From Candidatus Multivorans sp. (GTDB lineage: Bacteria; Acidobacteriota; Thermoanaerobaculia; Multivoradales; Multivoraceae): DNA of 64,000 nt. The translations under genes were made by a program, and so were the position numbers. Numbering within the stretch: the first letter of the stretch is position 1; the number at the start of each line of letters is the position of its first letter. Under the pieces are notes generated by a model. It was not told the origin of the DNA. It searched no databases and saw only the letters and a program-made list of their open reading frames with translations. This document shows, in pieces, positions 1 through 64,000 of the stretch. The stretch is taken from contig OZ245033.1 of NCBI GenBank assembly GCA_965224025.1, forward strand, positions 64,001 to 128,000, given 5' to 3'.

Positions 1-16
1 GCTTGGGGAGTAGGTT

Positions 17-544
17 GTGGCCGTCAGGATGAACGATACGCTGCTCGAACTGATCGAGGGCGACATCACTGAACTGCAAGTCGACGCGATCGTCAATCCG
101 GCAAACCAGGATTTGCAGCTTGGCGGCGGTGTCGCCGGCGCCGTCCGCGAGAAAGGCGGCGCCTCGATCCAGGACGAGTGCAACCGCATCGGCGGCACGG
201 CGGTCGGCACCGCGGTGATGACCGGCGCCGGCACGCTGAAGGCGAAGCAGGTGATCCACGCCGTCGGTCCCCGCATGGGCGAGGGCGACGAGGACCGCAA
301 GCTGGCCGCCGCGGTGCGGGCGTCGCTGGCCCTCGCCGATCGCAACGGCCAGCGCACCATCGCCATCCCGGCGATCTCCACCGGCGTGTTCGGCTACCCG
401 GTCGACCGCTGCGCCCGCATCCTGCTGACGGAGGTTCACCGCTACCTTCAGGGCGGCACGAAGCTGGAGCGCGTCGTCGTCTGTCTGCACGGCGACCAGA
501 ACTACCGGACGTTCCGCAACGAACTCCGCCGCGGCTTCCGCTAA
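17..544 (+). CDS. Macro domain protein (O-acetyl-ADP-ribose deacetylase, YmdB-like)
   Basis: Motifs GDIT, DAIVNPAN, GGGVAGA, VIHAVGP and IAIPAISTGVFGYP. The start may instead be the ATG at 29. Confidence 0.93.
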   Translation: MAVRMNDTLLELIEGDITELQVDAIVNPANQDLQLGGGVAGAVREKGGASIQDECNRIGGTAVGTAVMTGAGTLKAKQVIHAVGPRMGEGDEDRKLAAAVRASLALADRNGQRTIAIPAISTGVFGYPVDRCARILLTEVHRYLQGGTKLERVVVCLHGDQNYRTFRNELRRGFR

Positions 545-608
545 GCCGCGCGCCGTGGCGGCGCACGCGGGCTGATAGCCTGCATCGCTTCGCTGGCGGC
601 GACCCCGA

Positions 609-1025
609 ATGAGCCCGAACGTACAGCCGCTCCACATGGCCTTCACCGCCACGCCGGAGATCTTCGCGACCGACAGCAAGGGGGCCTTCGTCTATCCGTT
701 GACGCACGAGCTGGGTGAGCGCGTGGACACGCTCCGCTACGACGAGATGCGGTTCGTCGTCTCGGTCTGGCACCCGCGGGAAGGCAAGAACATCGACCTC
801 GACAAGGCGTACCTCGAACTGCGGGCGAACCTCGTCGAGGACGGTCACTGGACGCGGCTGGCCGAGCTCGAACCGGTCGTGTCGCCTTACCAGCGGGGCG
901 AGACGTTCGACGGCTGGATCGTCCTGCCCGTGCTGTCCGGGGACACGGCGTTTCGGCTTCACGGCGGCGGCTTCCAGCCCCGGACGCGGGTGCAGATCCG
1001 CGCTTCGGCCTACTTCGTAGCCTGA
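609..1025 (+). CDS. Hypothetical protein (138 aa)
   Basis: ATG start, GC3-rich codon usage, globular composition; fills the gap between two + strand genes. No family recognised. Confidence 0.75.
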   Translation: MSPNVQPLHMAFTATPEIFATDSKGAFVYPLTHELGERVDTLRYDEMRFVVSVWHPREGKNIDLDKAYLELRANLVEDGHWTRLAELEPVVSPYQRGETFDGWIVLPVLSGDTAFRLHGGGFQPRTRVQIRASAYFVA

Positions 1026-1036
1026 ACGGACCTGCC

Positions 1037-2299
1037 GTGAGGCGTCAAGAACTCTTGGCACGCCTGGCGCGGCGGAACGAGCGCCGGATCGTCCTGCTGG
1101 TGCTCGACGGCATAGGCGACCTGCGAACCGCCGTCCAGCCGCGGACGGCCCTGGACGAGGCCCGCACCCCGAACCTCGACCGGCTGGCGGCGCGGTCGGC
1201 GCTGGGCCGCCTGGCGCCGTGCGGCACCGGCATCACGCCGGGCAGCGGGCCCGGCCACCTGGCCCTGTTCGGGTACGAGCCGACCGCGCGGGATGCGGAC
1301 ATCGGCCGCGGCGTGCTGGAGGCGCTCGGCCTCGGTCTGGATTTGCCGCCCGAAGTGGTTGCGGCGCGTGGCAACTTCGCCACTGTCGACGAGGGCGGAC
1401 TGCTCCTGGACCGGCGCGCCGGGCGCATCCCGACCGCGGAGGGCGAGCGGATCTGTGCGCTCCTCGCCCGCCGGATCGAGGCCGCCGGCGGGGTGCTCGG
1501 CGACGGCGTCCGGGTCGAGGTCCACCCGGGCGAGGCGTATCGCTTCGTGCTCCTGTTCCGGGCGGCCTCTGGTACGCCGCCGCTCGATCCCGGGCTGTTG
1601 GACACGGACCCGCAGCAGCTCGGCATGCCGCCGCTGCCGCTCGAGGCGGCCGCGGGCTCGGGCGGCGCCGGGGAGGCGGCTCGGGAAACGGCCCGCCGCA
1701 TGGCGCCTGCCGTCGAGACGCTTCAGCGGGAGCTGCGGGCTGATGAGCGCGCGAACACGTTCCTGCTCCGGGGCTTCTCCAAGCTGCCGGCGTTGCCCGG
1801 CGTGGGCGAGCTCTACCGTCTGCGCCCGGCCGCCCTGGCGGGCTATTCCCTCTACCGCGGCGTGGCGAAGGTCTGCGGCATGGAGGTCATCGATTGCGGC
1901 AAGCCCTTCGAGCAGGTGCTGGACCGCCTCGAGGAGCGCTGGCGTGACTTCGACTTCTTCTTCCTCCACGTCAAGGGCACGGACATGGCCGGCGAGGACG
2001 GCAACCTCGCCGAGAAGGCGGAGGTCATCGAGACCGTGGACGCCCTGCTGCCGCGCCTGCTCGACCTGGGCCCGGACGTGCTGGCCATCACCGGCGACCA
2101 CTCGACTCCGGCGCCGATGAAGGCCCACAGTTGGCACCCCGTGCCGCTTCTTGTGTGGTCGGAGCGGTGCTTCGTCGACGACTGCCAGCGGTTCAGCGAG
2201 GTCGAAGCGATCCGCGGCGCCGTGGGCACGATCCCGGCGAGCGAGTTGATGGGGCTGTTGCTGGCGAACGCGGGGAAGCTGGCGAAGTTCGGGGCCTGA
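1037..2299 (+). CDS. apgM: 2,3-bisphosphoglycerate-independent phosphoglycerate mutase (ApgM/archaeal type)
   Basis: Motifs LLVLDGIGD, ARTPNLD, PGSGPGHLALFGY, RGNFAT, HVKGTDMAGEDG and TGDHSTP...HSWHPVP. Confidence 0.9.
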   Translation: MRRQELLARLARRNERRIVLLVLDGIGDLRTAVQPRTALDEARTPNLDRLAARSALGRLAPCGTGITPGSGPGHLALFGYEPTARDADIGRGVLEALGLGLDLPPEVVAARGNFATVDEGGLLLDRRAGRIPTAEGERICALLARRIEAAGGVLGDGVRVEVHPGEAYRFVLLFRAASGTPPLDPGLLDTDPQQLGMPPLPLEAAAGSGGAGEAARETARRMAPAVETLQRELRADERANTFLLRGFSKLPALPGVGELYRLRPAALAGYSLYRGVAKVCGMEVIDCGKPFEQVLDRLEERWRDFDFFFLHVKGTDMAGEDGNLAEKAEVIETVDALLPRLLDLGPDVLAITGDHSTPAPMKAHSWHPVPLLVWSERCFVDDCQRFSEVEAIRGAVGTIPASELMGLLLANAGKLAKFGA

Positions 2300-2456
2300 C
2301 ACCGCTCGCAGGGTGCGCCGGCCTCCGGCCGGCTACCCGGTATCGATGAGGGCGTCTCCCCGGACCGCGGCGGAGTGGACTCCAAGAACTCCCTGCTCTC
2401 GTTGCAGATCCCGGGGAAGTCGAAGCTCTACCTGGACGATGGCGCCGAAGTGCTCA

Positions 2457-2730
2457 CTAAGTTGGATTCTCGGCATCGGAGGGCGAGAGGGTTCTCGTCA
2501 CGATAGGCATCTCCACGGTAGGCAACGCTGGTTCGCCGGCCTTCTTCACCAGGTAGCCGCGACCTTCGGTTCCGGTTCGCCACACCTGCCGGTAGCCGTC
2601 GTAGTCGGCCTCCAACTCGTCCTCGTAGACGCCGATCAACTCGGCACCGTGAATCAGGAGGAACAGGCCGGCGTACTGTCGGCGGTATTCCTCCAAGTGC
2701 TTCTCGTAGAAAGCGATCTCTTCCGCTAGC
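2457..2730 (-). pseudogene. 5'-truncated small protein, DUF5678-like
   Basis: EEIAFYEKHLEEYRRQYAGLFLLIHGAELIGVYEDELEA resembles DUF5678-type proteins. There is no in-frame start next to the conserved part; the frame runs into the divergent large ORF. Confidence 0.55.
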
Positions 2731-2746
2731 GCGGGAGCTCCGCCAT

Positions 2747-5700
2747 GTGGACTTCCCGGGATACGGCGAAGGGCAGCGCCTAGGTTGGGACGGTCGTGTG
2801 GAGGCCAGAGCGGCGACGCCTTGGGTCCCGGAGGGCCGGTCGGGCTGGGAGCTGAGTACATCAAAGGACCCGGCGAGAAAGGCCACCTCCGACTTCAGGA
2901 ATCGGCTGGCTCTGCCGGCCGAGGAGAGAGCCCAGACCACGTTCGTTTACGTCTCGTCGCGCAACTGGGCGAAGAAGAACCAGTGGGCAGAGAAACGAAG
3001 GTCGGAGGACCACTGGAAGGACGTTAAGGTTCTGGACGCGAGCGATCTGGAGCAGTGGCTGGAGGAGTCCATCGAGGGCCAGGTCTGGCTTGCCGAGCAG
3101 CTCGATCTACCGTCGATCGAAGACTGCATGACTCTCGACCGGGCTTGGGAGCGATGGGCTGAAGTCACGCAGCCTCGGCTCTCAGAAGCCATCTTCGAGC
3201 CAGCCGTTCGCGCACATCGCAGAGAGTTCGTCTCCTGGCTCAGGAGGCCGGACCCGGAAGGGCCGTTCGCGGTCGCGGCGGACTCCACGGACGAGGCAAT
3301 CGCCTTCCTCGCTTGCTTGTTCAGGGACGAGGGCGTTCTAGCAGAGTCCGGCGATCGTGCTGTCGTCGTCAGCGCGGCGCAGACACTGAGGACCTTGGTA
3401 GGTGCCACCTCGTCGTTCATCCCGATCGTCAGCGACGCCCAGGCAGAGCCTGAACTGGCTCACTGGCGGCGTCACGCAATCGTCGTCCGACCACGTAATG
3501 CGGTAGGCCCGAAGCCGAACATCGACCTCGGACTGCTGGGGCACGAGGCGTTCGGGAAATCGCTCATGGCCATGGGGTTTAGTCGAGCGCGGGTCGACCG
3601 GTTGGCCCGGGAGTCGGGCCGCTCTCCGACGATTCTGAGACGCCGTCTCTCGGAGAACGCCGCGCTCAGGAAGCCGCGATGGGCCGGCGAGTTTGAGACG
3701 GCGCGAAAGATCGTTCCGATGGCCCTCGTCGGGTCATGGCACGTTGATTCGAAGGCTGATCGCGAGGTTTTCTCCACTCTCGCCGACCGGCCGTTTCGCG
3801 AGGTCGAAGTGGACTTGGCGGCTCTGCGGACGTGGAACGACAGTCCGGTTTGGTCCGCTGGCAGGTACCGGGGCGTCGTCTCCAAGATCGATGCGTTGTT
3901 TGCCGTCGCACGGCACATGACGCCGGAAGACCTGGACGACTTCCTCCTTCTTTCCGAGTACGTCCTGTCTGAAGCCGACCCTGCTTTGGAGCTCGCCCCC
4001 GATCGGAGATGGGCGGCTGCCCTCTACGACAAACCGCGCGACCATTCGGACGCACTCAGGACGGGGATCAGCGAAACGCTCGTTCTGCTGTCCGTGCATG
4101 GGAATGACCTGTTCCAGACGCGGCTGGGGATCGACCTTGAAGCCCAGGTCTCGGACCTCGTCAGGCGGCTCTTGGCGCCTGACGGAGTGGAGGCGCCGTT
4201 GACGGTTGAGACGCTGATGTCCTATGACCGCGACCTTCCGAGGCTTGCGGAAGCGGCTCCGAACGCCTTCCTTGAGCTCCTTGAAAGGGACCTCGGGCGG
4301 GACGACTCGGCACTGTTCGAACTCCTGAAGTCGGCTCCTCCGGGTCCCTTCGCGGACTGCCCGCGTACCGGTCTTCTCTGGGCGCTGGAGTGTCTGGCCT
4401 GGAACCCGCGGAATCTCTCGCGCGTGGTTCTAATCCTGGGACAGCTCTCGAAGACGCCGGTAGACGACAACTGGGTCAATCGGCCGATCAACAGCCTGAA
4501 GGCGATCTTCCGGTCCTGGATGCCGCAGACGGCGGCGTCCCTCGACGATCGGTTTCGGGCGCTTGAGTTGTTGTGCGGGCGCACCCCGGAGGTGGGTTGG
4601 CAGATCTGCATGGGGCAGTGCCGCGGCGGCCCGCGGACAGGCGACTACAGCTATCGGCCGAGGTGGCGGGGCGATGCCGCGGACGCGGGCGAGCCGATTC
4701 TCGTCGACGACCGCCTTGAGTTTGAGCGTAAGGCGCTTGAGCTGCTCCTGGAATGGCCAGAGGAGCTGGATGCCCGGAGACTGGGCGACCTGGTCGATCT
4801 GCTCGGCGGCATGGCGGGCGAGAACGTGGAGCGGGTATGGGCGCTCATCGAAGGTTGGCTGGAAGGGAGACCTGAGGAGGCAGAGCGGGGAGCACTGCGG
4901 GAGCGCCTCCGGCGCTTCGGTTACGCGAATGCCCATCCTGCTCGCGCGGTCAAGCCTGCCCTGAGAGAGCGGGCGAAGGACCTGTACGAGCAGCTCGCGC
5001 CGCGGGATCCGGCGAGTCGGCACGCTTGGTTGTTCGCGGAACATTGGATTCGCGAATGGCCCGAGGACCGCGACGAGGCGATGGACTTCTCCAAGCGTGA
5101 GGAACGCATCAGAGCACGGCGCACCCAAGCGATGAAGGAGATCTGGTCCAGCAAGGGTCTGGGCGGTGCCTTGACGCTTCTCTCTTCAAGCAACGCGCCC
5201 GACACGGTCGGCATCTTCGCTTCCAGGTGCGTCCCTGACCGGCGCGCTCAAGCCGATGTTCTCCGGGCCTGTCTTTCGGGCGACTTGCCGCGTTCGTTCG
5301 GGGTGGACGAGACCAAGCTGGACGGGTTCCTTCAAGGCTTCGTGTCGGCAGGTGTTGAAGAGTCTCGGGAGGAGTTGCTTCGCGGCTTGGCGGAGGAACT
5401 GCCTTCAGAGCAGGTTGCTCGTCTGCTGCGCAGCGCACCGTTCAGCTCGGAGACGCGGCGCCTCGTCAGCGAACAGGACGGTGACATCCGGAAGAAGTAC
5501 TGGCGCGAGGTCTGGCCCTATCCTCTCGTCCGCGTACACACCGACGAACTCACGGACTTGGTCGACCGTCTCCTCGCTGCGGGTCGGCCCCGTGCCGCGC
5601 TCCTGGCCCTGCACCTTGATTGGGATGCGGTCGAGACATCGCGGCTCAGACGGCTGCTGAACGGGATCGTCCTCGGCCCGGAGCCGGATCGTAGTATCCA

Positions 5701-6445
5701 GATTGACGGGTACGACGTTTGCCGGGCGATCGAATCCCTGAGCAAGAGAAGCGGAGTCGCCGCCGATGAGATGGCGGACTTCGAATTCGTGTTCTTCGAC
5801 CGGTTGGAGTACGACGACTACGGCGTCCCCAGCCTTGAGCGCCGAGTTGCCGAGGACCCCAGCTACTTCGTCTGGCTTGTGGCTCTTCTGCACAAGCGCA
5901 AAGACGGGCGAGAGGATCCGGATGACTGGCCCGTAGCGAACCCGGACAAGAGAGCGTACCTGGGTCAACTGGCCTTCTCCGTGCTTCAAAGAGTGGCGCG
6001 AATTCCTGGCGCGAAGTCGGGAAACGGCGAGATCGATGTCGAGGCTCTCCAAGGCTGGGTGTCCGAAGTGAGGCGGCAGGGCGGCCAGTGTGGTAGAGCT
6101 AGCGCAGTTGACGAGTGCGTCGGCCAGCTTCTCTCCAAGGGGCCGCCCGACGGCAATGGTTCATGGCCGAGCCGACAGGTGTGCGAGGCGATGGAGGCGC
6201 TAGCGACCAAAGCGTTGGCGGGCGGCTTCCATGTCGGCGTCCTGAACTCCCGCGGCACCGTAACCCGTGCGGAAGGCGGCGGGCAGGAACGAGAACTCGC
6301 AGCCAGGTACCGGGCTTGGGCGGAACCCCTGGCTTTCGAGTTTCCCTTCGTGAGCCAGGTCCTGGAGCGAATCGCCAGGTCTTACGACCGGAACGCGACG
6401 TACTGGGACTCGGAAGCGGCCCGACGGCAGCGGTTGGAACTCTGA
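2747..6445 (+). CDS. Large (1232 aa) putative defence protein with N-terminal restriction-endonuclease-like segment; probably N-truncated
   Basis: N-terminal DFPG..GWDG..TPWVPEGRSGWE..K pattern (PD-(D/E)xK-like) followed by a long helical-looking region. More T/A-ending codons than flanking genes. Apparent homology continues upstream of the GTG (RELRHVDFPG). Confidence 0.7.
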   Translation: MDFPGYGEGQRLGWDGRVEARAATPWVPEGRSGWELSTSKDPARKATSDFRNRLALPAEERAQTTFVYVSSRNWAKKNQWAEKRRSEDHWKDVKVLDASDLEQWLEESIEGQVWLAEQLDLPSIEDCMTLDRAWERWAEVTQPRLSEAIFEPAVRAHRREFVSWLRRPDPEGPFAVAADSTDEAIAFLACLFRDEGVLAESGDRAVVVSAAQTLRTLVGATSSFIPIVSDAQAEPELAHWRRHAIVVRPRNAVGPKPNIDLGLLGHEAFGKSLMAMGFSRARVDRLARESGRSPTILRRRLSENAALRKPRWAGEFETARKIVPMALVGSWHVDSKADREVFSTLADRPFREVEVDLAALRTWNDSPVWSAGRYRGVVSKIDALFAVARHMTPEDLDDFLLLSEYVLSEADPALELAPDRRWAAALYDKPRDHSDALRTGISETLVLLSVHGNDLFQTRLGIDLEAQVSDLVRRLLAPDGVEAPLTVETLMSYDRDLPRLAEAAPNAFLELLERDLGRDDSALFELLKSAPPGPFADCPRTGLLWALECLAWNPRNLSRVVLILGQLSKTPVDDNWVNRPINSLKAIFRSWMPQTAASLDDRFRALELLCGRTPEVGWQICMGQCRGGPRTGDYSYRPRWRGDAADAGEPILVDDRLEFERKALELLLEWPEELDARRLGDLVDLLGGMAGENVERVWALIEGWLEGRPEEAERGALRERLRRFGYANAHPARAVKPALRERAKDLYEQLAPRDPASRHAWLFAEHWIREWPEDRDEAMDFSKREERIRARRTQAMKEIWSSKGLGGALTLLSSSNAPDTVGIFASRCVPDRRAQADVLRACLSGDLPRSFGVDETKLDGFLQGFVSAGVEESREELLRGLAEELPSEQVARLLRSAPFSSETRRLVSEQDGDIRKKYWREVWPYPLVRVHTDELTDLVDRLLAAGRPRAALLALHLDWDAVETSRLRRLLNGIVLGPEPDRSIQIDGYDVCRAIESLSKRSGVAADEMADFEFVFFDRLEYDDYGVPSLERRVAEDPSYFVWLVALLHKRKDGREDPDDWPVANPDKRAYLGQLAFSVLQRVARIPGAKSGNGEIDVEALQGWVSEVRRQGGQCGRASAVDECVGQLLSKGPPDGNGSWPSRQVCEAMEALATKALAGGFHVGVLNSRGTVTRAEGGGQERELAARYRAWAEPLAFEFPFVSQVLERIARSYDRNATYWDSEAARRQRLEL

Positions 6446-6664
6446 ACTCCGCGGGCGTGACCCTCCGGGACGTTACACGAACCCAGAACGGGAGTCCTTG
6501 GCCACCGGCACATGCCGGCGCCGCCGGGAGGTTGCGCCCGCGGCCACACCCGACCTACTTCTTCTTCGGAGGCGATGGCGGAGGCTTGACAGGCTTGATC
6601 TTCGCCTGTCTCGTCGGCTTCCCCGAGGAGCCTTGCAGCGGTTCGCCGCGGCCTTCGAGGGCGG

Positions 6665-6702
6665 TGCCGGCCCGCGGCCGGCGCACCCACTGGCGCACCC
6701 AG
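6665..6702. repeat. Family A REP-like hairpin
   Basis: TGCCGGC-CCGCG-GCCGGC-GCACCCA followed by a duplicated GCGCACCCAG tail. Confidence 0.65.
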
Positions 6703-6705
6703 TGA

Positions 6706-7368
6706 CTACCGCCGGAACGCCCTCACGTCACTCCCCGCTCCTTCGAACAACTGCCGCACCGTCGGCAGCGGCAGGCCGACGACGTTGCTGTAGTTGCCGT
6801 CGATCTCGGAGACGAACAGAGCGCCGAGCCCCTGCACGGCGTAGGCGCCGGCCTTGTCGTCGGGCTCGCCGGTGGCGGCGTACCAGGCGATCTGCTCGGG
6901 GGTCAGTTCGGCGAACAGGACGCGGGTGCTCTCGACGGCGTGCAGGGTGTCGCCGTCGGGCGGCCGGAGAGCGACGCCGGTGAGCACCAGGTGCCAGCGG
7001 CCCTGGAGACGCTCCAGCATGTTGCGGGCTTCGGTCCGGTCGGCCGGTTTGCCCAGCACGTCGCCGTCCTTGACGACGATGGTGTCGGCGGCCAGGACCC
7101 ACTCGCCGTCTTGGGCCCCGGCCTCGGCCTTCTCGCGGGCGAGACGCCGCACCAGGTCGCGGGGCCGCTCGCCGGGGTTGGGCGTTTCGTCGACGGTGGC
7201 GGGGCGAACGGTGAAGTCGAGGTCGAGGGAGGCGAGGAGCTCGCGGCGGCGTGGGGAGGCGGAGGCGAGAATGAGGGGCCCCGGGGTCGCCCGCTCGTGC
7301 GTGCCGCTTCGCAGCGCGCTTGATGCCGGCGGGGACGCCGGCGCACCCAGTGGGGCGGCCCTGGTCAC
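6706..7368 (-). CDS. maf: Maf family nucleoside triphosphate pyrophosphatase
   Basis: Motifs LILASASPRR, LAREKA, LAADTIV, LGKP, DKAGAY and NVVGLP. GTG overlaps the upstream stop (GTGA). Confidence 0.95.
   Translation of the reverse strand: MTRAAPLGAPASPPASSALRSGTHERATPGPLILASASPRRRELLASLDLDFTVRPATVDETPNPGERPRDLVRRLAREKAEAGAQDGEWVLAADTIVVKDGDVLGKPADRTEARNMLERLQGRWHLVLTGVALRPPDGDTLHAVESTRVLFAELTPEQIAWYAATGEPDDKAGAYAVQGLGALFVSEIDGNYSNVVGLPLPTVRQLFEGAGSDVRAFRR
7324..7350. repeat. Family A REP-like hairpin inside the maf 5' coding region
   Basis: TGCCGGCGGGGACGCCGGCGCACCCAG. Confidence 0.75.
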
Positions 7369-10214
7369 TGAAAGTAGCCCGGAATCGTCTGGATCGTCAG
7401 GCGGCGTTTGCCGCGGCCGGCGCGGGGATTGGCGAGTTTCACGTCGACCTTGCGGAAGGTGTCGGGTTCGCCCTCGGGCGATTCGAACACGAGCAGGTAC
7501 TGGGAGCGGACTTCGGTCTCGATCCGCTCGTAGACGCGCGGCAACTCGGCGACCGAGGAGATGAAGAAGCAGCGGCCGCCGGTTGCGTCGCAGAGCTGCT
7601 TCAGCCGGCCGCGGAACAGCAGCTCGCGCGGGTCGATGTCGATGCCGATGCTGTAGATCGCCACCTGGGAACGGCGGGCGAACTCCAGCACGTCCTCGAA
7701 GCGGTACTCGCTGCTCGAGTCTCCGCCGTCCGTGAGCAGGATCAGAGCCCGCTTTCCGCGCAGTCCGCCGAAGTAGTAGAGGGCGTAGAGGACGCTGTCG
7801 TAGAGCGCGGTCTCGCCTTCCGCGACGAGGTCGGCGAGACCACCGGCGAGGGCTTCGCTCGAACCGGTGAAGCCGACGGCCAGCTCGGGCCGGTCGTTGA
7901 AGGTGATCAGGCAGGCGCGGTCGCGCGGCCCGAGGACGAGTTCGAAGAAATGGAGCGCCGCCTCCTCGGCCGCGTCGAGGCGGTCGGTCATGGAGGTCGA
8001 GGTGTCGAAAAGGATGCCGGCGTGGACGGGCAGGTTGGCGGCGTTGTCGAATCGCCGCAGTTCCTGCCGCTCACCGTCGACGAAGACCTCGAAGCCCTCG
8101 CTGCCGAACCCCCGAGCCGGATCTCCGGAACGGTCGGTGACGGAAACGTAGAGCTCGATGAGGGCGACCTCGACCTCCTCCACCAGGTTGCGGGAGTTGA
8201 CGAAGACCAGGTCCTCGGCCCACGCGCCGCTCGCGAGGTGCGCCACGGCGCGAACGTAGGAGAGGGGCTCGCCGGGATCGATCTGGATCGGCTGTTCGAA
8301 CGGCGGCTGGTAGAGGGTGGCGGTGCGAGTGTCGTTGAGAAAGAACTCGACCCGGTCCAGCCGCTCATGGCGAGGCGCCTGAACCTCGGCGACCGCGCGC
8401 ACGCTTCGGGTCTCGGCGGCGCCGCGCTGGGGCGATGTGAGGCGGACGGCGAAGCGGTGCGGACCCGAGTTGAGGGTCACCTGGTCCGTGGCCAGGACGC
8501 TGCCCTGCTCATCGTAGGCGTCGACTCGCAGGGTGTGGGCCCGCGGCGCAGGCCCGATGTCGATCTCGACCTCGTAGGGCGGCCGCCGCTTGCTGAGCAG
8601 CTCGCGACCGTCGACCGAGAAGGCCAAGTGATGGATATTGGAACCCTCGGCGTCGGCGCCGACCCGAACCCGACCCGTGATCAGACGTTCGGGCGGGGGG
8701 CGGATGCGGACGAGATGGTCGGGCGCGTCGAGCACGCGGGGGCTGACGGCGTTCGCTTCGGCCAACCAGTCCGGTAGGCCCGGAACGGCTCTTTCCCGGT
8801 CCGGTGCGGCGCCGCCATGGCCGCCGCTGGCGGCGGCCGCGACCACGCCGGCGACGGAGGCGGAGTCGGTCCGTGCCGCCCTCATCGGCACGAGCGGTAC
8901 CTCGATGTCGGCGTCGGCGGCGAAGTAGCGGTCGGCGTCCAGGTCGCGCACCTTGACCACCAGGCGGTAGGCGCCCGGCCGCAGGTAGCGCTGCATGACC
9001 AGGGGGACCGCCCCGCCGTCCGCGGCGCCGGCACGGGTCTGGGCCCGCGGCTCGAACCGGTAGCGGAAGTTCTCGAACAGCTCGCCCTGCCGCAGCACCT
9101 CGCCGTCGAGCACGAAGCGCCGGCGGTCGTCCTCGGCCGCAGGCAACAGGGCCGGGTCGATGCCGACGATCGCCTGGACCACGGTGCGGCTGCCCCGGCG
9201 GCCCGGGTAGCGCATGGCGATCTCGGCCGGTAGCTGCTCGGCGCCGGCGGGCGCCTCCGTGCTGCGGTCGAGGAAGGCGAGCGCCCATTCGTCGTTCGCC
9301 CTCCCGGGCTCGGGCCCGCCCATCGCCTCCCAGTCGAGCGCCAGCCCCAAGGCGGCCAGCACGTCGCCGCCGTGCGCGCACTCGCGGCCGATCTCCGCGA
9401 TCTGCGACGTGCGGTCGGTCAGCGAACCGGTGAAGAGCAGGATGCCGGACAGCCCGTCCGCCGCCGTCCACGGCCGGTAGCGGCCGCCCTGGCGGAGGAA
9501 GACGAGATAGAACTCGCCGCGCACGACCGGGCTGTGCGGGTAGTGCCAGATCTCGAGCGTGCGGAGCAGAGAGCAGGTGGTGCGAAACGTGCGCTCCGGC
9601 TTCCCGTGCAGCAGCAGCGCCTCGAAACGTGCGCCCCGGGCGCCGCCGAAGCGCTCTTCGGCCGTCTCTCGCGCGCGGTCGAAATGCTCCCGGAACTCGT
9701 TCTGCGGCGTCTCGGGATAGGGGTCGCGGACGCTCCAGAAGCGCTTGATGAAGGAGTCGCGCTGGTAGCCGTGCCGCAGCTCGCCGAACACCCGGCGCTC
9801 GGTGTCGGTCAGGATCGCTTCGACCGCCTCGAGGAAGTCGGCGTGCCGCCGGTCCAGCCCGGGGGCGGCGGTGGTTTGGGCGAGGGCGGCGGTGGCGAGG
9901 AGGGTGAGGACGGTGAGAAGGAGACTCGCGCACGCCGCTGCTGCGAAGGTGCCGGCCTCCGGCCGGCGCGTGACCTGGCCGCCTTCGGCGGCGAGCGGGT
10001 CAGAAGACCCGCGCACCCAGAGCGCAACCTCTCCCGGAGCGAAAGTCTCTACCGTAAACCACCGCTCGCAGTGAGGTCGTGACGGTTGCAGAAGAGAAGC
10101 GCGTTCGCATTGACGCCGTGTCCCTGGGTGCGCGGGCCTTCTGGCCCGCATCCGGGCGTCGCCGCGTAGCGGCGTGCGCTCTGCTCTTCCGCATCCGTGC
10201 GGCCCGCACGTCAC
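7365..10214 (-). CDS. Secreted GWxTD-like + Ig-like + VWA domain protein (paralog 2)
   Basis: FIKRFWSVRDPYPETPQNEF (GWxTD-type N-domain), MIDAS DTSTSM, TALYDS, LLTDGGD. Hydrophobic signal-like stretch around residues 90-112. Start uncertain (10214, 10151 or 10016). Confidence 0.85.
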   Translation of the reverse strand: MTCGPHGCGRAERTPLRGDARMRARRPAHPGTRRQCERASLLQPSRPHCERWFTVETFAPGEVALWVRGSSDPLAAEGGQVTRRPEAGTFAAAACASLLLTVLTLLATAALAQTTAAPGLDRRHADFLEAVEAILTDTERRVFGELRHGYQRDSFIKRFWSVRDPYPETPQNEFREHFDRARETAEERFGGARGARFEALLLHGKPERTFRTTCSLLRTLEIWHYPHSPVVRGEFYLVFLRQGGRYRPWTAADGLSGILLFTGSLTDRTSQIAEIGRECAHGGDVLAALGLALDWEAMGGPEPGRANDEWALAFLDRSTEAPAGAEQLPAEIAMRYPGRRGSRTVVQAIVGIDPALLPAAEDDRRRFVLDGEVLRQGELFENFRYRFEPRAQTRAGAADGGAVPLVMQRYLRPGAYRLVVKVRDLDADRYFAADADIEVPLVPMRAARTDSASVAGVVAAAASGGHGGAAPDRERAVPGLPDWLAEANAVSPRVLDAPDHLVRIRPPPERLITGRVRVGADAEGSNIHHLAFSVDGRELLSKRRPPYEVEIDIGPAPRAHTLRVDAYDEQGSVLATDQVTLNSGPHRFAVRLTSPQRGAAETRSVRAVAEVQAPRHERLDRVEFFLNDTRTATLYQPPFEQPIQIDPGEPLSYVRAVAHLASGAWAEDLVFVNSRNLVEEVEVALIELYVSVTDRSGDPARGFGSEGFEVFVDGERQELRRFDNAANLPVHAGILFDTSTSMTDRLDAAEEAALHFFELVLGPRDRACLITFNDRPELAVGFTGSSEALAGGLADLVAEGETALYDSVLYALYYFGGLRGKRALILLTDGGDSSSEYRFEDVLEFARRSQVAIYSIGIDIDPRELLFRGRLKQLCDATGGRCFFISSVAELPRVYERIETEVRSQYLLVFESPEGEPDTFRKVDVKLANPRAGRGKRRLTIQTIPGYFQ
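9995..10150. repeat. REPIN-like unit: two inverted family A hairpins around a ~100-bp spacer (family B)
   Basis: GCGGGTCAGAAGACCCGCGCACCCAG ... CTGGGTGCGCGGGCCTTCTGGCCCGCA; the spacer recurs at about 15347-15432. Confidence 0.8.
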
Positions 10215-12802
10215 GGGTAGTACCCCTTCAGCGTCCGGATCGACACCCCCGGCGCCCGGGCGTCGACCTCGATTTCGCGGAAGCGGCGGTCGCCGCTGGT
10301 GTTCGTCGACTGGTAGGTGATCAGGTACCGGGAGCGCAGTTCGCCGAGGATCTGCCGGTAGACGCCGGCGAGTTCACCGACGTTGCTGATGAAGAAGGAC
10401 TGGCCGCCTGTCTGGGCGGCGAGGCGCGAGAGCGCCCGCTTGGCCGGACCCGTCTGGCGGCCCAGTCCGATCGAATAGATCGCGACCCCGGAGCGCTGCG
10501 CGTACTCGAGCGCCTGCTCGAAGCTGAAGCGGCTGCTCTCGTCCTTGCCGTCGGAGAGCAGCAGCAGGGCCCGCTGGCCCTTGATTCCGTTCAGGTAGTA
10601 GAGGCCGAAGACGAGCGCGTCGTAGAGCGCGGTGCCGCGCTCGGCCTTGAGCCCGGCGAGCGACCCGGCGAGCTTCACGGGGTCGTTCGTGAAGTCGGCG
10701 GCGAGGTACGGGTGGTCGTTGAAGGTGACCAGGGCCGCCCGGTCGCGGGGGGTGATCTCGGACTGGAACAGGCCGAGGGCGGCCTTGCGGGCGGTGCCCA
10801 GGCGGTCGACCATGGAAGCCGAGACGTCGAGCATCACCTGGAGGTGGACCGGCAGGTCGGTGACCCGCTGGAAGCGCAGGATCTCCTGCGGCGCGCCGTC
10901 TTCGAGGATGGTGACCTGGTCGGCCTGGAGATCCTCATGCGGCCGGCCCGACCGGTCGAGCGCCGTCGCGTAGAGCTCGACGTACTGGATGTCGACGATC
11001 TCCAGGTAGTCCGGCGCGTTGACGTAAACGACGGCGTCGGTGGAGTTGCCGTCGACGAGGAAGGCGGCGGCGCGCAGGTAGGTGATCGCGTCTCCGGGCG
11101 GCAGGTCGACCCGGTGGCTGAAGGGCTCCTGGTAGAGGGTGGCGATCGGTTCGTCGCCCAAGAAGAGCTCCAGGCGCTCGACCAGGCTGCCGTCCGGGAC
11201 CGCGAGATCGACCTCGACCTGGACCTCGCCCTCGTACTTGACGCCCTCGCGCGGTTCGGCGAAGCGGAGCGCGAAGCGGTTGCGGCCGGAGTTCATGGAG
11301 ATCTCGTCCGAGGCGATCTCGGCGCCGTCCTCATCGTGCGCGGTGGCGCGCAGAAGGTGGACCCGGGGCACCGATCCCAGGTCGAGCTCGACCGAGAACG
11401 GGGCCCGGCGCTTGCGGGCGACCTGGTTGCCGTCGAGCCAGAAGCGCATCTCGGCGATGTCGCCGGTGGCCAGGGTGTCGAAGCGCACCAGGCCGGTCTG
11501 GAGTTCGCCGGGCGGTTCGAGGAGCTGCACCGTGGGCACGTCGCTGGCGAGCACCGCCTCCGCCTGGTCGATGATCTTCTGCACCGCCGGGTCGAGCTGG
11601 CGGGCGGCGGGCGCCTCCAGGGTCGGCACCTCGAGCGGCTGCTCCAGACGGGCGAAACGGGCCCCGTTCAGATCCTCGATCTTGAGCACGAGCCGGTAGT
11701 TGCCCGGTCGCAGCCGCCGTTCGAAGGAGAGCAGGATCGGCGGGCCGTCTGTGCCGTCCGCGTCGCCGGCTTCGCCGGCGCTGCCTGTGTTGCCCAGCGG
11801 CAGGTCGAACTTGTAGCGGAAGTTCTCGAACAGCGCGTCTTCGCGCAGCACCTCGCCGGTGAGGAAGAAGTTGTAGCTCGACTGCCCGCCCAGCGTGTCG
11901 CGGCTGGCCGAGGACGGGTCGACCTCGACCAGGGCCTCCACCACGGTGCGCGCCTGGTAGCGGGCCGGGTAGCGGACCTCGAGAGTGGCGCCCAAGGGCT
12001 CGGCGTCCGCGGGCAGGTCCGTGGTGTAGGCCTCGAAGGTGAGCGTCCATTCCGCCGAGGGCGCCTCCGGCGCTTCGATCAGGCGCCCCATCAGCATGGC
12101 GAACTCCATGCCGCCCGAGCGCAGCAGCCAGTTGATCGCGGACGCGGCGACATCGCCGTCCTTGCAGCTCTGGATGTCGAAGCCCGCGCCCTGAGCGCTG
12201 ACGCCGAAGTCCAGCAGCCGGTCGATGCCGTCCGAGGGGTGCCAGAGTTCGTAGTGGGGCTGGTTGGCGCGCCGGTAGAACAGCAGGAAGAACTCGTGGC
12301 CGACCCGGTCGCTGCGTTGGTAGAACCAGATCTCGATCGGCCAGGTGACCATCGTGCACTGGAACTTGAGTCGCCCCGAGGGTTCGCCGTTGAGCAGGAA
12401 CATCCGGGCCCGGTCCGAGCGCGGGCCCTCGAACTCCTGCTGGACGTAGAGCAGCCGCTCCTCCCAGCGGGCGCGCATCTCGTTGCGCGGCGTGTCGGCG
12501 TAGGGGTCGCGCACCCGCCAGAAGCGCTCGATCCAGGCGCGCCGCTGGTAGTCCTGCGTGATCTCGAGGAACGCCTCGCGTTCTCCGTCGGTGATGAGAA
12601 AGTGGACGTCGTCGAGGAACTTCTTGAACTCGAGCGGCAGCGCCGCTTCGACCGCCTCGAGGGCGGCGCGGCGTTCCCGCCTCTCCTTGCGGGTCTCCTT
12701 CCGCTCTTCCCGTGCGGCTTCCGGCGTGACGAGTGCAGGCGCAGCCGAGAGGAGAAACCCTGTCGCCAGGGCCAGGATCGTGGCGCGGCTTGCGGCTTTC
12801 AT
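10211..12802 (-). CDS. Secreted GWxTD-like + Ig-like + VWA domain protein (paralog 1)
   Basis: Signal peptide MKAASRATILALATGFLL; WIERFWRVRDPYADTPRNE, SDRARMFLLNGEP; MIDAS DVSASM, TALYDA, LLSDGKD. Confidence 0.88.
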   Translation of the reverse strand: MKAASRATILALATGFLLSAAPALVTPEAAREERKETRKERRERRAALEAVEAALPLEFKKFLDDVHFLITDGEREAFLEITQDYQRRAWIERFWRVRDPYADTPRNEMRARWEERLLYVQQEFEGPRSDRARMFLLNGEPSGRLKFQCTMVTWPIEIWFYQRSDRVGHEFFLLFYRRANQPHYELWHPSDGIDRLLDFGVSAQGAGFDIQSCKDGDVAASAINWLLRSGGMEFAMLMGRLIEAPEAPSAEWTLTFEAYTTDLPADAEPLGATLEVRYPARYQARTVVEALVEVDPSSASRDTLGGQSSYNFFLTGEVLREDALFENFRYKFDLPLGNTGSAGEAGDADGTDGPPILLSFERRLRPGNYRLVLKIEDLNGARFARLEQPLEVPTLEAPAARQLDPAVQKIIDQAEAVLASDVPTVQLLEPPGELQTGLVRFDTLATGDIAEMRFWLDGNQVARKRRAPFSVELDLGSVPRVHLLRATAHDEDGAEIASDEISMNSGRNRFALRFAEPREGVKYEGEVQVEVDLAVPDGSLVERLELFLGDEPIATLYQEPFSHRVDLPPGDAITYLRAAAFLVDGNSTDAVVYVNAPDYLEIVDIQYVELYATALDRSGRPHEDLQADQVTILEDGAPQEILRFQRVTDLPVHLQVMLDVSASMVDRLGTARKAALGLFQSEITPRDRAALVTFNDHPYLAADFTNDPVKLAGSLAGLKAERGTALYDALVFGLYYLNGIKGQRALLLLSDGKDESSRFSFEQALEYAQRSGVAIYSIGLGRQTGPAKRALSRLAAQTGGQSFFISNVGELAGVYRQILGELRSRYLITYQSTNTSGDRRFREIEVDARAPGVSIRTLKGYYP

Positions 12803-12947
12803 CGGCAACGGGGGGTCCTTGAGCGGGCGGGGGAACTCAGCGGTCAAGCGTAGCGTGCCGACGGCGAAGTAAGGTGCCGGCCTTCGGCCGGCGCCTTTCT
12901 TGTGAACACCGCGTGCCCCAGTCTCTGAACGTACAATCCCCACCACC

Positions 12948-14126
12948 ATGCCCATGTCCGTCTACCTCGACCACAACGCCACGACGCCGCTTGATCCGCG
13001 GGTCGCTGAGGCGATGGCGCCGTGGCTCGGGGCGAGGCACGGCAACCCGTCGTCGGTCCACGCCTTCGGACGGGCGGCGCGGGCCGCGGTCGAGCTGGCG
13101 CGGGAGCAGGTGGCGGAGCTCGTCGGCGGGGAACCGGCGGAGGTGGTCTTCACCGCCTCGGGCACGGAGGCGAACAACGCGGTTCTGCTGTCGGCCTTTG
13201 CCGGCGCGGTCGGCGCCGGGGGTGGCCACCTGGTGATCTCGGAGCTCGAGCATCCGTCGATCCAGGCCGCCGCGGACCGGCTTGAGAGCCTCGGTGTCGA
13301 GGTGACGCGGCTCTGCCCAGGCGCCGACGGCGTGGTCGCGGCCGACGCGGTGGCGGCGGCGCTCCGCCCGGACACGCGGCTGGCGTGCCTCATGCTGGCG
13401 AACAACGAGCTGGGTACGGTGCAGCCGGTTGCGGAGGCGTCGGCGGCGTGCCGGGCCCGCGGCGTACCGCTTCTGTGCGACGCGGTGCAGGCGGCGGGCA
13501 AGCTCGCTATCGATGCCGGCGCCCTGGGCGCCGACTACCTCGTCGTCGCGGCGCATAAGTTCACCGGACCGGTGGGCGCGGCCGCGCTCTGGATCCGCGA
13601 GGGCGCCGCCTTTGAACCGCTCATCCTCGGCGGCGGCCAGGAGCGCCGGCGGCGGGCCGGTACCGAGAACGTCGCGGCCCTGGTGGGTTTCGGCGCCTGC
13701 GCGGCGCTGGCGTCAGAGGAACTGGACGTTCGCATCGAGCGGCTGAGCCGGCTGCGGGACGGGCTGGAGGCGGGTCTGGCCGGCATCCCCGACGCCCGGC
13801 TGCACTGTGCGTCGTCGCCGCGGCTGCCCCATGTGACCCACGTCGCCTTGCCGGGCTTGATCGGCGAGGAACTCGTCGTTCGCCTCGATCTGGCCGGCTT
13901 CGCGGTCTCGACCGGGGCCGCGTGCGCTTCGGGCGTCGTCGAGCCGAGCCGGACGCTCCTCGCGATGGGTGTCGAAGCGGCCGAAGCCATGGCGTCGATC
14001 CGGATCAGCTTGGGGACGACGAACGACGAGGCGGAGATCGCTCGCTTCCTGCCGGCGCTGGAGCGCGAAGTGGCGGCGCTGCGCGCCCTGTCCGGGGAGC
14101 CGGCGGCCCGGGCGGTGGCAGGGTGA
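12948..14126 (+). CDS. iscS: Cysteine desulfurase (IscS/NifS type)
   Basis: Motifs YLDHNATTP, GNPSSVH, SGTEANN, DAVQAAGK, AHKF, RAGTEN and STGAACASG; coupled to mnmA. Confidence 0.93.
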   Translation: MPMSVYLDHNATTPLDPRVAEAMAPWLGARHGNPSSVHAFGRAARAAVELAREQVAELVGGEPAEVVFTASGTEANNAVLLSAFAGAVGAGGGHLVISELEHPSIQAAADRLESLGVEVTRLCPGADGVVAADAVAAALRPDTRLACLMLANNELGTVQPVAEASAACRARGVPLLCDAVQAAGKLAIDAGALGADYLVVAAHKFTGPVGAAALWIREGAAFEPLILGGGQERRRRAGTENVAALVGFGACAALASEELDVRIERLSRLRDGLEAGLAGIPDARLHCASSPRLPHVTHVALPGLIGEELVVRLDLAGFAVSTGAACASGVVEPSRTLLAMGVEAAEAMASIRISLGTTNDEAEIARFLPALEREVAALRALSGEPAARAVAG

Positions 14127-14173
14127 GCGCGGGCGTCTCGCCCGCCCCTGGGAACGCGGGCGTCTCGCCCGCA
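14123..14173. repeat. Two tandem family A hairpins forming the first codons of mnmA
   Basis: CGCGGGCGTCTCGCCCGC occurs twice; reverse complement of the 60745 copy. Confidence 0.85.
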
Positions 14174-15280
14174 TCCGGGGCCGCTCCCCTGACCGCGGTG
14201 GCGATGAGCGGCGGTCTCGACTCCTCGGTCGCGGCGCTGCTCCTGGAACGCCAGGGGACGCCGGTCGTCGGCCTGTCGATGCTGCTCTGGGACCGTTCGC
14301 AGCAGGTTCGGCATGGCCGCTGCTGCGGTTCGCTCGACCTCGGCGACGCGCGGCGGGTGGCCGAGCAGATCGGCCTGCCCCACTACACGCTGCGCATGGA
14401 CGGGGAGTTCCGCCGGCACGTGGTCGATCCGTTCGTGGACAGCTACGTTGACGGCCGCACGCCGAGTCCGTGCATCTCCTGCAACACGGAGATCAAGTTC
14501 GAGGCCTTCTGGGAGCGGGCGCGGCGGCTGGGCGCCGGCCGCATCGCCACCGGCCACTACGCTCGCATCCGGCGCGGCGTGAACGGGAGCTACGAACTCC
14601 ATACCGCGGCCGACCGGTCGAAGGATCAGAGCTACTTCCTGTTCGAACTGACCCAGGAGCAACTGGCCCGCGCCGTGTTCCCGCTGGGCGAACTGACCAA
14701 GACGGAAGTGCGTGAGATCGCCCGCGAGGCTGGGCTGGCGGTGGCGGAGAAGGGCGAGAGCATGGAGATCTGCTTCGTCGACCGCGGCGTGCGGCAGTTC
14801 ATCGAGAGCGAGCGGCCGGACCTGCCGAAGGAGCCAGCCCGAGTGACGGCGAGCGACGGCGCAGAACTGGGCGCCGCCGCGCCGTACTACCGCTACACCG
14901 TGGGGCAGAGACGGGGCCTGGGCGTTGCCGCCGGCCGCCGGCTCTACGTGCTCGACGTGCAGCCGGAGGAGAACAGGGTCGTGGTCGGCGGACGCGACGA
15001 ACTCCTGGCGCCGGGTCTGATCGGCCGCGGCCTGCACTGGATCGCCGGGGCCGCCGCCGGCTCGGGGGTCGAGGTCGAGGTGCGGATCCGTTCGCGCCAT
15101 CCGGGGGTCGCGGCGACGGTCGAGAGCGTGCGCAGCACGGACGACGGACCCGGCGTCTGCCGGGTTGGCTTCGCGGAACCCCAGGCCGGGGTCGCGCCGG
15201 GCCAGGCGGCGGTCTTCTACCGCGGCACGAAGGTGCTCGGCGGCTGCTGGATCGAGCGGGCGTTGAACGCCCGTTGTTGA
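14123..15280 (+). CDS. mnmA: tRNA-specific 2-thiouridylase MnmA
   Basis: Motifs AMSGGLDSS, TPSPCISCN, IATGHYAR, KDQSYFL, ESMEICF, YTVGQRRGLG and VAPGQAAVFY. GTG overlaps the iscS TGA. Confidence 0.96.
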   Translation: MSAGVSPAPGNAGVSPASGAAPLTAVAMSGGLDSSVAALLLERQGTPVVGLSMLLWDRSQQVRHGRCCGSLDLGDARRVAEQIGLPHYTLRMDGEFRRHVVDPFVDSYVDGRTPSPCISCNTEIKFEAFWERARRLGAGRIATGHYARIRRGVNGSYELHTAADRSKDQSYFLFELTQEQLARAVFPLGELTKTEVREIAREAGLAVAEKGESMEICFVDRGVRQFIESERPDLPKEPARVTASDGAELGAAAPYYRYTVGQRRGLGVAAGRRLYVLDVQPEENRVVVGGRDELLAPGLIGRGLHWIAGAAAGSGVEVEVRIRSRHPGVAATVESVRSTDDGPGVCRVGFAEPQAGVAPGQAAVFYRGTKVLGGCWIERALNARC

Positions 15281-15290
15281 GTTGAGCTCG

Positions 15291-15432
15291 CGCGCGCCGC
15301 TTCGCGGCGGCGCGCTTGGTGCGGGCCAGAAGGCCCGCGCACCCAGAGCACGGCCTTTCCCGGAGCGAGAGTCTCTACTGCAAGCCCACCGCTCGCAGTG
15401 ACGCCGTGCCGGTTGCAGAACAGAGGCGCGCT
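15291..15432. repeat. Family A hairpin plus family B spacer
   Basis: TGCGGGCCAGAAGGCCCGCGCACCCAG followed by sequence highly similar to 10021-10105. Confidence 0.8.
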
Positions 15433-15559
15433 CGTGTCGTGTACGAGGGTCAAGGACCGCCGGGCCTTCGCCGTATGGGTGCTCTTCGATAAGCCCCGAG
15501 ACTGACGGGCCTGCTGCTTGGAGCTTACGGCCATCAAGGGAAGCCACATCAGGCGATTG

Positions 15560-16285
15560 CTAGCGCCGGCCACACCCGCCGACCACGACCGTCACCTCGC
15601 CGCGCAGCTTCGGGAGCTCCCCGACCTCGCCCGCGAGTTCGTCGAGCGGACCGCGCAGCACCTCCTCGTGCAGCTTGGTCAACTCCCGGGCCAGCGCCGC
15701 GTCGCGGTCGGGGCCGAAGGCGTCGGCGGCATCGGCGAGCGAGGCGGCGGCGCGCTGCGGCGACTCGAAGAACACGACGGTGTGGGCGAATTTGGCGTGG
15801 GAGGCGAAGAAGCGCCGTCGTTTGCCCTTCTTTCTAGGCGGAAAGCCGAGGAAGGTGAACGGGTAGGGCGGCAGCCCGGAGACCACCAGCGCGGCCAGGA
15901 TCGCCGAGGGGCCGGGCAACGCTTCGACCGCGAAGCCCTGCCGCACCGCGGCCCGCACGAGGCGGAATCCGGGGTCGGAGACGAGGGGTGTGCCGGCGTC
16001 GGAGACCAGGGTCACGGCGCCGCCGTCTTCGAGCGTGCGCAGCACGCGGCCGATCTGCCGATCCTCGTTGTGGTCGTGAAGCGGCAGCAGAGGCGGCCGG
16101 TAGGCCGGGCCGCCGGCGCCGAGGCTCTGGAACAGCCGGCCGGTGCGGCGGGTGTCTTCGCAGGCGACGAGGTCGGCGGAGAGCAGCGCCTCCCGCGCGC
16201 GGGGGGAGAGGTCGGCCAAGTTGCCGATCGGCGTGGCCACGATCCGCAGCCGGCCCGCGGCGGCCGGCGGTTTCGGGGCGCTCAC
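15560..16285 (-). CDS. rsmI: 16S rRNA (cytidine1402-2'-O)-methyltransferase
   Basis: Motifs VATPIGNLADLSPRA, CEDTRRT, SDAGTPLVSDPG, FFESPQR and RELTKLHEE. Confidence 0.95.
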   Translation of the reverse strand: MSAPKPPAAAGRLRIVATPIGNLADLSPRAREALLSADLVACEDTRRTGRLFQSLGAGGPAYRPPLLPLHDHNEDRQIGRVLRTLEDGGAVTLVSDAGTPLVSDPGFRLVRAAVRQGFAVEALPGPSAILAALVVSGLPPYPFTFLGFPPRKKGKRRRFFASHAKFAHTVVFFESPQRAAASLADAADAFGPDRDAALARELTKLHEEVLRGPLDELAGEVGELPKLRGEVTVVVGGCGRR

Positions 16286-16289
16286 GGCG

Positions 16290-18545
16290 TCAGCCTGCGG
16301 GGCCGGCGCCGTAGAGGTCGTGGTACTGGGCCACGTTGTGGAACACGCGCTCCAGGTAGTTCCTGGTCTCGCTGAAGCCGACTTTCGTGAAGTACTCGTC
16401 GGCGCCGCTGGTGTAGCAGTGACGGCGCCAGAGGCCGGCCTGCGCTTCACCGGCGTTGTAGGCGGCGATCATCATGTGCTGCTCGTTGCCGAACAGGGCG
16501 CGCAACTCTGCCAGGTGCGCGGCGCCGAGTTCGATCGCAAGCGAGGGATCTTCCAGGTCGCGCGGCGTTCGCAGGGGCCGGCCGGTGCTGGCCGCAAGCC
16601 GTGCCGCGGTGGGGTAGACGAACTGCATCAGGCCCCGCGCCGAGGCCGCCGACACCGCCTGGTGGTCGAAGCGGCTCTCCTGGCGCATGATCGCCGCCAT
16701 CAGGAAGGGATCCAGACCGCGTCGCGCCGCGGCGGATTCGATCATGTCGCCGTAGGCTCTGGGGTAGAGCGCTCGGCGGAGGGTGAGCGGGTGGAGCGGC
16801 GCCGGGACCCGGCTCGGCGCGCGCTCAGCGAGGATCTCGGCGATCAGGAGCGCGCGTCGCGGCCGGCTCTCGGCGAGGCCCTCGGCTGCGGTCAGGGCGA
16901 GACGCGGGCTCGCCACCGGGAAGTGCCGGTTCACGACCTCGACTGCGTCTCCCCACAGGCCGAGCGCCAGCATCAGTTCCTGTGGACGTGTGGCGGACTG
17001 GGTCCACAGCGGCCAGGTGTCGGGCGGCATGCTGCGCAGTGTCAGGAAAGAACGCACGCCCGAGTCGGAGACCAGCCGGCCCTGGAGGAGCTGCCGCGCG
17101 CCTTCGGCCTTGTCGCCGCGCCGACCATGGAGCAGCCAGGCGCGGTAGAGCAGGGAGGGGTTCTGGGAACGCGCCATCTCGCCCGCGAGCCGCTGGGCGT
17201 GAACCCGGAGCGGCTCGGCGGCAAGACGATTCGCGGCTTCCTGCGCCAGGGGGTGGTGCGGGTCGGCCGCGAGCACGTCGGCGTAGTTCTCGATCGCGCG
17301 GTCCAGACCGCCGCGGGCTTCGAGCAGCCGGCCCCGCCAGTAGCGCACTTCGAGGGCCACGCTGCGACTCGCGCGCTCGGCGTCGGCCAACCAGTCGCCG
17401 GCGCGGTCGAGGCGTCCCTGGACGAGGTCCGAAACGGCGAGGAAGAGGCTGCCGCGGGCGACCACGGCGCGGTCGCCCTGGAGCTGAAGCAGCACGGGAT
17501 AGAGCTTGAGCGCTTCGTCCTCGAGCCCGCGCCGCCAGTCGAGGCGCATCGCGCCGAGCAGCGCCGCGGCCGCGAAGTTGCCCTGGGGATGGGCCAGGTA
17601 GGTGCGCCGGAAGGTGTTGGAGGCGGCGCTCCAGTCGCCGGACAGCTCTTCCGACTTCGCCTTGTGGTAGAGCGCCTGGGCCGAGTAGCGCGCCGAGTTC
17701 ACGTTCGTGGCCAGCACTTCGTAGTGCCGGGCCGCGTCCTCGAGGCGGCCCTGCCAGAAGTGGCTGCGCGCCCACCGGTAGTGGATCTCGAAGTCGGAGT
17801 TCGTCCGCACCTCCAGGTCGATGACGATCCGGCCCAGCAGTTGATTGGAGCGGTCGAAAGCGCGATGTTCGTGAAACGTCGTGCCGAGCAGCAGCAGTTC
17901 CTGCGGGTTCTCGAGTTCCGGGCGCAGGCCGTGCAGCCGTTCGGCGGCCTCGAAGGCCACGACGTCGTTCGACCGCTCCTCGAGCAGGGCGACCAGGTCG
18001 AGAGCCCCTTCGTCCAGCTCGCCGGCCGCGAGCCGGCACTTGGCGCGGCTCAGGCTCAGGAGGCGGCGTTCGGTTGCGGGCAGGCGGGAAACGGTGATTC
18101 CGGCCAGCAGCCGGCAGTCTCCGCCCAGATCGAGACTCGACGCGAGCAGTTCAGCTGCCGGACGCACCAGGACCCGCGGCGGCCGGTTGCCGAGTAGCGT
18201 CGCCGTGACGCCGGCCGCGATCTCCGGGGCGCCGAGCCGGGTCTGGGCGACCGCCAGGCGGTGGCGTGCCCAGGGTTCGAGCGCCGGAGTCTCGGACAGG
18301 CAGGTGGCGAAGGCCTCGGAGGCGTCTTCGAGCCGTCCGAGTTCTTCCAGCAGCCTTCCCTGCAGGTAGCACATGCCGTACCCGGCCGCGAGGTCCGGTT
18401 GCTCGCTGCGAATCCGTTGCGTCTCTTCGAGGGCGGCCTCGTGCTGCCCGTCGGACTGGAGCTCGACCAGGCGGATACGCGGATCGTCGTCGGCCGCCAG
18501 CACCAGCAGCGGCAGCGTCCAGGCGATCATGGCTAACGAGGCCAT
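16290..18545 (-). CDS. Soluble lytic murein transglycosylase with TPR-like N-terminal region
   Basis: C-terminal SLT motifs IMRQESRF, ARGLMQF, AAYNAGE and ETRNY; hydrophobic N-terminus from the ATG at 18545. The ORF extension to 19670 is antisense to prfA. Confidence 0.88.
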   Translation of the reverse strand: MASLAMIAWTLPLLVLAADDDPRIRLVELQSDGQHEAALEETQRIRSEQPDLAAGYGMCYLQGRLLEELGRLEDASEAFATCLSETPALEPWARHRLAVAQTRLGAPEIAAGVTATLLGNRPPRVLVRPAAELLASSLDLGGDCRLLAGITVSRLPATERRLLSLSRAKCRLAAGELDEGALDLVALLEERSNDVVAFEAAERLHGLRPELENPQELLLLGTTFHEHRAFDRSNQLLGRIVIDLEVRTNSDFEIHYRWARSHFWQGRLEDAARHYEVLATNVNSARYSAQALYHKAKSEELSGDWSAASNTFRRTYLAHPQGNFAAAALLGAMRLDWRRGLEDEALKLYPVLLQLQGDRAVVARGSLFLAVSDLVQGRLDRAGDWLADAERASRSVALEVRYWRGRLLEARGGLDRAIENYADVLAADPHHPLAQEAANRLAAEPLRVHAQRLAGEMARSQNPSLLYRAWLLHGRRGDKAEGARQLLQGRLVSDSGVRSFLTLRSMPPDTWPLWTQSATRPQELMLALGLWGDAVEVVNRHFPVASPRLALTAAEGLAESRPRRALLIAEILAERAPSRVPAPLHPLTLRRALYPRAYGDMIESAAARRGLDPFLMAAIMRQESRFDHQAVSAASARGLMQFVYPTAARLAASTGRPLRTPRDLEDPSLAIELGAAHLAELRALFGNEQHMMIAAYNAGEAQAGLWRRHCYTSGADEYFTKVGFSETRNYLERVFHNVAQYHDLYGAGPAG

Positions 18546-18632
18546 ACGAAACGATAACCGGAAAGCAGGATCCGGCATTCCGGCGGCCGCCGCCCGTGGC
18601 AGGATACGGAACCAACTGGAGGATCTCGGGCC

Positions 18633-19718
18633 ATGCTCGACAAGCTCGAACAGATAGAGCAGACCTTCGACGAGCTGACGGCCAAGCTCGCCGATCCGGA
18701 CGTGCTCGCCAACCCCGGAATCTTTCGCGACACGAGCCGGGCGCTGGCGGAGCTGAACCCGGTCGTCGAGCTCTTCCACCGGTACAAGAGGACCCGGGAG
18801 GAACTCGATCAGACCGCGGAGCTCCTCGGCGAACTGGACCGCGACGACGATCTGTTCCCCATGGCGACCGAGGAGCAGCGACTGCTGCGGGCGACGCTCG
18901 ACGCGCTCGCGGAGAAGGTGAAGCAGGAGCTGGCGCCCAAGGACCCGGACGAGAAGCGCAACGCGGTGCTCGAGATCCGCGCCGGGACCGGCGGCGACGA
19001 GGCGACCTTGTTCGCCGCGGAGCTCTTCCGCATGTACAGCCGCTTCGCCGATGCGCACGGCTGGAAGGTCGACATCCTCGACCTGTCCGAGTCCGGCATT
19101 CGCGGCGTCAAGGAGGTGTCGGCGATCGTCGAGGGCCGGGGCGCCTTCGCCACCCTGCGTTACGAGGCGGGCGTCCACCGCGTCCAGCGCGTGCCGGAGA
19201 CGGAGGCCTCCGGGCGCATCCACACCTCGGCGGTTACGGTCGCCGTGTTGCCCGAGGCGGAGGACATCGAGATCGAGATCGAACCCTCGGACCTGCGGGT
19301 GGACACCTACTGCGCGTCCGGCCCCGGCGGCCAGGGCGTCAACACGACCTACTCGGCGGTGCGCCTGACGCACCAGCCTACCGGCGTGGTCGTCACCTGC
19401 CAGGACGAACGGAGCCAGATCAAGAACAAGGCGAAGGCGATGCGGGTGCTCAAGAGCCGCCTGCTCGAGATCGAACAGGCGCGGGCCGAATCCGAGATCG
19501 GCGCGGAGCGCCGCCGGATGGTCGGCAGCGGCGACCGCTCCGAGAAGATCCGGACCTACAACTTCCCGCAGAACCGGGTCACCGACCACCGCGCCAGGCT
19601 GTCGATCCACAAGTTGCCTTCCATCCTCGAAGGGAATCTCGACCCGCTGATCGTCCCGCTGCACCGGCACTTCGAAGCGGAGCGGCTGCGGCAGTCGGGC
19701 GACAGCGGGGCGATCTGA
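18633..19718 (+). CDS. prfA: Peptide chain release factor 1
   Basis: Motifs [21 protein letters not shown] (PxT), GPGGQGVN and [12 protein letters not shown]; SD GGAGG. Confidence 0.98.
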
Positions 19719-19733
19719 CGGGGCTGCCTCCCG

Positions 19734-20600
19734 GTGCCGGAGGGCCGCAGGCCTCAGCAGGGGGCCGCTCGAATCATCGATCTGCTTGACCTGGGCTCAA
19801 GTCACCTGAGCGGTTCGGTGGACATGCCGCGCCGGGAGGCGGCGCGGCTGCTGGGCGAGGTCCTGGGGCTCGCGGAGGCGCAGGTGTACGCGCGCTCTGA
19901 CGAGGATGTGTCCGAGCGCGCCGGGGTGAGCTACGGGCAGTTGATCCGGCGCCGGGCGGATCGGGTGCCGATGGCCTACCTGGTGGGCCGGCGCGAGTTC
20001 TACGGTCGCAGCTTCGAAGTCGATCCGCGGGCGCTCATTCCGCGGCCGGAGACGGAACATCTGGTGGAGGCGGCGCTGGAGTGCATCGGCGCCGGCGCCG
20101 GCGCCAGAGTGCTCGACCTGGGGACGGGGTGCGGCTGCATCGCGATCACGATGGCGCTGGAGCGCCCGGAGGCGTCGGTGGTCGCGACGGATCTTTCGCT
20201 CGGTGCGCTGGCAGTGGCGGCGTCGAACTGCCGCCGGCACGATGTAGACGGTCGGGTGCTTCTCGTCCGCGCGGACCTGCTGTCGTCTCTTCGGCTGCAG
20301 GCGTTCGACGTGGTCGTTTCGAACCCGCCCTACATCGACACAGGCGAATGGCACTCGCTCATGCCGGAGGTGCGTGACCACGAGCCGCCGGAAGCGCTGT
20401 TCGCCGGTGACGGGCTCGATTTCTACCGCCGGTTGTTGGGTGCGGGCGAGTCGTTCGCGGCGGGTCAGCGGTTGCTGGTCGAGATCGGGAAGGGGCAGCT
20501 CGACGGGGTGCGGGAACTGGCGGAGCGCGGCGGGTTCGAGGTGGAGGCTGTTGTTCTTGACCTGGCGGCGCTTGCGCGGGTTGTGCGGTTGCGGCGGTGA
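19734..20600 (+). CDS. prmC: Release factor glutamine methyltransferase
   Basis: Motifs LIPRPETE, LDLGTGCG and VSNPPY; directly downstream of prfA. Confidence 0.95.
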   Translation: MPEGRRPQQGAARIIDLLDLGSSHLSGSVDMPRREAARLLGEVLGLAEAQVYARSDEDVSERAGVSYGQLIRRRADRVPMAYLVGRREFYGRSFEVDPRALIPRPETEHLVEAALECIGAGAGARVLDLGTGCGCIAITMALERPEASVVATDLSLGALAVAASNCRRHDVDGRVLLVRADLLSSLRLQAFDVVVSNPPYIDTGEWHSLMPEVRDHEPPEALFAGDGLDFYRRLLGAGESFAAGQRLLVEIGKGQLDGVRELAERGGFEVEAVVLDLAALARVVRLRR

Positions 20601-20601
20601 T

Positions 20602-21285
20602 CTACTTGCGTCCCACCACGACCGCAATCCCCGCCTCCCGCCATACGCACTCGGCCTCGAAGCCCGCCGCGGCCATGGCCGCCAACTCGTCCTCGAGCGG
20701 GAAGTACGTGTCCTCCTCCGACCACTCCTCGAAGTGCTCGAAGGCGCGCCGCTCGTCGATGCCGTGACTCACCAGGTGGTCGGCCCACGCGCGCCATGCC
20801 GCCTCCGCCGCGGCGGGTTCCGCCGGCATGGTGGCGTCGGCGTTGACGAACACGCCGCCCGGCCCGAGTGCCTCGTGGATGCGCCGGTAGAGGCGCCGCT
20901 TCTCCTCCAGAGTGGGCACATGGTGCAACGCCAGCGACGCCGCCACACCGTCGCAGCCCGGCAGGTCTCCCAGGAACGAGCCCTCCGCGAAGCGCGCGCG
21001 GCCGCCGAACCGCGCGAGCCGGGTCCTGGCCTGCTCGAGCATCTCCGTATCGACGTCGATGAGTTCGACCGTCCCGGCGTCGGTCGACCCCAGGATCGCA
21101 TCGGAGAGGGCGCCGGCGCCGGCGCCGAGGTCGAGCACCAGGCCGGGTGCGACCGGCGCGAGTTCCCGCGCCGCGATGCGGAGCATCTCCTCGTAGCCGG
21201 GAATGAACCGCCGGATCGTGGCGTCGTAGGCGTCTATCGCGACCCGCAGATGGCGGCGAACGGAGTGAGGCTCGGCGCCGGTCAT
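20602..21285 (-). CDS. Class I SAM-dependent methyltransferase
   Basis: Motifs IPGYEEM, VLDLGAGAG, SLALHH and LGPGGVFVNAD. ATG at 21285 lies just outside the IS end. Confidence 0.85.
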   Translation of the reverse strand: MTGAEPHSVRRHLRVAIDAYDATIRRFIPGYEEMLRIAARELAPVAPGLVLDLGAGAGALSDAILGSTDAGTVELIDVDTEMLEQARTRLARFGGRARFAEGSFLGDLPGCDGVAASLALHHVPTLEEKRRLYRRIHEALGPGGVFVNADATMPAEPAAAEAAWRAWADHLVSHGIDERRAFEHFEEWSEEDTYFPLEDELAAMAAAGFEAECVWREAGIAVVVGRK

Positions 21286-21289
21286 GGTG

Positions 21290-23260
21290 CTAGGCCGAAG
21301 TTCTGAGGCTCCTGGGGCCTCCTCGTCGTCGAGAGGCGTTGCAGTGCTTGGGTTTTCGGGTGTTGGGCCGCCCCTGTTTTCTGCCATTGGTAGCCATGTA
21401 ATGATCTCGTGGCATGTAGATATTCTGAATGGTTTCGTCTACAATGAGAAGCCATGTACATCGAACGGGTACCCAACCGAAACTCACCACCAGCCGTCCT
21501 GCTGAGAGAGTCCTACCGACAGGACGGAAAGGTCAAGAAACGCACTCTCGCCAACCTCTCCAAGTGGCCCGACCAACTCGTCGAAGGACTCAGAACCCTG
21601 CTCAAGGGAGGAGTCGCCCTGCCTTCGCTCGAGGCAGCCTTCGAGATCCTGCGCGCCAGACCGCACGGCCACGTCGCCGCCGTCCTCGGCGCGGCCCGAA
21701 GCCTCGGCCTCGAACGGCTCCTCGATCGACGGCCCTCGCGGGCGCTGGCGCTGGCCATGATCGCGGCCCGCATCCTCGAGCCGCGATCCAAGCTCGCCAC
21801 CGCCCGCGGACTCGCAAGCGAGACCATGAGCCACACCCTCGGCGAGGAACTCGGCGTGCAGGAGGCCTCGGCCGACGAACTCTACGGCGCCATGGACTGG
21901 CTGCTCGAAAGACAGCCGCGCATCGAGCGGACTCTTGCCCGGCGGCATCTGGAAGACGGCTCGCTGGTGCTCTGCGACGTGACCTCGGTCTACTTTGAGG
22001 GCAGGAAGTGCACGCTGGCCAGGCACGGCTACTCCAGGGACAAGAAGAGAGGCAAGGTCCAGATCGTCTTCGGCCTGCTCTGCAGCCGGGACGGATGCCC
22101 GGTCGCGGTCGAGGTATTCGAGGGCAACACGGCCGATCCGACGACCCTGAACGCCCAGGTGCAGAAGCTCCGCGACCGCTTCTCGCTGGAGAGGATCGTG
22201 ATGGTCTCAGACCGGGGCCTGATCACCGACGCGCGCATCCGCGAGGACCTCGACCCCGCGGGCCTGTCCTGGATCAGCGCCCTGCGCGCGCCGGCGATCA
22301 GGACGCTGGCCCAGGAAGGCCACCTGCAACTGTCGCTCTTCGACCAGCGGAAGATGGCCGAGATCAGGGTCCCGGAGCTGTACCCGAAGGAGCGCCTCGT
22401 GGTGTGCCGGAACCCGCTTCTGGCGGAGGAACGCGGCCGCAAGCGCCAGGAGCTTCTCGAAGCCACCGAGCGCAAGCTCGACGCCGTCGTTGCGGCGACG
22501 CGGCGCAAGAAGAACCCCCTGCGCGGCAAGGACGCCATCGCCGTGCGCGCGGACCGCGCCCGGGGCGCCTACAAGGTCGGCAAGCACTTCGAGGTCGAGA
22601 TCGAAGAGGACGGCTTCCAATACCGCCGCAACGAGGCGCGCATCGCCGAGGAAGCCGCTCTCGACGGCTTCTACGTCATCCGCACCAACGTCCCCGAAAA
22701 CGAACTGCCGGCAGCCGATGCGGTCCGCGCCTACAAGAGCCTCAGCCGCGTCGAACGCGCCTTCCGCTCCTTCAAGAGCGTCGACCTCAAGGTGCGCCCC
22801 GTCCACCATCGCCTGGCCTCGAGGGTGCGCGCCCACGTCTTCCTCTGCATGCTCGCTTACTACGTCGAGTGGCACATGCGCCGGACCCTGGCGCCCATCC
22901 TCTTCGACGACCAACGCCGCGACGACCAACGCGAGTCGCCAGTCGATCCCGCGCGCAGGTCGCCCGAGGCGATGGCCAAGGCCAACTCCCGGAGCACCCC
23001 CGACGGACTCCCCGTCCACAGCTTCCAGACCTTGCTCGCCGACCTGGCCACGCTGACCCGAAACCGGGTGCGGATGCACGGCGACGCCGACTCCACAGCC
23101 GACGTCCTCGCACGGCCCACTCCACTCCAGAACGAAGCCTTCAAACTACTCGGCATCCGCCCCTGAAGCCGACGTACCCAGTACAAGACACCGCCGAACA
23201 ACTGAAAACGCCCACCACTACAGGCGATTTCACGACTTGAAGCTCAGAACTTCGGGCTAG
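21290..23260 (+). mobile_element. IS1634-family insertion sequence
   Basis: Terminal inverted repeats CTAGGCCGAAGTTCTGAG (21290-21307) and CTCAGAACTTCGGGCTAG (23243-23260), 17/18 match, with weaker inverted similarity further in; they enclose the transposase. Confidence 0.88.
21454..23166 (+). CDS. IS1634-family DDE transposase
   Basis: Motifs MYIERVPNRNSPPAVLLRES, CDVTSVYFEG, GYSRD, SDRG, YKSLSRVERAFR and HVFLCMLAY. Confidence 0.93.
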   Translation: MYIERVPNRNSPPAVLLRESYRQDGKVKKRTLANLSKWPDQLVEGLRTLLKGGVALPSLEAAFEILRARPHGHVAAVLGAARSLGLERLLDRRPSRALALAMIAARILEPRSKLATARGLASETMSHTLGEELGVQEASADELYGAMDWLLERQPRIERTLARRHLEDGSLVLCDVTSVYFEGRKCTLARHGYSRDKKRGKVQIVFGLLCSRDGCPVAVEVFEGNTADPTTLNAQVQKLRDRFSLERIVMVSDRGLITDARIREDLDPAGLSWISALRAPAIRTLAQEGHLQLSLFDQRKMAEIRVPELYPKERLVVCRNPLLAEERGRKRQELLEATERKLDAVVAATRRKKNPLRGKDAIAVRADRARGAYKVGKHFEVEIEEDGFQYRRNEARIAEEAALDGFYVIRTNVPENELPAADAVRAYKSLSRVERAFRSFKSVDLKVRPVHHRLASRVRAHVFLCMLAYYVEWHMRRTLAPILFDDQRRDDQRESPVDPARRSPEAMAKANSRSTPDGLPVHSFQTLLADLATLTRNRVRMHGDADSTADVLARPTPLQNEAFKLLGIRP

Positions 23261-23321
23261 AGTGTACGGATCCCATACACGGGAGTATTCGGACAGGAGA
23301 GGAACAGGAAGCTCACGCTCC

Positions 23322-26000
23322 ATGTCTAGGATTCCAGTCACTGTGCTCCCTGGAGGCAGTGTCAAGCGGACGAAGTTGTTCGTCGTTGCGCTGGTGCTGC
23401 TCGCGGCGCCGGCCGCATCTTTGACCTACGCTCCGGTGACGGACGCCGAACTGGTGGACGGCGCCGCGGCGATCGTCTTCGGCGAGGTGGTTTCGGTGCG
23501 TGAGACTCCGCGCTACCGTTACCTGACGGTCGCCGTCGATGGCGTGCTCAAGGGCGGCGCGGGAGCCACGGTGACGGTCGAGCAGGTCGGCGGTACGGAG
23601 TGGATCGTGCCCGGAGCGCCGCAGGCCGTGCTTGGCGACCGCGGCATCTGGTTCCTCGACGCCGACGGCCGCGCCGACCCCGCGCTCGGATGGATGCAGC
23701 GGGTAGGTGCGCGCTACGTCTCGACCGACGGGGAGGCCCGTGAGGCGGGGCGATTCCGGGCGTGGGTCGAGGACCGCCGCGCCGGGCGCCGGCGACCGGC
23801 GGACTACGAAGCCGTCGGTCCGGTCGCGGTCGTGCAGCCATACAAGTTGTACGACCGCCGATGCGGTGGCGGGCGGGTCTTGCGGTGGCGGACGTTCCCC
23901 ACATGGTCGGCCAACAGCATGGAACTGTCCGGCACGGACGGTTCGGTCGGCTGGTCCGATCTTGTGGCGTCGGCGGCGCGTTGGGAGGCGGCCTCGGCGG
24001 CGTCGCTGCCGTTGTCGCGCACGGAGGAGCGAGTGACGGGCGTCCTGAGAGTCTCTCTCAACGCCGCCGGCCTTGGCCTCGGCTACACCGATCCGCCGAC
24101 GGTGACGTTCTCGGAGCCTCCCGAGGGTGGGCGGAGAGCGGCGGGCACCGCGGTCCTGGGCCAGCGGCGGATGGTCGGACAGGGGAGTACCGACCTTGAA
24201 TTGGGCACCGTGAGCCGCGTCGACGTTTCCGACTCCGGCGACTACGGCCTTCTCGGCAACCCTCGGGTGACGTTCAGCGCGCCCGTCGACAAGGGCTCGC
24301 TCTCCCGGCTCAAGTGGAGCCACGGCAGCGGCTACGTGGAAGCCCCTGCGGTCACGGTCTCGGACGCGCCGGCCGGCGGCACGACGGCGCGCCTGCAAGC
24401 GCTGATCCTCAACGGCGAGGTGGTTGAGATCGTGCCGAACGACCGCGGCGCCGGCTACACGTCCGCTCCCACGGTCTCGATCGCGGCGCCGCCGGCGGGT
24501 GGAACGCAGGCGGAAGTCCTCGCGGTGGAAACGGCCCTTCGCACCGCTGCCGCCCCGGTGGACGGGGAACCAGACTTCGATGCGCTGCCGACTCCGACGC
24601 ACATCAGCGATACGGGGATCGGCGTTCGTCCCCTTAGGTTCGGGATCACTCTCGGCCGAGCCTGGCTGTTCTGCGGCACCTCCTATGACGCCGCGAACCT
24701 GGGGCCGGCAACGGAACCGTCCCGCGCCTATGTCACCGTGGTCCGCAACTTCCTTGACAACTACCCGCCTGACGACTGGCGGCAGGTGATGACCCATGAG
24801 TTGGGTCACGCGCTGGGCCTGCACCATTCGTCGGATCGGGAAGCGATCATGTGGTCGGCCAATATCAGTGGTCGCGGCTACCACCTGAACGACGACGACA
24901 TCGCCGGGATCCGGGCGCTCTACGGCGTCGAGAGCCCGGATCCGCCACCACCTCCGCCTCCTCCACCTCCGCCGCCACCTCCTCCGCCTCCTCCACCTCC
25001 TCCGCCTCCTCCGCCTCCTCCGCCTCCGCCTCCGCCACCTCCACCTCCACCTCCACCTCCGCCGCCACCGGAGCCGGAGCCCGAGCCGCCGCCACTGGTG
25101 GCGAGTCTGGCCGTGCCTTCGTCCCTGGAGACGGGATTGGCGGTGATGTTCGACGGCAGCGGTTCCGTGGGCGCCGAGAGCTACAGTTGGGACTTCGGCG
25201 ACGGCACGGCGATCGCTCATCCGAGCACGGAGTCCATGCCGTCGCACACCTACGTTGAGCCGGGTTCGTACGAGGTCCGTTTGGAAGTGGGGGCCGCGGG
25301 CGACTGCGGCGAGGAGTTGTGCCGGCACGATTCGGTGACGGCATCGGTCGAAGTGGGAGCGGGCGCCCTGCCGGCGGCGCGGTTCGACCTGGATGCCGAA
25401 TGCCGCGACGATTTGTGCAGCGTGCGGACCGGCGTCGAAGTCGCGCTACGCGACATGAGCAGCGGCACGGTGGCCACGACAAGCTGGGACTTCGGCGACG
25501 GGACCGTGTCGAGCGAGCGGGACCCGACGCACTCCTGGTCGTCGCCGGGCTTCTACAGGGTGGCGCTCGGCGCTTCCGGTCTGGGCGCCACGTCCACTGT
25601 GAGCCGGGACATCCTGGTCCTGGCCAGCGACCCGGCCGGTACGTGCGAGCCGGACCGCGGGACGCTGTGTTTGCGGGATTCACGGTACATGATCCGTGTG
25701 ACGTGGTGGACCGATGACGGAAGAAGCGGCGCGGGGAGCGTGGCGTACGCGGGAACGAACGACTCCGGCCTGTTCTGGTTCTTCGACAGGCAAAACTGGG
25801 AGGTGCTGGTCAAGGTGCTGGACGGCTGCGCGCTGAACGGCCGCATGTGGGTGTTCGGCGCGTCGACTACGGACCTGGGCTACTTGATCCACGTCACCGA
25901 TACCGTGACGGGCACGTTCAAGGAGTACCGCAACGAGCCGGGCCGGCCGGCGGCGGCGATCACGGATCCGACCGCGTTCCCCGGCGGCTGCGGGCGCTGA
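23322..26000 (+). CDS. Secreted metzincin (matrixin/M10-like) protease with polyproline linker, two PKD domains and a Cys-containing C-terminal domain
   Basis: Signal-like LFVVALVLLAAPAAS; HELGHALGLHH plus Met-turn AIM; 43 consecutive Pro; two WDFGDG PKD motifs; C-terminal SGLFWFF..NWEVLVKVLDGC domain. Confidence 0.88.
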   Translation: MSRIPVTVLPGGSVKRTKLFVVALVLLAAPAASLTYAPVTDAELVDGAAAIVFGEVVSVRETPRYRYLTVAVDGVLKGGAGATVTVEQVGGTEWIVPGAPQAVLGDRGIWFLDADGRADPALGWMQRVGARYVSTDGEAREAGRFRAWVEDRRAGRRRPADYEAVGPVAVVQPYKLYDRRCGGGRVLRWRTFPTWSANSMELSGTDGSVGWSDLVASAARWEAASAASLPLSRTEERVTGVLRVSLNAAGLGLGYTDPPTVTFSEPPEGGRRAAGTAVLGQRRMVGQGSTDLELGTVSRVDVSDSGDYGLLGNPRVTFSAPVDKGSLSRLKWSHGSGYVEAPAVTVSDAPAGGTTARLQALILNGEVVEIVPNDRGAGYTSAPTVSIAAPPAGGTQAEVLAVETALRTAAAPVDGEPDFDALPTPTHISDTGIGVRPLRFGITLGRAWLFCGTSYDAANLGPATEPSRAYVTVVRNFLDNYPPDDWRQVMTHELGHALGLHHSSDREAIMWSANISGRGYHLNDDDIAGIRALYGVESPDPPPPPPPPPPPPPPPPPPPPPPPPPPPPPPPPPPPPPPPPPPPEPEPEPPPLVASLAVPSSLETGLAVMFDGSGSVGAESYSWDFGDGTAIAHPSTESMPSHTYVEPGSYEVRLEVGAAGDCGEELCRHDSVTASVEVGAGALPAARFDLDAECRDDLCSVRTGVEVALRDMSSGTVATTSWDFGDGTVSSERDPTHSWSSPGFYRVALGASGLGATSTVSRDILVLASDPAGTCEPDRGTLCLRDSRYMIRVTWWTDDGRSGAGSVAYAGTNDSGLFWFFDRQNWEVLVKVLDGCALNGRMWVFGASTTDLGYLIHVTDTVTGTFKEYRNEPGRPAAAITDPTAFPGGCGR
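24942..25070 (+). repeat. CCN trinucleotide repeat encoding 43 consecutive prolines
   Basis: Read directly: only CCG/CCT/CCA codons over 129 nt. Confidence 0.95.
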
Positions 26001-26111
26001 TCGTCGACGCTTGGGGGCTTCACCCCTACGTCTCCATGAGGTAGTGCGGGCGTCGTTCGTCTAGTCTAGAGTCGTTCGTGTCTGGAGCCCGCTGCCGGGA
26101 GGAGGAACGCC

Positions 26112-27506
<1,395 letters not shown>

Positions 27507-27514
27507 GAGATGAC

Positions 27515-28396
27515 ATGAGCAGAATGTTGAAATCCGGTCTGATCCAGATGTCGCTGCCGGAGGGCACCTGCGGGGACGGCGCGTCCGCGGACGAGGTCGC
27601 CGCGACGGTCGAGGCGATGACGGCCAAGCACATCCCGTACATCGAGGATGCGGGCCGGCAGGGCGTCCAGGTTCTCTGCCTGCAGGAGGTGTTCAACACG
27701 CCGTACTTCTGCCCCGGCCAGGACTTGAGCTGGTTCGCGGCCGCGGAGCCGGTTCCCGGCCCGACCACCGAGCGGATGGCGGAGTACGCGCGTCGCCACG
27801 CGATGGTCATCGTCGTGCCGATCTACGAGCGGGAGACGGCGGGCATCCTCTACAACACGGCGGCGGTAGTCGACGCCGACGGCAGCTACCTGGGCAAGTA
27901 CCGGAAGACGCACATTCCTCAGGTGGCCGGCTTCTGGGAGAAGTTCTTCTTCCGCCCGGGCAACCTCGGCTACCCGGTGTTCGACACCGCGTACGGCAGG
28001 GTCGGCGTCTACATCTGCTACGACCGCCACTTCCCCGAGGGCGCCCGGGCCCTGGGCTTGGCCGGCGCCGAGATCGTCTACAACCCGTCGGCCACGGTGG
28101 CGGGTCTCTCCGACCACCTGTGGACGATCGAGCAGCCCGCCCACGCGGTGGCGAACGGCTACTTCATGGGCTGCATCAACCGGGTCGGCACCGAAGAGCC
28201 GTGGGATCTCGGTTCGTTCTACGGCAGCAGCTACTTCGTCAGCCCGAGGGGGCAGATCGTCGCCCAGGCGTCAAAGGACGAAGACGAACTCCTGGTCGCG
28301 GACCTCGACCTCGGCATGATCGACGAGGTGCGGTCGGTCTGGCAGTTCTACCGCGACCGGCGACCGGAGGCCTACGACGGGCTCGTCAAGCCGTAG
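27515..28396 (+). CDS. Beta-ureidopropionase (nitrilase-family N-carbamoyl-beta-alanine amidohydrolase)
   Basis: E-K-C triad in LQEVF, YRKTHIP and ICYDRHFPEG; immediately follows hydA. Confidence 0.9.
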   Translation: MSRMLKSGLIQMSLPEGTCGDGASADEVAATVEAMTAKHIPYIEDAGRQGVQVLCLQEVFNTPYFCPGQDLSWFAAAEPVPGPTTERMAEYARRHAMVIVVPIYERETAGILYNTAAVVDADGSYLGKYRKTHIPQVAGFWEKFFFRPGNLGYPVFDTAYGRVGVYICYDRHFPEGARALGLAGAEIVYNPSATVAGLSDHLWTIEQPAHAVANGYFMGCINRVGTEEPWDLGSFYGSSYFVSPRGQIVAQASKDEDELLVADLDLGMIDEVRSVWQFYRDRRPEAYDGLVKP

Positions 28397-28451
28397 CGCG
28401 GCACTGGAACCCTGCCGGCGCGGATTCCGCCTGCGGCGGATGCGGACCAGA

Positions 28452-28515
28452 ACCCGGGCGGCGCGATCCGCGCCACCCGCGAACCAGTCCGTGTGCCCGT
28501 CATCGGGCGCACGGA
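28452..28515. repeat. ~65-bp double-hairpin dispersed repeat (family C), copy 1
   Basis: Near-identical to 43116-43179 and similar to 36096-36146. Confidence 0.85.
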
Positions 28516-28585
28516 TGGCAGGTCCGCGCACCCAGAGACAAGTCGGTGCCATGCCTTGCGCGTCAGCCCCCCTCGGCACCGACCT

Positions 28586-28784
28586 CAGCCCAGTCGGGGT
28601 TAGGAGGGGTCAGCTCCCAGGTGCCTCTGAACGAGCGACGCCCGACGACGTCGCACTCACCGACGACCAACCGGAGCGAGTGAAGCGGAGTGGGCGCCAT
28701 CCCCTCCCATCTCTTCTCAAGCGCTCACGCCACCTGGGAGCTGACCCCTCCTGCCCCAAGACGGGCGGGTGCGTCCTCCGCCGC
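28586..28784. mobile_element. ~200-bp MITE-like element (family D), copy 1
   Basis: Perfect 22-bp inverted repeats at 28602-28623 and 28731-28752; reverse-complement copy at 51429-51626. Confidence 0.8.
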
Positions 28785-28822
28785 CGCGGTGCACCTCCGT
28801 TCCTCGACGCAAGCGGCTAGCC

Positions 28823-30198
<1,376 letters not shown>

Positions 30199-30202
<4 letters not shown>

Positions 30203-32982
30203 GGCCCTTGCTCCCGCGGCGCTAGCGGCGGCGAGACCATCCGCGGCAGGCGGACGATGAACCGGCAGCCCGCAGGATCGAGGTTGGCGGCGGAGAGGTC
30301 ACCGCCGTGGCGGCGCACGATCTCCTTGCTGATGGAGAGACCGAGGCCGGTACCGCCGCTGGCCTTGCGAGTGGAGAAGAAAGGCTCGAATACACGTTCG
30401 AGGTGCTGTTCGCGAATGCCGGGGCCCGTGTCGTCGATAAGTACGTTGATCTGGCCGTCCAGGTTTCGCACCGTGAGCGTGAGGCATCTCGGTCCCGAGC
30501 CTTCTTCCGTCATCGCGTCGACCGCGTTCGCGAGCAGGTTGGCGAGCACCTGGCCCAGCTCGGTGTCGTTGCCGAGCACCCAGACCGTGTCGTCATGGTC
30601 GAGGTCGACGTGGACTTCGACGCCCGCCTCGGCGAAACGCTCGGCGAGCATGTCGCAGCTCTCCTGGATGACGGCGCCCAGGTCGACGGCGGCGGGCTCG
30701 TGCCGGCCACGGCGCGCGAAGTCCAGCAGCGTGTTCACGATGCGGGCGGCGCGGAAGGTCTGGCGCTCGACCTTGCGCAGCAGGCGCCGGCGCGGATCCC
30801 GGTCGGAGGTCTCGGCGAGGAGCATCTGGGCGTAGCTCGAGATGCCGGTCAGCGGCGTGTTCACCTCGTGGGCGACGCCGGCGGCCATGGCGCCGATCGC
30901 CACCAGGCGCTGGTTCTCGGCCAGTTTCCGCTTCATCGCTTCGCGTTCGGTGATGTCGAGGGCGACAACGACCCGGTGACCGTGGACGGCGCCCAGAAAC
31001 TCGGCGGCCGACAACTGCAACTGCTGCTCGCGCCCCTGCGAGTCCTCGAACCGGACCTCGACCGGCGGGTCGCCCTGCTTGGGGAAGAGCCGGAGAGGGA
31101 TCAGGTCGTCGAGGGCCTGGCCCTCGAGATCGCTCCGGGTGAGCGCGACGAGGGCCGCGAAGGCGCCGTTCGCGGTCACGATCCGATTCGCGGAGTCGAC
31201 GACGGCGATGCCGGCGGGGGAGGACTCGATGATCTCGTCGCTGAACTGCTTGAGTTCGGAGACGCGGTCCAACTGCCGCCGTCTCTGTTCGAGCAGTTGC
31301 GCGTTCTCGATCGCCAGCGCCGCCTGGTTCAGCAATTGGCGAATCAATGCCAGGTCGTCCCTGGACAGCGGTGCGCCGCCTGTGTGGTGGCCGACGTACA
31401 GGAGGCCGACCCGGCGATCGCGCACCTCCAGCGGGAAGACGTAGTGATAGCCGAGGACCGAGAGCCGCATCGGGGTGCTCTTCGCGGCGTCGGCGAGCGG
31501 TGCCGGCGCCAGCAGGAAGTGGGGCTCGCTCCAGACGAGAACGTCCACTTCACTGAGTTCGAGGGCGTGCGCCTCCGGTTCCTCCCTGACCGCGACGAGC
31601 TGATCGCCCTCGACCAGGAACAGGTTGCTCTGCTCGAGGTCCAGCCCCTCTTCCAGCTCCTTCAGCATGATCGAGGCGAGCCGGCCGAGATCCCGTTCGT
31701 GGAGCAGTTCTTCGCCCAGCCGCTCGAGGGCGCGCCGGCTCTGCTGCGCCCGGTACTGGAGCCGCTGGAGGCCGGTGCCGATGCCCCGCTTGACCGGGAT
31801 CGAGAGGGTGCCGATGACCAGAAGAGCGCTGGCGTTGAGAAAGCCCCTGGCGACGACCATGTCTTGGGACACGCCGCGGCGGATGAGCAGGCTGAGCAGG
31901 GAGAACCCGAGCACGGCCAGCAGCACGGTGAGAGCGTAGGTCGCGACATCGCGGGCGATCACGGCCACGTCCCAGAGCCGGTAGCGCAGCAGGGCGTAGG
32001 CGAAGCTCAACGGCACCAGCGCCAGGGGCGCCGTGGCGGCGACGCTCAGCCAGGCGGGCGCCGGGAGCTCGAGGGAGAAGGGCACGACGTAGAGCAGCAG
32101 GAACGGCAGGTAGCCGCCGGCAACGCCGAACGCGATCCACTGCGTCTGGCGGCCCTGTTCCCAGCCGCGACGGGACAGCAGACTGCGACCGAGGACCGCG
32201 GCCGCCGCCAGCGCGTAGACGACGAGCAGGACGAGTTCGATGCGGTCCTGCTGCTCCATGGTGGCTGCGTTCAACCCGCCGGTGAGCATTCCGTTGCCGA
32301 AGATCTGGTCGAACTGCACGACCAGGAGTGCCGTGGCCGGCAGGTAGAGCCAGGGCACGGCGCGCCGCAGCCAGCGGGACCGCGGCCGCGCCGGGAACAC
32401 GAGGAAGAAGTGCAGGGTGAGGGGCGGCAGCAGGAGGCGGCAGACGCTGTCGACCAGGTAGAAGATGCGGTCGATGCCGTCGTAGGGCGCGGCCGGCGTC
32501 AGCAAGTAGACGGCGGCCGACGTCAACGTCCAGAGGTGGAAGAGCAGGATGGGCCGGCTGCGCTGCCGGCTCAGCGTGTAGAGGCCGATCAGCAGGTAGG
32601 CGATCCCGGTCAGGGCCAGCACGAGGTAGGACCAGTCCAGGGTCACCCCGGGCAGGCTGTGGCGGGCCGAAACCAGTTCGTCGTCCCGAAGCACCTGCAG
32701 GTCGCTCTCGCTGCAACAGCGCAGCAACCGGTCCAGTTCGTCGGCGGAGAGCGCCCGTTCCCCGTTGACCAGGACGACGATGTCGCCGGTCTCCAGGCCG
32801 GATGCCTCGTCTGCCGACGCCACGCGCAGTCCGCTGTCGGTCGCCTCGGCCACGAGGCCGATCGTCTGGAAGGAGGCCACCTTGCGGCCGACCGAGAACC
32901 CGCCCAGCCCGACGACCAGAATGGTCAGCAGGAGCAACGCCGCGGTGAGGCCGAGTCGGGCCGGTCGGGACTCGATGCGCAT
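30199..32982 (-). CDS. Multi-TM sensor histidine kinase (PDZ-like, TM, GAF, PAS, HisKA, HATPase)
   Basis: H-box AHEVNTPL, N-box NLLANAVDA, DTGPGI, FEPFFST and GTGLGL; many TM helices. Confidence 0.93.
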
Positions 32983-33070
32983 CCGGGATCTGCTTCTTGT
33001 GGGGTGTGGCTTCTTAGTCTCAGGCGCGGCCCGGGGCTACCCTTGTGGGGGCCTAATCAGTATGTCCTAT

Positions 33071-33086
33071 AGCACGTGCTGTGCCA
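33071..33086 (-). promoter_or_regulatory. Sigma-54 -24/-12 promoter for the kinase-regulator operon
   Basis: Minus strand TGGCACAGCACGTGCT gives GG-N10-GC, about 90 bp upstream of the kinase ATG in an AT-richer intergenic region. Confidence 0.7.
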
Positions 33087-33307
33087 CCGGACATCGGCGC
33101 TTGGCCCTTGATTCTACGGCAGGTTAGCTGCGCGTGGGTTGGCGGATGTTCAATCTATTGATTGCGGAACGGTCTGTTGAAGTTCTTGGGCGCATGGCAC
33201 GGACTCTTGGATTCAAGATCCGGAGCTTCTCAACAGAAGCAGCGCGGGAGCTTCGCCAAGTCGACGCCGTCCAGCCCGTTCGGTTCCGGCGGGGGCCAGT
33301 GACTCGC

Positions 33308-35374
33308 CTAGAAGCGGACCGCGATCCCAGCCACGATGCGGCGGCGGAGCTGGTCGGGGTCGTGGCTGGAACTGATCGGCACGTGTCCGCGGCTGAGTTG
33401 CATCTCGAGCTGCAGGGCCCAGTTCTGCGGTCCCGTGACCCAGGGCAGGCCCTGGGTCAGCACGACCTGGATGCGCTCCACGGAGAGCACGGTGTCCCGA
33501 CCGCCGGCGGGCCGGAAGTCGGCGGCGTCGTGGGTCACGGGCGAGAGTCCCTGTTCGACCCAGCGGTAGGCGACCAGGACGCCGGTCGAGCTGCGCTCGA
33601 ACTGGGTGTCGGCGCTGGCGACGAGGTAGCGGACCTCGTTGCGGAAACTGCCGCTGCCGCCTCTGGCGCGCAGCAGACCGCCGCCGCCGGCGGCCGCCGA
33701 GGAACTGACGCGGGTCAGGATCTTCTCGCCCAGGCGCTGCTGCAGACCGAACTGAAGTTCCTCGACCTGGTCGCCGTCGACCAGCAGCAGGCTCTCCAGC
33801 CGGTCGAAGATGTCGCGGCTGAAGTACAACCGGACGTTGTCGGCGAACTGCCGCCGGTTGGCGCCGAACTCGAAGCGATGGTCCTGGTCCGATGCGCCGA
33901 GCCGGCGGCTGAGCTTGACCCGGTAGCAGTGCTCGTAGGCCGTGCCGCAGGCTTCGTCGTCCTGGTACTGCACCGGCAGGAAGTCGCGGAAGAGAAGCTC
34001 TTCGGAGTCGACCCGCTGGCTGGCCGCGATCCTGGCCAGCCAGCGCGAACCGAGTTCGACCACGAAGCCGGCCTGAGGCGTGAACGAGAGACTGCCGTCG
34101 CTCAGGGTGCTGAACATCCCGTACTCGAGGACGACGGTGGGCTGGATCTCCCAGTCGCCCTGACCGAAGACGTCGAAGCGCTGGTGGGAATCCTCGCCCC
34201 AACTGGAAAACCGGCCGTTGCCGTAGGCCTGCCGTTCGCGGTAGCTGACGCCGGTCTCAAGCGACGTGGTGGCGGTGATCTGCCGCTCGTAGGCGCCGCG
34301 AAACTCCAGGGTGGTCGACGACATCGGTGAATCGATCGCGGCCAGCGCCTGGCTGTGTACCCCGCTGGGGCCGGCGTAGAGATCGCCGAAGCCGTGATGG
34401 AAGTTGTTGTCCGCGGTGTAGCGGGCCTCGAAGTGCGAGGCGCCGCCGCCGGCCGCCTGTTCCAGGCGCACGCCGTAGCTCTCCAGACCGGCGCCCGCGG
34501 CGGAGTCCCAGTCGTCCAAGGCCCCGGCCTGGGCGCCTTGGAAGCGGTGACGCTGCGACGTGAACTGGATGTTGGAGCCCCGGCGGTTCACGTTGAGCGC
34601 GAAGGCATGGCTGTCGCCGAGCGGCTGCTGGGCCGTATCGGTACGGAAGGCCTGACGCTTGAACTCGCGCAGATCGGAGCGGAGGGCGAGCTGCGTTTCG
34701 CCGAACTGGCTGCGGAGATCGAGCTGGCTGCCCAGAACCCGGGCGCCGGCCCCGCCGGCCTCTTCGATGCCGGAAAGGGTCCGTAGCTCCGCCTCGAATC
34801 GCTCCCGCTGAATCGCCGTCTCTAGCGCCCAGCCCTGGTCGTCGGCAATCGCCTCGGCGATCTGGATCTGGCGCAGCACGTCGCTGGGGATGCGCGCGCG
34901 GACCGACCAGAAGTCCTCTTCGTCCTCCTCGCCGCCCTTGCCGGAGCGGTGCCCCCGGGCGCCCAGCTCGAAGTCGAGCGACTGGACCGATTCGCTCGTG
35001 GTCCGGGTCAGTTCCACCACCGCGGGAACGTATCCCGGCCGGTGGGCGATCACCCGGTAGATACCCGCGGACAGGGGCTGGAAGGCATAGCGCCCGAATC
35101 GATCGGTCGTCGTCCGGAGCTTGCTGCTGTCGGCGACGTCGTAGACGTAGACCTGGGCCGCGGGCAGCGGCGCCTTGCCGGCATTGACGCGGCCGACCAG
35201 CCGCCCCGATGTCGGATCGCCGAGGCTGGGCACGTCGAGGCCCGCCCGGAGCGGCGCGGCGGCGAACAGCGCGACCGCGGCGACCGGCGCCAGGACTCCA
35301 GCCGAGAGCAGGCGCGCGCGCGCCAGGGTCGACCCGGAGTCGCCGGGATGGTTCCGGCAATTCATGTCAGCCAC
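33308..35374 (-). CDS. Outer-membrane protein with carboxypeptidase-regulatory-like domain and beta-barrel
   Basis: Signal-like segment, TTTDRFGRYAF..AGIYRVIA domain, alternating beta pattern and C-terminal IAVRF. Confidence 0.75.
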   Translation of the reverse strand: MADMNCRNHPGDSGSTLARARLLSAGVLAPVAAVALFAAAPLRAGLDVPSLGDPTSGRLVGRVNAGKAPLPAAQVYVYDVADSSKLRTTTDRFGRYAFQPLSAGIYRVIAHRPGYVPAVVELTRTTSESVQSLDFELGARGHRSGKGGEEDEEDFWSVRARIPSDVLRQIQIAEAIADDQGWALETAIQRERFEAELRTLSGIEEAGGAGARVLGSQLDLRSQFGETQLALRSDLREFKRQAFRTDTAQQPLGDSHAFALNVNRRGSNIQFTSQRHRFQGAQAGALDDWDSAAGAGLESYGVRLEQAAGGGASHFEARYTADNNFHHGFGDLYAGPSGVHSQALAAIDSPMSSTTLEFRGAYERQITATTSLETGVSYRERQAYGNGRFSSWGEDSHQRFDVFGQGDWEIQPTVVLEYGMFSTLSDGSLSFTPQAGFVVELGSRWLARIAASQRVDSEELLFRDFLPVQYQDDEACGTAYEHCYRVKLSRRLGASDQDHRFEFGANRRQFADNVRLYFSRDIFDRLESLLLVDGDQVEELQFGLQQRLGEKILTRVSSSAAAGGGGLLRARGGSGSFRNEVRYLVASADTQFERSSTGVLVAYRWVEQGLSPVTHDAADFRPAGGRDTVLSVERIQVVLTQGLPWVTGPQNWALQLEMQLSRGHVPISSSHDPDQLRRRIVAGIAVRF

Positions 35375-36143
35375 TGACTATAGCGGATGAGTCGGCCGGT
35401 AGACCGAGTGTCCGCGCCGGCACAAAGACGATGACCTCCGCCGCGCCCGCGGCCCGCAGGCACCGGGCGGCCCGACCGGCCGTGGCGCCCGTGGTGACGA
35501 CATCGTCGACCAGGAGCACGACGCGGTCACGGACGTCGGCGGGGCGGGGGCAGTGGAACACGACGGTCGGGTTGGCGAGCCGCTGGCGCCGGCTCCGGCC
35601 GACCTGCGGCCGGCCCAGGGTCCGCCGTCGCAGCGCGGAGCGCAGGGGGCGCTCGAGCTGCCCGGCCAGCGGGCGGGCGATCGACTCGGCATGGTTTCGG
35701 CCGCGGACGAGGCGGCGGCGCCAGTGCATCGGCATCGGGACGATCAACTCCGCGCGGCGCAGTTCCATTCCCAGCGCGCCCACCGCCTCGGCCGCGATGT
35801 GGCGGCCCAGGTAGTCGAGGCGCTGGTGCTTCAGTCCCAGGATCACCTTGTCGATCGGCGGCCGGTACACCCAGAGCCAGAAGAAGGCGTCGCAGCCCTC
35901 CAGCCGGTCACCGGCCGCGGCGCCGCGCGGAGGCGGCGCCAGCAGGCGGCGGCAGTTCGGGCACAGGCTGAGCTCCCGCTGCGCCGGAGCGGAGCAGGCG
36001 AGACAGACCCGGGGCAGGAGCAGGTGAAGGGCGAGGGCAAGGACGCGTCGCGCGCAGTTCCCCGCGCTCCGGCCAAGGCGTAGCGCCGCGGCCCGGATCC
36101 GCGCCACTCGCGAACCAGTCCGGGCGCGAGTCATCGAGCGCAC
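35367..36143 (-). CDS. comF: ComF family protein (zinc ribbon + phosphoribosyltransferase)
   Basis: CxxC...CxxC, VPMPMHWRR..RGRNH and LLVDDVVTTGAT. Start uncertain because it overlaps a repeat. Confidence 0.85.
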   Translation of the reverse strand: MRSMTRARTGSRVARIRAAALRLGRSAGNCARRVLALALHLLLPRVCLACSAPAQRELSLCPNCRRLLAPPPRGAAAGDRLEGCDAFFWLWVYRPPIDKVILGLKHQRLDYLGRHIAAEAVGALGMELRRAELIVPMPMHWRRRLVRGRNHAESIARPLAGQLERPLRSALRRRTLGRPQVGRSRRQRLANPTVVFHCPRPADVRDRVVLLVDDVVTTGATAGRAARCLRAAGAAEVIVFVPARTLGLPADSSAIVSG

Positions 36144-36146
36144 GGA
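36096..36146. repeat. Family C repeat, degenerate copy 2
   Basis: GATCCGCGCCACTCGCGAACCAGTCCG...GTCATCGAGCGCACGGA matches the 28452 and 43116 copies. Confidence 0.75.
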
Positions 36147-36314
36147 GGGACGTTCTGGCGCCGGGATCCGTAGAACGAAGTAGGCAGTCTTCCGGTGGGT
36201 GGGCCGTTTTCGGTCATTCCTGCCGACAAGGACGAATTCCGCCCGCCCTTCGTGGTGCCGGGTGTCGTGGGGTGCTGGTTGCTAGAGTCCCGGCGCGCCT
36301 ATAAGGAGATTCAC

Positions 36315-36893
36315 TTGACCGCATCGGATCCTCAGTCCCGTCCCGGCTGCGCGCGCCCGTGGGCGCCGCGACGCGTTTACCGTCCCGTCGTTCTGTTGAT
36401 GGCGACGGTCCTCCTGCTGCTCGTCGGCGCGGGCACGGCCGCGGCCCAGGAGCGGTACAGCTACACCGTCACGCTCAGCCCCACGGTCGGCGGCAGTTTC
36501 AGCGAGGGAACGGACGAAGGAGGCGTCCAGGCCGCGTTCTCCTGGCGTACGCAGCCTCGCACCGCGGTCGGGATTCGTTTCGGCAGCATCGGTCTCAGCG
36601 GCGATCAGTTGGGCGCCCTGGCGAGCCCGACCTTCCGCTACGCGACGATCGCGGGTGAGTACCGCTTCCAGGAGCTCTACTACCAGTCCGGTGTGTTCTT
36701 CGGCCTCGGTCTCTACCAACTCGGCAGCGGCGTGGACTCGGAAGAGGGCCCCGGTCTGACCCTCGGCGTCTCCGGCGACTTCCCGATCAACGAGCGTCTG
36801 TCCGTGGTCGTCGAGCTCTCGGGCCACTACGCGGACATCGATGTCGCCAGCACCTACGCCGCCGTCCATGTGGGCGTGGCGTACCAGTTCTAG
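36315..36893 (+). CDS. Small outer-membrane beta-barrel protein
   Basis: SD AAGGAG with TTG start, signal peptide ending AAA-Q, amphipathic strands and C-terminal VGVAYQF. Confidence 0.75.
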   Translation: MTASDPQSRPGCARPWAPRRVYRPVVLLMATVLLLLVGAGTAAAQERYSYTVTLSPTVGGSFSEGTDEGGVQAAFSWRTQPRTAVGIRFGSIGLSGDQLGALASPTFRYATIAGEYRFQELYYQSGVFFGLGLYQLGSGVDSEEGPGLTLGVSGDFPINERLSVVVELSGHYADIDVASTYAAVHVGVAYQF

Positions 36894-36978
36894 CTGCCAG
36901 GGGCCGCGGGGAGCCGGATCGTCCTTGCTGGCAGCTGGTGCCGGAGACTGCTGCCAATTGATATATTCCGCCGCTGTC

Positions 36979-37329
36979 ATGCCTCTCTACGAGTACCGCT
37001 GCACGGAGTGCGAGGCCACGCTGGAGGCGATCCAGGCGTTCGCCGCGCCGCCGCTGGAGGAGTGTCCGGAGTGCGGCCGGAGCAGCCTGAAGAAGCTGCT
37101 CTCCGCGCCCGCATTCCAGTTCAAGGGCAGCGGCTGGTACGTGAACGACTACGCGCGCAAGGACAAGAGCCGGGCCGGGGACGCCAAGTCCGACGGCGCA
37201 GCGGCGAATGGCAACGGCTCGGGCGGCAACGGCAAGTCCGAGGCGAAGGAGCCGTCGGACACGGGCAAGACGGACGGCGCCTCGACCTCCTCCGCCAAGC
37301 CCAAGAGTTCCAAATCCGCCGCCTCGTAG
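36979..37329 (+). CDS. FmdB-family zinc-ribbon regulatory protein
   Basis: MPLYEYRCTEC...CPECG...FKGSGWYVNDY with a low-complexity tail. Confidence 0.92.
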   Translation: MPLYEYRCTECEATLEAIQAFAAPPLEECPECGRSSLKKLLSAPAFQFKGSGWYVNDYARKDKSRAGDAKSDGAAANGNGSGGNGKSEAKEPSDTGKTDGASTSSAKPKSSKSAAS

Positions 37330-37410
37330 CGGCGTCCGCCGCGCCGTCCCCCAGGCTGCGGGGCGCGGTGAGGCATCACGCCCCGGACCAGCGACTTGTG
37401 AAGACGCCGG

Positions 37411-37510
37411 TGGCGGAAGCGCATGGGAATCGAACCCACCCCCGGTGACGCATCACGCTCCGGACAACGGTTTTGAAGACCGCGGGAGGCACCAGCCCCC
37501 GAGCGCTTCC
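37411..37510 (-). tRNA. selC: tRNA-Sec (anticodon UCA)
   Basis: 8-bp acceptor stem GGAAGCGC/GCGCTTCC plus GCCA; 6-bp D-stem with 4-nt loop; anticodon loop CTTCAAA; long variable arm; T-loop TTCGATT. Confidence 0.93.
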
Positions 37511-37577
37511 ACCGGGCAGCATATCCTCGGCCCACCGGTCCAGCGCCGGACTCCATGACCGAAACAGGAGCCCTACG

Positions 37578-38201
37578 ATGACGACGAGGAGCGCAGCGAT
37601 GAGGATCTCGACCGTCCACCTGCTGCCCCGCGTGCCGGCGCTCGGCCTGGCGCTCCTGCTCCTTGCCTGCGGCCCCGATGCGCCCGCCCAGGGAAACGCC
37701 GGCGCCGAGGAAGCAGCCCAGGCCGTCGAGCTGTCGGCGCCGGTCAGCGCCAACGGCGTGTCGATAGCGCTGCCGGCGGCGTGGAACCGGGTCGAACCCC
37801 GGTCGAGGATGCGCATGCTGGAGGCCGAGATTCCCGGTACGGGCGGCGTGGGCGAGATCTCGATGTACTACTTCGGGCCCGGCGGCGGCGGCGGCGCGGC
37901 GGCGAACGTCGAACGCTGGAAGAGCCAGGTCGTCCTCGAAGCCGGCGCTCCCGAGCCCATCACCCGGAGCCGGGAGAGCAATGGCGTCCGCCGCATCTGG
38001 ATCGAGCTCGAGGGCACGGTCGAGGCGAGCACGATCGGCAGCTTTCCGACCACGGACCAGCCGGACTTCGCGCTCTACGGCGCGGTCATCGAAGCGCCCG
38101 GCGGCCCCTGGTTCCTGCGCGCCGTCGGCCCAGCAGCGACGATGCGAGAGCAGCGCCAGGCGTTCCTGGCCATGCTCGACAGCGCCCGCCCGGAGGGCTA
38201 G
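37578..38201 (+). CDS. Putative lipoprotein
   Basis: Lipobox LLLLAC; ANVERWKSQ and GPWFLRAVGP segments. Start at 37578 or 37599. Confidence 0.75.
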   Translation: MTTRSAAMRISTVHLLPRVPALGLALLLLACGPDAPAQGNAGAEEAAQAVELSAPVSANGVSIALPAAWNRVEPRSRMRMLEAEIPGTGGVGEISMYYFGPGGGGGAAANVERWKSQVVLEAGAPEPITRSRESNGVRRIWIELEGTVEASTIGSFPTTDQPDFALYGAVIEAPGGPWFLRAVGPAATMREQRQAFLAMLDSARPEG

Positions 38202-38317
38202 CCAAGGAGGCTGAGCCGCCCACGCGGGGATCGGAGGGGCTTCTGGCGCCGGCGTGGCGAGTGGCGGGGAAGCGGGCTTTGCCGAGGCAAGGCCGCGAGG
38301 TTTCGAGCCGACCGGAA

Positions 38318-38393
<76 letters not shown>

Positions 38394-38431
38394 ACGGGTC
38401 GGCGGCGCGTGAGTGTAGCAGCAGGCTGACG

Positions 38432-39649
38432 CTACAGCGGCAGGACCTCGCACGGCTCTTCGGCCCCGGCCGGGCTGCTGAACTTCGGTACCCGCACGAG
38501 CCCGCAGCCGGCGCCGTACGCCACCAGGTCGTGGGAACCGAGGGGCGGCCGCGGGTCGGCCAGCACCATCCCGGACTCGACCCGGAGCCGGCAGGGAAGG
38601 AAGCGGTCACGCCACTTCGCGCCGGGCAGCTCCCCGGTGAGCCGTGCGCTGAGTGCTCCCCGCCAGTAACTGTCTTCGACTCCCGTCATGCGTCGCAACA
38701 GGGGACGCACCAGCAACCAGTACGTGACCATGGCCGAGGCGGGGTTGCCGGGCAAGCCGAACACCCATCCCCGGTCGTGGCGAGCGGCCACCAGGGGCTT
38801 CCCAGGCTGGATCGCAACCGCGTCGAACAGGATGCGGCAGCCGAGAGCGGTGTCGCCGAGAACCTGTTCCACGAAGTCGAACTCGCCCATGGAGACGCCG
38901 CCGGAGATCAGCAGCACGTCCGATTCCAGGCCGCGTTCGACCTTGGCCTGGAGTTCGGCGGGATCGTCCCGCGCAATACCGAGCGAGCGGGCCTCGATGC
39001 CCAATTGCGAGAGGGCGGCTCGCAGGAAGTCCCGGTGCGAGTCGCGAAGTTGACCGGGTCCCGGTTCCGCTTCGGCAGGCACGACCTCGTCTCCAGTCGA
39101 GAGCGTGGCGACCGTGGGCCGGCGGTACACCGGCGCCTCGCTAATGCCATGGGTCGCCAGCACGCCCGCTCCGCCGGGTGTCAGCAGTTCCCCCGCCGCC
39201 AGCAGCGGCCCGCCGGACGCGGTGACCTCGGCTTGCCGGCGGATGTGGCTGTCCGCCGGCACCGGCTCCGCGATGCGGACAGCGCCCGTTGGGGCGTCCG
39301 TGGCGTCGCCGGGCTCGAACTCCGCCTGTTCGATCGGGATCACCCGGTCCGCCCCGGCCGGCGCGGGCGCTCCGGTCATGATCCGCAGGGCGGCGCCGGG
39401 TCGAAGTTCCGCTCCCGGCGGATCGCCGGCGGCGACGGTTCCCTCGACCGGCAGGACGGTACCCGGCTCGACGTCGGCGCCGAGAGCGAAGCCGTCCATC
39501 GCCGAGACGTCGTGCGCGGGAACGTCGACGGTGGCGGTCAGGGCCTCTGCCAGAACGCGGCCGATCGCATCGGCCCGGGTTGCGCGTTCGACTTCGAGCG
39601 TTTCGGCTTCGGCGGCGATGGCGGCCCAGGCTTCCTCAGGCGAGAGCAT
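38432..39649 (-). CDS. moeA: Molybdopterin molybdenumtransferase MoeA
   Basis: Motifs SAMDGFA, RIMTGA, STGDE, SGGVSMGEFD, QPGKP and GLPGNPAS. Confidence 0.95.
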   Translation of the reverse strand: MLSPEEAWAAIAAEAETLEVERATRADAIGRVLAEALTATVDVPAHDVSAMDGFALGADVEPGTVLPVEGTVAAGDPPGAELRPGAALRIMTGAPAPAGADRVIPIEQAEFEPGDATDAPTGAVRIAEPVPADSHIRRQAEVTASGGPLLAAGELLTPGGAGVLATHGISEAPVYRRPTVATLSTGDEVVPAEAEPGPGQLRDSHRDFLRAALSQLGIEARSLGIARDDPAELQAKVERGLESDVLLISGGVSMGEFDFVEQVLGDTALGCRILFDAVAIQPGKPLVAARHDRGWVFGLPGNPASAMVTYWLLVRPLLRRMTGVEDSYWRGALSARLTGELPGAKWRDRFLPCRLRVESGMVLADPRPPLGSHDLVAYGAGCGLVRVPKFSSPAGAEEPCEVLPL

Positions 39650-39690
39650 GGCGTGTTGTTACCTGAGGCACCGGGCTGTCGTCAATCGCT

Positions 39691-40833
39691 TCACCCGATC
39701 TGCGTCAAGGCCGAGTACATCGGCAGGTACATCGAGATCACGATGGCGCCGATGACGATGCCGAGGATGCTGATCAGCGCGGGTTCGAGGAGCTTCATCA
39801 TGGAGTCGACGTCGTTGTCGACCTCTTCCTCGTAGAAGTCGGCGATGCGGGTGAGCATGGGGCTCAGGGTGCCGGTCTGTTCGCCGACGTAGACGATCTG
39901 GCAGAGCATGGCGGGGAAGATCTTCGTGCGGCGCAGCGACTGGTTGATCGGGCGGCCCTGTTCGACTTCGCGGCGCACCTTGCGAAGGGCGTCCGTGACG
40001 ACGACGTTGCCGGCGGCGTCGGCGGCAATGGACAGCGCGCTCAGGATGGGGATGCCCGAGGAGAGCAGGATGGACAGGGTGCGGCAGGTCCGGCCGGTGA
40101 CGATGCGCAGCATGAGTTTGCCGACGACGGGCAGCCGCAGCAGGAGACGGTCGGCCGATTGCCGGCCGCGCCGGGTACGGAGCAGCCGGTTCGCCGCGAA
40201 CCCGCCCGCCGCGGCGAGCGCGAACAGGACGAGCACGTAGGCGCCGATGAACTCGCTGACGCCGACCACGAGCCGGGTCAGGAGCGGCAGGTCGCCGCCG
40301 ATGTCGTCGAAGAGGTGCTGAAACACCGGGATCACCTTCCACAGGATGAGGAACACGACCGCGGCTGCGACGGTGAGGATGGCGGCCGGATAGGTCAGTG
40401 CGGAGCGCACCTGGTTGCGTAGCTTGGCGACCTTCTCGATGTGGGTCGCCAGCCGATCCATCACCGTGTTCAGAGCGCCGCTGGCCTCGCCCGATGCGAC
40501 CAGGTTGACGTAGAGATCGCCGAAGGCGCGTGGGCGCCGCTTCATCGCGCCGGCGAGGCCGGCGCCCGCTTCGACCTCCGAGCGGACTTCGAGCAGGATC
40601 GAGCGCAGGCCGGGGTGCTGGCCCTCGACGCTGAGAATCTCCAGGCTCTGGAGCAGAGGCAGGCCGGCGTCGAGCAGCACCGCGAACTGGCGGCTGAAGA
40701 CGGCGAGTGTCTTGGGGCCGACTCGGCGGCCCGGCCGCCACCAGGCTGGGCGGCGGTCGTGCCGGGGTTCGCCCTCGTCGGCCTTCGGGTCGGGTCCGGG
40801 GGCGTCGTCGTCGTCGAGCCAGCGCGGGAGCAT
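39691..40833 (-). CDS. pilC: Type II secretion F / type IV pilus inner-membrane platform protein
   Basis: Motifs FSRQFAVLLDAGLPL, GEASGAL, ALTYP, GEQTGTL, LLEP and MYLPM. Confidence 0.88.
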   Translation of the reverse strand: MLPRWLDDDDAPGPDPKADEGEPRHDRRPAWWRPGRRVGPKTLAVFSRQFAVLLDAGLPLLQSLEILSVEGQHPGLRSILLEVRSEVEAGAGLAGAMKRRPRAFGDLYVNLVASGEASGALNTVMDRLATHIEKVAKLRNQVRSALTYPAAILTVAAAVVFLILWKVIPVFQHLFDDIGGDLPLLTRLVVGVSEFIGAYVLVLFALAAAGGFAANRLLRTRRGRQSADRLLLRLPVVGKLMLRIVTGRTCRTLSILLSSGIPILSALSIAADAAGNVVVTDALRKVRREVEQGRPINQSLRRTKIFPAMLCQIVYVGEQTGTLSPMLTRIADFYEEEVDNDVDSMMKLLEPALISILGIVIGAIVISMYLPMYSALTQIG

Positions 40834-40937
40834 CGGTCAACCTCTCCGGGAGGTGGGACCGGGTCCGGGAAGCGCGCGCCTCCGCGCGCGCTCCCGCGCA
40901 CCGGCCCGCGCCGCTCCCGCCGCGCTGCCGGGTTCCT

Positions 40938-41654
40938 CTATTCGGGCTGGGTTTCGTCCGCTGGCGCCGGGGTGCTGGCCACGTCCATTTCGCCGAGCAG
41001 TACGAGCATGTGATTGTTGATCCGGGCGGCGCTGTCCGCGTCGCTGCCGGCGGGGTGCTCGTAAGCCAGGGTGACCAGGCGGTTCTCGATCGGATGCAGC
41101 ATGAACAGACGGATCTGCTGGCGGGTCGTGCCGTCGTCGGCCAGGAAGCGGCCGCGGGTGTACTGGGCGGGTCCGAGCGGACCGATGATCTGCCGGCCGC
41201 CGAGGGAATCGCCCTCCGGCAACCCCTCGTAGTACGGCGCGTGGCTCTTCGCCACGTCGTTGAGCTCGATGCCGAAATCGCTGGGCTCGCCGAGTTCCAG
41301 CCACAGGCTTCCTGCCGGTCCGGCGGGCGCCTGGGTGGTCTCGATGAGGTCGCACGTGAGTTCGAACGGCAACTCGCTCGGCTCGACGCGGGTGCAGCCG
41401 TCCGGCAGGAGGTTGAAGGCGAGCGCCTCCTCCTCCAGGACGATGCGCTCCAGACCGGTTTCCTCCGGTTCCGCCGCGCTCTGGCAGCCGATGGGAATGG
41501 TCCAGACACCTGTACAGACCAAGACGAAAAGCGCGGCGCGGAATGCGGTGCCGAGCCGTTCGCGGCCGAGCGGAGCAGGGGTCACGAGGCACCGGGCATC
41601 GCGGGGACAGTACCATGCGGCCAGCGGGCAACGACGGTTGGTCGGCGCAGGCAA
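40938..41654 (-). CDS. Hypothetical exported/lipoprotein
   Basis: Hydrophobic segment ending IPIGC followed by an acidic globular domain. Start uncertain. Confidence 0.6.
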   Translation of the reverse strand: MPAPTNRRCPLAAWYCPRDARCLVTPAPLGRERLGTAFRAALFVLVCTGVWTIPIGCQSAAEPEETGLERIVLEEEALAFNLLPDGCTRVEPSELPFELTCDLIETTQAPAGPAGSLWLELGEPSDFGIELNDVAKSHAPYYEGLPEGDSLGGRQIIGPLGPAQYTRGRFLADDGTTRQQIRLFMLHPIENRLVTLAYEHPAGSDADSAARINNHMLVLLGEMDVASTPAPADETQPE

Positions 41655-41739
41655 GACGGTAGGTCGGCGCAGGCAGCCCGTGGTGAACGGCGCCGGATGC
41701 CCGCGTCTTCAGAATCGGAATCGATGGGAGGAAGTCACG

Positions 41740-43068
41740 GTGGACAAACCGATCGCACGCGTTCTCAATCTGATCGACGACAGCGAGCAGCGCCTGTGGA
41801 ACCTGACGCCGGACGAGGCCCGGCAACGGCTGCCGCGAGGCCCCGAGGCGGTGCTCGGCATCGACGGGTCGTTCGCGCTCGCCGCCCGCCGCGGAGTGGA
41901 CGTCGTCATGGCCCGCAGCCTCGACCGGCCGATGCGCTACTTCCTGGCCAAGGAGTCCTCCGGGCCGATGCTGGTCATCGCCCAGCGCATCGACGAGATC
42001 AGGGACCGCCTCGAGGCGGAGGGCTACCTCGACCAGTTCCACCCCACCTACACGCGGATGGTCCCGGCGCATCACGCCACGACGCTGCGCCTGATCGGCT
42101 GCCCCGACCCGAACCCGATTCACGAGCGCTTCTTCGATCCGCCGCGAGGCACGTTGCCGCCCGACCTCGATCTGGTCGGCGAACGGTACGTCGAGGCGCT
42201 GATGTTCGAGCTCCGCCGCTGGCTGGCCGCGATGCCGGAGGACAGGGCGCGCGAGCCGATCGGGGTCTGCTTCTCCGGCGGCATCGACAGCGGCGCCGTG
42301 CTGGTGGCCTTGAGCCGCGCGTTGCTCGAGGCCAACTCAAGCGCCGTCCGGCTCAAGGCGTTCACGCTTCGGGTCGGCGACGGCGCCGGCGACGCCGCCC
42401 AGGCGCGCGAGTTCCTCCGGCGCATGGACCTCGAGATGCTGGGCGAGGAGGTCGCGGCCGGCGCCGAGGCGGTCGATCCGCTGCGGGCGGTCGAGGTGAT
42501 CGAGGACTACAAGGCGCTCGACGTCGAGTGCGCCGCGGTCGGTCTGGCGCTGCTGCGCGGCATCCGGGCGCGCTATCCCGACTGGCGGCTCCTGGTGGAC
42601 GGCGACGGCGGCGACGAGAACCTGAAGGACTACCCGCTGGAGGAGAACCACGAGCTCACGATCACCAGCGTGGTCGGCAACTCGATGCTCTACCAGGAGG
42701 GTTGGGGCATAGGCATGATCAAGCACTCCCAGACCTACTCGGGCGGCCTGGGGCGGGCCGCCGTCCGCACCCACGCGCCGGCCCGGCTGCTCGGCTTCGA
42801 GGGTTTCAGTCCGTTCACAAGGCCGGCGGTGATCGCCGTGGCCGAGGCGATCCCCTTCGACACGCTGGTCGGCGGCTCGCACGAGGCCCTGTACGAGCTC
42901 AAGGGCGAGGTCGTGCGGCGGGGCATGAAGCGGGTGCTCGGCATCGACTTCCCGGTCTTCCCCAAGCGCCGCTTCCAGGAGGGCGCGGCGTCGGAGGACG
43001 TGTTCGCCGCCGCCTTCGACCGTCCGCCCGAGCAGTACCGCCGCCACTTCCAGTCGCTCTACACCTAG
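41740..43068 (+). CDS. Asparagine-synthetase-like ATP-dependent amide ligase (no N-terminal Cys glutaminase)
   Basis: SD GGGAGG with GTG start; degenerate Ntn remnant IDGSFAL..MARSLDRPMRY; PP-loop FSGGIDS; DGDGGDE; SPF; PKRRFQEG. Confidence 0.85.
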   Translation: MDKPIARVLNLIDDSEQRLWNLTPDEARQRLPRGPEAVLGIDGSFALAARRGVDVVMARSLDRPMRYFLAKESSGPMLVIAQRIDEIRDRLEAEGYLDQFHPTYTRMVPAHHATTLRLIGCPDPNPIHERFFDPPRGTLPPDLDLVGERYVEALMFELRRWLAAMPEDRAREPIGVCFSGGIDSGAVLVALSRALLEANSSAVRLKAFTLRVGDGAGDAAQAREFLRRMDLEMLGEEVAAGAEAVDPLRAVEVIEDYKALDVECAAVGLALLRGIRARYPDWRLLVDGDGGDENLKDYPLEENHELTITSVVGNSMLYQEGWGIGMIKHSQTYSGGLGRAAVRTHAPARLLGFEGFSPFTRPAVIAVAEAIPFDTLVGGSHEALYELKGEVVRRGMKRVLGIDFPVFPKRRFQEGAASEDVFAAAFDRPPEQYRRHFQSLYT

Positions 43069-43115
43069 GTCAAGAACCTGCGCGGACGTTCCTTGCATCG
43101 CTCCGATCTTTGGAG

Positions 43116-43203
43116 ACCCGGGCGGCGCGATCCGCGCCACTCGCGAACCACTCCGTGCGCCCGTCATCGGACGCACGGAAGGGACGCGGGCATCTTGCCC
43201 GCA
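43116..43203. repeat. Family C repeat copy 3 followed by a family A REP-like hairpin
   Basis: Matches 28452-28515, then continues GGGACGCGGGCATCTTGCCCGCA. Confidence 0.85.
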
Positions 43204-43225
43204 TCCGGCGTGTAGCGCCGGCTTC

Positions 43226-44261
43226 GTGGGCTCTATCGTGGGGTTCGACCTGGTCGACAGTTCACGGGCCGCTGAGGTCCGGGCGCTTCGTCCGCCGCGG
43301 CCGGTGCTCGACCCCTGGCGGCCCCAGGGGGTGACGGTCGAGCTGGAGCGGGCGCCCGGCGGTGAGCTCCGTCCGTCGGCGACCGTGTTCCTGACCGGGG
43401 CCGAGTGTCCGTTCACTTGCGTCTTCTGCGACCTGTGGCGGTACACGGTCGACGGACCGACGCCGAAGGGCGCCCTGCCGGCGCAGTTGCGATCGGCCCT
43501 CAAGAGCCTGCCCGGTCTGCTCAGCGAGGCGGGACTCGACCGCTGCGACCGGCTCAAGCTCTACAACGCGAGCAACTTCTTCGAGCCGCGCGCGGTGCCG
43601 GAGGCGGACCTGGAGCCGATCGCGCGCCTCGCCGACGGGTTCGAACGGGTGATCGTCGAGTGCCACCCGCGGCTGGTGGACGAGCGGGTGCGCCGTTTCG
43701 CCGACCGGCTCCAGGGTCGCCTGGAGGTGGCGATGGGGCTGGAGACGGTGCACCCGCAAGCCCTGCCGCGGCTCGGCAAGCAGTTGACCCTGGACCAGTT
43801 CGACCGGGCCGCTTCGCGACTCGTGGCGGACGGCGTCGACCTGCGGGCGTTCGTGCTCGTGGGCGTGCCGTTCGTGCCGGCGGCGGAGCAGGCCCATTGG
43901 GCGGCAGCGAGCGTGCGACACGCGGCTGCGGCCGGCGCTCGGTCGGTGGCGCTGATTCCGGTGCGGGGCGGCAACGGCGAACTGGAGCGGCTTGAGCGGC
44001 TCGGAGAGTTTCAGCCCCCCGGACCTGGCCCTGGTTGAGGAGTCGTTGGCGTTGGGGCTTGAGGTCGCCGCTTCGCGGCGGCGCGTTGCCCGCGGGTCGG
44101 AAGACCCGCGTCACCTGGCGGCAGTCCAGGTCGACCCGTGGGACCTCGAACGCGTCGCTTCGGCGTGCGGCGCCTGCCGGGCTTCCCGCACTCAGGCGAT
44201 CCGGGAGATGAACGGCACCGCCGAACCGCGGCGGACGGCGTGCGATGACTGCGGCGGCTGA
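43226..44261 (+). CDS. Radical SAM enzyme (RaSEA/TIGR01210-like), split by a +1 frameshift at 44015-44020
   Basis: CPFTCVFC (CxxxCxxC), KLYNASNFF, VECHP and LEVAMGLET. The C-terminus PPDLALVEE...DPWDLE..CGAC...MN...CDDC continues in the +1 frame. Confidence 0.85.
44067..44118. repeat. Family A-derived insertion inside the radical SAM C-terminal frame
   Basis: CGCCGCTTCGCGGCGGCGCG..GCGGGTCGGAAGACCCGCG matches 15294-15346 and 9995-10020. Confidence 0.7.
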
Positions 44262-44332
44262 ACGCCGCGAAGAGGGTCGTTGCGCGGCCGCAACCGCCGC
44301 GCTGGTCAGAAGACCCGTCACATGGGGATGGT

Positions 44333-45922
44333 TTGGAGCGGCGTGAAGTAGTTGTTGCCGGCGGGGGCTTCGCCGGGTCGATTCTGGCGCGCGCGCTTCA
44401 CGCCGACGGCCGCGACGTGCTGCTGCTCGAGCGCGGACGCCATCCGCGGTTCGCGCTCGGCGAGTCGTCGACGCCGCTCGCCAACCTGGCCCTGGAGCGG
44501 CTGGCGGTGCGCTACGGGTTCGAGGACCTGTGGACGCTGGCCGCCCACGGCCGCTGGCGGCGCAAGCTGCCCGAGGTCGGCGGGGGATTGAAGCGGGGCT
44601 TCTGCTTCTACTCCCACCGTCCGGGTCAGGCCTTCGCGCCGGATGCCGCCGGCGGTCGCCGCCTGGTCGTGGCCGCGTCGCCGGACGACGATGCCGCCGA
44701 CAACCAGTGGCTGCGCGCCGACGTGGACCGTTTCCTGTTCGAGCGTGCGCGAGCCGAGGGCGTGGACTGCCGGGAGGAAACGGCGGTCGAGGGGGTTTCC
44801 GTTCCGGGTGGTCCGGACGCCGAGCCGGTTCGGCTCCAAGCCGGCGGCCGCGTCGTCGAGGCCGGCCTCCTGGTCGACGCGACCGGCGGCTCGCCACTCG
44901 CCGAACAGCTTGGCGCATGCTCGCTGCCGCCGCGGCTGCAGACGACCCTCGTGTACTCGCATTTCGACGGTATCGCTCCCTTCGACCGCGACGGCTGCTG
45001 GCCGGATTCGCCCTTTGGCGAGCGCTGGAGCGCCGCCCACCACCTGCTGGAGGAGGGCTGGATGTACCAGCTCCGCTTCAACGACGGTTCGGTGAGCGCG
45101 GGCGTCCTGCTTCCGGACGACCGGCCCGCGGCGGCCGCGGCCATCGAGAGGCTCGCCGGCAAGGGCGGCGCGGCTGCGTCCGAGGCCAGCGCCACCTTTG
45201 CCGGGCTGCTCGGTCGTTACCCGTCGCTGGCGAACCAGTTCGCCGGCCACCGGGCTCTGCGGCCGGTGGCTGCGCGCTCCGGCGTGGCCTACCGCCGCGA
45301 CCGGGCCGTGGGGCCGGGCTGGCTGCTTCTGCCCCACAGCTACGCCTTCGCCGACCCCATGTTCTCGACCGGCATCGCCTGGAGCCTGCTCGCCGTCGAG
45401 CGGATCGCCGGGCTGTGCCGGTACGGGCCGCCGGCGCCGGCGGCAGTCGAAACGTATGGCCGGCTACTCGCCGCGGAGGCGGACCACATCGACCGGCTGC
45501 TGGCCGCCGCCTACCGGCTGATGTGTGACTTCGAGAGCTTCACCGCCGTCGCCATGGCCTACTTTGCGGCAGCGAGCTTCGACGAACTGCGCCAGCGGCT
45601 GCTCGACCCCCCGGACGAAGGCTGGTGCTGGCAGGGCTTCCTGGGCGCGGACGAAGAGGTTCGCCGCGGGCTGTTCGAGGGACTGGACGAGCGCTCCGCT
45701 GGACCCGGGATGGCTCCGAAGCTGACGGACTGGATCGGGCCGGCGATCGAACCCCGCAATCTGATCGGCCTCGACGACCCGCGTCGGCGGAATGTCTACC
45801 CGGTCGACCTGGCGGACATCGAGCGCCGACACGACCAGATCGCGGCCCGTCTGGGAGTGGGGGCGGATGAGGTGCGGCGGCGGTGGCGCCGGCTGCGGAG
45901 CCCGGAGCGGATGCCGGGATAG
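44333..45922 (+). CDS. Flavin-dependent halogenase-like oxidoreductase
   Basis: GGGFAG Rossmann motif, HPRFALGES, LKRGF lysine, VDATG, GWMYQLRF (variant of WxWxIP) and FADPMFSTG. Confidence 0.82.
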   Translation: MERREVVVAGGGFAGSILARALHADGRDVLLLERGRHPRFALGESSTPLANLALERLAVRYGFEDLWTLAAHGRWRRKLPEVGGGLKRGFCFYSHRPGQAFAPDAAGGRRLVVAASPDDDAADNQWLRADVDRFLFERARAEGVDCREETAVEGVSVPGGPDAEPVRLQAGGRVVEAGLLVDATGGSPLAEQLGACSLPPRLQTTLVYSHFDGIAPFDRDGCWPDSPFGERWSAAHHLLEEGWMYQLRFNDGSVSAGVLLPDDRPAAAAAIERLAGKGGAAASEASATFAGLLGRYPSLANQFAGHRALRPVAARSGVAYRRDRAVGPGWLLLPHSYAFADPMFSTGIAWSLLAVERIAGLCRYGPPAPAAVETYGRLLAAEADHIDRLLAAAYRLMCDFESFTAVAMAYFAAASFDELRQRLLDPPDEGWCWQGFLGADEEVRRGLFEGLDERSAGPGMAPKLTDWIGPAIEPRNLIGLDDPRRRNVYPVDLADIERRHDQIAARLGVGADEVRRRWRRLRSPERMPG

Positions 45923-45958
45923 GGCGGTTGTGTTGTTGTGCGCAAGTCTCCGCCCTCC

Positions 45959-46855
45959 TCAGGGCGGCCCGATCAGCTCGTTCACCGAGCTCTCGAAGCC
46001 GGTCTCGGGCCGGTCCCGCCGCAGGCGGCGAGCGGCCAAGCCTTCGATGATGCGCTGAGGCTGGATCGAGCGCTGCCGCAATCGGTGGGCATCCAGCAGG
46101 TCGGCGGACAGGGCCAGCGCGGCGGCCCGGTCGGCCCGGTCGTCCAGGTCGCGGGCTGCCGCGGCCAGCGCGCCGGCAATTCGGGTCCAGCACCGGCGCG
46201 CGCGGATGTCCTCGAAGCCTCCTGCCTGGACCAGGCGGCCGGCGAGGGCCGAGACCCACAGGGCGAAGGCGTCGTCGCCGGGCCGCTGTCGCCAGAGGTC
46301 GACCAGATCGGATGCGAGGTCCTCGTCGACATCGTCGCTCACGGCCTGGCCGGCGCCCAGGTAGACGGCCAGCGACCGGCTGCGCAGGGTGGGCAGCAGC
46401 TCGTTGGCCGACGAGGCCAGCAGCAGGAAGTTCCTGGGCGACCTGTCGGCCGGCTCCTCAAGGGTCTTGAGCAGCACGTTCGCTCCGGCCGGATGCAACG
46501 TCTCCGCTTCGACGATGACGAACACCTGGCCCCGGGCCTCGAATGGCGACACCTGGGCCGTCCGCAGGAGGGTTCGGACCTTGTCGACGGCGATGACCGT
46601 CTCCCTCTTCTTCGGGTCGCGGCGCACGAACACGAAGTCGGGATGGAAGACCTTGTCGGCCTCGAGGTCGATCCGCCGGCAATGCCTGCAGGCGCCGCAG
46701 GGGCGCTCTTCCGGCGCCCGTTCGCACAGCAGTGCCCGGGCGATCTGGTTGGCAAGGGCAAGCCGCTCCTTCGCCTCGCCCCCGTGGAGGATCACCGATG
46801 GATACAGCCGGCCCGCGGCAGCGAGTTCGGGTAGTTGCTCCGGGGTCCGAGTCAT
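45959..46855 (-). CDS. holB: DNA polymerase III delta-prime subunit
   Basis: CGACRHC zinc site, HPDF, ANVLLKTLEEP and LLPTLRSR; ATGA overlap with tmk. Confidence 0.9.
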   Translation of the reverse strand: MTRTPEQLPELAAAGRLYPSVILHGGEAKERLALANQIARALLCERAPEERPCGACRHCRRIDLEADKVFHPDFVFVRRDPKKRETVIAVDKVRTLLRTAQVSPFEARGQVFVIVEAETLHPAGANVLLKTLEEPADRSPRNFLLLASSANELLPTLRSRSLAVYLGAGQAVSDDVDEDLASDLVDLWRQRPGDDAFALWVSALAGRLVQAGGFEDIRARRCWTRIAGALAAAARDLDDRADRAAALALSADLLDAHRLRQRSIQPQRIIEGLAARRLRRDRPETGFESSVNELIGPP

Positions 46856-47499
46856 GCGTCGGTCGTCCAGTTGCTCCGCAGCGGATCGAGGATGTCGCTC
46901 AGCGCTTCCTCGACAGTTTCCGCGACGGTTTCGATCGGCGCCGCCGCGTCGATGACGCGAAAGCGATCCGGCTCGCCGGCGATCCGTTCCTGGAACGCTG
47001 CATGGACCCGGCGGTAGAAGGCCAGGCTCTCCCGGTCGATGCGGTCGGCGGTGCGACCGCGCCGCCGCCGCCGCGCCTCCTCCGGCGGCAACTCGAAGAA
47101 GAGGGTGCGGTCTGGCGCGCGGCAGCCGGTGACGAGCCTGTCCGCCTCGGCGATCAACTCCGCCTGCACGCCCCGGCCACCGCCCTGGTACGCGTAAGTG
47201 GAATCCGTGAAGCGATCGCACAGGACGACCGCGCCCCCGGCCAGGGCCGGGTCGATCACTTCGATCAGGTGCTGGCGGCGGCTGGCGAACACGAGCATGA
47301 GCTCGACCACGCCGTCGACCTGAGCCGCCTCCCTTCTCAGGAACAACTCGCGCAAGAGGTCGGCGAAGGGCGTGCCACCGGGCTCCCGGGTGACCACGTG
47401 GGCGACTCCATGGCGTTCGAGGCGCGCCGCCACGCGTTCGAGCTGCGTCGACTTGCCGCTGCCGTCGAGGCCCTCGAAGGTGATGAACTGGCCGGGCAT
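46852..47499 (-). CDS. tmk: Thymidylate kinase
   Basis: Motifs FITFEGLDGSGKSTQ, TREPGG and CDRFTDSTYAYQG. Confidence 0.97.
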   Translation of the reverse strand: MPGQFITFEGLDGSGKSTQLERVAARLERHGVAHVVTREPGGTPFADLLRELFLRREAAQVDGVVELMLVFASRRQHLIEVIDPALAGGAVVLCDRFTDSTYAYQGGGRGVQAELIAEADRLVTGCRAPDRTLFFELPPEEARRRRRGRTADRIDRESLAFYRRVHAAFQERIAGEPDRFRVIDAAAPIETVAETVEEALSDILDPLRSNWTTDA

Positions 47500-47607
47500 C
47501 CGGTGGCCATGCTAGGAGTGTCCGCAGCGTTGTCGCTGCGCTGTCGCGCAGGGAACAGGCAGCGAGTAGCCAACGTTACAGCGGCGTCGTGGGTTCATAG
47601 AGTTGGC

Positions 47608-47763
47608 CGCGCTGGGCAGCGAGGCCGCGCAGGCACTGGTGTGTTGGCGCCCGACTAGGAGTTTGGCCCGGACCGTGATCGGCGCTCTGACGCTGGCGGC
47701 GCGGCTTGTGTCGCGACCCCGTATGCAAGATTGAGCTTTTCGCCGCGGTCTCTGCCCAGCGCG
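47608..47763 (+). ncRNA. Putative IS110 bridge/seek RNA
   Basis: Long closing stem 47608-47629/47744-47763, preceded by GTTACA-N17-TAGAGT. The loop contains CTAGGAGT and ATGCAAGA matching the element junctions. Confidence 0.55.
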
Positions 47764-47796
47764 ACGATTGGATTCTACATCTACGGGAGGCAGGGG

Positions 47797-49116
47797 ATGG
47801 CAAAGCGGAAGGCGGAGCGTCTGGAAGTCGTTCACCCGGATTGCGCCGGTGTGGACGTAGGCAAGCGCAAGCACTACGTGGCGGTGGCCCCGTCGCGTTT
47901 CGAGCGGCCGGTGCGCAATTTCTCGTCGTTCACGGAGGACCTCGAGGCGATGGCCTCGTGGCTTCAGGAGTGCGGCGTGCGTGAGGTGGCGCTGGAGTCG
48001 ACGGGGGTGTACTGGATTCCGGTGTTCGAGGTGCTGGACCGGGCGGGGTTCGAGGTGCATCTGGTGAATCCTCGGGCGACCAAGCAGGTGAGTGGCCGCA
48101 AGAGTGACGTTCTGGACTGCCAGTGGATCCGGCAGTTGATGAGCTACGGGCTCCTGCGCGGTGCGTTTCGCGCGCCGGACGAGTTGTGTCCGCTGCGTTC
48201 GTACACGCGGCAGCGCGCCCAGTTGGTCCGCGACCGCAGCCGCGCGGTGCAGCACATCCAGAAGGCTCTGGTGCAGATGAACGTGCAGTTGGACAACGTG
48301 CTGAGCGACATCATGGGCAAGACCGGCCAGTTGATCGTGCGCGCGATCGTCGCCGGCGAGCGCGACGGCGCGGCGCTGGCCCGTCACCGGGACGGTCGCT
48401 GCAAGGCTGGTCCGGCTGTGATCGCGGCGAGTTTGCAAGGCAACTGGCGAGACGAGCACCTGTTCGCTCTGGGCCAGGCGCTGGCCCGCTACGACATGCT
48501 GCAAGGCCAGATCGAGATGTGCGAGAAGCGCATCGACGCCGAGCTCGACGGCCTGGCCCAAGACGGCGTCGAGGACGCGCCGCCGCCCGGTTCGAAGGCG
48601 CGCGAGCGCGCCCTGCGGAAGCGGCTGCATCGCATGCTCGGCGTGGACCTGGTCGCCATTCCGACGGTCGGCGTCGAAACCGCGCTGACCTTCGCCGCTG
48701 AGATCGGCCCGGACCTGTCCCGGTTTCCCTCGCAGGGCAACTTCTGCTCGTGGCTGTGTCTGGCTCCACCGACCAACATCAGCGGCGACAAACGGCTGAA
48801 CGGCCCTCCCGTGAAGCAGACCAACCGGGTCGGCCAGACGCTGCGCCAAGCCGCCACCACAGCCCGCAACAGCAAGACCGCCATCGGAGCCTCTCACCGC
48901 CGGCGTCTCCAGCACATGGAGAAGGCGAAGGCCATCAAGGCCACCGCTCATCAACTCGGCCGACTGATCTACGCCATGCTGACCCACGGCGAAGAGTACG
49001 TCGAGCGCGACCTCGCCGAAATGGAGGCCGTCCGACGCGAACGACAAATCAGAAACCTGCAGCGTCAGGCCCGCCGCCTGAATCTGGCTCTCGTGCCGAC
49101 CGAACATGCCGCCTGA
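47797..49116 (+). CDS. IS110-family recombinase/transposase
   Basis: DEDD RuvC-like motifs GVDVG, LESTG and KSDVLDC; C-terminal domain AEIGPDLSRF..WLCLAP..ISGD; SD GGAGG. Confidence 0.95.
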   Translation: MAKRKAERLEVVHPDCAGVDVGKRKHYVAVAPSRFERPVRNFSSFTEDLEAMASWLQECGVREVALESTGVYWIPVFEVLDRAGFEVHLVNPRATKQVSGRKSDVLDCQWIRQLMSYGLLRGAFRAPDELCPLRSYTRQRAQLVRDRSRAVQHIQKALVQMNVQLDNVLSDIMGKTGQLIVRAIVAGERDGAALARHRDGRCKAGPAVIAASLQGNWRDEHLFALGQALARYDMLQGQIEMCEKRIDAELDGLAQDGVEDAPPPGSKARERALRKRLHRMLGVDLVAIPTVGVETALTFAAEIGPDLSRFPSQGNFCSWLCLAPPTNISGDKRLNGPPVKQTNRVGQTLRQAATTARNSKTAIGASHRRRLQHMEKAKAIKATAHQLGRLIYAMLTHGEEYVERDLAEMEAVRRERQIRNLQRQARRLNLALVPTEHAA

Positions 49117-49297
49117 ATCGCGCAACCTGCGCTGCCAACAAGGAACCCCTACCCGTTTGTTCCATGCAAGACTGCGCTGCGTCCGCGCAGCGCAGGGAGT
49201 TTGCGGCACAAGGTCATGGCAAGGACGGGATGGGCCGAAACTCCGAGCCTGCGAGGCGTTTCGGGGCGGTATGGGCGACGGTGTACTATGCCCGCTC

Positions 49298-49552
49298 TTG
49301 AGCAATCAACCCGACCCGTCCGCCTACTGGCGAGCGAACCTGCGACTGATGGCGATCCTCCTCGCCGTCTGGTTCTCCTGTTCCTACGTGCTCGGCATCT
49401 TCCTGGTCGAGCCGCTGAACGGCGCCCGGGTGGGCGGTTTCCCGCTCGGATTCTGGTTTGCGCACCAGGGATCGATCTACGTCTTCGTCGTTCTGATTCT
49501 GGTCTACGCGGCGGTCATGGACCGTCTCGACCGCCGCTACGGAGTCGACTGA
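49298..49552 (+). CDS. DUF4212 small membrane protein (SSS transporter partner)
   Basis: AYWRANL..LLAVWF..GFPLGFWFAHQGSI..FVVLI..DRRYGV; directly upstream of the symporter. Confidence 0.88.
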   Translation: MSNQPDPSAYWRANLRLMAILLAVWFSCSYVLGIFLVEPLNGARVGGFPLGFWFAHQGSIYVFVVLILVYAAVMDRLDRRYGVD

Positions 49553-49682
49553 GGCGCTCGGGCGAGCCTCGTCGAACCGACCCATCTGACCGCGAGCGAA
49601 TGACGACGCACGGGCGCTGCCAGCACCGCCAGGCACGTTCTCGGCGTCGACACGGCCGAGGGCAACGACCAGGGCGACACTC

Positions 49683-51383
49683 ATGAACGTTCAGGCCTGG
49701 ACGTACCTGATCGTCACCGCGACCTTCGCGCTCTACATCGGCATCGCCTGGTGGAGCCGGGTCAGGTCGACCTCCGGTTTCTACGTCGCCGGCCGCGGCG
49801 TTCCGGCGGTCGCCAACGGCATGGCGACCGGCGCCGACTGGATGAGCGCGGCCTCCTTCATCTCGATGGCGGGCCTCGTCTCCTTCATGGGCTACACCGG
49901 CACCATCTACCTGATGGGCTGGACCGGCGGCTACGTCCTGCTGGCGCTGCTGCTCGCGCCCTATCTCCGCAAGTACGGCAAGTTCACGACCTCCGAGTTC
50001 GTCGGCGACCGCTACTACTCGGACGCCGCTCGGCTGGTCGCCGCGGGCTGCACGATCTTCGTCTCCTTCACCTACATCGCCGGCCAGATGCGGGGCGTCG
50101 GCGTCGTGTTCTCGCGCTTCCTGGAGGTCGAGATCCACTGGGGCGTGGTGATCGGCGTGGTCATCGTCTTCTTCTACGCCGTGCTCGGCGGCATGAAGGG
50201 AATCACCTACACCCAGGTCGCCCAGTACTGTGTCCTGATCGTCGCGTACCTGATTCCGGCAGCGGCGATCTCGTGGAAGATCACCGGCAACCCGATCCCG
50301 CAGTTCGGATTCGGGGGCGCGGTCCAGGAAGGCCAGGCGGCGGGCGTTTTCCTGCTCGAAACCCTGGACGCCCTGCACCGGGAACTGCGGCTGCCCGAGT
50401 ACACCGCGGCCTTCGTGCCGGGCAAGAAGAGCATGATCGACGTCACCGCGATCACGCTCGCCCTGATGGTCGGCACCGCCGGCCTGCCGCACGTGCTGGT
50501 CCGCTTCTACACCGTGCGCAGCGCGAGAGCCGCCCGCTGGAGCGCACTGTGGGCGCTGGTCTTCATCGGCCTCCTCTACACCACCGCGCCCGCGGTCGCC
50601 GCCTTCGCCCGCGTCAACCTGATCTCCACCCTGCACGGCGCGAACTACAGCGAGGTGCCGGAGTGGTTCAAGAGTTGGGAAACCACCGGCCTGATCGCCT
50701 TCGACGACAAGAACGGCGACGGCATGATCGACATGGCCGACGGGGCCAACGAGTTGACCGTCGACCAGGACATCATGGTCCTCGCCAACCCCGAGATCGC
50801 GGAACTTCCCGCCTGGGTCGTCGCCCTGGTCGCCGCCGGCGGCCTGGCGGCGGCGCTATCCACAGCCGCCGGTCTGCTGCTCGTGATCGCATCGGCGATC
50901 TCGCACGACGTCGGCAAATCGGTCCTGTGGAAGGACATGAGTTCGCGCAGGGAACTCCTGCTGGCGCGGACCACCGCCGCCGCCGCAGTGGTCGTGGCCG
51001 CCTACTTCGGCATCTCGCCGCCGGGCTTCGTTGCCCAGGTCGTCGCCTTCGCCTTCGGCCTCGCCGCGGCCAGCTTCTTCCCCATCCTCGTGCTCGGCAT
51101 CTTTACCCGCACCACGACGAAGGAGGGGGCGATCGCCGGCATGAGCACCGGCATCCTGTTCACCGGCTCGTACATCGTCTACTTCCGCCTGATCCGGCCC
51201 GAAGCGACGGCGGAGGACTGGCTGTTCGGCATCAGCCCCGAGGGCATCGGCGCGGTCGGGATGCTCATCAACTTCGCCCTGGCGATCACCGTGAGCCGCT
51301 TCACCAAGCCGCCGCCGGAAGAAGTGCAGCAGTTGGTCAGCGAGATCCGGTTGCCCCGCGAGCGCGCGGCGGAGTCGCCGTAA
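49683..51383 (+). CDS. Sodium:solute symporter (ActP-like cation/acetate symporter)
   Basis: Motifs FYVAGRGV, ADWMSAASF, GGMKGITYTQVAQY, GTAGLPH and GLAAALST. Confidence 0.92.
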   Translation: MNVQAWTYLIVTATFALYIGIAWWSRVRSTSGFYVAGRGVPAVANGMATGADWMSAASFISMAGLVSFMGYTGTIYLMGWTGGYVLLALLLAPYLRKYGKFTTSEFVGDRYYSDAARLVAAGCTIFVSFTYIAGQMRGVGVVFSRFLEVEIHWGVVIGVVIVFFYAVLGGMKGITYTQVAQYCVLIVAYLIPAAAISWKITGNPIPQFGFGGAVQEGQAAGVFLLETLDALHRELRLPEYTAAFVPGKKSMIDVTAITLALMVGTAGLPHVLVRFYTVRSARAARWSALWALVFIGLLYTTAPAVAAFARVNLISTLHGANYSEVPEWFKSWETTGLIAFDDKNGDGMIDMADGANELTVDQDIMVLANPEIAELPAWVVALVAAGGLAAALSTAAGLLLVIASAISHDVGKSVLWKDMSSRRELLLARTTAAAAVVVAAYFGISPPGFVAQVVAFAFGLAAASFFPILVLGIFTRTTTKEGAIAGMSTGILFTGSYIVYFRLIRPEATAEDWLFGISPEGIGAVGMLINFALAITVSRFTKPPPEEVQQLVSEIRLPRERAAESP

Positions 51384-51428
51384 CGCGCGACGGCGTCGGG
51401 ACATGCAGAGCGGCGTCGCACAAGCAGA

Positions 51429-51626
51429 GCGGCGGTGGACGCACCCGCCCGTCTTGGGTCAGGAGGGGTCAGCTTCCAGGTGACGTGAGCGCTTGAGAGG
51501 AGATGGGAGGGGGTGGCGCTCACTCCGCTTCACTCGCTCCGGTTGGGCGTCGGTGAGTGCAAGGTCGTCGGCCGTCGCTCGTTCAGAGGCACCTGCGAGC
51601 TGACCCCTCCTGACCCGACTGGGCTG
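51429..51626. mobile_element. ~200-bp MITE-like element (family D), copy 2, inverted
   Basis: Reverse complement of 28586-28784 with scattered substitutions. Confidence 0.8.
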
Positions 51627-51741
51627 GCGGTCGTTGCCGAGAGAGCCGGCCGGCTGCTTCAGTCAGCGCGCGGCCGACGGTTCGCGTGGCGACCGGCCAT
51701 GGCGGTCGCAGGCGGTTTCGCCGACCAGTCGTGCGCGACTG

Positions 51742-51770
51742 TGATATACACACGCCCCATGGGGATATCA
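51742..51770. promoter_or_regulatory. Putative TA autoregulatory operator
   Basis: Inverted repeat TGATAT-N17-ATATCA just upstream of the antitoxin ATG. Confidence 0.45.
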
Positions 51771-51784
51771 TCGAGAGGCTGATC

Positions 51785-52015
51785 ATGCGCGTCGCCAAGT
51801 GGGGCAACAGTCTGGCCGTCCGTCTTCCCAAGGCGCTGGTCGACAACCTTGATCTCAGGGCCGGCGACGAGGTCCAGGTCGTGGCCAAGGCGCCGGGAGA
51901 GTTGGTCGTCGGGAGAGACCTGCGTCGGCAACGGGCCGTCGAACGGATGCGACGGCGGGCATGGGCGCTGCCGGACGGCTACGCCTTCGACCGAAACGCG
52001 GCGAACGAGAGATAG
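51785..52015 (+). CDS. AbrB/MazE-type antitoxin (VapB)
   Basis: MRVAKWGNSLAVRLP..LDLRAGDEV; C-terminal FDRNAANER. Confidence 0.92.
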   Translation: MRVAKWGNSLAVRLPKALVDNLDLRAGDEVQVVAKAPGELVVGRDLRRQRAVERMRRRAWALPDGYAFDRNAANER

Positions 52016-52023
52016 CGGGCGCG

Positions 52024-52431
52024 GTGAGGCCCTTCCTCGACACGAATCTGCTCGTCTACGCCCAGACCTCGGACCCCAGGAGCGCGGCGGCACGGCAGGC
52101 CATCCTTGCGGGCGGCGTCATCAGCGTGCAGGTGCTCAACGAGTTCGCCGCCGTTCTCCGCCGCAAGTTCAAGCGCGACTGGGACGAGATTGCGGAAGCG
52201 GTGGCCGACGTACGGATCACCCTCGACCCCGTCCGGCCGATCAGCATCGAGACGCACGCGGCCGCCGTCGATCTGGCGAGGCAGCACGGGTTCAGCTTCT
52301 ACGACTCTCTGATCGTGGCCTCCGCGCTCGAAGCGAAGTGCGACACGTTGTTGACGGAAGACCTCCCGGCTGGCCGCAGCATCCAGGGCCTCACCATCGT
52401 CAATCCGCTGCCAAGCCCCCGCGGCGGTTGA
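52024..52431 (+). CDS. PIN-domain toxin (VapC)
   Basis: Motifs FLDTNLLVY, SVQVLNE, FYDSLIVASA and LLTED. Confidence 0.92.
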   Translation: MRPFLDTNLLVYAQTSDPRSAAARQAILAGGVISVQVLNEFAAVLRRKFKRDWDEIAEAVADVRITLDPVRPISIETHAAAVDLARQHGFSFYDSLIVASALEAKCDTLLTEDLPAGRSIQGLTIVNPLPSPRGG

Positions 52432-52465
52432 GGGCCTCGCGGGCGGAACCTGGGAAGAGCAGCAC

Positions 52466-54658
52466 TCAGACAAGCGACGCCAGTTGCTCGCGGAGAGTCG
52501 AGTAGCGGCGCAGGTCGGAGGCCTCCTCGACGGCCTTCTGGAGCGCCCACTTCTGGCCGACGATGACGACGAGCTTCCGGCCCCTGGTGATTGCGGTGTA
52601 GAGGAGGTTGCGGCGGAGCATGACGTAGTGGTGGGTCGTGACCGGTATGACGACCGCCGGGTACTCGGAACCCTGGGACTTGTGGACGGTGACGGCGTAG
52701 GCGAGCATGAGCCGGTCCAGGTCGCTGAAGCGGTACTGAACGGGCCGGCCGTCGAACGCGATCGTCATCTGTTCGGCGCCGGGGTCGATCGACACGATCC
52801 GGCCGACATCGCCGTTGAACACGTCTCGTTCGTAATCGTTCTCAGTCTGCATCACCTTGTCGCCGGCGCGGTACTTCCAGCCGAAGCGCTCGACCTCGAC
52901 GGCGCCGGACTCCGGCGCCGGGTTCAGCACCGCCTGCAGGGTCACGTTCAAGAACCGCACGCCGAGGGGACCGCGGTTCATCGGCGACAGGACCTGGACG
53001 TCCCGGACCGGATCGAGGCCGAAGCGGCGGCCGATCCGCCCGGCGACGATCTCCACCACCTTGCGCTGGCCGTCCTCCGCATCCTCGGCCGGCACGAAGT
53101 AGAAGTCGCTGAGTTCTCCCTGCACGGGTTCCAGCTCCGGCAGGTAGCCGCGGTTCACCCGGTGGGCGTTCCTTACGATCCGGCTGTTGTCGGCTTGGCG
53201 GAAGATCTCCCGCAGGCGCGCCACCGGCAGGGCGCCGGAGTCGATCAGGTCCCGCAGCACCTGGCCGGGGCCCACGGACGGCAACTGGTCCGCGTCGCCG
53301 ATCAGCAGCAGCGATCCCTCCGCCGGCAGAGCCTGGAGCAGCGCCGCCATCAATTCCACGTCGACCATCGACGCCTCGTCGACCACCAGCAGACCGCAGT
53401 CGACCGGTCGCAGGCGGCCGCGGCGGAAGGTCCCGTTCGACGGGTCGATCTCGAGCAGACGGTGGATCGTCTTCGCGGTGTGGCCGGTGCTCTCGCCGAG
53501 CCGCTTCGCCGCGCGGCCGGTCGGGGCGCAGAGAGCGCAGCGCACGTCGCGGGCGCGGAGGATCCGCAGCACCGCGTTGACCAGGGTCGTCTTGCCGACG
53601 CCCGGACCGCCGGTGATCACGGCAACACGCGAGCGCAGGCTGGTCTCGACCGCGGCGCGTTGGGTCGGCGCCAGGGTCACGTCCAGCCGCTTCTCCACCC
53701 AGGCCAGGGCCTTCGCGGCGTCGATGTCCGCCCAGGGTGGCGGGTCTGCCTGGATGAGTTCGCCGAGACGGCGGGCGATGGCCCTCTCCGCCGACAGCAG
53801 CAGCGGCAGGAAGATCGCCTCCTCGCCTCCCAGACGCGTTGCAACCAGCCGCCCCGCGTGAAGCTCATCCGCCAGGGCGGTGACGAGGATCTCCTCCGGG
53901 ATCTTCAGCAGCTCCCGTGCCTGCTCGAGGAGTTCGCTCCGGGGCAGGCCGCAGTGTCCGGCGCCCCGGGCCTGCTCCAGGGTGTAGCCGAGGCCTGCGC
54001 GCGCCCGCGGCAAACCTTCGGGGTCCTTGCCCAGACTCGCGCCGATGCCGTCAGCGATCCTGAAGCCGATGCCCCGGATGTCCCGCGCCAGCCGGTAGGG
54101 GTCGTCGGTCAGCAGCGTCGCCGCGTCGGCGCCATACGCGCGGTAGATGCGAGCCGCCCGCGACGATCCGAGTCCGTGGGTCTGCAGGAAGACCATGATG
54201 TCGCGTACGGCCTTCTGGTCCTTGAAGCCCTCGCTCAGGCTCTTCGCGCGCTTCTGGCCGATGCCGGGGACCTCCACCAGGCGTTCCGGCTCGTTCTCGA
54301 TGACCTCGAAGACATCCTCGCCGAACGCCTTCACCAGGCGTTTCGCCATCTTGGGCCCGACGCCGTGCACTCTTCCCGACCCCAGGTAGCGCCGGATTCC
54401 TTCGAGCGAGTCCGGAGGCGATACGGCGAGCCGCCGAGCCTGGAACTGGCGCCCGTGGTTGGGGTCGTTTCGCCAGGCGCCGGACGCCTGGATGGTCTCC
54501 CCCTGCGAGACCACCGGCAGCCGCCCCACCACCGCCACGGGTTGACCGCGGCCCCGGACCCGAACGCGCATCACGGCGAACCCGTTCTCCTGATTGTGGA
54601 AGACGACCCGCTCGACGACCCCGGACAGCGCCTCGCGGTCTTCCGCCGAAGCGGTCAA
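52466..54658 (-). CDS. recD2: ATP-dependent RecD2 DNA helicase
   Basis: HhH repeats, GGPGVGKTT, VDEASM, GDADQLPSVGPG and AVTVHKSQGSEY. Confidence 0.95.
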   Translation of the reverse strand: MTASAEDREALSGVVERVVFHNQENGFAVMRVRVRGRGQPVAVVGRLPVVSQGETIQASGAWRNDPNHGRQFQARRLAVSPPDSLEGIRRYLGSGRVHGVGPKMAKRLVKAFGEDVFEVIENEPERLVEVPGIGQKRAKSLSEGFKDQKAVRDIMVFLQTHGLGSSRAARIYRAYGADAATLLTDDPYRLARDIRGIGFRIADGIGASLGKDPEGLPRARAGLGYTLEQARGAGHCGLPRSELLEQARELLKIPEEILVTALADELHAGRLVATRLGGEEAIFLPLLLSAERAIARRLGELIQADPPPWADIDAAKALAWVEKRLDVTLAPTQRAAVETSLRSRVAVITGGPGVGKTTLVNAVLRILRARDVRCALCAPTGRAAKRLGESTGHTAKTIHRLLEIDPSNGTFRRGRLRPVDCGLLVVDEASMVDVELMAALLQALPAEGSLLLIGDADQLPSVGPGQVLRDLIDSGALPVARLREIFRQADNSRIVRNAHRVNRGYLPELEPVQGELSDFYFVPAEDAEDGQRKVVEIVAGRIGRRFGLDPVRDVQVLSPMNRGPLGVRFLNVTLQAVLNPAPESGAVEVERFGWKYRAGDKVMQTENDYERDVFNGDVGRIVSIDPGAEQMTIAFDGRPVQYRFSDLDRLMLAYAVTVHKSQGSEYPAVVIPVTTHHYVMLRRNLLYTAITRGRKLVVIVGQKWALQKAVEEASDLRRYSTLREQLASLV

Positions 54659-54803
54659 GGGTGCGGAGCCCTCACGCCCGTCGGCATCTCTCTCACGAGA
54701 TAGAGCTTACGCCGCCATGCCGAAACGCCGACACGCCACGGTTCATCGGTGTCACAATCACCGGCTTTCCGACCGTCCCCAGAATGTTCGAGGAGTTCCG
54801 TCC

Positions 54804-55469
54804 ATGACCGACACGTGCCGATTCAACCACCTGGCGCTCAACGCCGACGACCCCGCCGGCGCGGCCGCCTGGTACGCGCGACACTTCGACGGCGCTCTGA
54901 TCGACGGCGACGCGACCGAAGGCAACCGCGGCATGGTCGCCGCCCGGTTCCAGGCCGGTACCGGCACGGCGGAGCTTCGCTGGCGAGATGGCGAGACACC
55001 CGGCCCCAGCATCGGAACCGGGCTCGACCACTCCGGCTGGTCGGTCGAGAACCTCGATGAGCTCCACGCCGCGATGCTCAACGATGGGGCCACGGAGTTC
55101 TGGGAACCGAGACACTTCGGACCGGCGAAGCTCTACATCTCCTTCGTGACCGATCCCTGGGGCGCGAAGATCGAACTCCTGGAAGACGCGAACCACGCGG
55201 GTTTCCACCATGTGCACATCCTCGGTCCCGACTGCGAGGAGGACCGCGCCTGGTTGCTGGAGCACGCGCCGGGACAGGCCGAGACCTTCAAGGGCATGCT
55301 GCTGGCCGTGAACTACGGCTCGATGCGCGTGCTGTTCCGGCAGACGGACGACGAGTTGGAACCGACCGCGGGCCGGGCGATCGATCATCTCGCGTGGACC
55401 TCCGCCACTGCCGGTGGCGGACTTCACACGGGCCCGACCGGCGTCAGCATCAGGGTGGACCCGGCCTGA
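54804..55469 (+). CDS. VOC/glyoxalase-family protein
   Basis: Repeated His-containing beta-alpha motifs (FNHLAL, LDHSGW, FHHVHI, IDHLAW) and DPWGAKIEL; SD GAGGAG. Confidence 0.8.
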   Translation: MTDTCRFNHLALNADDPAGAAAWYARHFDGALIDGDATEGNRGMVAARFQAGTGTAELRWRDGETPGPSIGTGLDHSGWSVENLDELHAAMLNDGATEFWEPRHFGPAKLYISFVTDPWGAKIELLEDANHAGFHHVHILGPDCEEDRAWLLEHAPGQAETFKGMLLAVNYGSMRVLFRQTDDELEPTAGRAIDHLAWTSATAGGGLHTGPTGVSIRVDPA

Positions 55470-55479
55470 CGGGTTGCCA

Positions 55480-57480
55480 ATGACTCTCTGGCCGCCGGCG
55501 CGGCGGGTCGAGCAACCTGTCGCCGCCCATCCCCTGGTCGTCCCCGAGGGCGCGGCGGTTCGGCTCGAGATGACTGTTGCCAGCGCTGCGGTGGACCTGG
55601 AGACACCCGCCGGTGAACTGCAGTCTGCGGTCTCCGGTCTGCGACGCGCCCTGGCGAGTGTAGACGGGGAGTTGGTCGTTTCGGATGCCGGGAGCGGGGT
55701 CACTGGGAACACTGCCGACATCGCCTGCCGTGTCACCGTCGACTCCGTCACCTCCGTAGCCGAAGCGCCAGTCGCCGTTCCCACGGACGAGAGTTACCGC
55801 CTGCGGATCGACCGCGACGGCATCGCGATCCAGGCCGCAACACCGACCGGGCTGTTCCGCGCCGCCGCGACGTTGAAACAGAGCCTCGCGTCGAAAAGCC
55901 GGCAAACCGACCGCGGACTCGAGGTAGCGGCCGTCGAGATCGACGATCGGCCCGACTTCCCCATCCGCGGCGCGATGCTCGACGTGTCCCGGAACCGCGT
56001 CCCGACGATGGCGTACCTGGAGCGCCTGATCGACCGGCTGGCGGAGTGGAAGGTGAACCACCTCCAGCTCTACGTCGAACACACCTACGCCTACGAAGGC
56101 CACGAGGACGTCTGGCAACACGCCTCCCCCTTTACCGCCGCCGAGATCCGCTCGCTCGACACCTACTGCCGCGAGCGATTCATCGAACTGGCGCCGAACC
56201 AGAACAGCTTCGGCCATTTCCACCGCTGGCTCGTCCACGACCAGTACCGGCCGCTGGCGGAGGTGCCCGAGGGCTTCAAACACCCCTTCTCCGTCGCCCC
56301 CGAGCCGTTCAGCCTCTGCGCGACCGACCCCCGGGTCCTTGAACTGCTCGCGGGTCTCTACGACGAACTGCTGCCGCAGTTCGGCAGCCGGCGCTTCAAC
56401 GTCGGTCTGGACGAGACCTTCGACCTGGGCCGCGGCCGTTCCGCCGAGACGTGCGAGGAGCGGGGCAAGCCGGCCGTGTACCTGGACTTCCTGCGCCAGG
56501 TTCACGGTCTCGTCACGGAGCGCGGCCGGCAGATGCTGTTCTGGGGCGACATCATCCTCGAGCACTCCGAAGTGATCGATCGCATCCCCGAAGACGCGGT
56601 CGCGCTGTGCTGGGGCTACGAGGCCGACCACCCGTTCGTCGACCAGTGCGCCCGGCTGGCGGCCTCGGGCCGCCAGTTCTGGGTGTGCCCGGGAACGAGC
56701 AGTTGGAACAGCTTCGGCGGCCGCCTGCAGAATGCGATCGGCAACCTCGCGCTGGCCGCCACGGCCGGTCGGGACGCTGGTGCTCAGGGATTCCTCATCA
56801 CCGACTGGGGCGATCACGGACACCTGCAGCCCACCCCGATCGCCGAGCTGCCGCTGTCGATCGGCGCCGGCTTCGCCTGGTCTGTCGACGCAGCGCGGGA
56901 GGCCGCAAGCGCCACCGAACGGAACGAAGAGGTCTGGCTCGACCACGCCAGCCGCTTCGTCTACGACGGCGACGACACGCTGGCGCGCACCGTGGTCGAC
57001 CTCGGCGCCATCGACCTCGACTGCGGCGGCCCGGCGATGAACGGGACCACCCTCTTCTACCTGCTGCGGTTCATCGACGACGACCTCACCCACCGGCGCT
57101 TCCGGCGGCTCAGCATCGCCGGACTGCAGAGGACGTACGCGCGGCTGGCCCCCATCCGTGAGCGGCTGGCCCCAGGCGGCGCCGACTCGAACCACGCCTC
57201 GCTGGACTGGACCTGCCGGCTCATGGCGTGGTGCTGCAGCCTCGGCATCGAGCGTCTCGGCGCCGGTCGGGGCGGGAAACTCGACGAACTCGCCCTGAGA
57301 GTCCGCGCCAGCCTGGCGGCGGACCTGCGGCGCATCGCCGACGACCTCCCCGACGTGTGGCTCGCCACTAGTCGCGAGGGCGGCTTGAGGGAATCCCACG
57401 CTCTGCTGTTGCGAGCCGCCGCCGAGCTGGAGAGGATCCACACCGAGACGGCCTCGGAAGACGATGCGGCAAACTCGTAG
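55480..57480 (+). CDS. Glycoside hydrolase family 20 (beta-N-acetylhexosaminidase-like)
   Basis: Motifs ESYRL, RGAMLDVSR, SFGH, catalytic GLDE, WGD and TDWGD. Confidence 0.88.
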   Translation: MTLWPPARRVEQPVAAHPLVVPEGAAVRLEMTVASAAVDLETPAGELQSAVSGLRRALASVDGELVVSDAGSGVTGNTADIACRVTVDSVTSVAEAPVAVPTDESYRLRIDRDGIAIQAATPTGLFRAAATLKQSLASKSRQTDRGLEVAAVEIDDRPDFPIRGAMLDVSRNRVPTMAYLERLIDRLAEWKVNHLQLYVEHTYAYEGHEDVWQHASPFTAAEIRSLDTYCRERFIELAPNQNSFGHFHRWLVHDQYRPLAEVPEGFKHPFSVAPEPFSLCATDPRVLELLAGLYDELLPQFGSRRFNVGLDETFDLGRGRSAETCEERGKPAVYLDFLRQVHGLVTERGRQMLFWGDIILEHSEVIDRIPEDAVALCWGYEADHPFVDQCARLAASGRQFWVCPGTSSWNSFGGRLQNAIGNLALAATAGRDAGAQGFLITDWGDHGHLQPTPIAELPLSIGAGFAWSVDAAREAASATERNEEVWLDHASRFVYDGDDTLARTVVDLGAIDLDCGGPAMNGTTLFYLLRFIDDDLTHRRFRRLSIAGLQRTYARLAPIRERLAPGGADSNHASLDWTCRLMAWCCSLGIERLGAGRGGKLDELALRVRASLAADLRRIADDLPDVWLATSREGGLRESHALLLRAAAELERIHTETASEDDAANS

Positions 57481-57502
57481 CAGCCAAGTCCCAGCCGATC
57501 TG

Positions 57503-57531
57503 TTGATTGCAGTGCAATCACGGCATAGACT
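57503..57531 (+). promoter_or_regulatory. Sigma-70 promoter overlapped by a palindromic operator of the FitAB-like TA pair
   Basis: TTGATT-N17-TAGACT with the perfect palindrome TGATTGCA-G-TGCAATCA (57504-57520). Confidence 0.7.
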
Positions 57532-57560
57532 CGCACGAGTCTGATCGGAGGCGCGAGACG

Positions 57561-57803
57561 ATGGCGAGCATCACGGTCCGCAATCTAGACGACGAGGTCA
57601 AGGCGGGGCTCCGGATGCGAGCCGCCGAGAACGGTCGTTCGATGGAAGAGGAAGCGCGGATCATCTTGCGTGATGCCATTGAGCGAGACGACTCGCCACG
57701 AAACCTCGCCGCCGCCATTCGCGCCCGCTTCGCACCCTTGGGCGGCGTGGAGCTCGAGCTTCCCCCGCGCGAACCGATGCGTGAACCGCCCAAGTTCGAC
57801 TGA
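57561..57803 (+). CDS. FitA-like ribbon-helix-helix antitoxin
   Basis: MASITVRNLDDEVKAGLRMRAAENGRSMEEEARIIL. Confidence 0.92.
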   Translation: MASITVRNLDDEVKAGLRMRAAENGRSMEEEARIILRDAIERDDSPRNLAAAIRARFAPLGGVELELPPREPMREPPKFD

Positions 57804-57810
57804 GCGGGCC

Positions 57811-58245
57811 ATGTTTGTTCTCGACACGAACGTCGTCTCCGAACTCATGCGTCCGAGACCCGAACCTGCCGTGGAGAGGTGGGTGAGTCAGCATCCCCTA
57901 TCGGGTCTCTACTTCACCGCGATCGGCGAAGCGGAGCTCCGCTACGGCGTCGCCACGATGCCGATGGGAGCACGCCGGGAAGCTCTGGCCGCCGAGATCG
58001 AAGGCGTCCTCCGCGATGACCTGCGGAATCGCGTGCTGCCCTTCGACAGTCAGGCCGCACGCAACTACGCCAAGATCGCGGCCAAACGGCGTGCAGAGGG
58101 TCGGCCGGCATCTCACGCGGATTGCCAGATCGCGGCAATCGCCAGTTCCCGGAACGCAGCGATCGTTACCAGGAACATCCGAGACTTCGAAGGAACGGGG
58201 ATCGAAGTCGTCGATCCATGGACCCACGAGGACGAAACACAATGA
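57811..58245 (+). CDS. FitB/VapC PIN-domain toxin
   Basis: Motifs LDTNVVSELMR, AELRYG, DCQIAAIA and TRNIRDF. Confidence 0.93.
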   Translation: MFVLDTNVVSELMRPRPEPAVERWVSQHPLSGLYFTAIGEAELRYGVATMPMGARREALAAEIEGVLRDDLRNRVLPFDSQAARNYAKIAAKRRAEGRPASHADCQIAAIASSRNAAIVTRNIRDFEGTGIEVVDPWTHEDETQ

Positions 58246-58361
58246 CCGCGATCACCGTCGTCACCGTCGAAGAACAGTCCCTCCTCACGGCGCGGACAAG
58301 CGCCAACTTCACCGAGATCCCGGCAAAGCGCCGGACCGACATGTACCACCTGCTCGCCTGA
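58242..58361 (+). pseudogene. 39-aa internally deleted GyrI-like gene remnant
   Basis: ATGA-coupled to the toxin. MTAITVVTVEEQ resembles a GyrI-like N-terminus and PAKRRTDMYHLLA a GyrI-like C-terminus. Confidence 0.45.
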
Positions 58362-58377
58362 CGAAAGAGGCTCTCGA

Positions 58378-59568
58378 GTGAAGGTCGACGTTCTCGTCGA
58401 CGCGTTCCGCGCTCGCTTCGACACCGAGCCCGAGGTCGTCGCCCGGGCGCCCGGACGGGTCAACCTGCTCGGCGCGCACGTCGACTACAGCGAAGGCTGG
58501 GTGCTGCCGGCGGCGATCGACCGCGCGGTGTGGGTCGCGGTGCGGCGCGCGCCGGGCGAGCGGACGCGCCTCATCGCCACCGACTTCGGCGAAGAAGCGT
58601 CATTCGCTTCCGGCGAACCCGAGCCGCCGGTCGCCGAGCGCGACGGACAGGCGTCCTGGATCGACTACCCGCGGGGCCTGGCCTGGGCGCTCAAGCAGCG
58701 TGGCATCGACGTGCCGGCGATCGACGCTGTCTTCGGCGGCGACCTGCCGATCGGCGCCGGCGTCAGTTCCTCGGCGGCCGTCGAGATGGCGTTCCTGCTC
58801 GCCTGGGAGCAGCTTGCCGGGTTCGAGCTGTCCGGCATCGAGCGGGCGCAGGTTGGACGAACCGTCGAGAACGACTACGTCGGCGTCCAGTCCGGGATCA
58901 TGGACCAGTTCGCCTCGGTGCACGGCCGCCCGGGGCACGCCCTGCTGCTCGACTGCCGCTCGCTCGAGCACGAACTGATCCCCACGCCCGACGACCTCGT
59001 CTTCCTGGTCGCCGACACCGGCGTCCGCCGAGCGCTGGCGTCGGGCACCGGCTTCAACGACCGCAAGTCCGAGTGTTTCCACGCCGCGGACCTGCTACGG
59101 CCCCACCTGCCGCGACTCTCCACGCTTCGCGACCTGGGGCCGGCGAACTTCAAGCGGCTACGACACCTTCTCGAACCGCCTCTCGATGGCCGGGCCCGCC
59201 ACGTGATGACCGAGTGTCGCCGCGTCCTGGACGGCGCCGAGGCCCTCCGCAGCGGCGACCTGAACGTGCTAGGGGAGTTGATGGGTCAGTCCCACCATAG
59301 TTCCCGCAACGACTACGACGTCAGCATCGAGGCACTCGATGTGCTCGCCGAAGCCGCCGCCGCCGCCGACGGCTGCTACGGCGCCCGGCTGACCGGGGCC
59401 GGCTTCGGCGGTTGCGTTACCGCGATCACGGCCGAGGCAGCCGCCGGACACGTGCGCGAGCAGACCGGCCTCGCCTTCGAACGGCGCTTCGGCCGCCGGC
59501 CCGAGATCCACACATGCCGCGTCGGGGACGGTGCGAGCCTCGTCGAGACCGGCACCCACCCAAGGTAG
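58378..59568 (+). CDS. galK: Galactokinase
   Basis: Motifs APGRVNLLGAHVDY, PIGAGVSSSAA, GIMDQ and GARLTGAGFGG. Confidence 0.93.
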   Translation: MKVDVLVDAFRARFDTEPEVVARAPGRVNLLGAHVDYSEGWVLPAAIDRAVWVAVRRAPGERTRLIATDFGEEASFASGEPEPPVAERDGQASWIDYPRGLAWALKQRGIDVPAIDAVFGGDLPIGAGVSSSAAVEMAFLLAWEQLAGFELSGIERAQVGRTVENDYVGVQSGIMDQFASVHGRPGHALLLDCRSLEHELIPTPDDLVFLVADTGVRRALASGTGFNDRKSECFHAADLLRPHLPRLSTLRDLGPANFKRLRHLLEPPLDGRARHVMTECRRVLDGAEALRSGDLNVLGELMGQSHHSSRNDYDVSIEALDVLAEAAAAADGCYGARLTGAGFGGCVTAITAEAAAGHVREQTGLAFERRFGRRPEIHTCRVGDGASLVETGTHPR

Positions 59569-60293
59569 TGAACTCCCGAGACCAGATCCGCGTCGGCGAC
59601 ACGACGATTCAGTTCGACGTTCGGCGCAGCCGTCGCCGGCGAAAGACGATTCAACTCACCGTCGACAGGGACGGTGTCCACGTCGCCGCGCCGGCGAGAA
59701 CTTCCGACGGGAAGGTCCGCGCCATGGTCCAGGAGCGGGCGGCCTGGATCAGAAAACAACAGGCTGCCCTCCGGAACGCCCCCGAACAGCGTTTCGCCGA
59801 CGGCAAGACGATCGCCTGGCTCGGCCGTGACGTCCTCATGGTCTTCAATCGGACGCGGGCCAGGCGAATCGCCCTACGATTCGACGGATCAGGGTTCCGC
59901 GTCTCGGTTCCGTACGACCTGCCCGACGCGGAGCATGACGAGAAGGTACGGCTTGCCTTCATCGACTGGTACCGCAACCGGGCGGCGGAACACTTGCCGG
60001 CCGTCGTCGACCGCTGGCGGCCCGAACTCGGCCGCGACGGCACGCCGAAGATCCTGATCCGCAACCAGCGCCGCCGCTGGGGAAGCTGCGCCGCCGACGG
60101 CACCTTGCGCTTCAACTGGCGCGTCATGCTGCTGGACCCGTCCCTCATCGACTACATCGTCGTGCACGAGCTGGCCCATCTGACGCACATGAACCACTCA
60201 CCGGCATTCTGGGAGCTCGTGTGCCGGACGATTCCGGACGCTCAGGACCGCCGGAAACGGCTACGGGAGACGAGCCGGGCGTTGCCGTTCTAG
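59568..60293 (+). CDS. YgjP/M48-like (SprT-type) zinc metallohydrolase
   Basis: RRWGSC, FNWR and YIVVHELAHLTHMNHSPAFW. Confidence 0.9.
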   Translation: MNSRDQIRVGDTTIQFDVRRSRRRRKTIQLTVDRDGVHVAAPARTSDGKVRAMVQERAAWIRKQQAALRNAPEQRFADGKTIAWLGRDVLMVFNRTRARRIALRFDGSGFRVSVPYDLPDAEHDEKVRLAFIDWYRNRAAEHLPAVVDRWRPELGRDGTPKILIRNQRRRWGSCAADGTLRFNWRVMLLDPSLIDYIVVHELAHLTHMNHSPAFWELVCRTIPDAQDRRKRLRETSRALPF

Positions 60294-60294
60294 C

Positions 60295-60735
60295 TCACTG
60301 GTCGACTGCTCCGAAGCAACGAACGGCTTCGAGCAGGTCTTCGCCGGGCCGGCCGAGGAAGGTCGCCCTCCAGCCCACCAGATCGGGCCGCGGCCCGAAC
60401 AGGACGATCGTGTCGCCGGACCGCTCCTCGCCGGGCACGAGCCCGCCGTCATCGACCCTCAGGCCGCGCGCCATGCCCGGCTTGAGCGCGGCGGACCGCG
60501 CTCTCAGACCGGTCGCGCCGGCGGCTCGCAGACGGCGGGCCTCCTGGCGGCAGTTCTCCCAGGTCTCGGGACCGCCGGTCAGGATGCCGAGCGGCAGTCG
60601 TGGCGTGGCGAGTTCTTCGGTTCCGATGTCGACGGCCCACAGCGTCCGCCGCACGGCCCGAAGGTCGGCGACATCGCGCGCGTTCATGGAGAAGAGGGCG
60701 CCGCGGTTCGGGGAGTGATCGGACGGCCGAGGCAC
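60295..60735 (-). pseudogene. 5'-truncated RES-domain-like gene
   Basis: RRTLWAVD..CRQEARRLRAAGATGLRARSAAL..IVLF resembles the C-terminal half of RES proteins; the 5' end abuts tandem REP-like repeats. Confidence 0.5.
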
Positions 60736-60744
60736 AGCGCCGGA

Positions 60745-60803
60745 TGCGGGCGAGACGCCCGCGTTCCCAGGTCGGGATGCGGGCAGGATGCCCGCGTTCC
60801 CAG
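60745..60803. repeat. Two tandem REP-like hairpins (family A)
   Basis: TGCGGGCGAGACGCCCGCGTTCCCAG and TGCGGGCAGGATGCCCGCGTTCCCAG. Confidence 0.88.
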
Positions 60804-60819
60804 GCCAGAACCTCCAGCC

Positions 60820-62298
60820 TTACTCCCCGTCCACGACGCCAGACCGTATCCCCCGGCCGGGCAGAGGTCCTTCGACCAGTTCGCCGTCCCGGACCACGAA
60901 CACGCCGTCGACGAGCACGTGGGGAATCCCCGCCGAGGGCACGGCCGGCTCGGCGAAGGTGGCCCGGTCGGCCACGCTCCCCGGGTCGAAGACGGTGATG
61001 TCCGCGTCCGCTCCGACCGATACCCGGCCCTTCTTGCGCATAGCCGGCGCCACCGCTTCCAGCCGGCGGGCCGGGTCCAGGGTCATCTTGCGGATCGCAG
61101 CCATCAGGCTGAGCCGTCTCTGGTCCCGGACGTACCGCCCCAGCACGCGCGCGAATGTCCCCGCGCCGCGCGGATGGGCTCGGCCGTCGATGTAGCCGAC
61201 GCCGTCGCTCGCGATCATCACCGCGGGGTGCGCGATCGCGTCCCCGAGTTCCTGCTCGGGGATGATGTGGGCGATGACGATCGCGGGCGCCGCGTCCGGA
61301 GTCTCCATTCGCCGGTGCATGAAGCCGGCCTCGTCCAGCCGCTCGCCGGTGGCGACCCATTCGATGTCGCGGTAGTGCGCGCCCATGCGCTCTCTCCAGC
61401 CCGGATCGAAGATCGCGGAGCGAATGTCCGTCGACGCGGCGGTGTACGGATAGACCTCGGTGGTCACGTCGATCCCGGCCGCGGCGGCGGTGGCGATCAT
61501 GTCGATGACCATGGGCATCTGCTCCAGGCCGGTCGAGCCGATGTGGACGATGTGAACCGAGCCGCCGGCGCCCGCGGCGTCGGCGATCATCTCCTGGACG
61601 GCGGAGATCGCGCTCTCCGGCTCCTTCATGCCCGCGTAGCGGATATGGGCGAAGACGGTGACGCCGGCTTCCGCGGCGGTCCCGAACATGCGGAAGATCT
61701 CGGTCCGCGAGGCGCCAGGCTGGTACTGGAGCGGCAGACCGACTCCGAGAGCGCCGTCGGCGAGTCCCTCCCGCAACGTTTCCTGGATGGCTTCGATCTG
61801 CTCGGGACTCGCCTCCTCGTTGCGCGCGGCCTGCTCATCTTCGCCGAACGCCAGCACCCGCGCTGCACCGTATGCCGTGGTGGCGCCGAAGTGGATGCGC
61901 CAGGAACCCTCGCGCTCCTCGTACCACTCGTCGACGGGAAACGCCCCGCCCTCGAGCTCGAACGCCGCGGTCACGCCGTCGCGCACCTGCAGGTCGCGGC
62001 TGAAGGGATCGTGGCCGTGGGCATGCAGATCGATGAACCCGGGGGCCACCACGAGTCCCGAGACGTCGACGACCTCGGTTCCGTCCAGAGGCTCTGGCGA
62101 GATGGCTGCGACCGTGCCGCCATCGATCCCGACGTCCATCACGGCCTCGAGACCCGACTCCGGATCCATGACGCGGCCGCCGCGAAGCACCAGGTCGTAC
62201 TGGACCGGCTCGGGCGCGCAGGCGATCAGCAGCAGAACCACGAACGGAAACGCGAGCGCGGACCGCCTGGCGCGCAGCCAAAGCCAATCAGACTGCAT
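60820..62298 (-). CDS. Amidohydrolase (D-aminoacylase-like) lipoprotein
   Basis: Lipobox LLIAC; APGFIDLHAH, TTEVYPY, ASDG, HPRGAGTF and KGRVSVGADADI. Confidence 0.88.
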   Translation of the reverse strand: MQSDWLWLRARRSALAFPFVVLLLIACAPEPVQYDLVLRGGRVMDPESGLEAVMDVGIDGGTVAAISPEPLDGTEVVDVSGLVVAPGFIDLHAHGHDPFSRDLQVRDGVTAAFELEGGAFPVDEWYEEREGSWRIHFGATTAYGAARVLAFGEDEQAARNEEASPEQIEAIQETLREGLADGALGVGLPLQYQPGASRTEIFRMFGTAAEAGVTVFAHIRYAGMKEPESAISAVQEMIADAAGAGGSVHIVHIGSTGLEQMPMVIDMIATAAAAGIDVTTEVYPYTAASTDIRSAIFDPGWRERMGAHYRDIEWVATGERLDEAGFMHRRMETPDAAPAIVIAHIIPEQELGDAIAHPAVMIASDGVGYIDGRAHPRGAGTFARVLGRYVRDQRRLSLMAAIRKMTLDPARRLEAVAPAMRKKGRVSVGADADITVFDPGSVADRATFAEPAVPSAGIPHVLVDGVFVVRDGELVEGPLPGRGIRSGVVDGE

Positions 62299-64000
62299 CG
62301 AGAGCCTCCTCCATCGCGGCCTCGGCAGGGGGCTCGGGCGGCGGCTTCACACCGTGAACGGCGATCTGGGACCGGAAGTCGTTCAGGATCGCGTAGAGCG
62401 ACGGCACGAGCAACAGCGTGATCGCCGTCGCGAACAGGACGCCGAAGGCCAGCGAGACGGCCATCGGCACCAGGAACTGAGCCTGGAAGCTCCGCTCCAG
62501 GAGCAGCGGCAGCAGGCCGACGAAGGTGGTCAGAGACGTCAGAACGATGGGTCGGAAGCGGGCGGCGCCCGCATCCCGGATCGCTTCGTGGACCCTCATG
62601 CCGGCCGCAAGCCTCCGGTTGATGAAGTCGACCATGACCAGGGAATCGTTGACGACGACGCCGGTCAGGGCGATCAGGCCGAGCAGCGAGAGCATGGTCA
62701 GGTTGAGTCCGACCACCCGGTGGCCGATCACGGCGCCGATCAGGCCGAACGGGATCGCGCTCATCACGATCATGGGCTGCAGATAGGAACGGAACGGAAT
62801 CGCCAGCAGGGCGTAGATGACGATCAGCGCCACCCCCAGCGCTTCGAACAGCCCCTCGAAGGTCTGACGCTGCTCCTCCTGTTCGCCCGCGAACGAGGAG
62901 TTGATCCCGGGGTAGCCGGCCAGTAGTTCGGGCAGCACGTTGGCCCGGAGGTCGCCGACGACTTCGTTCGCGGTCACCACCGCCGGATCGACGTCCGCCG
63001 TGATGTTCAGCACCCGCCGCCGGTCGATCCGTTGAATGGTCGCGAAGCCGCGGCCGAAGTCAGCACGGCCGGCGAACGAAAACGGAACCTCGGCCCCGGT
63101 CGGCGTCCGGATCCGCATGTCTTCGAGCGACGCCAGGGTCTCCCGCTCCTCCAGCGGGTAGCGCACCATGACCCGCACGTCGTCGCGCCCGCGCTGGATC
63201 CGCTGCGCTTCGGCGCCGTAGAAGCCCTGCCGTACCTGGCGGCCGAGGGCCTCGAGGCTCAGGCCCAGGGATTCCGCCCGCGGGTCGAGCTCCAGCCGGA
63301 TCTCCCGCTTGCCGGCCCGGAAGGAGTCCGAGATATCGAACACGCCGGGATAGTCGGCCAGCCGGGCCTTGATCTCCTCCCCCGCCGCCCTAAGCTCATT
63401 GAGATTCGTCCCCGTGAGTTGCACATCGACCGCCGCGCCGAAGCTGACCAGACTCGCCGTGTACTCGACCTGGACCGCGTCGGGCACGATGCCCACCTTG
63501 TCGCGCCACAGCCGAACGACCTCGGTGGCCCGAATCGTCCGCTCCCGGGACGACTGGAGTTCAACGTTCACCTCACCCTGGTGCGGCGCCGCGACCGCCA
63601 CCTGAAAGGCGGCCGTCGGCCCGCTCTGCTGCTGCAGCGCCGCGTAGGGCTGCGAGCCGACGGTCGCCATCACGTGGCGAAACACGTCGCCGTGGCCCTC
63701 GCTCCGCAGTTCCTCCGAGAGTTCGAAGGCCGCCGCCTCGATGCGCGTGACCGCCGCGAGAGTCGTCTCCGCCGGCGTCCCCTGGGGCATGGTCAACAGC
63801 ACGACCGCGTTGTCCGCCTCGACGTCCGGGAAGAACTCGAACTTCATCCGACCGGAAAAGATGTACCCGGCCGTGATCAGGAACACGGCCACCGCGATCG
63901 CCACGGTCGAATACCGGTACTCGAGCGCCCGCTCGATCAGGGGCCGGTAGCCGCGTTCGATCACCCACTTCATCCGATTGCTGAAGAAGCCCTGGAAGAT
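62288..64000 (-). CDS. RND efflux transporter permease (AcrB family), 5' part beyond the window
   Basis: Motifs IPFGLIG, GVVVNDSLV, RFRPIVLTSLTT and PMAVSLAFG. Confidence 0.92.
   Translation of the reverse strand: MFQGFFSNRMKWVIERGYRPLIERALEYRYSTVAIAVAVFLITAGYIFSGRMKFEFFPDVEADNAVVLLTMPQGTPAETTLAAVTRIEAAAFELSEELRSEGHGDVFRHVMATVGSQPYAALQQQSGPTAAFQVAVAAPHQGEVNVELQSSRERTIRATEVVRLWRDKVGIVPDAVQVEYTASLVSFGAAVDVQLTGTNLNELRAAGEEIKARLADYPGVFDISDSFRAGKREIRLELDPRAESLGLSLEALGRQVRQGFYGAEAQRIQRGRDDVRVMVRYPLEERETLASLEDMRIRTPTGAEVPFSFAGRADFGRGFATIQRIDRRRVLNITADVDPAVVTANEVVGDLRANVLPELLAGYPGINSSFAGEQEEQRQTFEGLFEALGVALIVIYALLAIPFRSYLQPMIVMSAIPFGLIGAVIGHRVVGLNLTMLSLLGLIALTGVVVNDSLVMVDFINRRLAAGMRVHEAIRDAGAARFRPIVLTSLTTFVGLLPLLLERSFQAQFLVPMAVSLAFGVLFATAITLLLVPSLYAILNDFRSQIAVHGVKPPPEPPAEAAMEEALDAV

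Follow-up and report, generated by a model that had tools for sequence, protein, structure and literature searches.

In the archaeosine synthesis of Euryarchaeota, the radical SAM enzyme RaSEA operates in complex with the lysine-adding enzyme ArcS. One enzyme attaches the amino acid, the other, a TIGR01210-like radical SAM enzyme, takes off the carbon skeleton of the added residue, and their genes are found as a set (PMC11298593). The radical SAM enzymes of the MnmL/YtqA/YhcC family (TIGR01212) cleave a C-N bond and remove a glycine-derived group, YhcC/MnmL taking off the carboxymethyl group of cmnm5s2U (10.64898/2026.05.18.725915). In cysteine tryptophylquinone biogenesis, the radical SAM enzyme QhpD is accompanied by QhpG, a flavoprotein of halogenase fold that hydroxylates instead of halogenating and whose substrate is a peptide in which a radical SAM enzyme has previously formed crosslinks (PMC7876137). 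Among ligases, beta-lactam synthetase of the clavulanate pathway and carbapenam synthetase CarA have a two-domain AsnB fold with no working glutaminase, and their PP-loop adenylates a small-molecule carboxylate.

Here we describe a locus encoding an AsnB-like ligase, a radical SAM enzyme and a halogenase-fold flavoenzyme side by side, hereafter the trio. An earlier note, made from the sequence alone, had placed it outside the cluster classes it recognised, and our search of the published literature likewise revealed neither a paper on the trio nor a characterised pathway containing it.

Gene organization

In the window, by which we mean the whole stretch of 64,000 nucleotides that was analysed, the three enzyme ORFs are co-oriented (Table 1). 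Their positions are those given in the earlier note, and the flanks it had named, a divergent lipoprotein gene and a convergent holB, were both found.

Table 1. Coordinates of the trio and its flanking genes in the window
Feature	Position	Strand	Description
Putative lipoprotein, divergent from trio	40938-41654	-	238 aa; family unassigned
Ligase gene	41740-43068	+	442 aa; Cys-less AsnB/beta-lactam-synthetase-like PP-loop ligase
Radical SAM gene	43226-44261	+	~344 aa; as assembled, two frames: 43226-44038 and 43992-44261
Putative assembly errors within radical SAM gene	44015..44028	+	One extra C in the run 44015-44020; G where read contigs have T at 44021 and 44028
Flavoenzyme gene	44333-45922	+	529 aa; TTG start; flavin-dependent-halogenase fold
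holB, convergent with trio	45959-46861	-	Flank gene
tmk	46852-47499	-	Flank gene beyond holB

The putative lipoprotein matched no Pfam family, and an Atlas search returned unnamed clusters only. Its gene lies directly upstream of the trio on the opposite strand in the loci L002-L008 (53-62% identity) and likewise in L010, L012 and L014 (29-37% identity). It is a conserved neighbour specific to the lineage and at most a candidate member of the pathway.

Properties of the three enzymes

The motifs on which the earlier note had built its assignments are all present. The ligase contains the PP-loop motif SGGIDS and DGDGGDE, which includes the GDGGDE noted earlier; SGGxDS and DGDGGDEN are invariant in an alignment of 19 homologues, which also agrees with the GTG start. 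Since the ORF starts with M-D-K-P, there is no N-terminal Cys, as had been claimed. The Pfam model Asn_synthase scored 36 bits. The AlphaFold model of the ligase (pLDDT 93) had beta-lactam synthetase (1mbz; E 2.3e-13, TMq 0.60) and CarA (1q19; E 1.6e-11) as its best structural matches, together with human ASNS and AsnB among the top fold matches. Like the two beta-lactam enzymes, it would adenylate a small-molecule carboxylate. However, identity to them is only 11-18%, the ligase has a shorter N-terminal domain with an invariant motif of its own, QFHPxYTRMVPAHH, and the match of the family profile to 1jgt is confined to the PP-loop (E 9.9e-5). A single-sequence search of the PDB found no relative of the ligase, and no beta-lactam pathway partners were found among the neighbours of the trio. 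The ligase family is compact and very conserved, with just 681 representatives at E<=0.001 among 1.84 billion proteins and 65-70% identity of the window's ligase to sequences labelled Acidobacteriota and Gemmatimonadaceae.

For the radical SAM enzyme, the CxxxCxxC motif (CPFTCVFC, in the first frame) and the two C-terminal CxxC pairs were found as proposed, but not in a single frame: the CxxC pairs lie behind a +1 frameshift that had gone unmentioned. All seven cysteines, C60/C64/C67 and C300/C303/C325/C328, are invariant in the family alignment (A3). TIGR01210 (RaSEA) was the best model for 36/36 family members, scoring 39.9 bits on the window's protein against a cut-off of 212, and TIGR01212 (MnmL) was also matched by 23/36, very weakly (best E 3.3e-7; 15.5 bits for the window's protein, cut-off 180). 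These nearest curated relatives both take an amino-acid-derived group off a nitrogen, and both on RNA, but the likeness to them is weak. By structure, the model of the orthologue P0122 (pLDDT 94) was closest to BioB (Z 17.3), queuine lyase (16.6) and HydE (16.3), ahead of Elp3 (13.6), MiaB (12.5) and TYW1 (10.9), whereas Foldseek ranked Elp3, a tRNA enzyme, first.

The flavoenzyme bears GGGFAG (GxGxxG), Lys87 in GGLKRGF and FADPMFSTG (FxDPxxSxG), with WMYQLR at the WxWxIP site of halogenases, each of them as first noted. Lys87 and GW[ML]YxLxF are invariant in 25/25 aligned family members. Pfam Trp_halogenase scored 54 bits and the QhpG model 56 bits, and the best PDB matches were the tetracycline 7-halogenase CtcP (7xgb; 8.3e-33) and the phloroglucinol halogenase PltM (6bzt; 1.5e-29). 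Both share GxGxxG, a Lys aligned to Lys87 and FxDPxFSxG with the flavoenzyme; they carry WxWxIP, whereas the second Trp is Tyr in 25/25 members of the flavoenzyme family, and the C-terminal 180 residues gave no alignment to either in the searches run. With this Tyr-for-Trp replacement, the enzyme may be a halogenase or a monooxygenase.

All three protein families are acidic, with a median pI of 5.5-6.1.

Distribution and neighbours of the trio

The earlier note had called for HMM and neighbourhood searches of co-occurrence across phyla, and these established the trio as a conserved unit. The order ligase, radical SAM, flavoenzyme is complete in 71/80 related genome loci, and because the same order recurs so often the arrangement is beyond chance; six of the other nine loci are interrupted by a contig end, which leaves L039, L072 and L076 as true exceptions. 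Among 301 genomes of the phylum, counts that include the unpublished genome G024, the ligase occurs in 27 and the radical SAM gene in the identical 27, adjoining the ligase in every one. The flavoenzyme occurs in 24 genomes, all within these 27 and adjacent. None of the three was detected in the other 274 genomes at the thresholds used. Related genomes are not independent, so fewer separate events lie behind these counts than the figures suggest.

The core is an obligate pair of ligase and radical SAM enzyme; as exceptions, a ligase without a radical SAM gene occurs in eight metagenome loci whose downstream sequence extends for 1.7 kb or more. The halogenase-fold flavoenzyme is a frequent yet dispensable third member, missing from several lineages as metagenome loci show, a point overlooked when the trio was first put forward as one unit. 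Many soil and marine bacteria retain or lose the trio as one unit, and we are almost certain that it forms a conserved functional module.

In other lineages, further genes recur beside the operon. FG-GAP/UnbV_ASPIC genes, which encode exported beta-propeller proteins, were found in 47/160 loci: in 21 of them divergent and at most 600 bp upstream of the operon, and in eight co-oriented, seven within ~150 bp upstream and one (L160) at 874 bp. Orthogroups of these proteins are shared by loci of 34-43% and 60-68% GC. UnbV_ASPIC was present in 27/27 trio genomes as compared with 166/301 overall, a count that takes in the unpublished genomes G024, G049 and G152. An orthologue of the type A partner occurs in 9/27 trio-positive and 6/274 trio-negative genomes, and lies within ~5 kb of the trio in eight of the nine trio-positive genomes having it; because it is also found in six trio-negative genomes, the link to the trio is frequent, not obligatory. 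Other operon neighbours include a TPR-bearing form, an RnfD-like membrane protein and SusC/SusD outer-membrane uptake genes, and in Gemmatimonadota loci SusC-like TonB receptor, SusD, YdjC-like and MFS genes flank the operon. Neither this window nor its close relatives L002-L014 have FG-GAP/UnbV_ASPIC, TPR or SusC/SusD partners next to the trio. In the genome of the window itself, the small partner types were matched at just 30-35% and the RnfD-like protein gave no match. The FG-GAP/UnbV_ASPIC, TPR and SusC/SusD partners had not been mentioned in the earlier note.

Proposed function and alternatives

Inspection of the trio-bearing loci revealed no adjoining precursor peptide, RRE, peptidase or NRPS/PKS, and none of the 160 loci yielded a small conserved ORF, an RRE, a leader peptidase or a SPASM domain. 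Of the original interpretation, the unit, its co-occurrence and the missing hallmarks of known clusters, lasso peptidase included, stand. It had left the product open as a metabolite, cofactor, lipid or RNA, and the last of these has been weakened, since all three families are acidic and the radical SAM model is nearer to BioB and queuine lyase than to Elp3 and MiaB.

We tentatively propose, with somewhat less than even confidence, that the trio is a self-contained, horizontally mobile operon of an uncharacterised small-molecule pathway. The ligase lacking the glutaminase Cys would adenylate a carboxylate on a metabolite that is small and probably aromatic, and couple it to an amine, in the simplest case an amino acid. 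The radical SAM enzyme could then abstract a hydrogen beside that nitrogen and remove or rearrange the attached carbon skeleton, leaving a carboxamide or a ring. The flavoenzyme, with the halogenase Lys kept and Tyr for the second Trp of WxWxIP, would halogenate or hydroxylate the ring, and the product is probably active beyond the cytoplasm, where it might, for instance, serve the beta-propeller proteins as ligand or cofactor. Every chemical step here is inferred. That the substrate is a small molecule seems to us rather likely, because the ligase fold is nearest to beta-lactam synthetase, CarA and AsnB, the flavoenzyme is nearest to CtcP and PltM, which act on free substrates, the radical SAM model is nearest to small-molecule enzymes, and the families are acidic and travel without a conserved small ORF, an RRE or a peptidase; of these arguments, the acidic pI and the ranking of folds carry little weight. 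The specific sequence of amino acid addition and subsequent dealkylation is more doubtful.

An amine added by the ligase and an adduct cleaved or tailored by the radical SAM enzyme would be consistent with RaSEA and MnmL/YhcC, and the pair perhaps works like ArcS-RaSEA. Like ArcS and RaSEA (PMC11298593), the ligase and radical SAM genes are found as a set, here in the same 27/301 genomes. The two systems differ: ArcS is a TGT/PUA protein, whereas the radical SAM partner in the trio is AsnB-like; the trio is bacterial and patchy, with acidic proteins and a halogenase-fold third gene; and its substrate would be a carboxylate instead of a nitrile on tRNA. MnmL, for its part, binds tRNA and has no ligase partner.

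An improbable alternative is that the trio serves salvage or catabolism, with a compound entering via SusC/SusD, aided by the surface beta-propellers, and being remodelled or degraded in the cytoplasm by carboxylate activation, radical C-N or C-C cleavage and ring hydroxylation. The uptake genes of the Gemmatimonadota loci and the high rank of queuine lyase, a salvage radical SAM enzyme, would fit this role. AsnB-type ligases, however, are known from biosynthesis, no transporter genes lie beside the trio in this window or in any Acidobacteriota locus L002-L014, and a peripheral catabolic enzyme would not usually be as conserved as the ligase is. Hydroxylation as such would be within reach of the fold, as QhpG illustrates (PMC7876137).

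We consider it slightly less probable again that the trio acts in the maturation of a ribosomal product whose gene lies elsewhere, or modifies the exported FG-GAP/ASPIC proteins, of which particular orthogroups recur beside the operon. Lasso cyclases are AsnB-like and form an isopeptide bond. QhpD and QhpG, which build a protein-derived quinone cofactor, would be the model, in line with the QhpG match of the flavoenzyme and with the action of QhpG on a radical-SAM-crosslinked peptide (PMC7876137). But the Qhp system relies on a precursor protein, a SPASM-type radical SAM enzyme and its own peptidase/exporter, of which the trio has none. The exported partners, moreover, do not lie near the trio in this genome and are not obligatory, and the enzymes that match the flavoenzyme best take free small molecules as substrates.

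RNA nucleoside modification, in which, as a bacterial analogue of ArcS-RaSEA or MnmL, the ligase would add an amino acid to a carboxylated tRNA or rRNA base and the radical SAM enzyme would trim it, we regard as unlikely, more so than either of the above. The sole curated families matched by the radical SAM enzyme are tRNA enzymes, Elp3 led the Foldseek ranking, and a macromolecular substrate would fit a ligase so highly conserved. Set against this, the operon is patchy, as core functions of translation are not, the three proteins are all acidic, the Pfam search showed no domain of the RNA-binding kind (PUA, THUMP or TRAM, for example), no RNA family matched near the operon, and we know of no RNA modification system that has a partner of halogenase fold or neighbours that are exported or serve uptake. 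The small-molecule pathway remains our preferred reading.

Integrity of the operon in this genome

As assembled, the radical SAM gene is broken by a +1 shift in the six-C run 44015-44020, which brings in a stop at 44036-44038 and leaves both CxxC pairs in another frame. When contigs of the public runs X1 and X2, from a single sample containing two related strains, were mapped on the window, they had a one-base deletion at 44015 at full depth (107.5/107.5 and 86.7/86.7) and T where the window has G at 44021 and 44028. Because every overlying read contig lacks the extra base, the frameshift is most likely an assembly error, and the extra C and the two G are probable assembly errors together. That the operon is instead a decaying remnant, with a real frameshift and a dead pathway here, is very improbable: the window does carry the shift and stop, and the own-genome match breaks off at query residue 265, but no contig in either run supports the six-C version, three differences in 14 bases resemble consensus error, and beyond the shift the reading frame remains open, with conservation reaching the last Cys pair of the family. 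The operon is most likely intact in this genome; the read-contig version yields ...EFQPPDLSLVEES... in one frame, and the restored reading, PPDLS...VEES, matches the homologues P0122 and P0136.

Distribution and conservation of the operon

The three co-oriented genes on the plus strand of the window, which encode an AsnB/beta-lactam-synthetase-like ligase, a radical SAM enzyme and a halogenase-fold flavoenzyme, come from a genome whose G+C content is about 70%. All three enzymes are members of known superfamilies, but their combination and its partners are undescribed. No paper describing the trio was found among open-access papers and bioRxiv, and within that literature the view of the earlier note that the trio maps to no described pathway is upheld.

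When one genome per species was scanned by pattern, at least 566 stretches turned out to encode a ligase relative; the best 80 were taken further. The titles of the scan records name Thermoanaerobaculia, Candidatus Multivorans, Vicinamibacterales, other Acidobacteriota and many Gemmatimonadota, as well as one MAG each labelled Lysobacterales, Deltaproteobacteria and Abditibacteriaceae. A tblastn search of these best 80 of at least 566 loci with the three proteins showed the complete trio, in unchanged order and with the genes tens of bases apart, in 71 of them, which supports its conservation across phyla. Six of the nine incomplete loci stop at a contig edge (L040, L041, L051, L055, L065, L080); the real exceptions are L039, without the radical SAM gene, L072, without the flavoenzyme gene, and L076, with the ligase gene only.

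Among 301 sampled genomes from the phylum of the window, 27 matched the ligase, and the radical SAM gene was adjacent to it in each of the same 27. The flavoenzyme gene was adjacent in 24 of these and absent from three (G119, G246, G011), which are assemblies of 180-510 contigs. These counts take in one unpublished genome (G024), and related genomes among them are not independent. The other 274 genomes gave no match to any trio gene at the thresholds used. The genes thus clearly co-occur, which goes against the condition that the earlier note set for refuting its reading. Presence in only 27 of 301 genomes, combined with the conservation of the ligase family, suggests that the trio is mobile and accessory, yet strongly constrained. 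This family is compact although large in sequence space: it has matches to more than 8000 database proteins, those labelled Acidobacteriota or Gemmatimonadaceae being 65-70% identical to the window's ligase, and at E<=0.001 there are only 681 representatives (50% clustering), many of them fragments, among 1.84 billion proteins. Some Atlas clusters of the ligase have Planctomycetota, Myxococcota or Pseudomonadota as their commonest phylum.

A scan of metagenome contigs based on an alignment of distant ligase family members (A5) yielded a further 80 loci, with ligases 44-66% identical to that of the window and a G+C content of 34 to 72%. The radical SAM gene lies directly downstream of the ligase gene in 57 of them, and 15 end too early to tell. 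Eight loci with at least 1.7 kb downstream have no radical SAM gene (L085, L086, L087, L090, L113, L120, L132, L151), a deviation from the joint occurrence of an adding enzyme and a radical SAM enzyme that the 27 phylum genomes share with the ArcS-RaSEA system. The flavoenzyme is present in 30 of the 80 loci, and the other two genes occur without it, despite at least 4 kb downstream, in at least eight (L082, L112, L122, L124, L125, L156, L159, L161). The core is thus the pair of ligase and radical SAM enzyme, with the flavoenzyme as a common accessory. Of the three-gene unit first proposed, the pair therefore stands as obligate in 27 of 27 genomes, whereas the flavoenzyme is dispensable.

The ligase-only loci have mixed contexts without a common theme, including sulfatases, GFO/IDH/MocA proteins and, in L132 and L151, a divergent fusion of adenylation, carrier protein and aminotransferase domains, followed by GFO/IDH/MocA, esterase and sulfatase genes. 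Apparent ligase-radical SAM fusions among the database homologues (P0012, 708 aa; P0370, 761 aa; P0423, 572 aa) were rejected as read-throughs of error-rich assemblies, as their frame drifts.

Coordinates of the operon, its flanking features and selected genes of comparison loci
Feature	Sequence	Position	Strand	Remarks
tRNA-Sec	window	37411-37510	-	anticodon tca
tRNA-Ala	window	38318-38393	-	ggc
Putative lipoprotein	window	40938-41654	-	divergent from ligase
Ligase	window	41740-43068	+	GTG start, 442 aa; N-terminus consistent with 19 aligned homologues
Radical SAM gene	window	43226-44261	+	CPFTCVFC; first frame stops at 44038, C-terminal part in second frame to 44261
Flavoenzyme	window	44333-45922	+	529 aa; Pfam Trp_halogenase
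holB	window	45959-46861	-	convergent with trio
tmk	window	46852-47499	-	beyond holB
IS110-family transposase	window	47731-49116	+	DEDD_Tnp_IS110 and Transposase_20; just past tmk
Sodium:solute symporter	window	49683-51383		after IS110-family transposase
tRNA-Sec	L010	202-297		about 10 kb upstream of L010 ligase
Adenylation/carrier protein/class I-II aminotransferase fusion	L132	1968-5396	-	divergent; about 1150 aa
Adenylation/carrier protein/class I-II aminotransferase fusion	L151	4208-7687	-	divergent; about 1150 aa
RnfD-like membrane protein	L141	11843-12700	-
RnfD-like membrane protein	L160	7205-7945	+
RnfD-like membrane protein	L020	17109-17888	-

The ligase

The family models named in the earlier note gave 36 bits for the ligase against Pfam Asn_synthase, 54 bits for the flavoenzyme against Trp_halogenase (cut-off 21) and 39.9 bits for the radical SAM fragment of the window against the RaSEA model TIGR01210, below its curated cut-off of 212.15. 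The PP-loop SGGIDS and the acidic segment DGDGGDEN of the ligase are invariant in the alignment, and SGGIDS and DGDGGDE align with human ASNS and E. coli AsnB. The protein starts M-D-K-P and hence has no glutaminase cysteine; a cysteine after the start was found in none of 20 aligned sequences. The original description of a ligase with both motifs and no N-terminal cysteine was accurate. The ligase shares the two motifs with AsnB but not the nucleophile cysteine, and scored 32.4 bits against the AsnB equivalog TIGR01536, below the curated cut-off of 267.1.

The structure model of the ligase is confident (pLDDT 93), and in Foldseek both of its domains match the fold of beta-lactam synthetase (1mbz, E 2.3e-13, TMq 0.60); other fold matches were human ASNS, CarA (1q19, E 1.6e-11), AsnB and TsnB9. 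A single-sequence phmmer search of the PDB with the ligase gave no match, and its profile meets ASNS and AsnB over the PP-loop half only and 1jgt over positions 152-198 only (E 9.9e-5). The two-domain fold is thus common to the ligase and the beta-lactam and carbapenam synthetases, but sequence kinship beyond the PP-loop was not found. No beta-lactam pathway partners were seen among the recurrent neighbours of the trio loci. The N-terminal domain is shortened, yet it is conserved as well as the catalytic domain and contains the invariant stretch QFHPxYTRMVPAHH. This conservation suggests that the domain may bind the substrate or a partner.

The radical SAM enzyme and the flavoenzyme

The CxxxCxxC motif, present as CPFTCVFC, is invariant in 36 of 36 sequences of the radical SAM family. 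RaSEA is the best curated family for all 36 members (best E 9.6e-24), and 23 also match MnmL, all far below the cut-offs; the orthologue P0122, a database protein 93% identical to the window's enzyme, scored 41.8 bits against TIGR01210. The enzyme thus has CxxxCxxC in common with RaSEA, but its adjoining partner is AsnB-like and not ArcS. In a structure model made from P0122 (pLDDT 94), Foldseek found generic matches with Elp3 at the top. A search independent of Foldseek ranked biotin synthase (Z 17.3), queuine lyase (16.6) and HydE (16.3) first, with Elp3 (13.6), MiaB (12.5) and TYW1 (10.9) all lower. Four C-terminal cysteines are also invariant in the family, a pattern that suggests a zinc ribbon or a second metal site.

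The closest solved relatives of the flavoenzyme are the tetracycline halogenase CtcP (8.3e-33) and PltM (1.5e-29). A conserved lysine near the flavin is catalytic in flavin-dependent halogenases. Lys87 of the flavoenzyme aligns with the lysine of CtcP (GQKSNF) and PltM (GIKLGF) and is invariant in 25 of 25 family members, which also retain GxGxxG (GGGFAG in the window) and FxxPxFSTG. While the Pfam score, GxGxxG and the lysine are shared with flavin-dependent halogenases, WxWxIP is not: the flavoenzyme has WMYQLR in its place, the second tryptophan is tyrosine in 25 of 25 sequences, and the proline is kept in part of the family only. GxGxxG, the lysine and WMYQLR are as the earlier note had read them. 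QhpG is reported to show that this fold can hydroxylate instead of halogenate.

Recurrent partner genes

When the ORFs of 81 loci were clustered, no other gene proved to be a universal neighbour of the trio. A recurring partner family, with FG-GAP_3 repeats and a UnbV_ASPIC domain in Pfam, is present in 47 of 160 loci. In 21 Gemmatimonadota loci, the FG-GAP/ASPIC gene is divergent and at most 600 bp upstream of the ligase gene, often with a second, convergent one just after the flavoenzyme gene. Eight metagenome loci have one or two such genes co-oriented upstream of the ligase gene, at 16-151 bp in L112, L115, L125, L137, L139, L153 and L161 and at 874 bp in L160, and in L122 one takes the usual place of the flavoenzyme gene after the radical SAM gene.

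The FG-GAP/ASPIC orthogroups are common to loci of very different G+C content. Two are small, type A (L160, L141, L020, L033; 48-80% identity) and type B (L112, L161, L125, L122; 55-69%); two are large, one bearing TPRs (L112, L045, L053; 41-47%) and a second type (L161, L020, L033, L063; 38-71%). Among solved structures, human cartilage acidic protein 1 is their sole relative. The UnbV_ASPIC domain also occurs in UnbV, a secreted protein of enediyne clusters. Beside type A, 16 loci encode a polytopic membrane protein (about 250-286 aa) that weakly resembles RnfD/NqrB and may be a counterpart of the enediyne UnbU protein. In 15-18 Gemmatimonadota loci, the divergent partner comes after genes for a SusC-like TonB receptor and SusD.

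Of the 27 trio-positive phylum genomes, 9 encode a type A orthologue (at least 54% identity), versus 6 of the 274 trio-negative ones; in eight of the nine, about 5 kb or less separates it from the trio. UnbV_ASPIC proteins are encoded in 27 of 27 trio genomes versus 166 of 301 overall, counts that include the unpublished genomes G024, G049 and G152. Neither in the window nor in its close relatives L002-L014 does an FG-GAP/ASPIC gene lie next to the trio. The window's own genome has 15 UnbV_ASPIC matches elsewhere. Its matches to the small types are only 30-35% identical, one match of 30-39% was found to the TPR type, and there was none to the RnfD-like partner. The link between the trio and the FG-GAP/ASPIC genes is frequent and recurs in varied arrangements, and neither side needs the other. 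As local neighbours, DAHP synthase adjoins the operon in two loci only, and YdjC and MFS genes are found in six to eight related loci.

Proposed function and alternatives

The trio probably acts on a small molecule. With its dead glutaminase, the ligase would adenylate a carboxylate and couple an amine. Because this ligase has a constant partner like RaSEA and MnmL, the two radical SAM enzymes known to strip an amino-acid-derived group from nitrogen, the simplest scheme is that an amino acid would be coupled and then lose its skeleton in a radical reaction, so that an amide or a ring remains; an electron-rich ring may afterwards be halogenated or hydroxylated by the flavoenzyme. In complex with ArcS, RaSEA has preQ0-lysine as its substrate (PMC11298593), and YhcC/MnmL is reported to act on cmnm5s2U. 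This specific coupling and dealkylation, reasoned by analogy, is a tentative proposal. The exported beta-propellers, the RnfD-like protein and SusC/SusD suggest that the product works outside the cytoplasm.

A wider reading, which we offer as speculative and rather unlikely to hold in full, would apply ArcS-RaSEA logic to a carboxylate. The ligase-radical SAM pair would be a new glutamine-independent amide- or ring-forming machine and, with the flavoenzyme, would make a small aromatic compound, redox-active or metal-binding, for release from the cell. This compound could be the ligand or cofactor of the CRTAC1-like FG-GAP/UnbV_ASPIC proteins, and the RnfD-like protein and SusC/SusD uptake would complete a cycle whose overall logic is akin to that of PQQ or a siderophore. 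The ammosamide pathway, with its halogenase Amm3 and putative amidotransferase Amm20, was considered and rejected; it is reported to need a scaffold peptide and PEARL enzymes, which have no counterpart in the trio loci.

Uptake also enters the first alternative to the preferred small-molecule pathway, namely that the trio salvages or catabolises an imported compound, which we consider unlikely. Maturation of a protein or peptide is slightly less likely still. Lasso cyclases (C proteins) adjoin a precursor peptide and a B protein (RRE and peptidase), but the ligase does not, and no conserved small ORF or peptidase appeared in the 81 clustered loci or in the low-GC loci, consistent with the first reading that no precursor peptide, RRE or lasso peptidase adjoins the operon. 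RNA modification is improbable. All three trio families are acidic, with a median pI of 5.5-6.1.

The preferred small-molecule reading concerns abundant soil and marine groups, Acidobacteriota and Gemmatimonadota. Strict co-occurrence, at least 566 species' genomes with a ligase relative, several phyla and no known product point to unmapped bacterial chemistry. If nitrogen is indeed passed on via an amino-acid adduct, the pair would be a second, independent case of the chemistry used for archaeosine and would open a new route to amides. A first handle on a large orphan family comes from the repeated association with exported CRTAC1-like beta-propellers, and the small size of the operon would permit direct heterologous expression.

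The frameshift in the radical SAM gene

The earlier note described one radical SAM gene with CxxxCxxC and two C-terminal CxxC; the motifs are present, but the single ORF is not, as the frame is split in the assembly. A run of six C stands at 44015-44020 of the window; a run of five would preserve the frame. The conserved C-terminus with its two CxxC pairs continues in the other frame to 44261. The homologues P0122 and P0136 read ...EF[KE]PPDL..VEES... uninterrupted in one frame. We aligned contigs, not raw reads, of two public sequencing runs from one sample (X1, X2) to the window. One base is missing at 44015 in every contig (depth 107.5/107.5 and 86.7/86.7). The five-C contigs also have T where the window has G, at 44021 and 44028, and read EFQPPDLSLVEES in frame. 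Two related strains are present in the sample; window-identical unitigs (depth about 42) end at 43969 and restart at 44030, and the sole bridging contig is the five-C version.

Since all contigs lack the extra C and the sole bridge has five, the gene is most likely intact and the shift an error in the assembly consensus. The three differences within 14 bases (44015-44028: one extra C and two G for T) look like a long-read consensus error, and further apparent frameshifts in the same assembly may be artefacts, too. That the split frame marks a dead operon in the window's genome is very unlikely. In the co-resident related strain, 63 bases of the C-terminal linker of the radical SAM enzyme (window 44063-44127) are swapped for 24 others. 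This linker matches the shorter one of P0122, so the linker length is variable.

Flanking region

No riboswitch or other RNA element was found near the operon in seven loci at gathering scores, and an RNA family scan of window 38000-48000 at E<=0.1 gave, likewise, tRNA-like matches only. A promoter and terminator scan of window 41400-46200 found none. The divergent putative lipoprotein gave no family match; mention of PsbP in 15% of one lipoprotein cluster in the Atlas is a lead only. Its gene is kept upstream of the ligase gene in the genus, in the relatives L002-L008 and, more weakly, in the more distant Acidobacteriota loci L010, L012 and L014 (29-37% identity), and has the position that FG-GAP/ASPIC genes take in Gemmatimonadota.

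Follow-up and report, generated by a model that had tools for sequence, protein, structure and literature searches.

The window (the whole 64,000-nucleotide stretch of DNA that was analysed) very probably contains a recently active, RNA-guided insertion sequence of the IS110 family whose left end encodes a bridge (seek) RNA (Table 1). Three guides within this RNA, for the left target, the left donor and the right target, covary with their DNA partners. A further example was to be expected, since RNA-guided recombination by the IS110 family came to be known in 2024 and most of its catalogued elements have a predicted bridge RNA. The case is an ordinary one of RNA-guided transposition, in which the arrangement of the guides is unusual.

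Table 1. Features of the element and its target site (positions in the window)
Feature	Position	Strand	Remarks
Left target CTAGG + core AG (47517-18)	47512-47518	+	Host sequence, start of REP-like repeat
IS110-family insertion sequence	47519-49170	+	1652 bp including one AG core copy (49169-70)
Terminal hairpin CGCAGCG-TTGT-CGCTGCG, left end	47523-47540	+	Consensus fold, 21 left ends
Sub-terminal inverted repeat, left copy GGAACA	47552-47557	+	Pairs with TGTTCC 49158-63
Promoter-like GTTACA-N17-TAGAGT (candidate)	47575-47603	+	GTTACA 47575-80, TAGAGT 47598-603
Bridge RNA gene (predicted), ~160 nt	47606-47765	+	Spans P1 5' strand to P1 3' strand
P1 5' strand	47606-47617	+	Pairs with 47754-47765; both-side changes in 6/10 pairs
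P2a 5' strand GGCC, closing target-binding loop	47623-47626	+	Pairs with 47665-47668
Right target guide GCGCAGGC	47627-47634	+	Reaches 47624 if P2a opens
P2b hairpin, distal to target-binding loop	47637-47653	+	7 pairs, 2 compensatory, 95.7% paired
Left target guide CTAGGAG	47655-47661	+	Same sequence as top-strand left target + core
P3 + P3' 5' strands (GGACCGT ... GGCG), closing donor-binding loop	47670-47684	+	Pair with 47741-47751
Donor-binding loop, 5' side, CTCTGACGC	47685-47693	+	Expected place for right donor guide
P5 hairpin, distal to donor-binding loop	47694-47721	+	5/10 pairs compensatory, 99.2% paired
Left donor guide ATGCAAG	47723-47729	+	Same sequence as element's right end + core
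Transposase/recombinase gene	47797-49116	+	439 aa from ATG
Sub-terminal inverted repeat, right copy TGTTCC	49158-49163	+	Pairs with GGAACA 47552-57
Left donor ATGCA + core AG (element's right end)	49164-49170	+	14/14 identical, flanks diverge immediately after
Right target ACTGCGCTGCGT	49171-49182	+	Host REP-like sequence
Target site, composition			CTAGGAG plus CCTGCGCGGC

Copies, ends and target site

The genome from which the window derives carries 14 intact, near-identical copies of the element, each exactly 1652 bp long with at most three differences and all ORFs intact, and the RNA region is identical across all of them. Every copy follows the pattern N / CTAGGAG / TGTCC...CATGCAAG / NN. 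The AG dinucleotide is found at both junctions, always behind CTAGG, and empty sites have a single AG. At the left junction CTAGGAG is invariant in the 14 copies, and the bases preceding it differ. The non-coding ends measure 278 nt on the left and 54 nt on the right. Short derivatives and a naturally retargeted variant occur in the same genome as well.

The initial annotation, all of whose coordinates were correct, had proposed an AG core, with ..CTAGG-AG-.. as target and ..CATGCA-AG-TGTCC.. as donor, and had suggested that other copies and empty sites be used to fix the ends. The 14 copies, orthologous empty sites and 23 unoccupied paralogous empty-like sites in the same genome, which read CTAGGAGnnTGCGC, all agree with that assignment. 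For example, at the locus of the copy at C1:3258453, CTAGGAG stands directly before the right-flank repeat in 3 of 9 relatives' loci, and TTAGGAG does so in 1 more. Among the 11 relatives' loci examined, none offered a clean orthologous empty site for the copy in the window. These loci read ..CATGCTAG and then run into unrelated sequence; consequently, the window copy sits in a repeat that is absent from those genomes. A circular intermediate would carry the junction CATGCA-AG-TGTCC, that is, CATGCAAG / TGTCC.

In the consensus fold of 21 left ends, compensatory changes affect six of the eight predicted pairs of the terminal hairpin. The sub-terminal inverted repeat varies in a matched manner among homologues, where CAAACA occurs with TGTTTG and CTAACAT with ATGTTAG.

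The transposase has the IS110 domain set, namely an N-terminal DEDD (RuvC-like) domain (Pfam DEDD_Tnp_IS110, PF01548; 1.1e-25, 90.7 bits, cutoff 29) and a C-terminal Transposase_20 domain (PF02371; 2.9e-11, 44 bits, cutoff 21.3). It also matches the NCBIfam model NF033542, "IS110 family RNA-guided transposase" (270.7 bits, cutoff 140). A protein search brought up thousands of homologues but no element name more specific than "IS110 family transposase", and the 502 records from a plasmid search were all below 60% identity. IS621 and ISCro4 were the only PDB matches, both of them remote; the similarity to the IS621 protein is distant (E 1.1e-8) and involves the N-terminal part.

Structure of the predicted bridge RNA

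The predicted RNA would consist of an outer stem around two internal loops, a target loop and a donor loop; its limits as given in Table 1 are the strands of the outer stem P1 rather than mapped transcript ends. Folds of the single sequence were no better than those of shuffles (z 0.70 and 0.10), and the structure was therefore judged from homologues. In an alignment of 24 homologues (A2), paired cells make up 96.4%, and compensatory changes occur in 18 of the 45 pairs. None of 500 shuffles reached the observed values, and slid controls gave at most seven compensatory pairs. Beyond the helices detailed in Table 1, P2a is 99% paired, with GC replaced by UA in two sequences, P3 is 98.2% paired with compensatory changes in three of its seven pairs, and P3' is 100% paired. 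A model of the RNA (R1) matches 16 places in its own genome. A scan of 47000-49700 against Rfam, with E up to 1, found no matching family. The structure ends 31 nt upstream of the transposase ATG.

A long stem (47608-47629 with 47744-47763) containing both left guides had been described previously. P1 does enclose both guides, and the outer 12 bp of that stem (47606-17 with 47754-65) are conserved, but its inner extension is not sustained. This extension is 76.4% paired, shows a compensatory change in one of nine pairs, and competes with the better-supported pairings 47623-26/47665-68 and 47670-76/47745-51. The promoter-like motif that had been pointed out upstream is present, with its 17-nt spacer, but it lies below the threshold of a promoter scanner, which returned no sites and scored GTTACA/TAGAGT at 8/12. 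A -10-like hexamer occurs at the same position in most homologues, and the -35 is not conserved. The RNA would be transcribed and bound by the recombinase.

Guides and their DNA partners

The initial annotation rested on two 8-mers shared between the RNA region and the junctions, and both are where it placed them: CTAGGAGT occurs at 47655-62 and 47512-19, and ATGCAAGA at 47723-30 and 49164-71. Seven bases of each match the junctions above chance, but the eighth is a coincidence. T47662 opposes the first base of the element, and A47730 matches the flank of the window copy only, the other 13 copies having A, C or T. The two 7-mers occupy unpaired loop positions of the conserved structure, and covariation in homologues, which had been proposed as a check, identifies them as the left target and left donor guides, since they change alongside the junctions.

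This was assessed with 29 distinct homologous RNAs, non-cognate guide/window pairs serving as the control. An exact 7-mer for the left target guide was present 119-143 nt upstream in 25 of 29 cognate cases, compared with 29 of 654 non-cognate ones. The homologues have 10 types of left target guide, nine of which have an exact cognate match at that distance, and three of the four misses are single mismatches. Left junctions in other genomes were located partly via the guide itself, which is circular, within a window of 38-80 nt and with non-cognate controls run. For the left donor guide, of which there are seven types among the 29 homologues, the 7-mer was found within 200 nt past the stop codon in 25/29 cognate and 35/524 non-cognate comparisons. 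Among elements held out from model building, the left target guide matched in four of five and the donor guide in all five. A variant copy in the same genome has AATGCAAG at the left-guide position and is inserted directly behind ..GTTCCATGCAAG. By its sequence, the left target guide would pair with the bottom strand, and the left donor guide would match the circle junction (CATGCA-AG-TGTCC) over its left half.

Right-hand guides had not been identified before. We located one for the target, 5' of the left target guide (47655-61), but none for the donor. The right target guide pairs with top-strand G-CCTGCGC, which is the core G plus right-target positions 1-7. Over 10 positions, pairing averages 8.4 at the 14 occupied sites and 8.7 at the 23 empty-like sites, and 6 of 5000 family-level permutations reached the observed value. 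Covariation is seen between L047 and L049 and also in the L036, L033, L068, L085 and L113 families. In elements located behind a sibling right end, comparison of the right target guide with the present right flank gave no match above background (11 pairs, mean 3.09 of 6, against 3.21 for non-cognate pairs). Two candidates at the position used in IS621, 3' of the left guide, were picked out by eye (CGCTCTGACG and ACGCT); they were dropped because they are nearly invariant among homologues with different targets. Together, the target guides would specify CTAGG-AG-(C)(C/T)TGCGC, the start of the REP-like repeat.

The search for a right donor guide consisted of an anchored scan of approximately 240 registers, which showed no covarying diagonal (maximum z 2.5), and of inspection by eye of the 5' side of the donor loop, the 16 nt past the donor guide and the P2b loop, where no candidate stood up. 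In an alignment-wide scan the best donor hits fell in gap-rich columns, and a 9-bp match in L051 and L035 is absent from other families. GACGCT (47689-94) of the window copy is complementary to AGTGTC if one G-T pair is allowed. However, the 5' stretch of the donor loop scarcely varies between homologues whose right donors differ, and it shows no covariation; L085 and L113, for example, have identical loop flanks and differing right donors.

Alternative explanations

The internal 7-mers could in principle act at the DNA level, as copies of the element end and target that are bound by the transposase or were left by past recombination. Guide-encoding DNA can itself act as a recombination half-site, and in L017 and L042 the ATGCAAG guide position of the RNA gene is precisely where a right end has been joined to it. 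Yet the secondary structure around the 7-mers is kept by compensatory changes (18/45 pairs), which counts against such sites, since nothing about a DNA site for protein binding would require it. The 7-mers moreover lie in unpaired loop positions, and the protein matches an NCBIfam model named for RNA-guided transposases, so that we regard a purely DNA-level role as highly improbable. We give almost no credence to the idea that the conserved RNA serves to lead or regulate the expression of the transposase and has its guide-like matches by accident. Its position just in front of the ORF, with 31 nt between its end and the ATG, would suit a leader, but a regulator needs no 7-mers that track the insertion site and the element end, and such tracking is seen over 10 and 7 guide types as well as in the held-out elements.

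A guide-encoding RNA is the reading that we prefer, and the remaining alternative concerns which branch of the family employs it. The mechanism could be the same in an element of the IS1111 branch whose non-coding region has moved upstream, as opposed to an IS110-type (IS621-like) element. The guide order here is the one reported for IS1111 seekRNAs and the reverse of that in ISEc21, and a few IS1111 members have an upstream non-coding region (both from parts of PMC11187229). A covarying sub-terminal inverted repeat is present, and the protein is only distantly similar to that of IS621. On the other side, the non-coding region precedes the gene instead of following it, and the repeat is only 6-7 bp, where IS1111 repeats are given as 11-13 bp (in part of PMC11187229) or 7-17 bp (in part of PMC11208160). 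Its left copy stands about 33 nt from the end, compared with 6-7 bp in IS1111, and the right extension is 5 nt plus the core, compared with 3 bp (same portion of PMC11187229). Judged from the ends, the repeat, the position of the non-coding region and the guide order, membership of the IS1111 branch is unlikely but deserves to be taken seriously.

Relation to known systems

The logic of left and right guides matching bottom and top strands has been described for the IS621-type bridge RNA (PMC11208160, consulted in part, as were the other sources compared here). The present element shares much with IS621 and ISEc21: a DEDD plus serine recombinase (PMC11208160, PMC11187229), a left end that encodes the RNA ahead of the recombinase, a target loop followed by a donor loop, both internal, left guides that each equal the top-strand sequence of the left half and core, the presence of a dinucleotide core at either junction, REP-like targets and no terminal inverted repeats. 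It differs from what those partial accounts give in several respects. IS621 has a CT core on the transposase strand (PMC11208160), whereas the window copy and all homologues examined have AG on that strand, with CT on the other. The right target guide is 5' rather than 3' of the left guide, one outer stem encloses both loops, no right donor guide was found in our scans, the protein is remotely similar (E 1.1e-8), and the element bears a hairpin at its left terminus as well as a sub-terminal repeat of 6-7 bp that covaries.

Other likenesses are with the IS1111 seekRNAs of ISEc11, ISPa11 and ISKpn4, as far as the portion of PMC11187229 used here describes them. In these, the top-strand complement comes first and the bottom-strand match follows, sub-terminal inverted repeats are present, and REP sequences are among the targets, as are the termini of other mobile elements. 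In contrast, the non-coding region here is upstream, the left copy of the repeat lies well inside the element (~33 nt from the end), and the terminal extensions differ from the reported 6-7 bp and 3 bp. ISPpu10 of Pseudomonas putida, according to the part of 10.64898/2026.03.19.712850 consulted, likewise belongs to the IS110 family, inserts into REP sequences via bridge-RNA pairing and has a conserved DNA stem-loop adjoining the paired region. It pairs in the manner of IS621, has a CT core and carries its stem-loop in the target, whereas the stem-loop here is in the left end of the donor.

Taken jointly, these features could represent a distinct bridge-RNA architecture, with inverted polarity, no right donor guide, reading of a DNA stem-loop and retargeting to sibling ends, a combined reading that we consider doubtful and offer as speculation. 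The RNA gene would lie in the left end with guide polarity inverted relative to IS621. On the CT-core strand the RNA would obey the IS621 rule, by which the left guide is long and 5' and the right guide, of 7 nt, is 3', and transposase and RNA would be transcribed antisense to the CT-core polarity. The donor's right half would be read via the left-end DNA stem-loop, bracketed by the covarying sub-terminal repeat, and sister lineages would have retargeted the target loop to sibling right ends, with stacking of elements behind one another as a result.

The clade or its guide order may already stand in the supplementary tables of ISfinder elements that accompany PMC11208160 and PMC11187229. The RNA family is not represented in Rfam, and the combination of an upstream RNA gene, the guide order reported for IS1111 and no visible right donor guide makes the element a possible compact test case for the relation between the IS110 and IS1111 branches. 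It could also reveal whether DNA structure can replace a fourth guide in donor recognition. The element is unusually well resolved by sequence, with 14 intact copies, empty sites, derivatives and a retargeted variant all in one genome.

Ends, core, and target of the element

The IS110-family element at 47519-49170 has 14 copies in its own genome, each 1652 bp long with at most three differences from the window copy, and the ORF is intact and the RNA region identical in all 14. Every copy has the junctions N/CTAGGAG/TGTCCGC...GTTCCATGCAAG/NN, with the flanking sequence differing from the first base outside. Twenty-three sites in the genome that lack the element read CTAGGAGnnTGCGC.., which is how a REP-like repeat begins. 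At the locus orthologous to the copy at C1:3258453 (C1, a contig of this genome), three of nine relatives have CTAGGAG followed directly by the same right-flank repeat; a fourth has TTAGGAG instead, a fifth has diverged, and the remaining four are without the repeat. The left (..GGAG) and right (..CAAG) junctions have only AG in common, so the core is AG. The target of the element is CTAGG-AG-nnTGCGC, and the predicted circle junction would be CATGCA-AG-TGTCC. The copies, the unoccupied sites, and the orthologous empty loci agree with the core, target, and donor or circle junction put forward in the initial annotation, whose coordinates were all exact.

For the window copy, no clean orthologous empty site was found in the loci examined in 11 relatives, because this copy sits in a repeat that is missing from those genomes. 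Its right flank (49186-49260) belongs to a separate repeat family with many genomic copies (74-92% identity over ~75 nt), missing at the relatives' orthologous site.

Structure of the predicted bridge RNA

An alignment of 24 distinct homologous versions of the upstream RNA region gave a consensus fold of 45 pairs, 18 of which show compensatory changes, with 96.4% of cells paired. None of 500 column shuffles attained any of five measures, and at most seven compensatory pairs remained when partners were slid by 1-3 columns. The single-sequence fold of the window RNA was no better than shuffles. The long stem proposed initially to enclose both guides was retained in its outer part, but its inner extension (76.4% paired, compensatory changes in 1 of 9 pairs) competes with P2a and P3 and is less well supported than they are. 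In the minimum-energy fold of the window copy, GAGGCCGCG (47621-47629) can pair with CGCGGTCTC (47744-47752), which is that same stem; the comparative data prefer to divide the pairing of GAGGCCGCG between GGCC (47665-68) and P3. The GAGGCCGCG/CGCGGTCTC pairing may represent a second, closed state that the RNA can adopt.

Features of the element and its predicted bridge RNA (window coordinates)
Feature	Position	Paired with	Remarks
Left-end terminal hairpin	47523-40		conserved; 6 of 8 consensus pairs compensatory (21 left ends)
Inverted repeat, 6-7 bp	47552-57 (GGAACA)	49158-63 (TGTTCC)	conserved
P1, outer stem	47606-17	47754-65	consensus fold
P2a	47623-26	47665-68	consensus fold
First loop, 5' side	47627-36		most variable stretch of the RNA
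P2b, hairpin	47637-53		consensus fold
Left target guide	47655-61		CTAGGAG; 3' side of loop between P2a and P2b
P3 and P3'	47670-76 and 47681-84	47741-51	consensus fold
P5, hairpin	47694-721		consensus fold
Left donor guide	47723-29		ATGCAAG; 3' side of loop between P3' and P5
ORF, 439 aa	47797-49116		Pfam DEDD_Tnp_IS110 and Transposase_20

A covariance model built from the alignment matched 16 places in the element's own genome; besides the 14 copies, these are a variant and a truncated copy. Across a sample of the order, 3 of 151 genomes matched, the own genome among them and all from one genus, and no family matching the RNA region was found in Rfam. The promoter-like sequence noted initially, GTTACA-N17-TAGAGT, fared less well as a whole (score 8/12, no scanner site, -35 not conserved), but a -10-like hexamer (TATAAA, TATAAG, TGTAAG, or TAGAGT) does lie 5-8 nt ahead of P1 in most homologues.

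Guides and their covariation with the junctions

Among 29 distinct homologous RNAs there are 10 different 7-mers at the left target guide and seven at the left donor guide, all ending in AG. The left target guide has an exact match 119-143 nt upstream in 25 of 29 cognate comparisons versus 29 of 654 non-cognate ones, and the left donor guide has one within 200 nt after the stop in 25 of 29 versus 35 of 524. Three of the four target-guide misses are single mismatches and one is a rearranged left end; all four donor-guide misses come from loci where the gene is disrupted or truncated. Both left guides thus change with the junctions. Only seven bases of each 8-mer proposed in the initial annotation hold, the eighth being coincidence by comparison of the 14 copies. 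Since locating junctions through the guide is a partly circular procedure, we also tested held-out elements, which are model matches in more distant loci outside the alignment, one of them on a Paraburkholderia plasmid. Among these, four of five had the left target guide at the junction, and all five had the left donor guide at their right end.

With the C three bases before P2b set opposite the core G, GCGCAGGC of the window, extending to GCCGCGCAGGC and located in the variable 5' side of the first loop, is complementary to top-strand G-CCTGCGC(GGC). Averaged over the 14 occupied sites, this right target guide pairs at 8.4 of 10 positions, and one of these sites pairs at all 11; over the 23 empty-like sites the average is 8.7 of 10. 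The register also holds in homologous loci (L numbers): the L036 family pairs CGCGGGC with G-CCCGCG, L047 pairs GCAGGC with CCTGC versus GCACGC with CGTGC in L049, the L033 family has AA at right-target positions opposite UU, and L068 and L083 pair as well. Read by eye, the held-out L113 pairs UUCGCC with G-GCGAA and the held-out L085 pairs UUAGCC with G-GCTGA. In a family-level permutation of 17 families, the observed score was attained in 6 of 5000 trials; for the nine families not behind the ends of sibling elements, it was attained in 5 of 5000.

No right donor guide was found among the homologous RNAs by alignment-wide or anchored register scans. GACGCT in the window (47689-94) could pair with AGTGTC, but homologues whose left ends differ show almost no variation there, and L085 and L113 have the same two loop flanks with different right donors. 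The donor is flanked by the conserved terminal hairpin and the inverted repeat. The repeat covaries in other families (CAAACA with TGTTTG, CTAACAT with ATGTTAG), and we can only speculate that it and the terminal hairpin might stand in place of a fourth guide.

Transposase and comparison with IS621

The ORF scores 270.7 bits (cutoff 140) with the NCBIfam model "IS110 family RNA-guided transposase". Its similarity to the solved IS621 recombinase is only remote (E 1.1e-8), with the D, E, D..D and SG motifs in register; we take these to be the catalytic residues. When one genome per species was searched, relatives turned up at 59 loci (44-86% identity), mostly in MAGs labelled Pseudomonadales, Candidatus Multivorans, Foliamicus, or Azotimanducaceae, and the sequence upstream of the gene is kept similar in ~45 of the 59. 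To the left of the element lies a minus-strand thymidylate kinase gene. Two plasmids also carry relatives: one of Citrobacter freundii (NZ_CP098333.1, L112; 46% identity) with a weak upstream RNA-model match (E 0.0004), and one of Paraburkholderia sabiae (NZ_CP125298.1, L113; 52%) with a clear match (E 1.3e-11) and guides matching both junctions.

In the bridge RNA of IS621, target recognition is assigned to the first loop and donor recognition to the second, and a CT core is reported to be highly conserved (PMC11208160). Loop order and strand logic are alike in the window element, whereas the guide sides are swapped and the core is AG. Read on the opposite strand, this core is CT; the RNA would then obey the IS621 rule, its left guide being long and 5' and its right guide 7 nt and 3', and gene and RNA would be antisense to that polarity. 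The element thus combines an IS110-type RNA position, the guide order reported for IS1111 seekRNAs (PMC11187229), and a short sub-terminal repeat. The model first drawn from the sequence is borne out in its main points and the observation is real; on sequence grounds, the element is a well-resolved further example of a class already known, the RNA-guided elements of the IS110 family.

Retargeting and elements behind sibling ends

The variant copy in the same genome (G000) has AATGCAAG at the left target guide position and lies directly behind a sibling-type ..GTTCCATGCAAG right end, and is a case of natural retargeting within one genome. It is divided by an IS1595-type insertion with an 8-bp duplication, ATTTGAAT, between L016:1482-1728 (G000:C1 ~909024-909271) and L015 (G000:C1:2129243-2130580, minus strand). 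A distance of 1.2 Mb and a change of strand now separate the gene part (85% nucleotide identity) from the rest, implying rearrangement between insertion-sequence copies. In other genomes, the left target guides of L053, L055, L056, L080, L050, L031, and L032 (ATGAAAG, ATGCGAG, ATGGAAG, ATGCAAG) are identical to a sibling family's right end, and these elements sit directly behind ..TTGTTCCATGxxAG; L055 has sibling ends on both flanks, like a tandem array. For elements with such left guides, the right target guide does not match the present right flank, with a mean of 3.09 of 6 positions versus 3.21 for non-cognate pairs.

In L017 (G000:C1:4134218-4134349) and L042, a ..GTTCCATGCAAG right end runs straight into the middle of a bridge-RNA gene, the join falling where an ATGCAAG left guide lies, as if the DNA encoding the guide had been used as a recombination half-site. 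Elsewhere in the genome, outside the window, ~13 miniature elements of ~55-60 bp (for example, G000:C1 527078-527139, 1070790-1070856, and 5044165-5044224) start after CTAGGAG or CCAGGAG; their left end forms another hairpin (TCGAGTCGCGGCGTCCGCGCCGCG..), and their right end is ..GTTCCATGCAAG. Only the left donor half is common to them and the full element, which suggests mobilization in trans with the right half read loosely.
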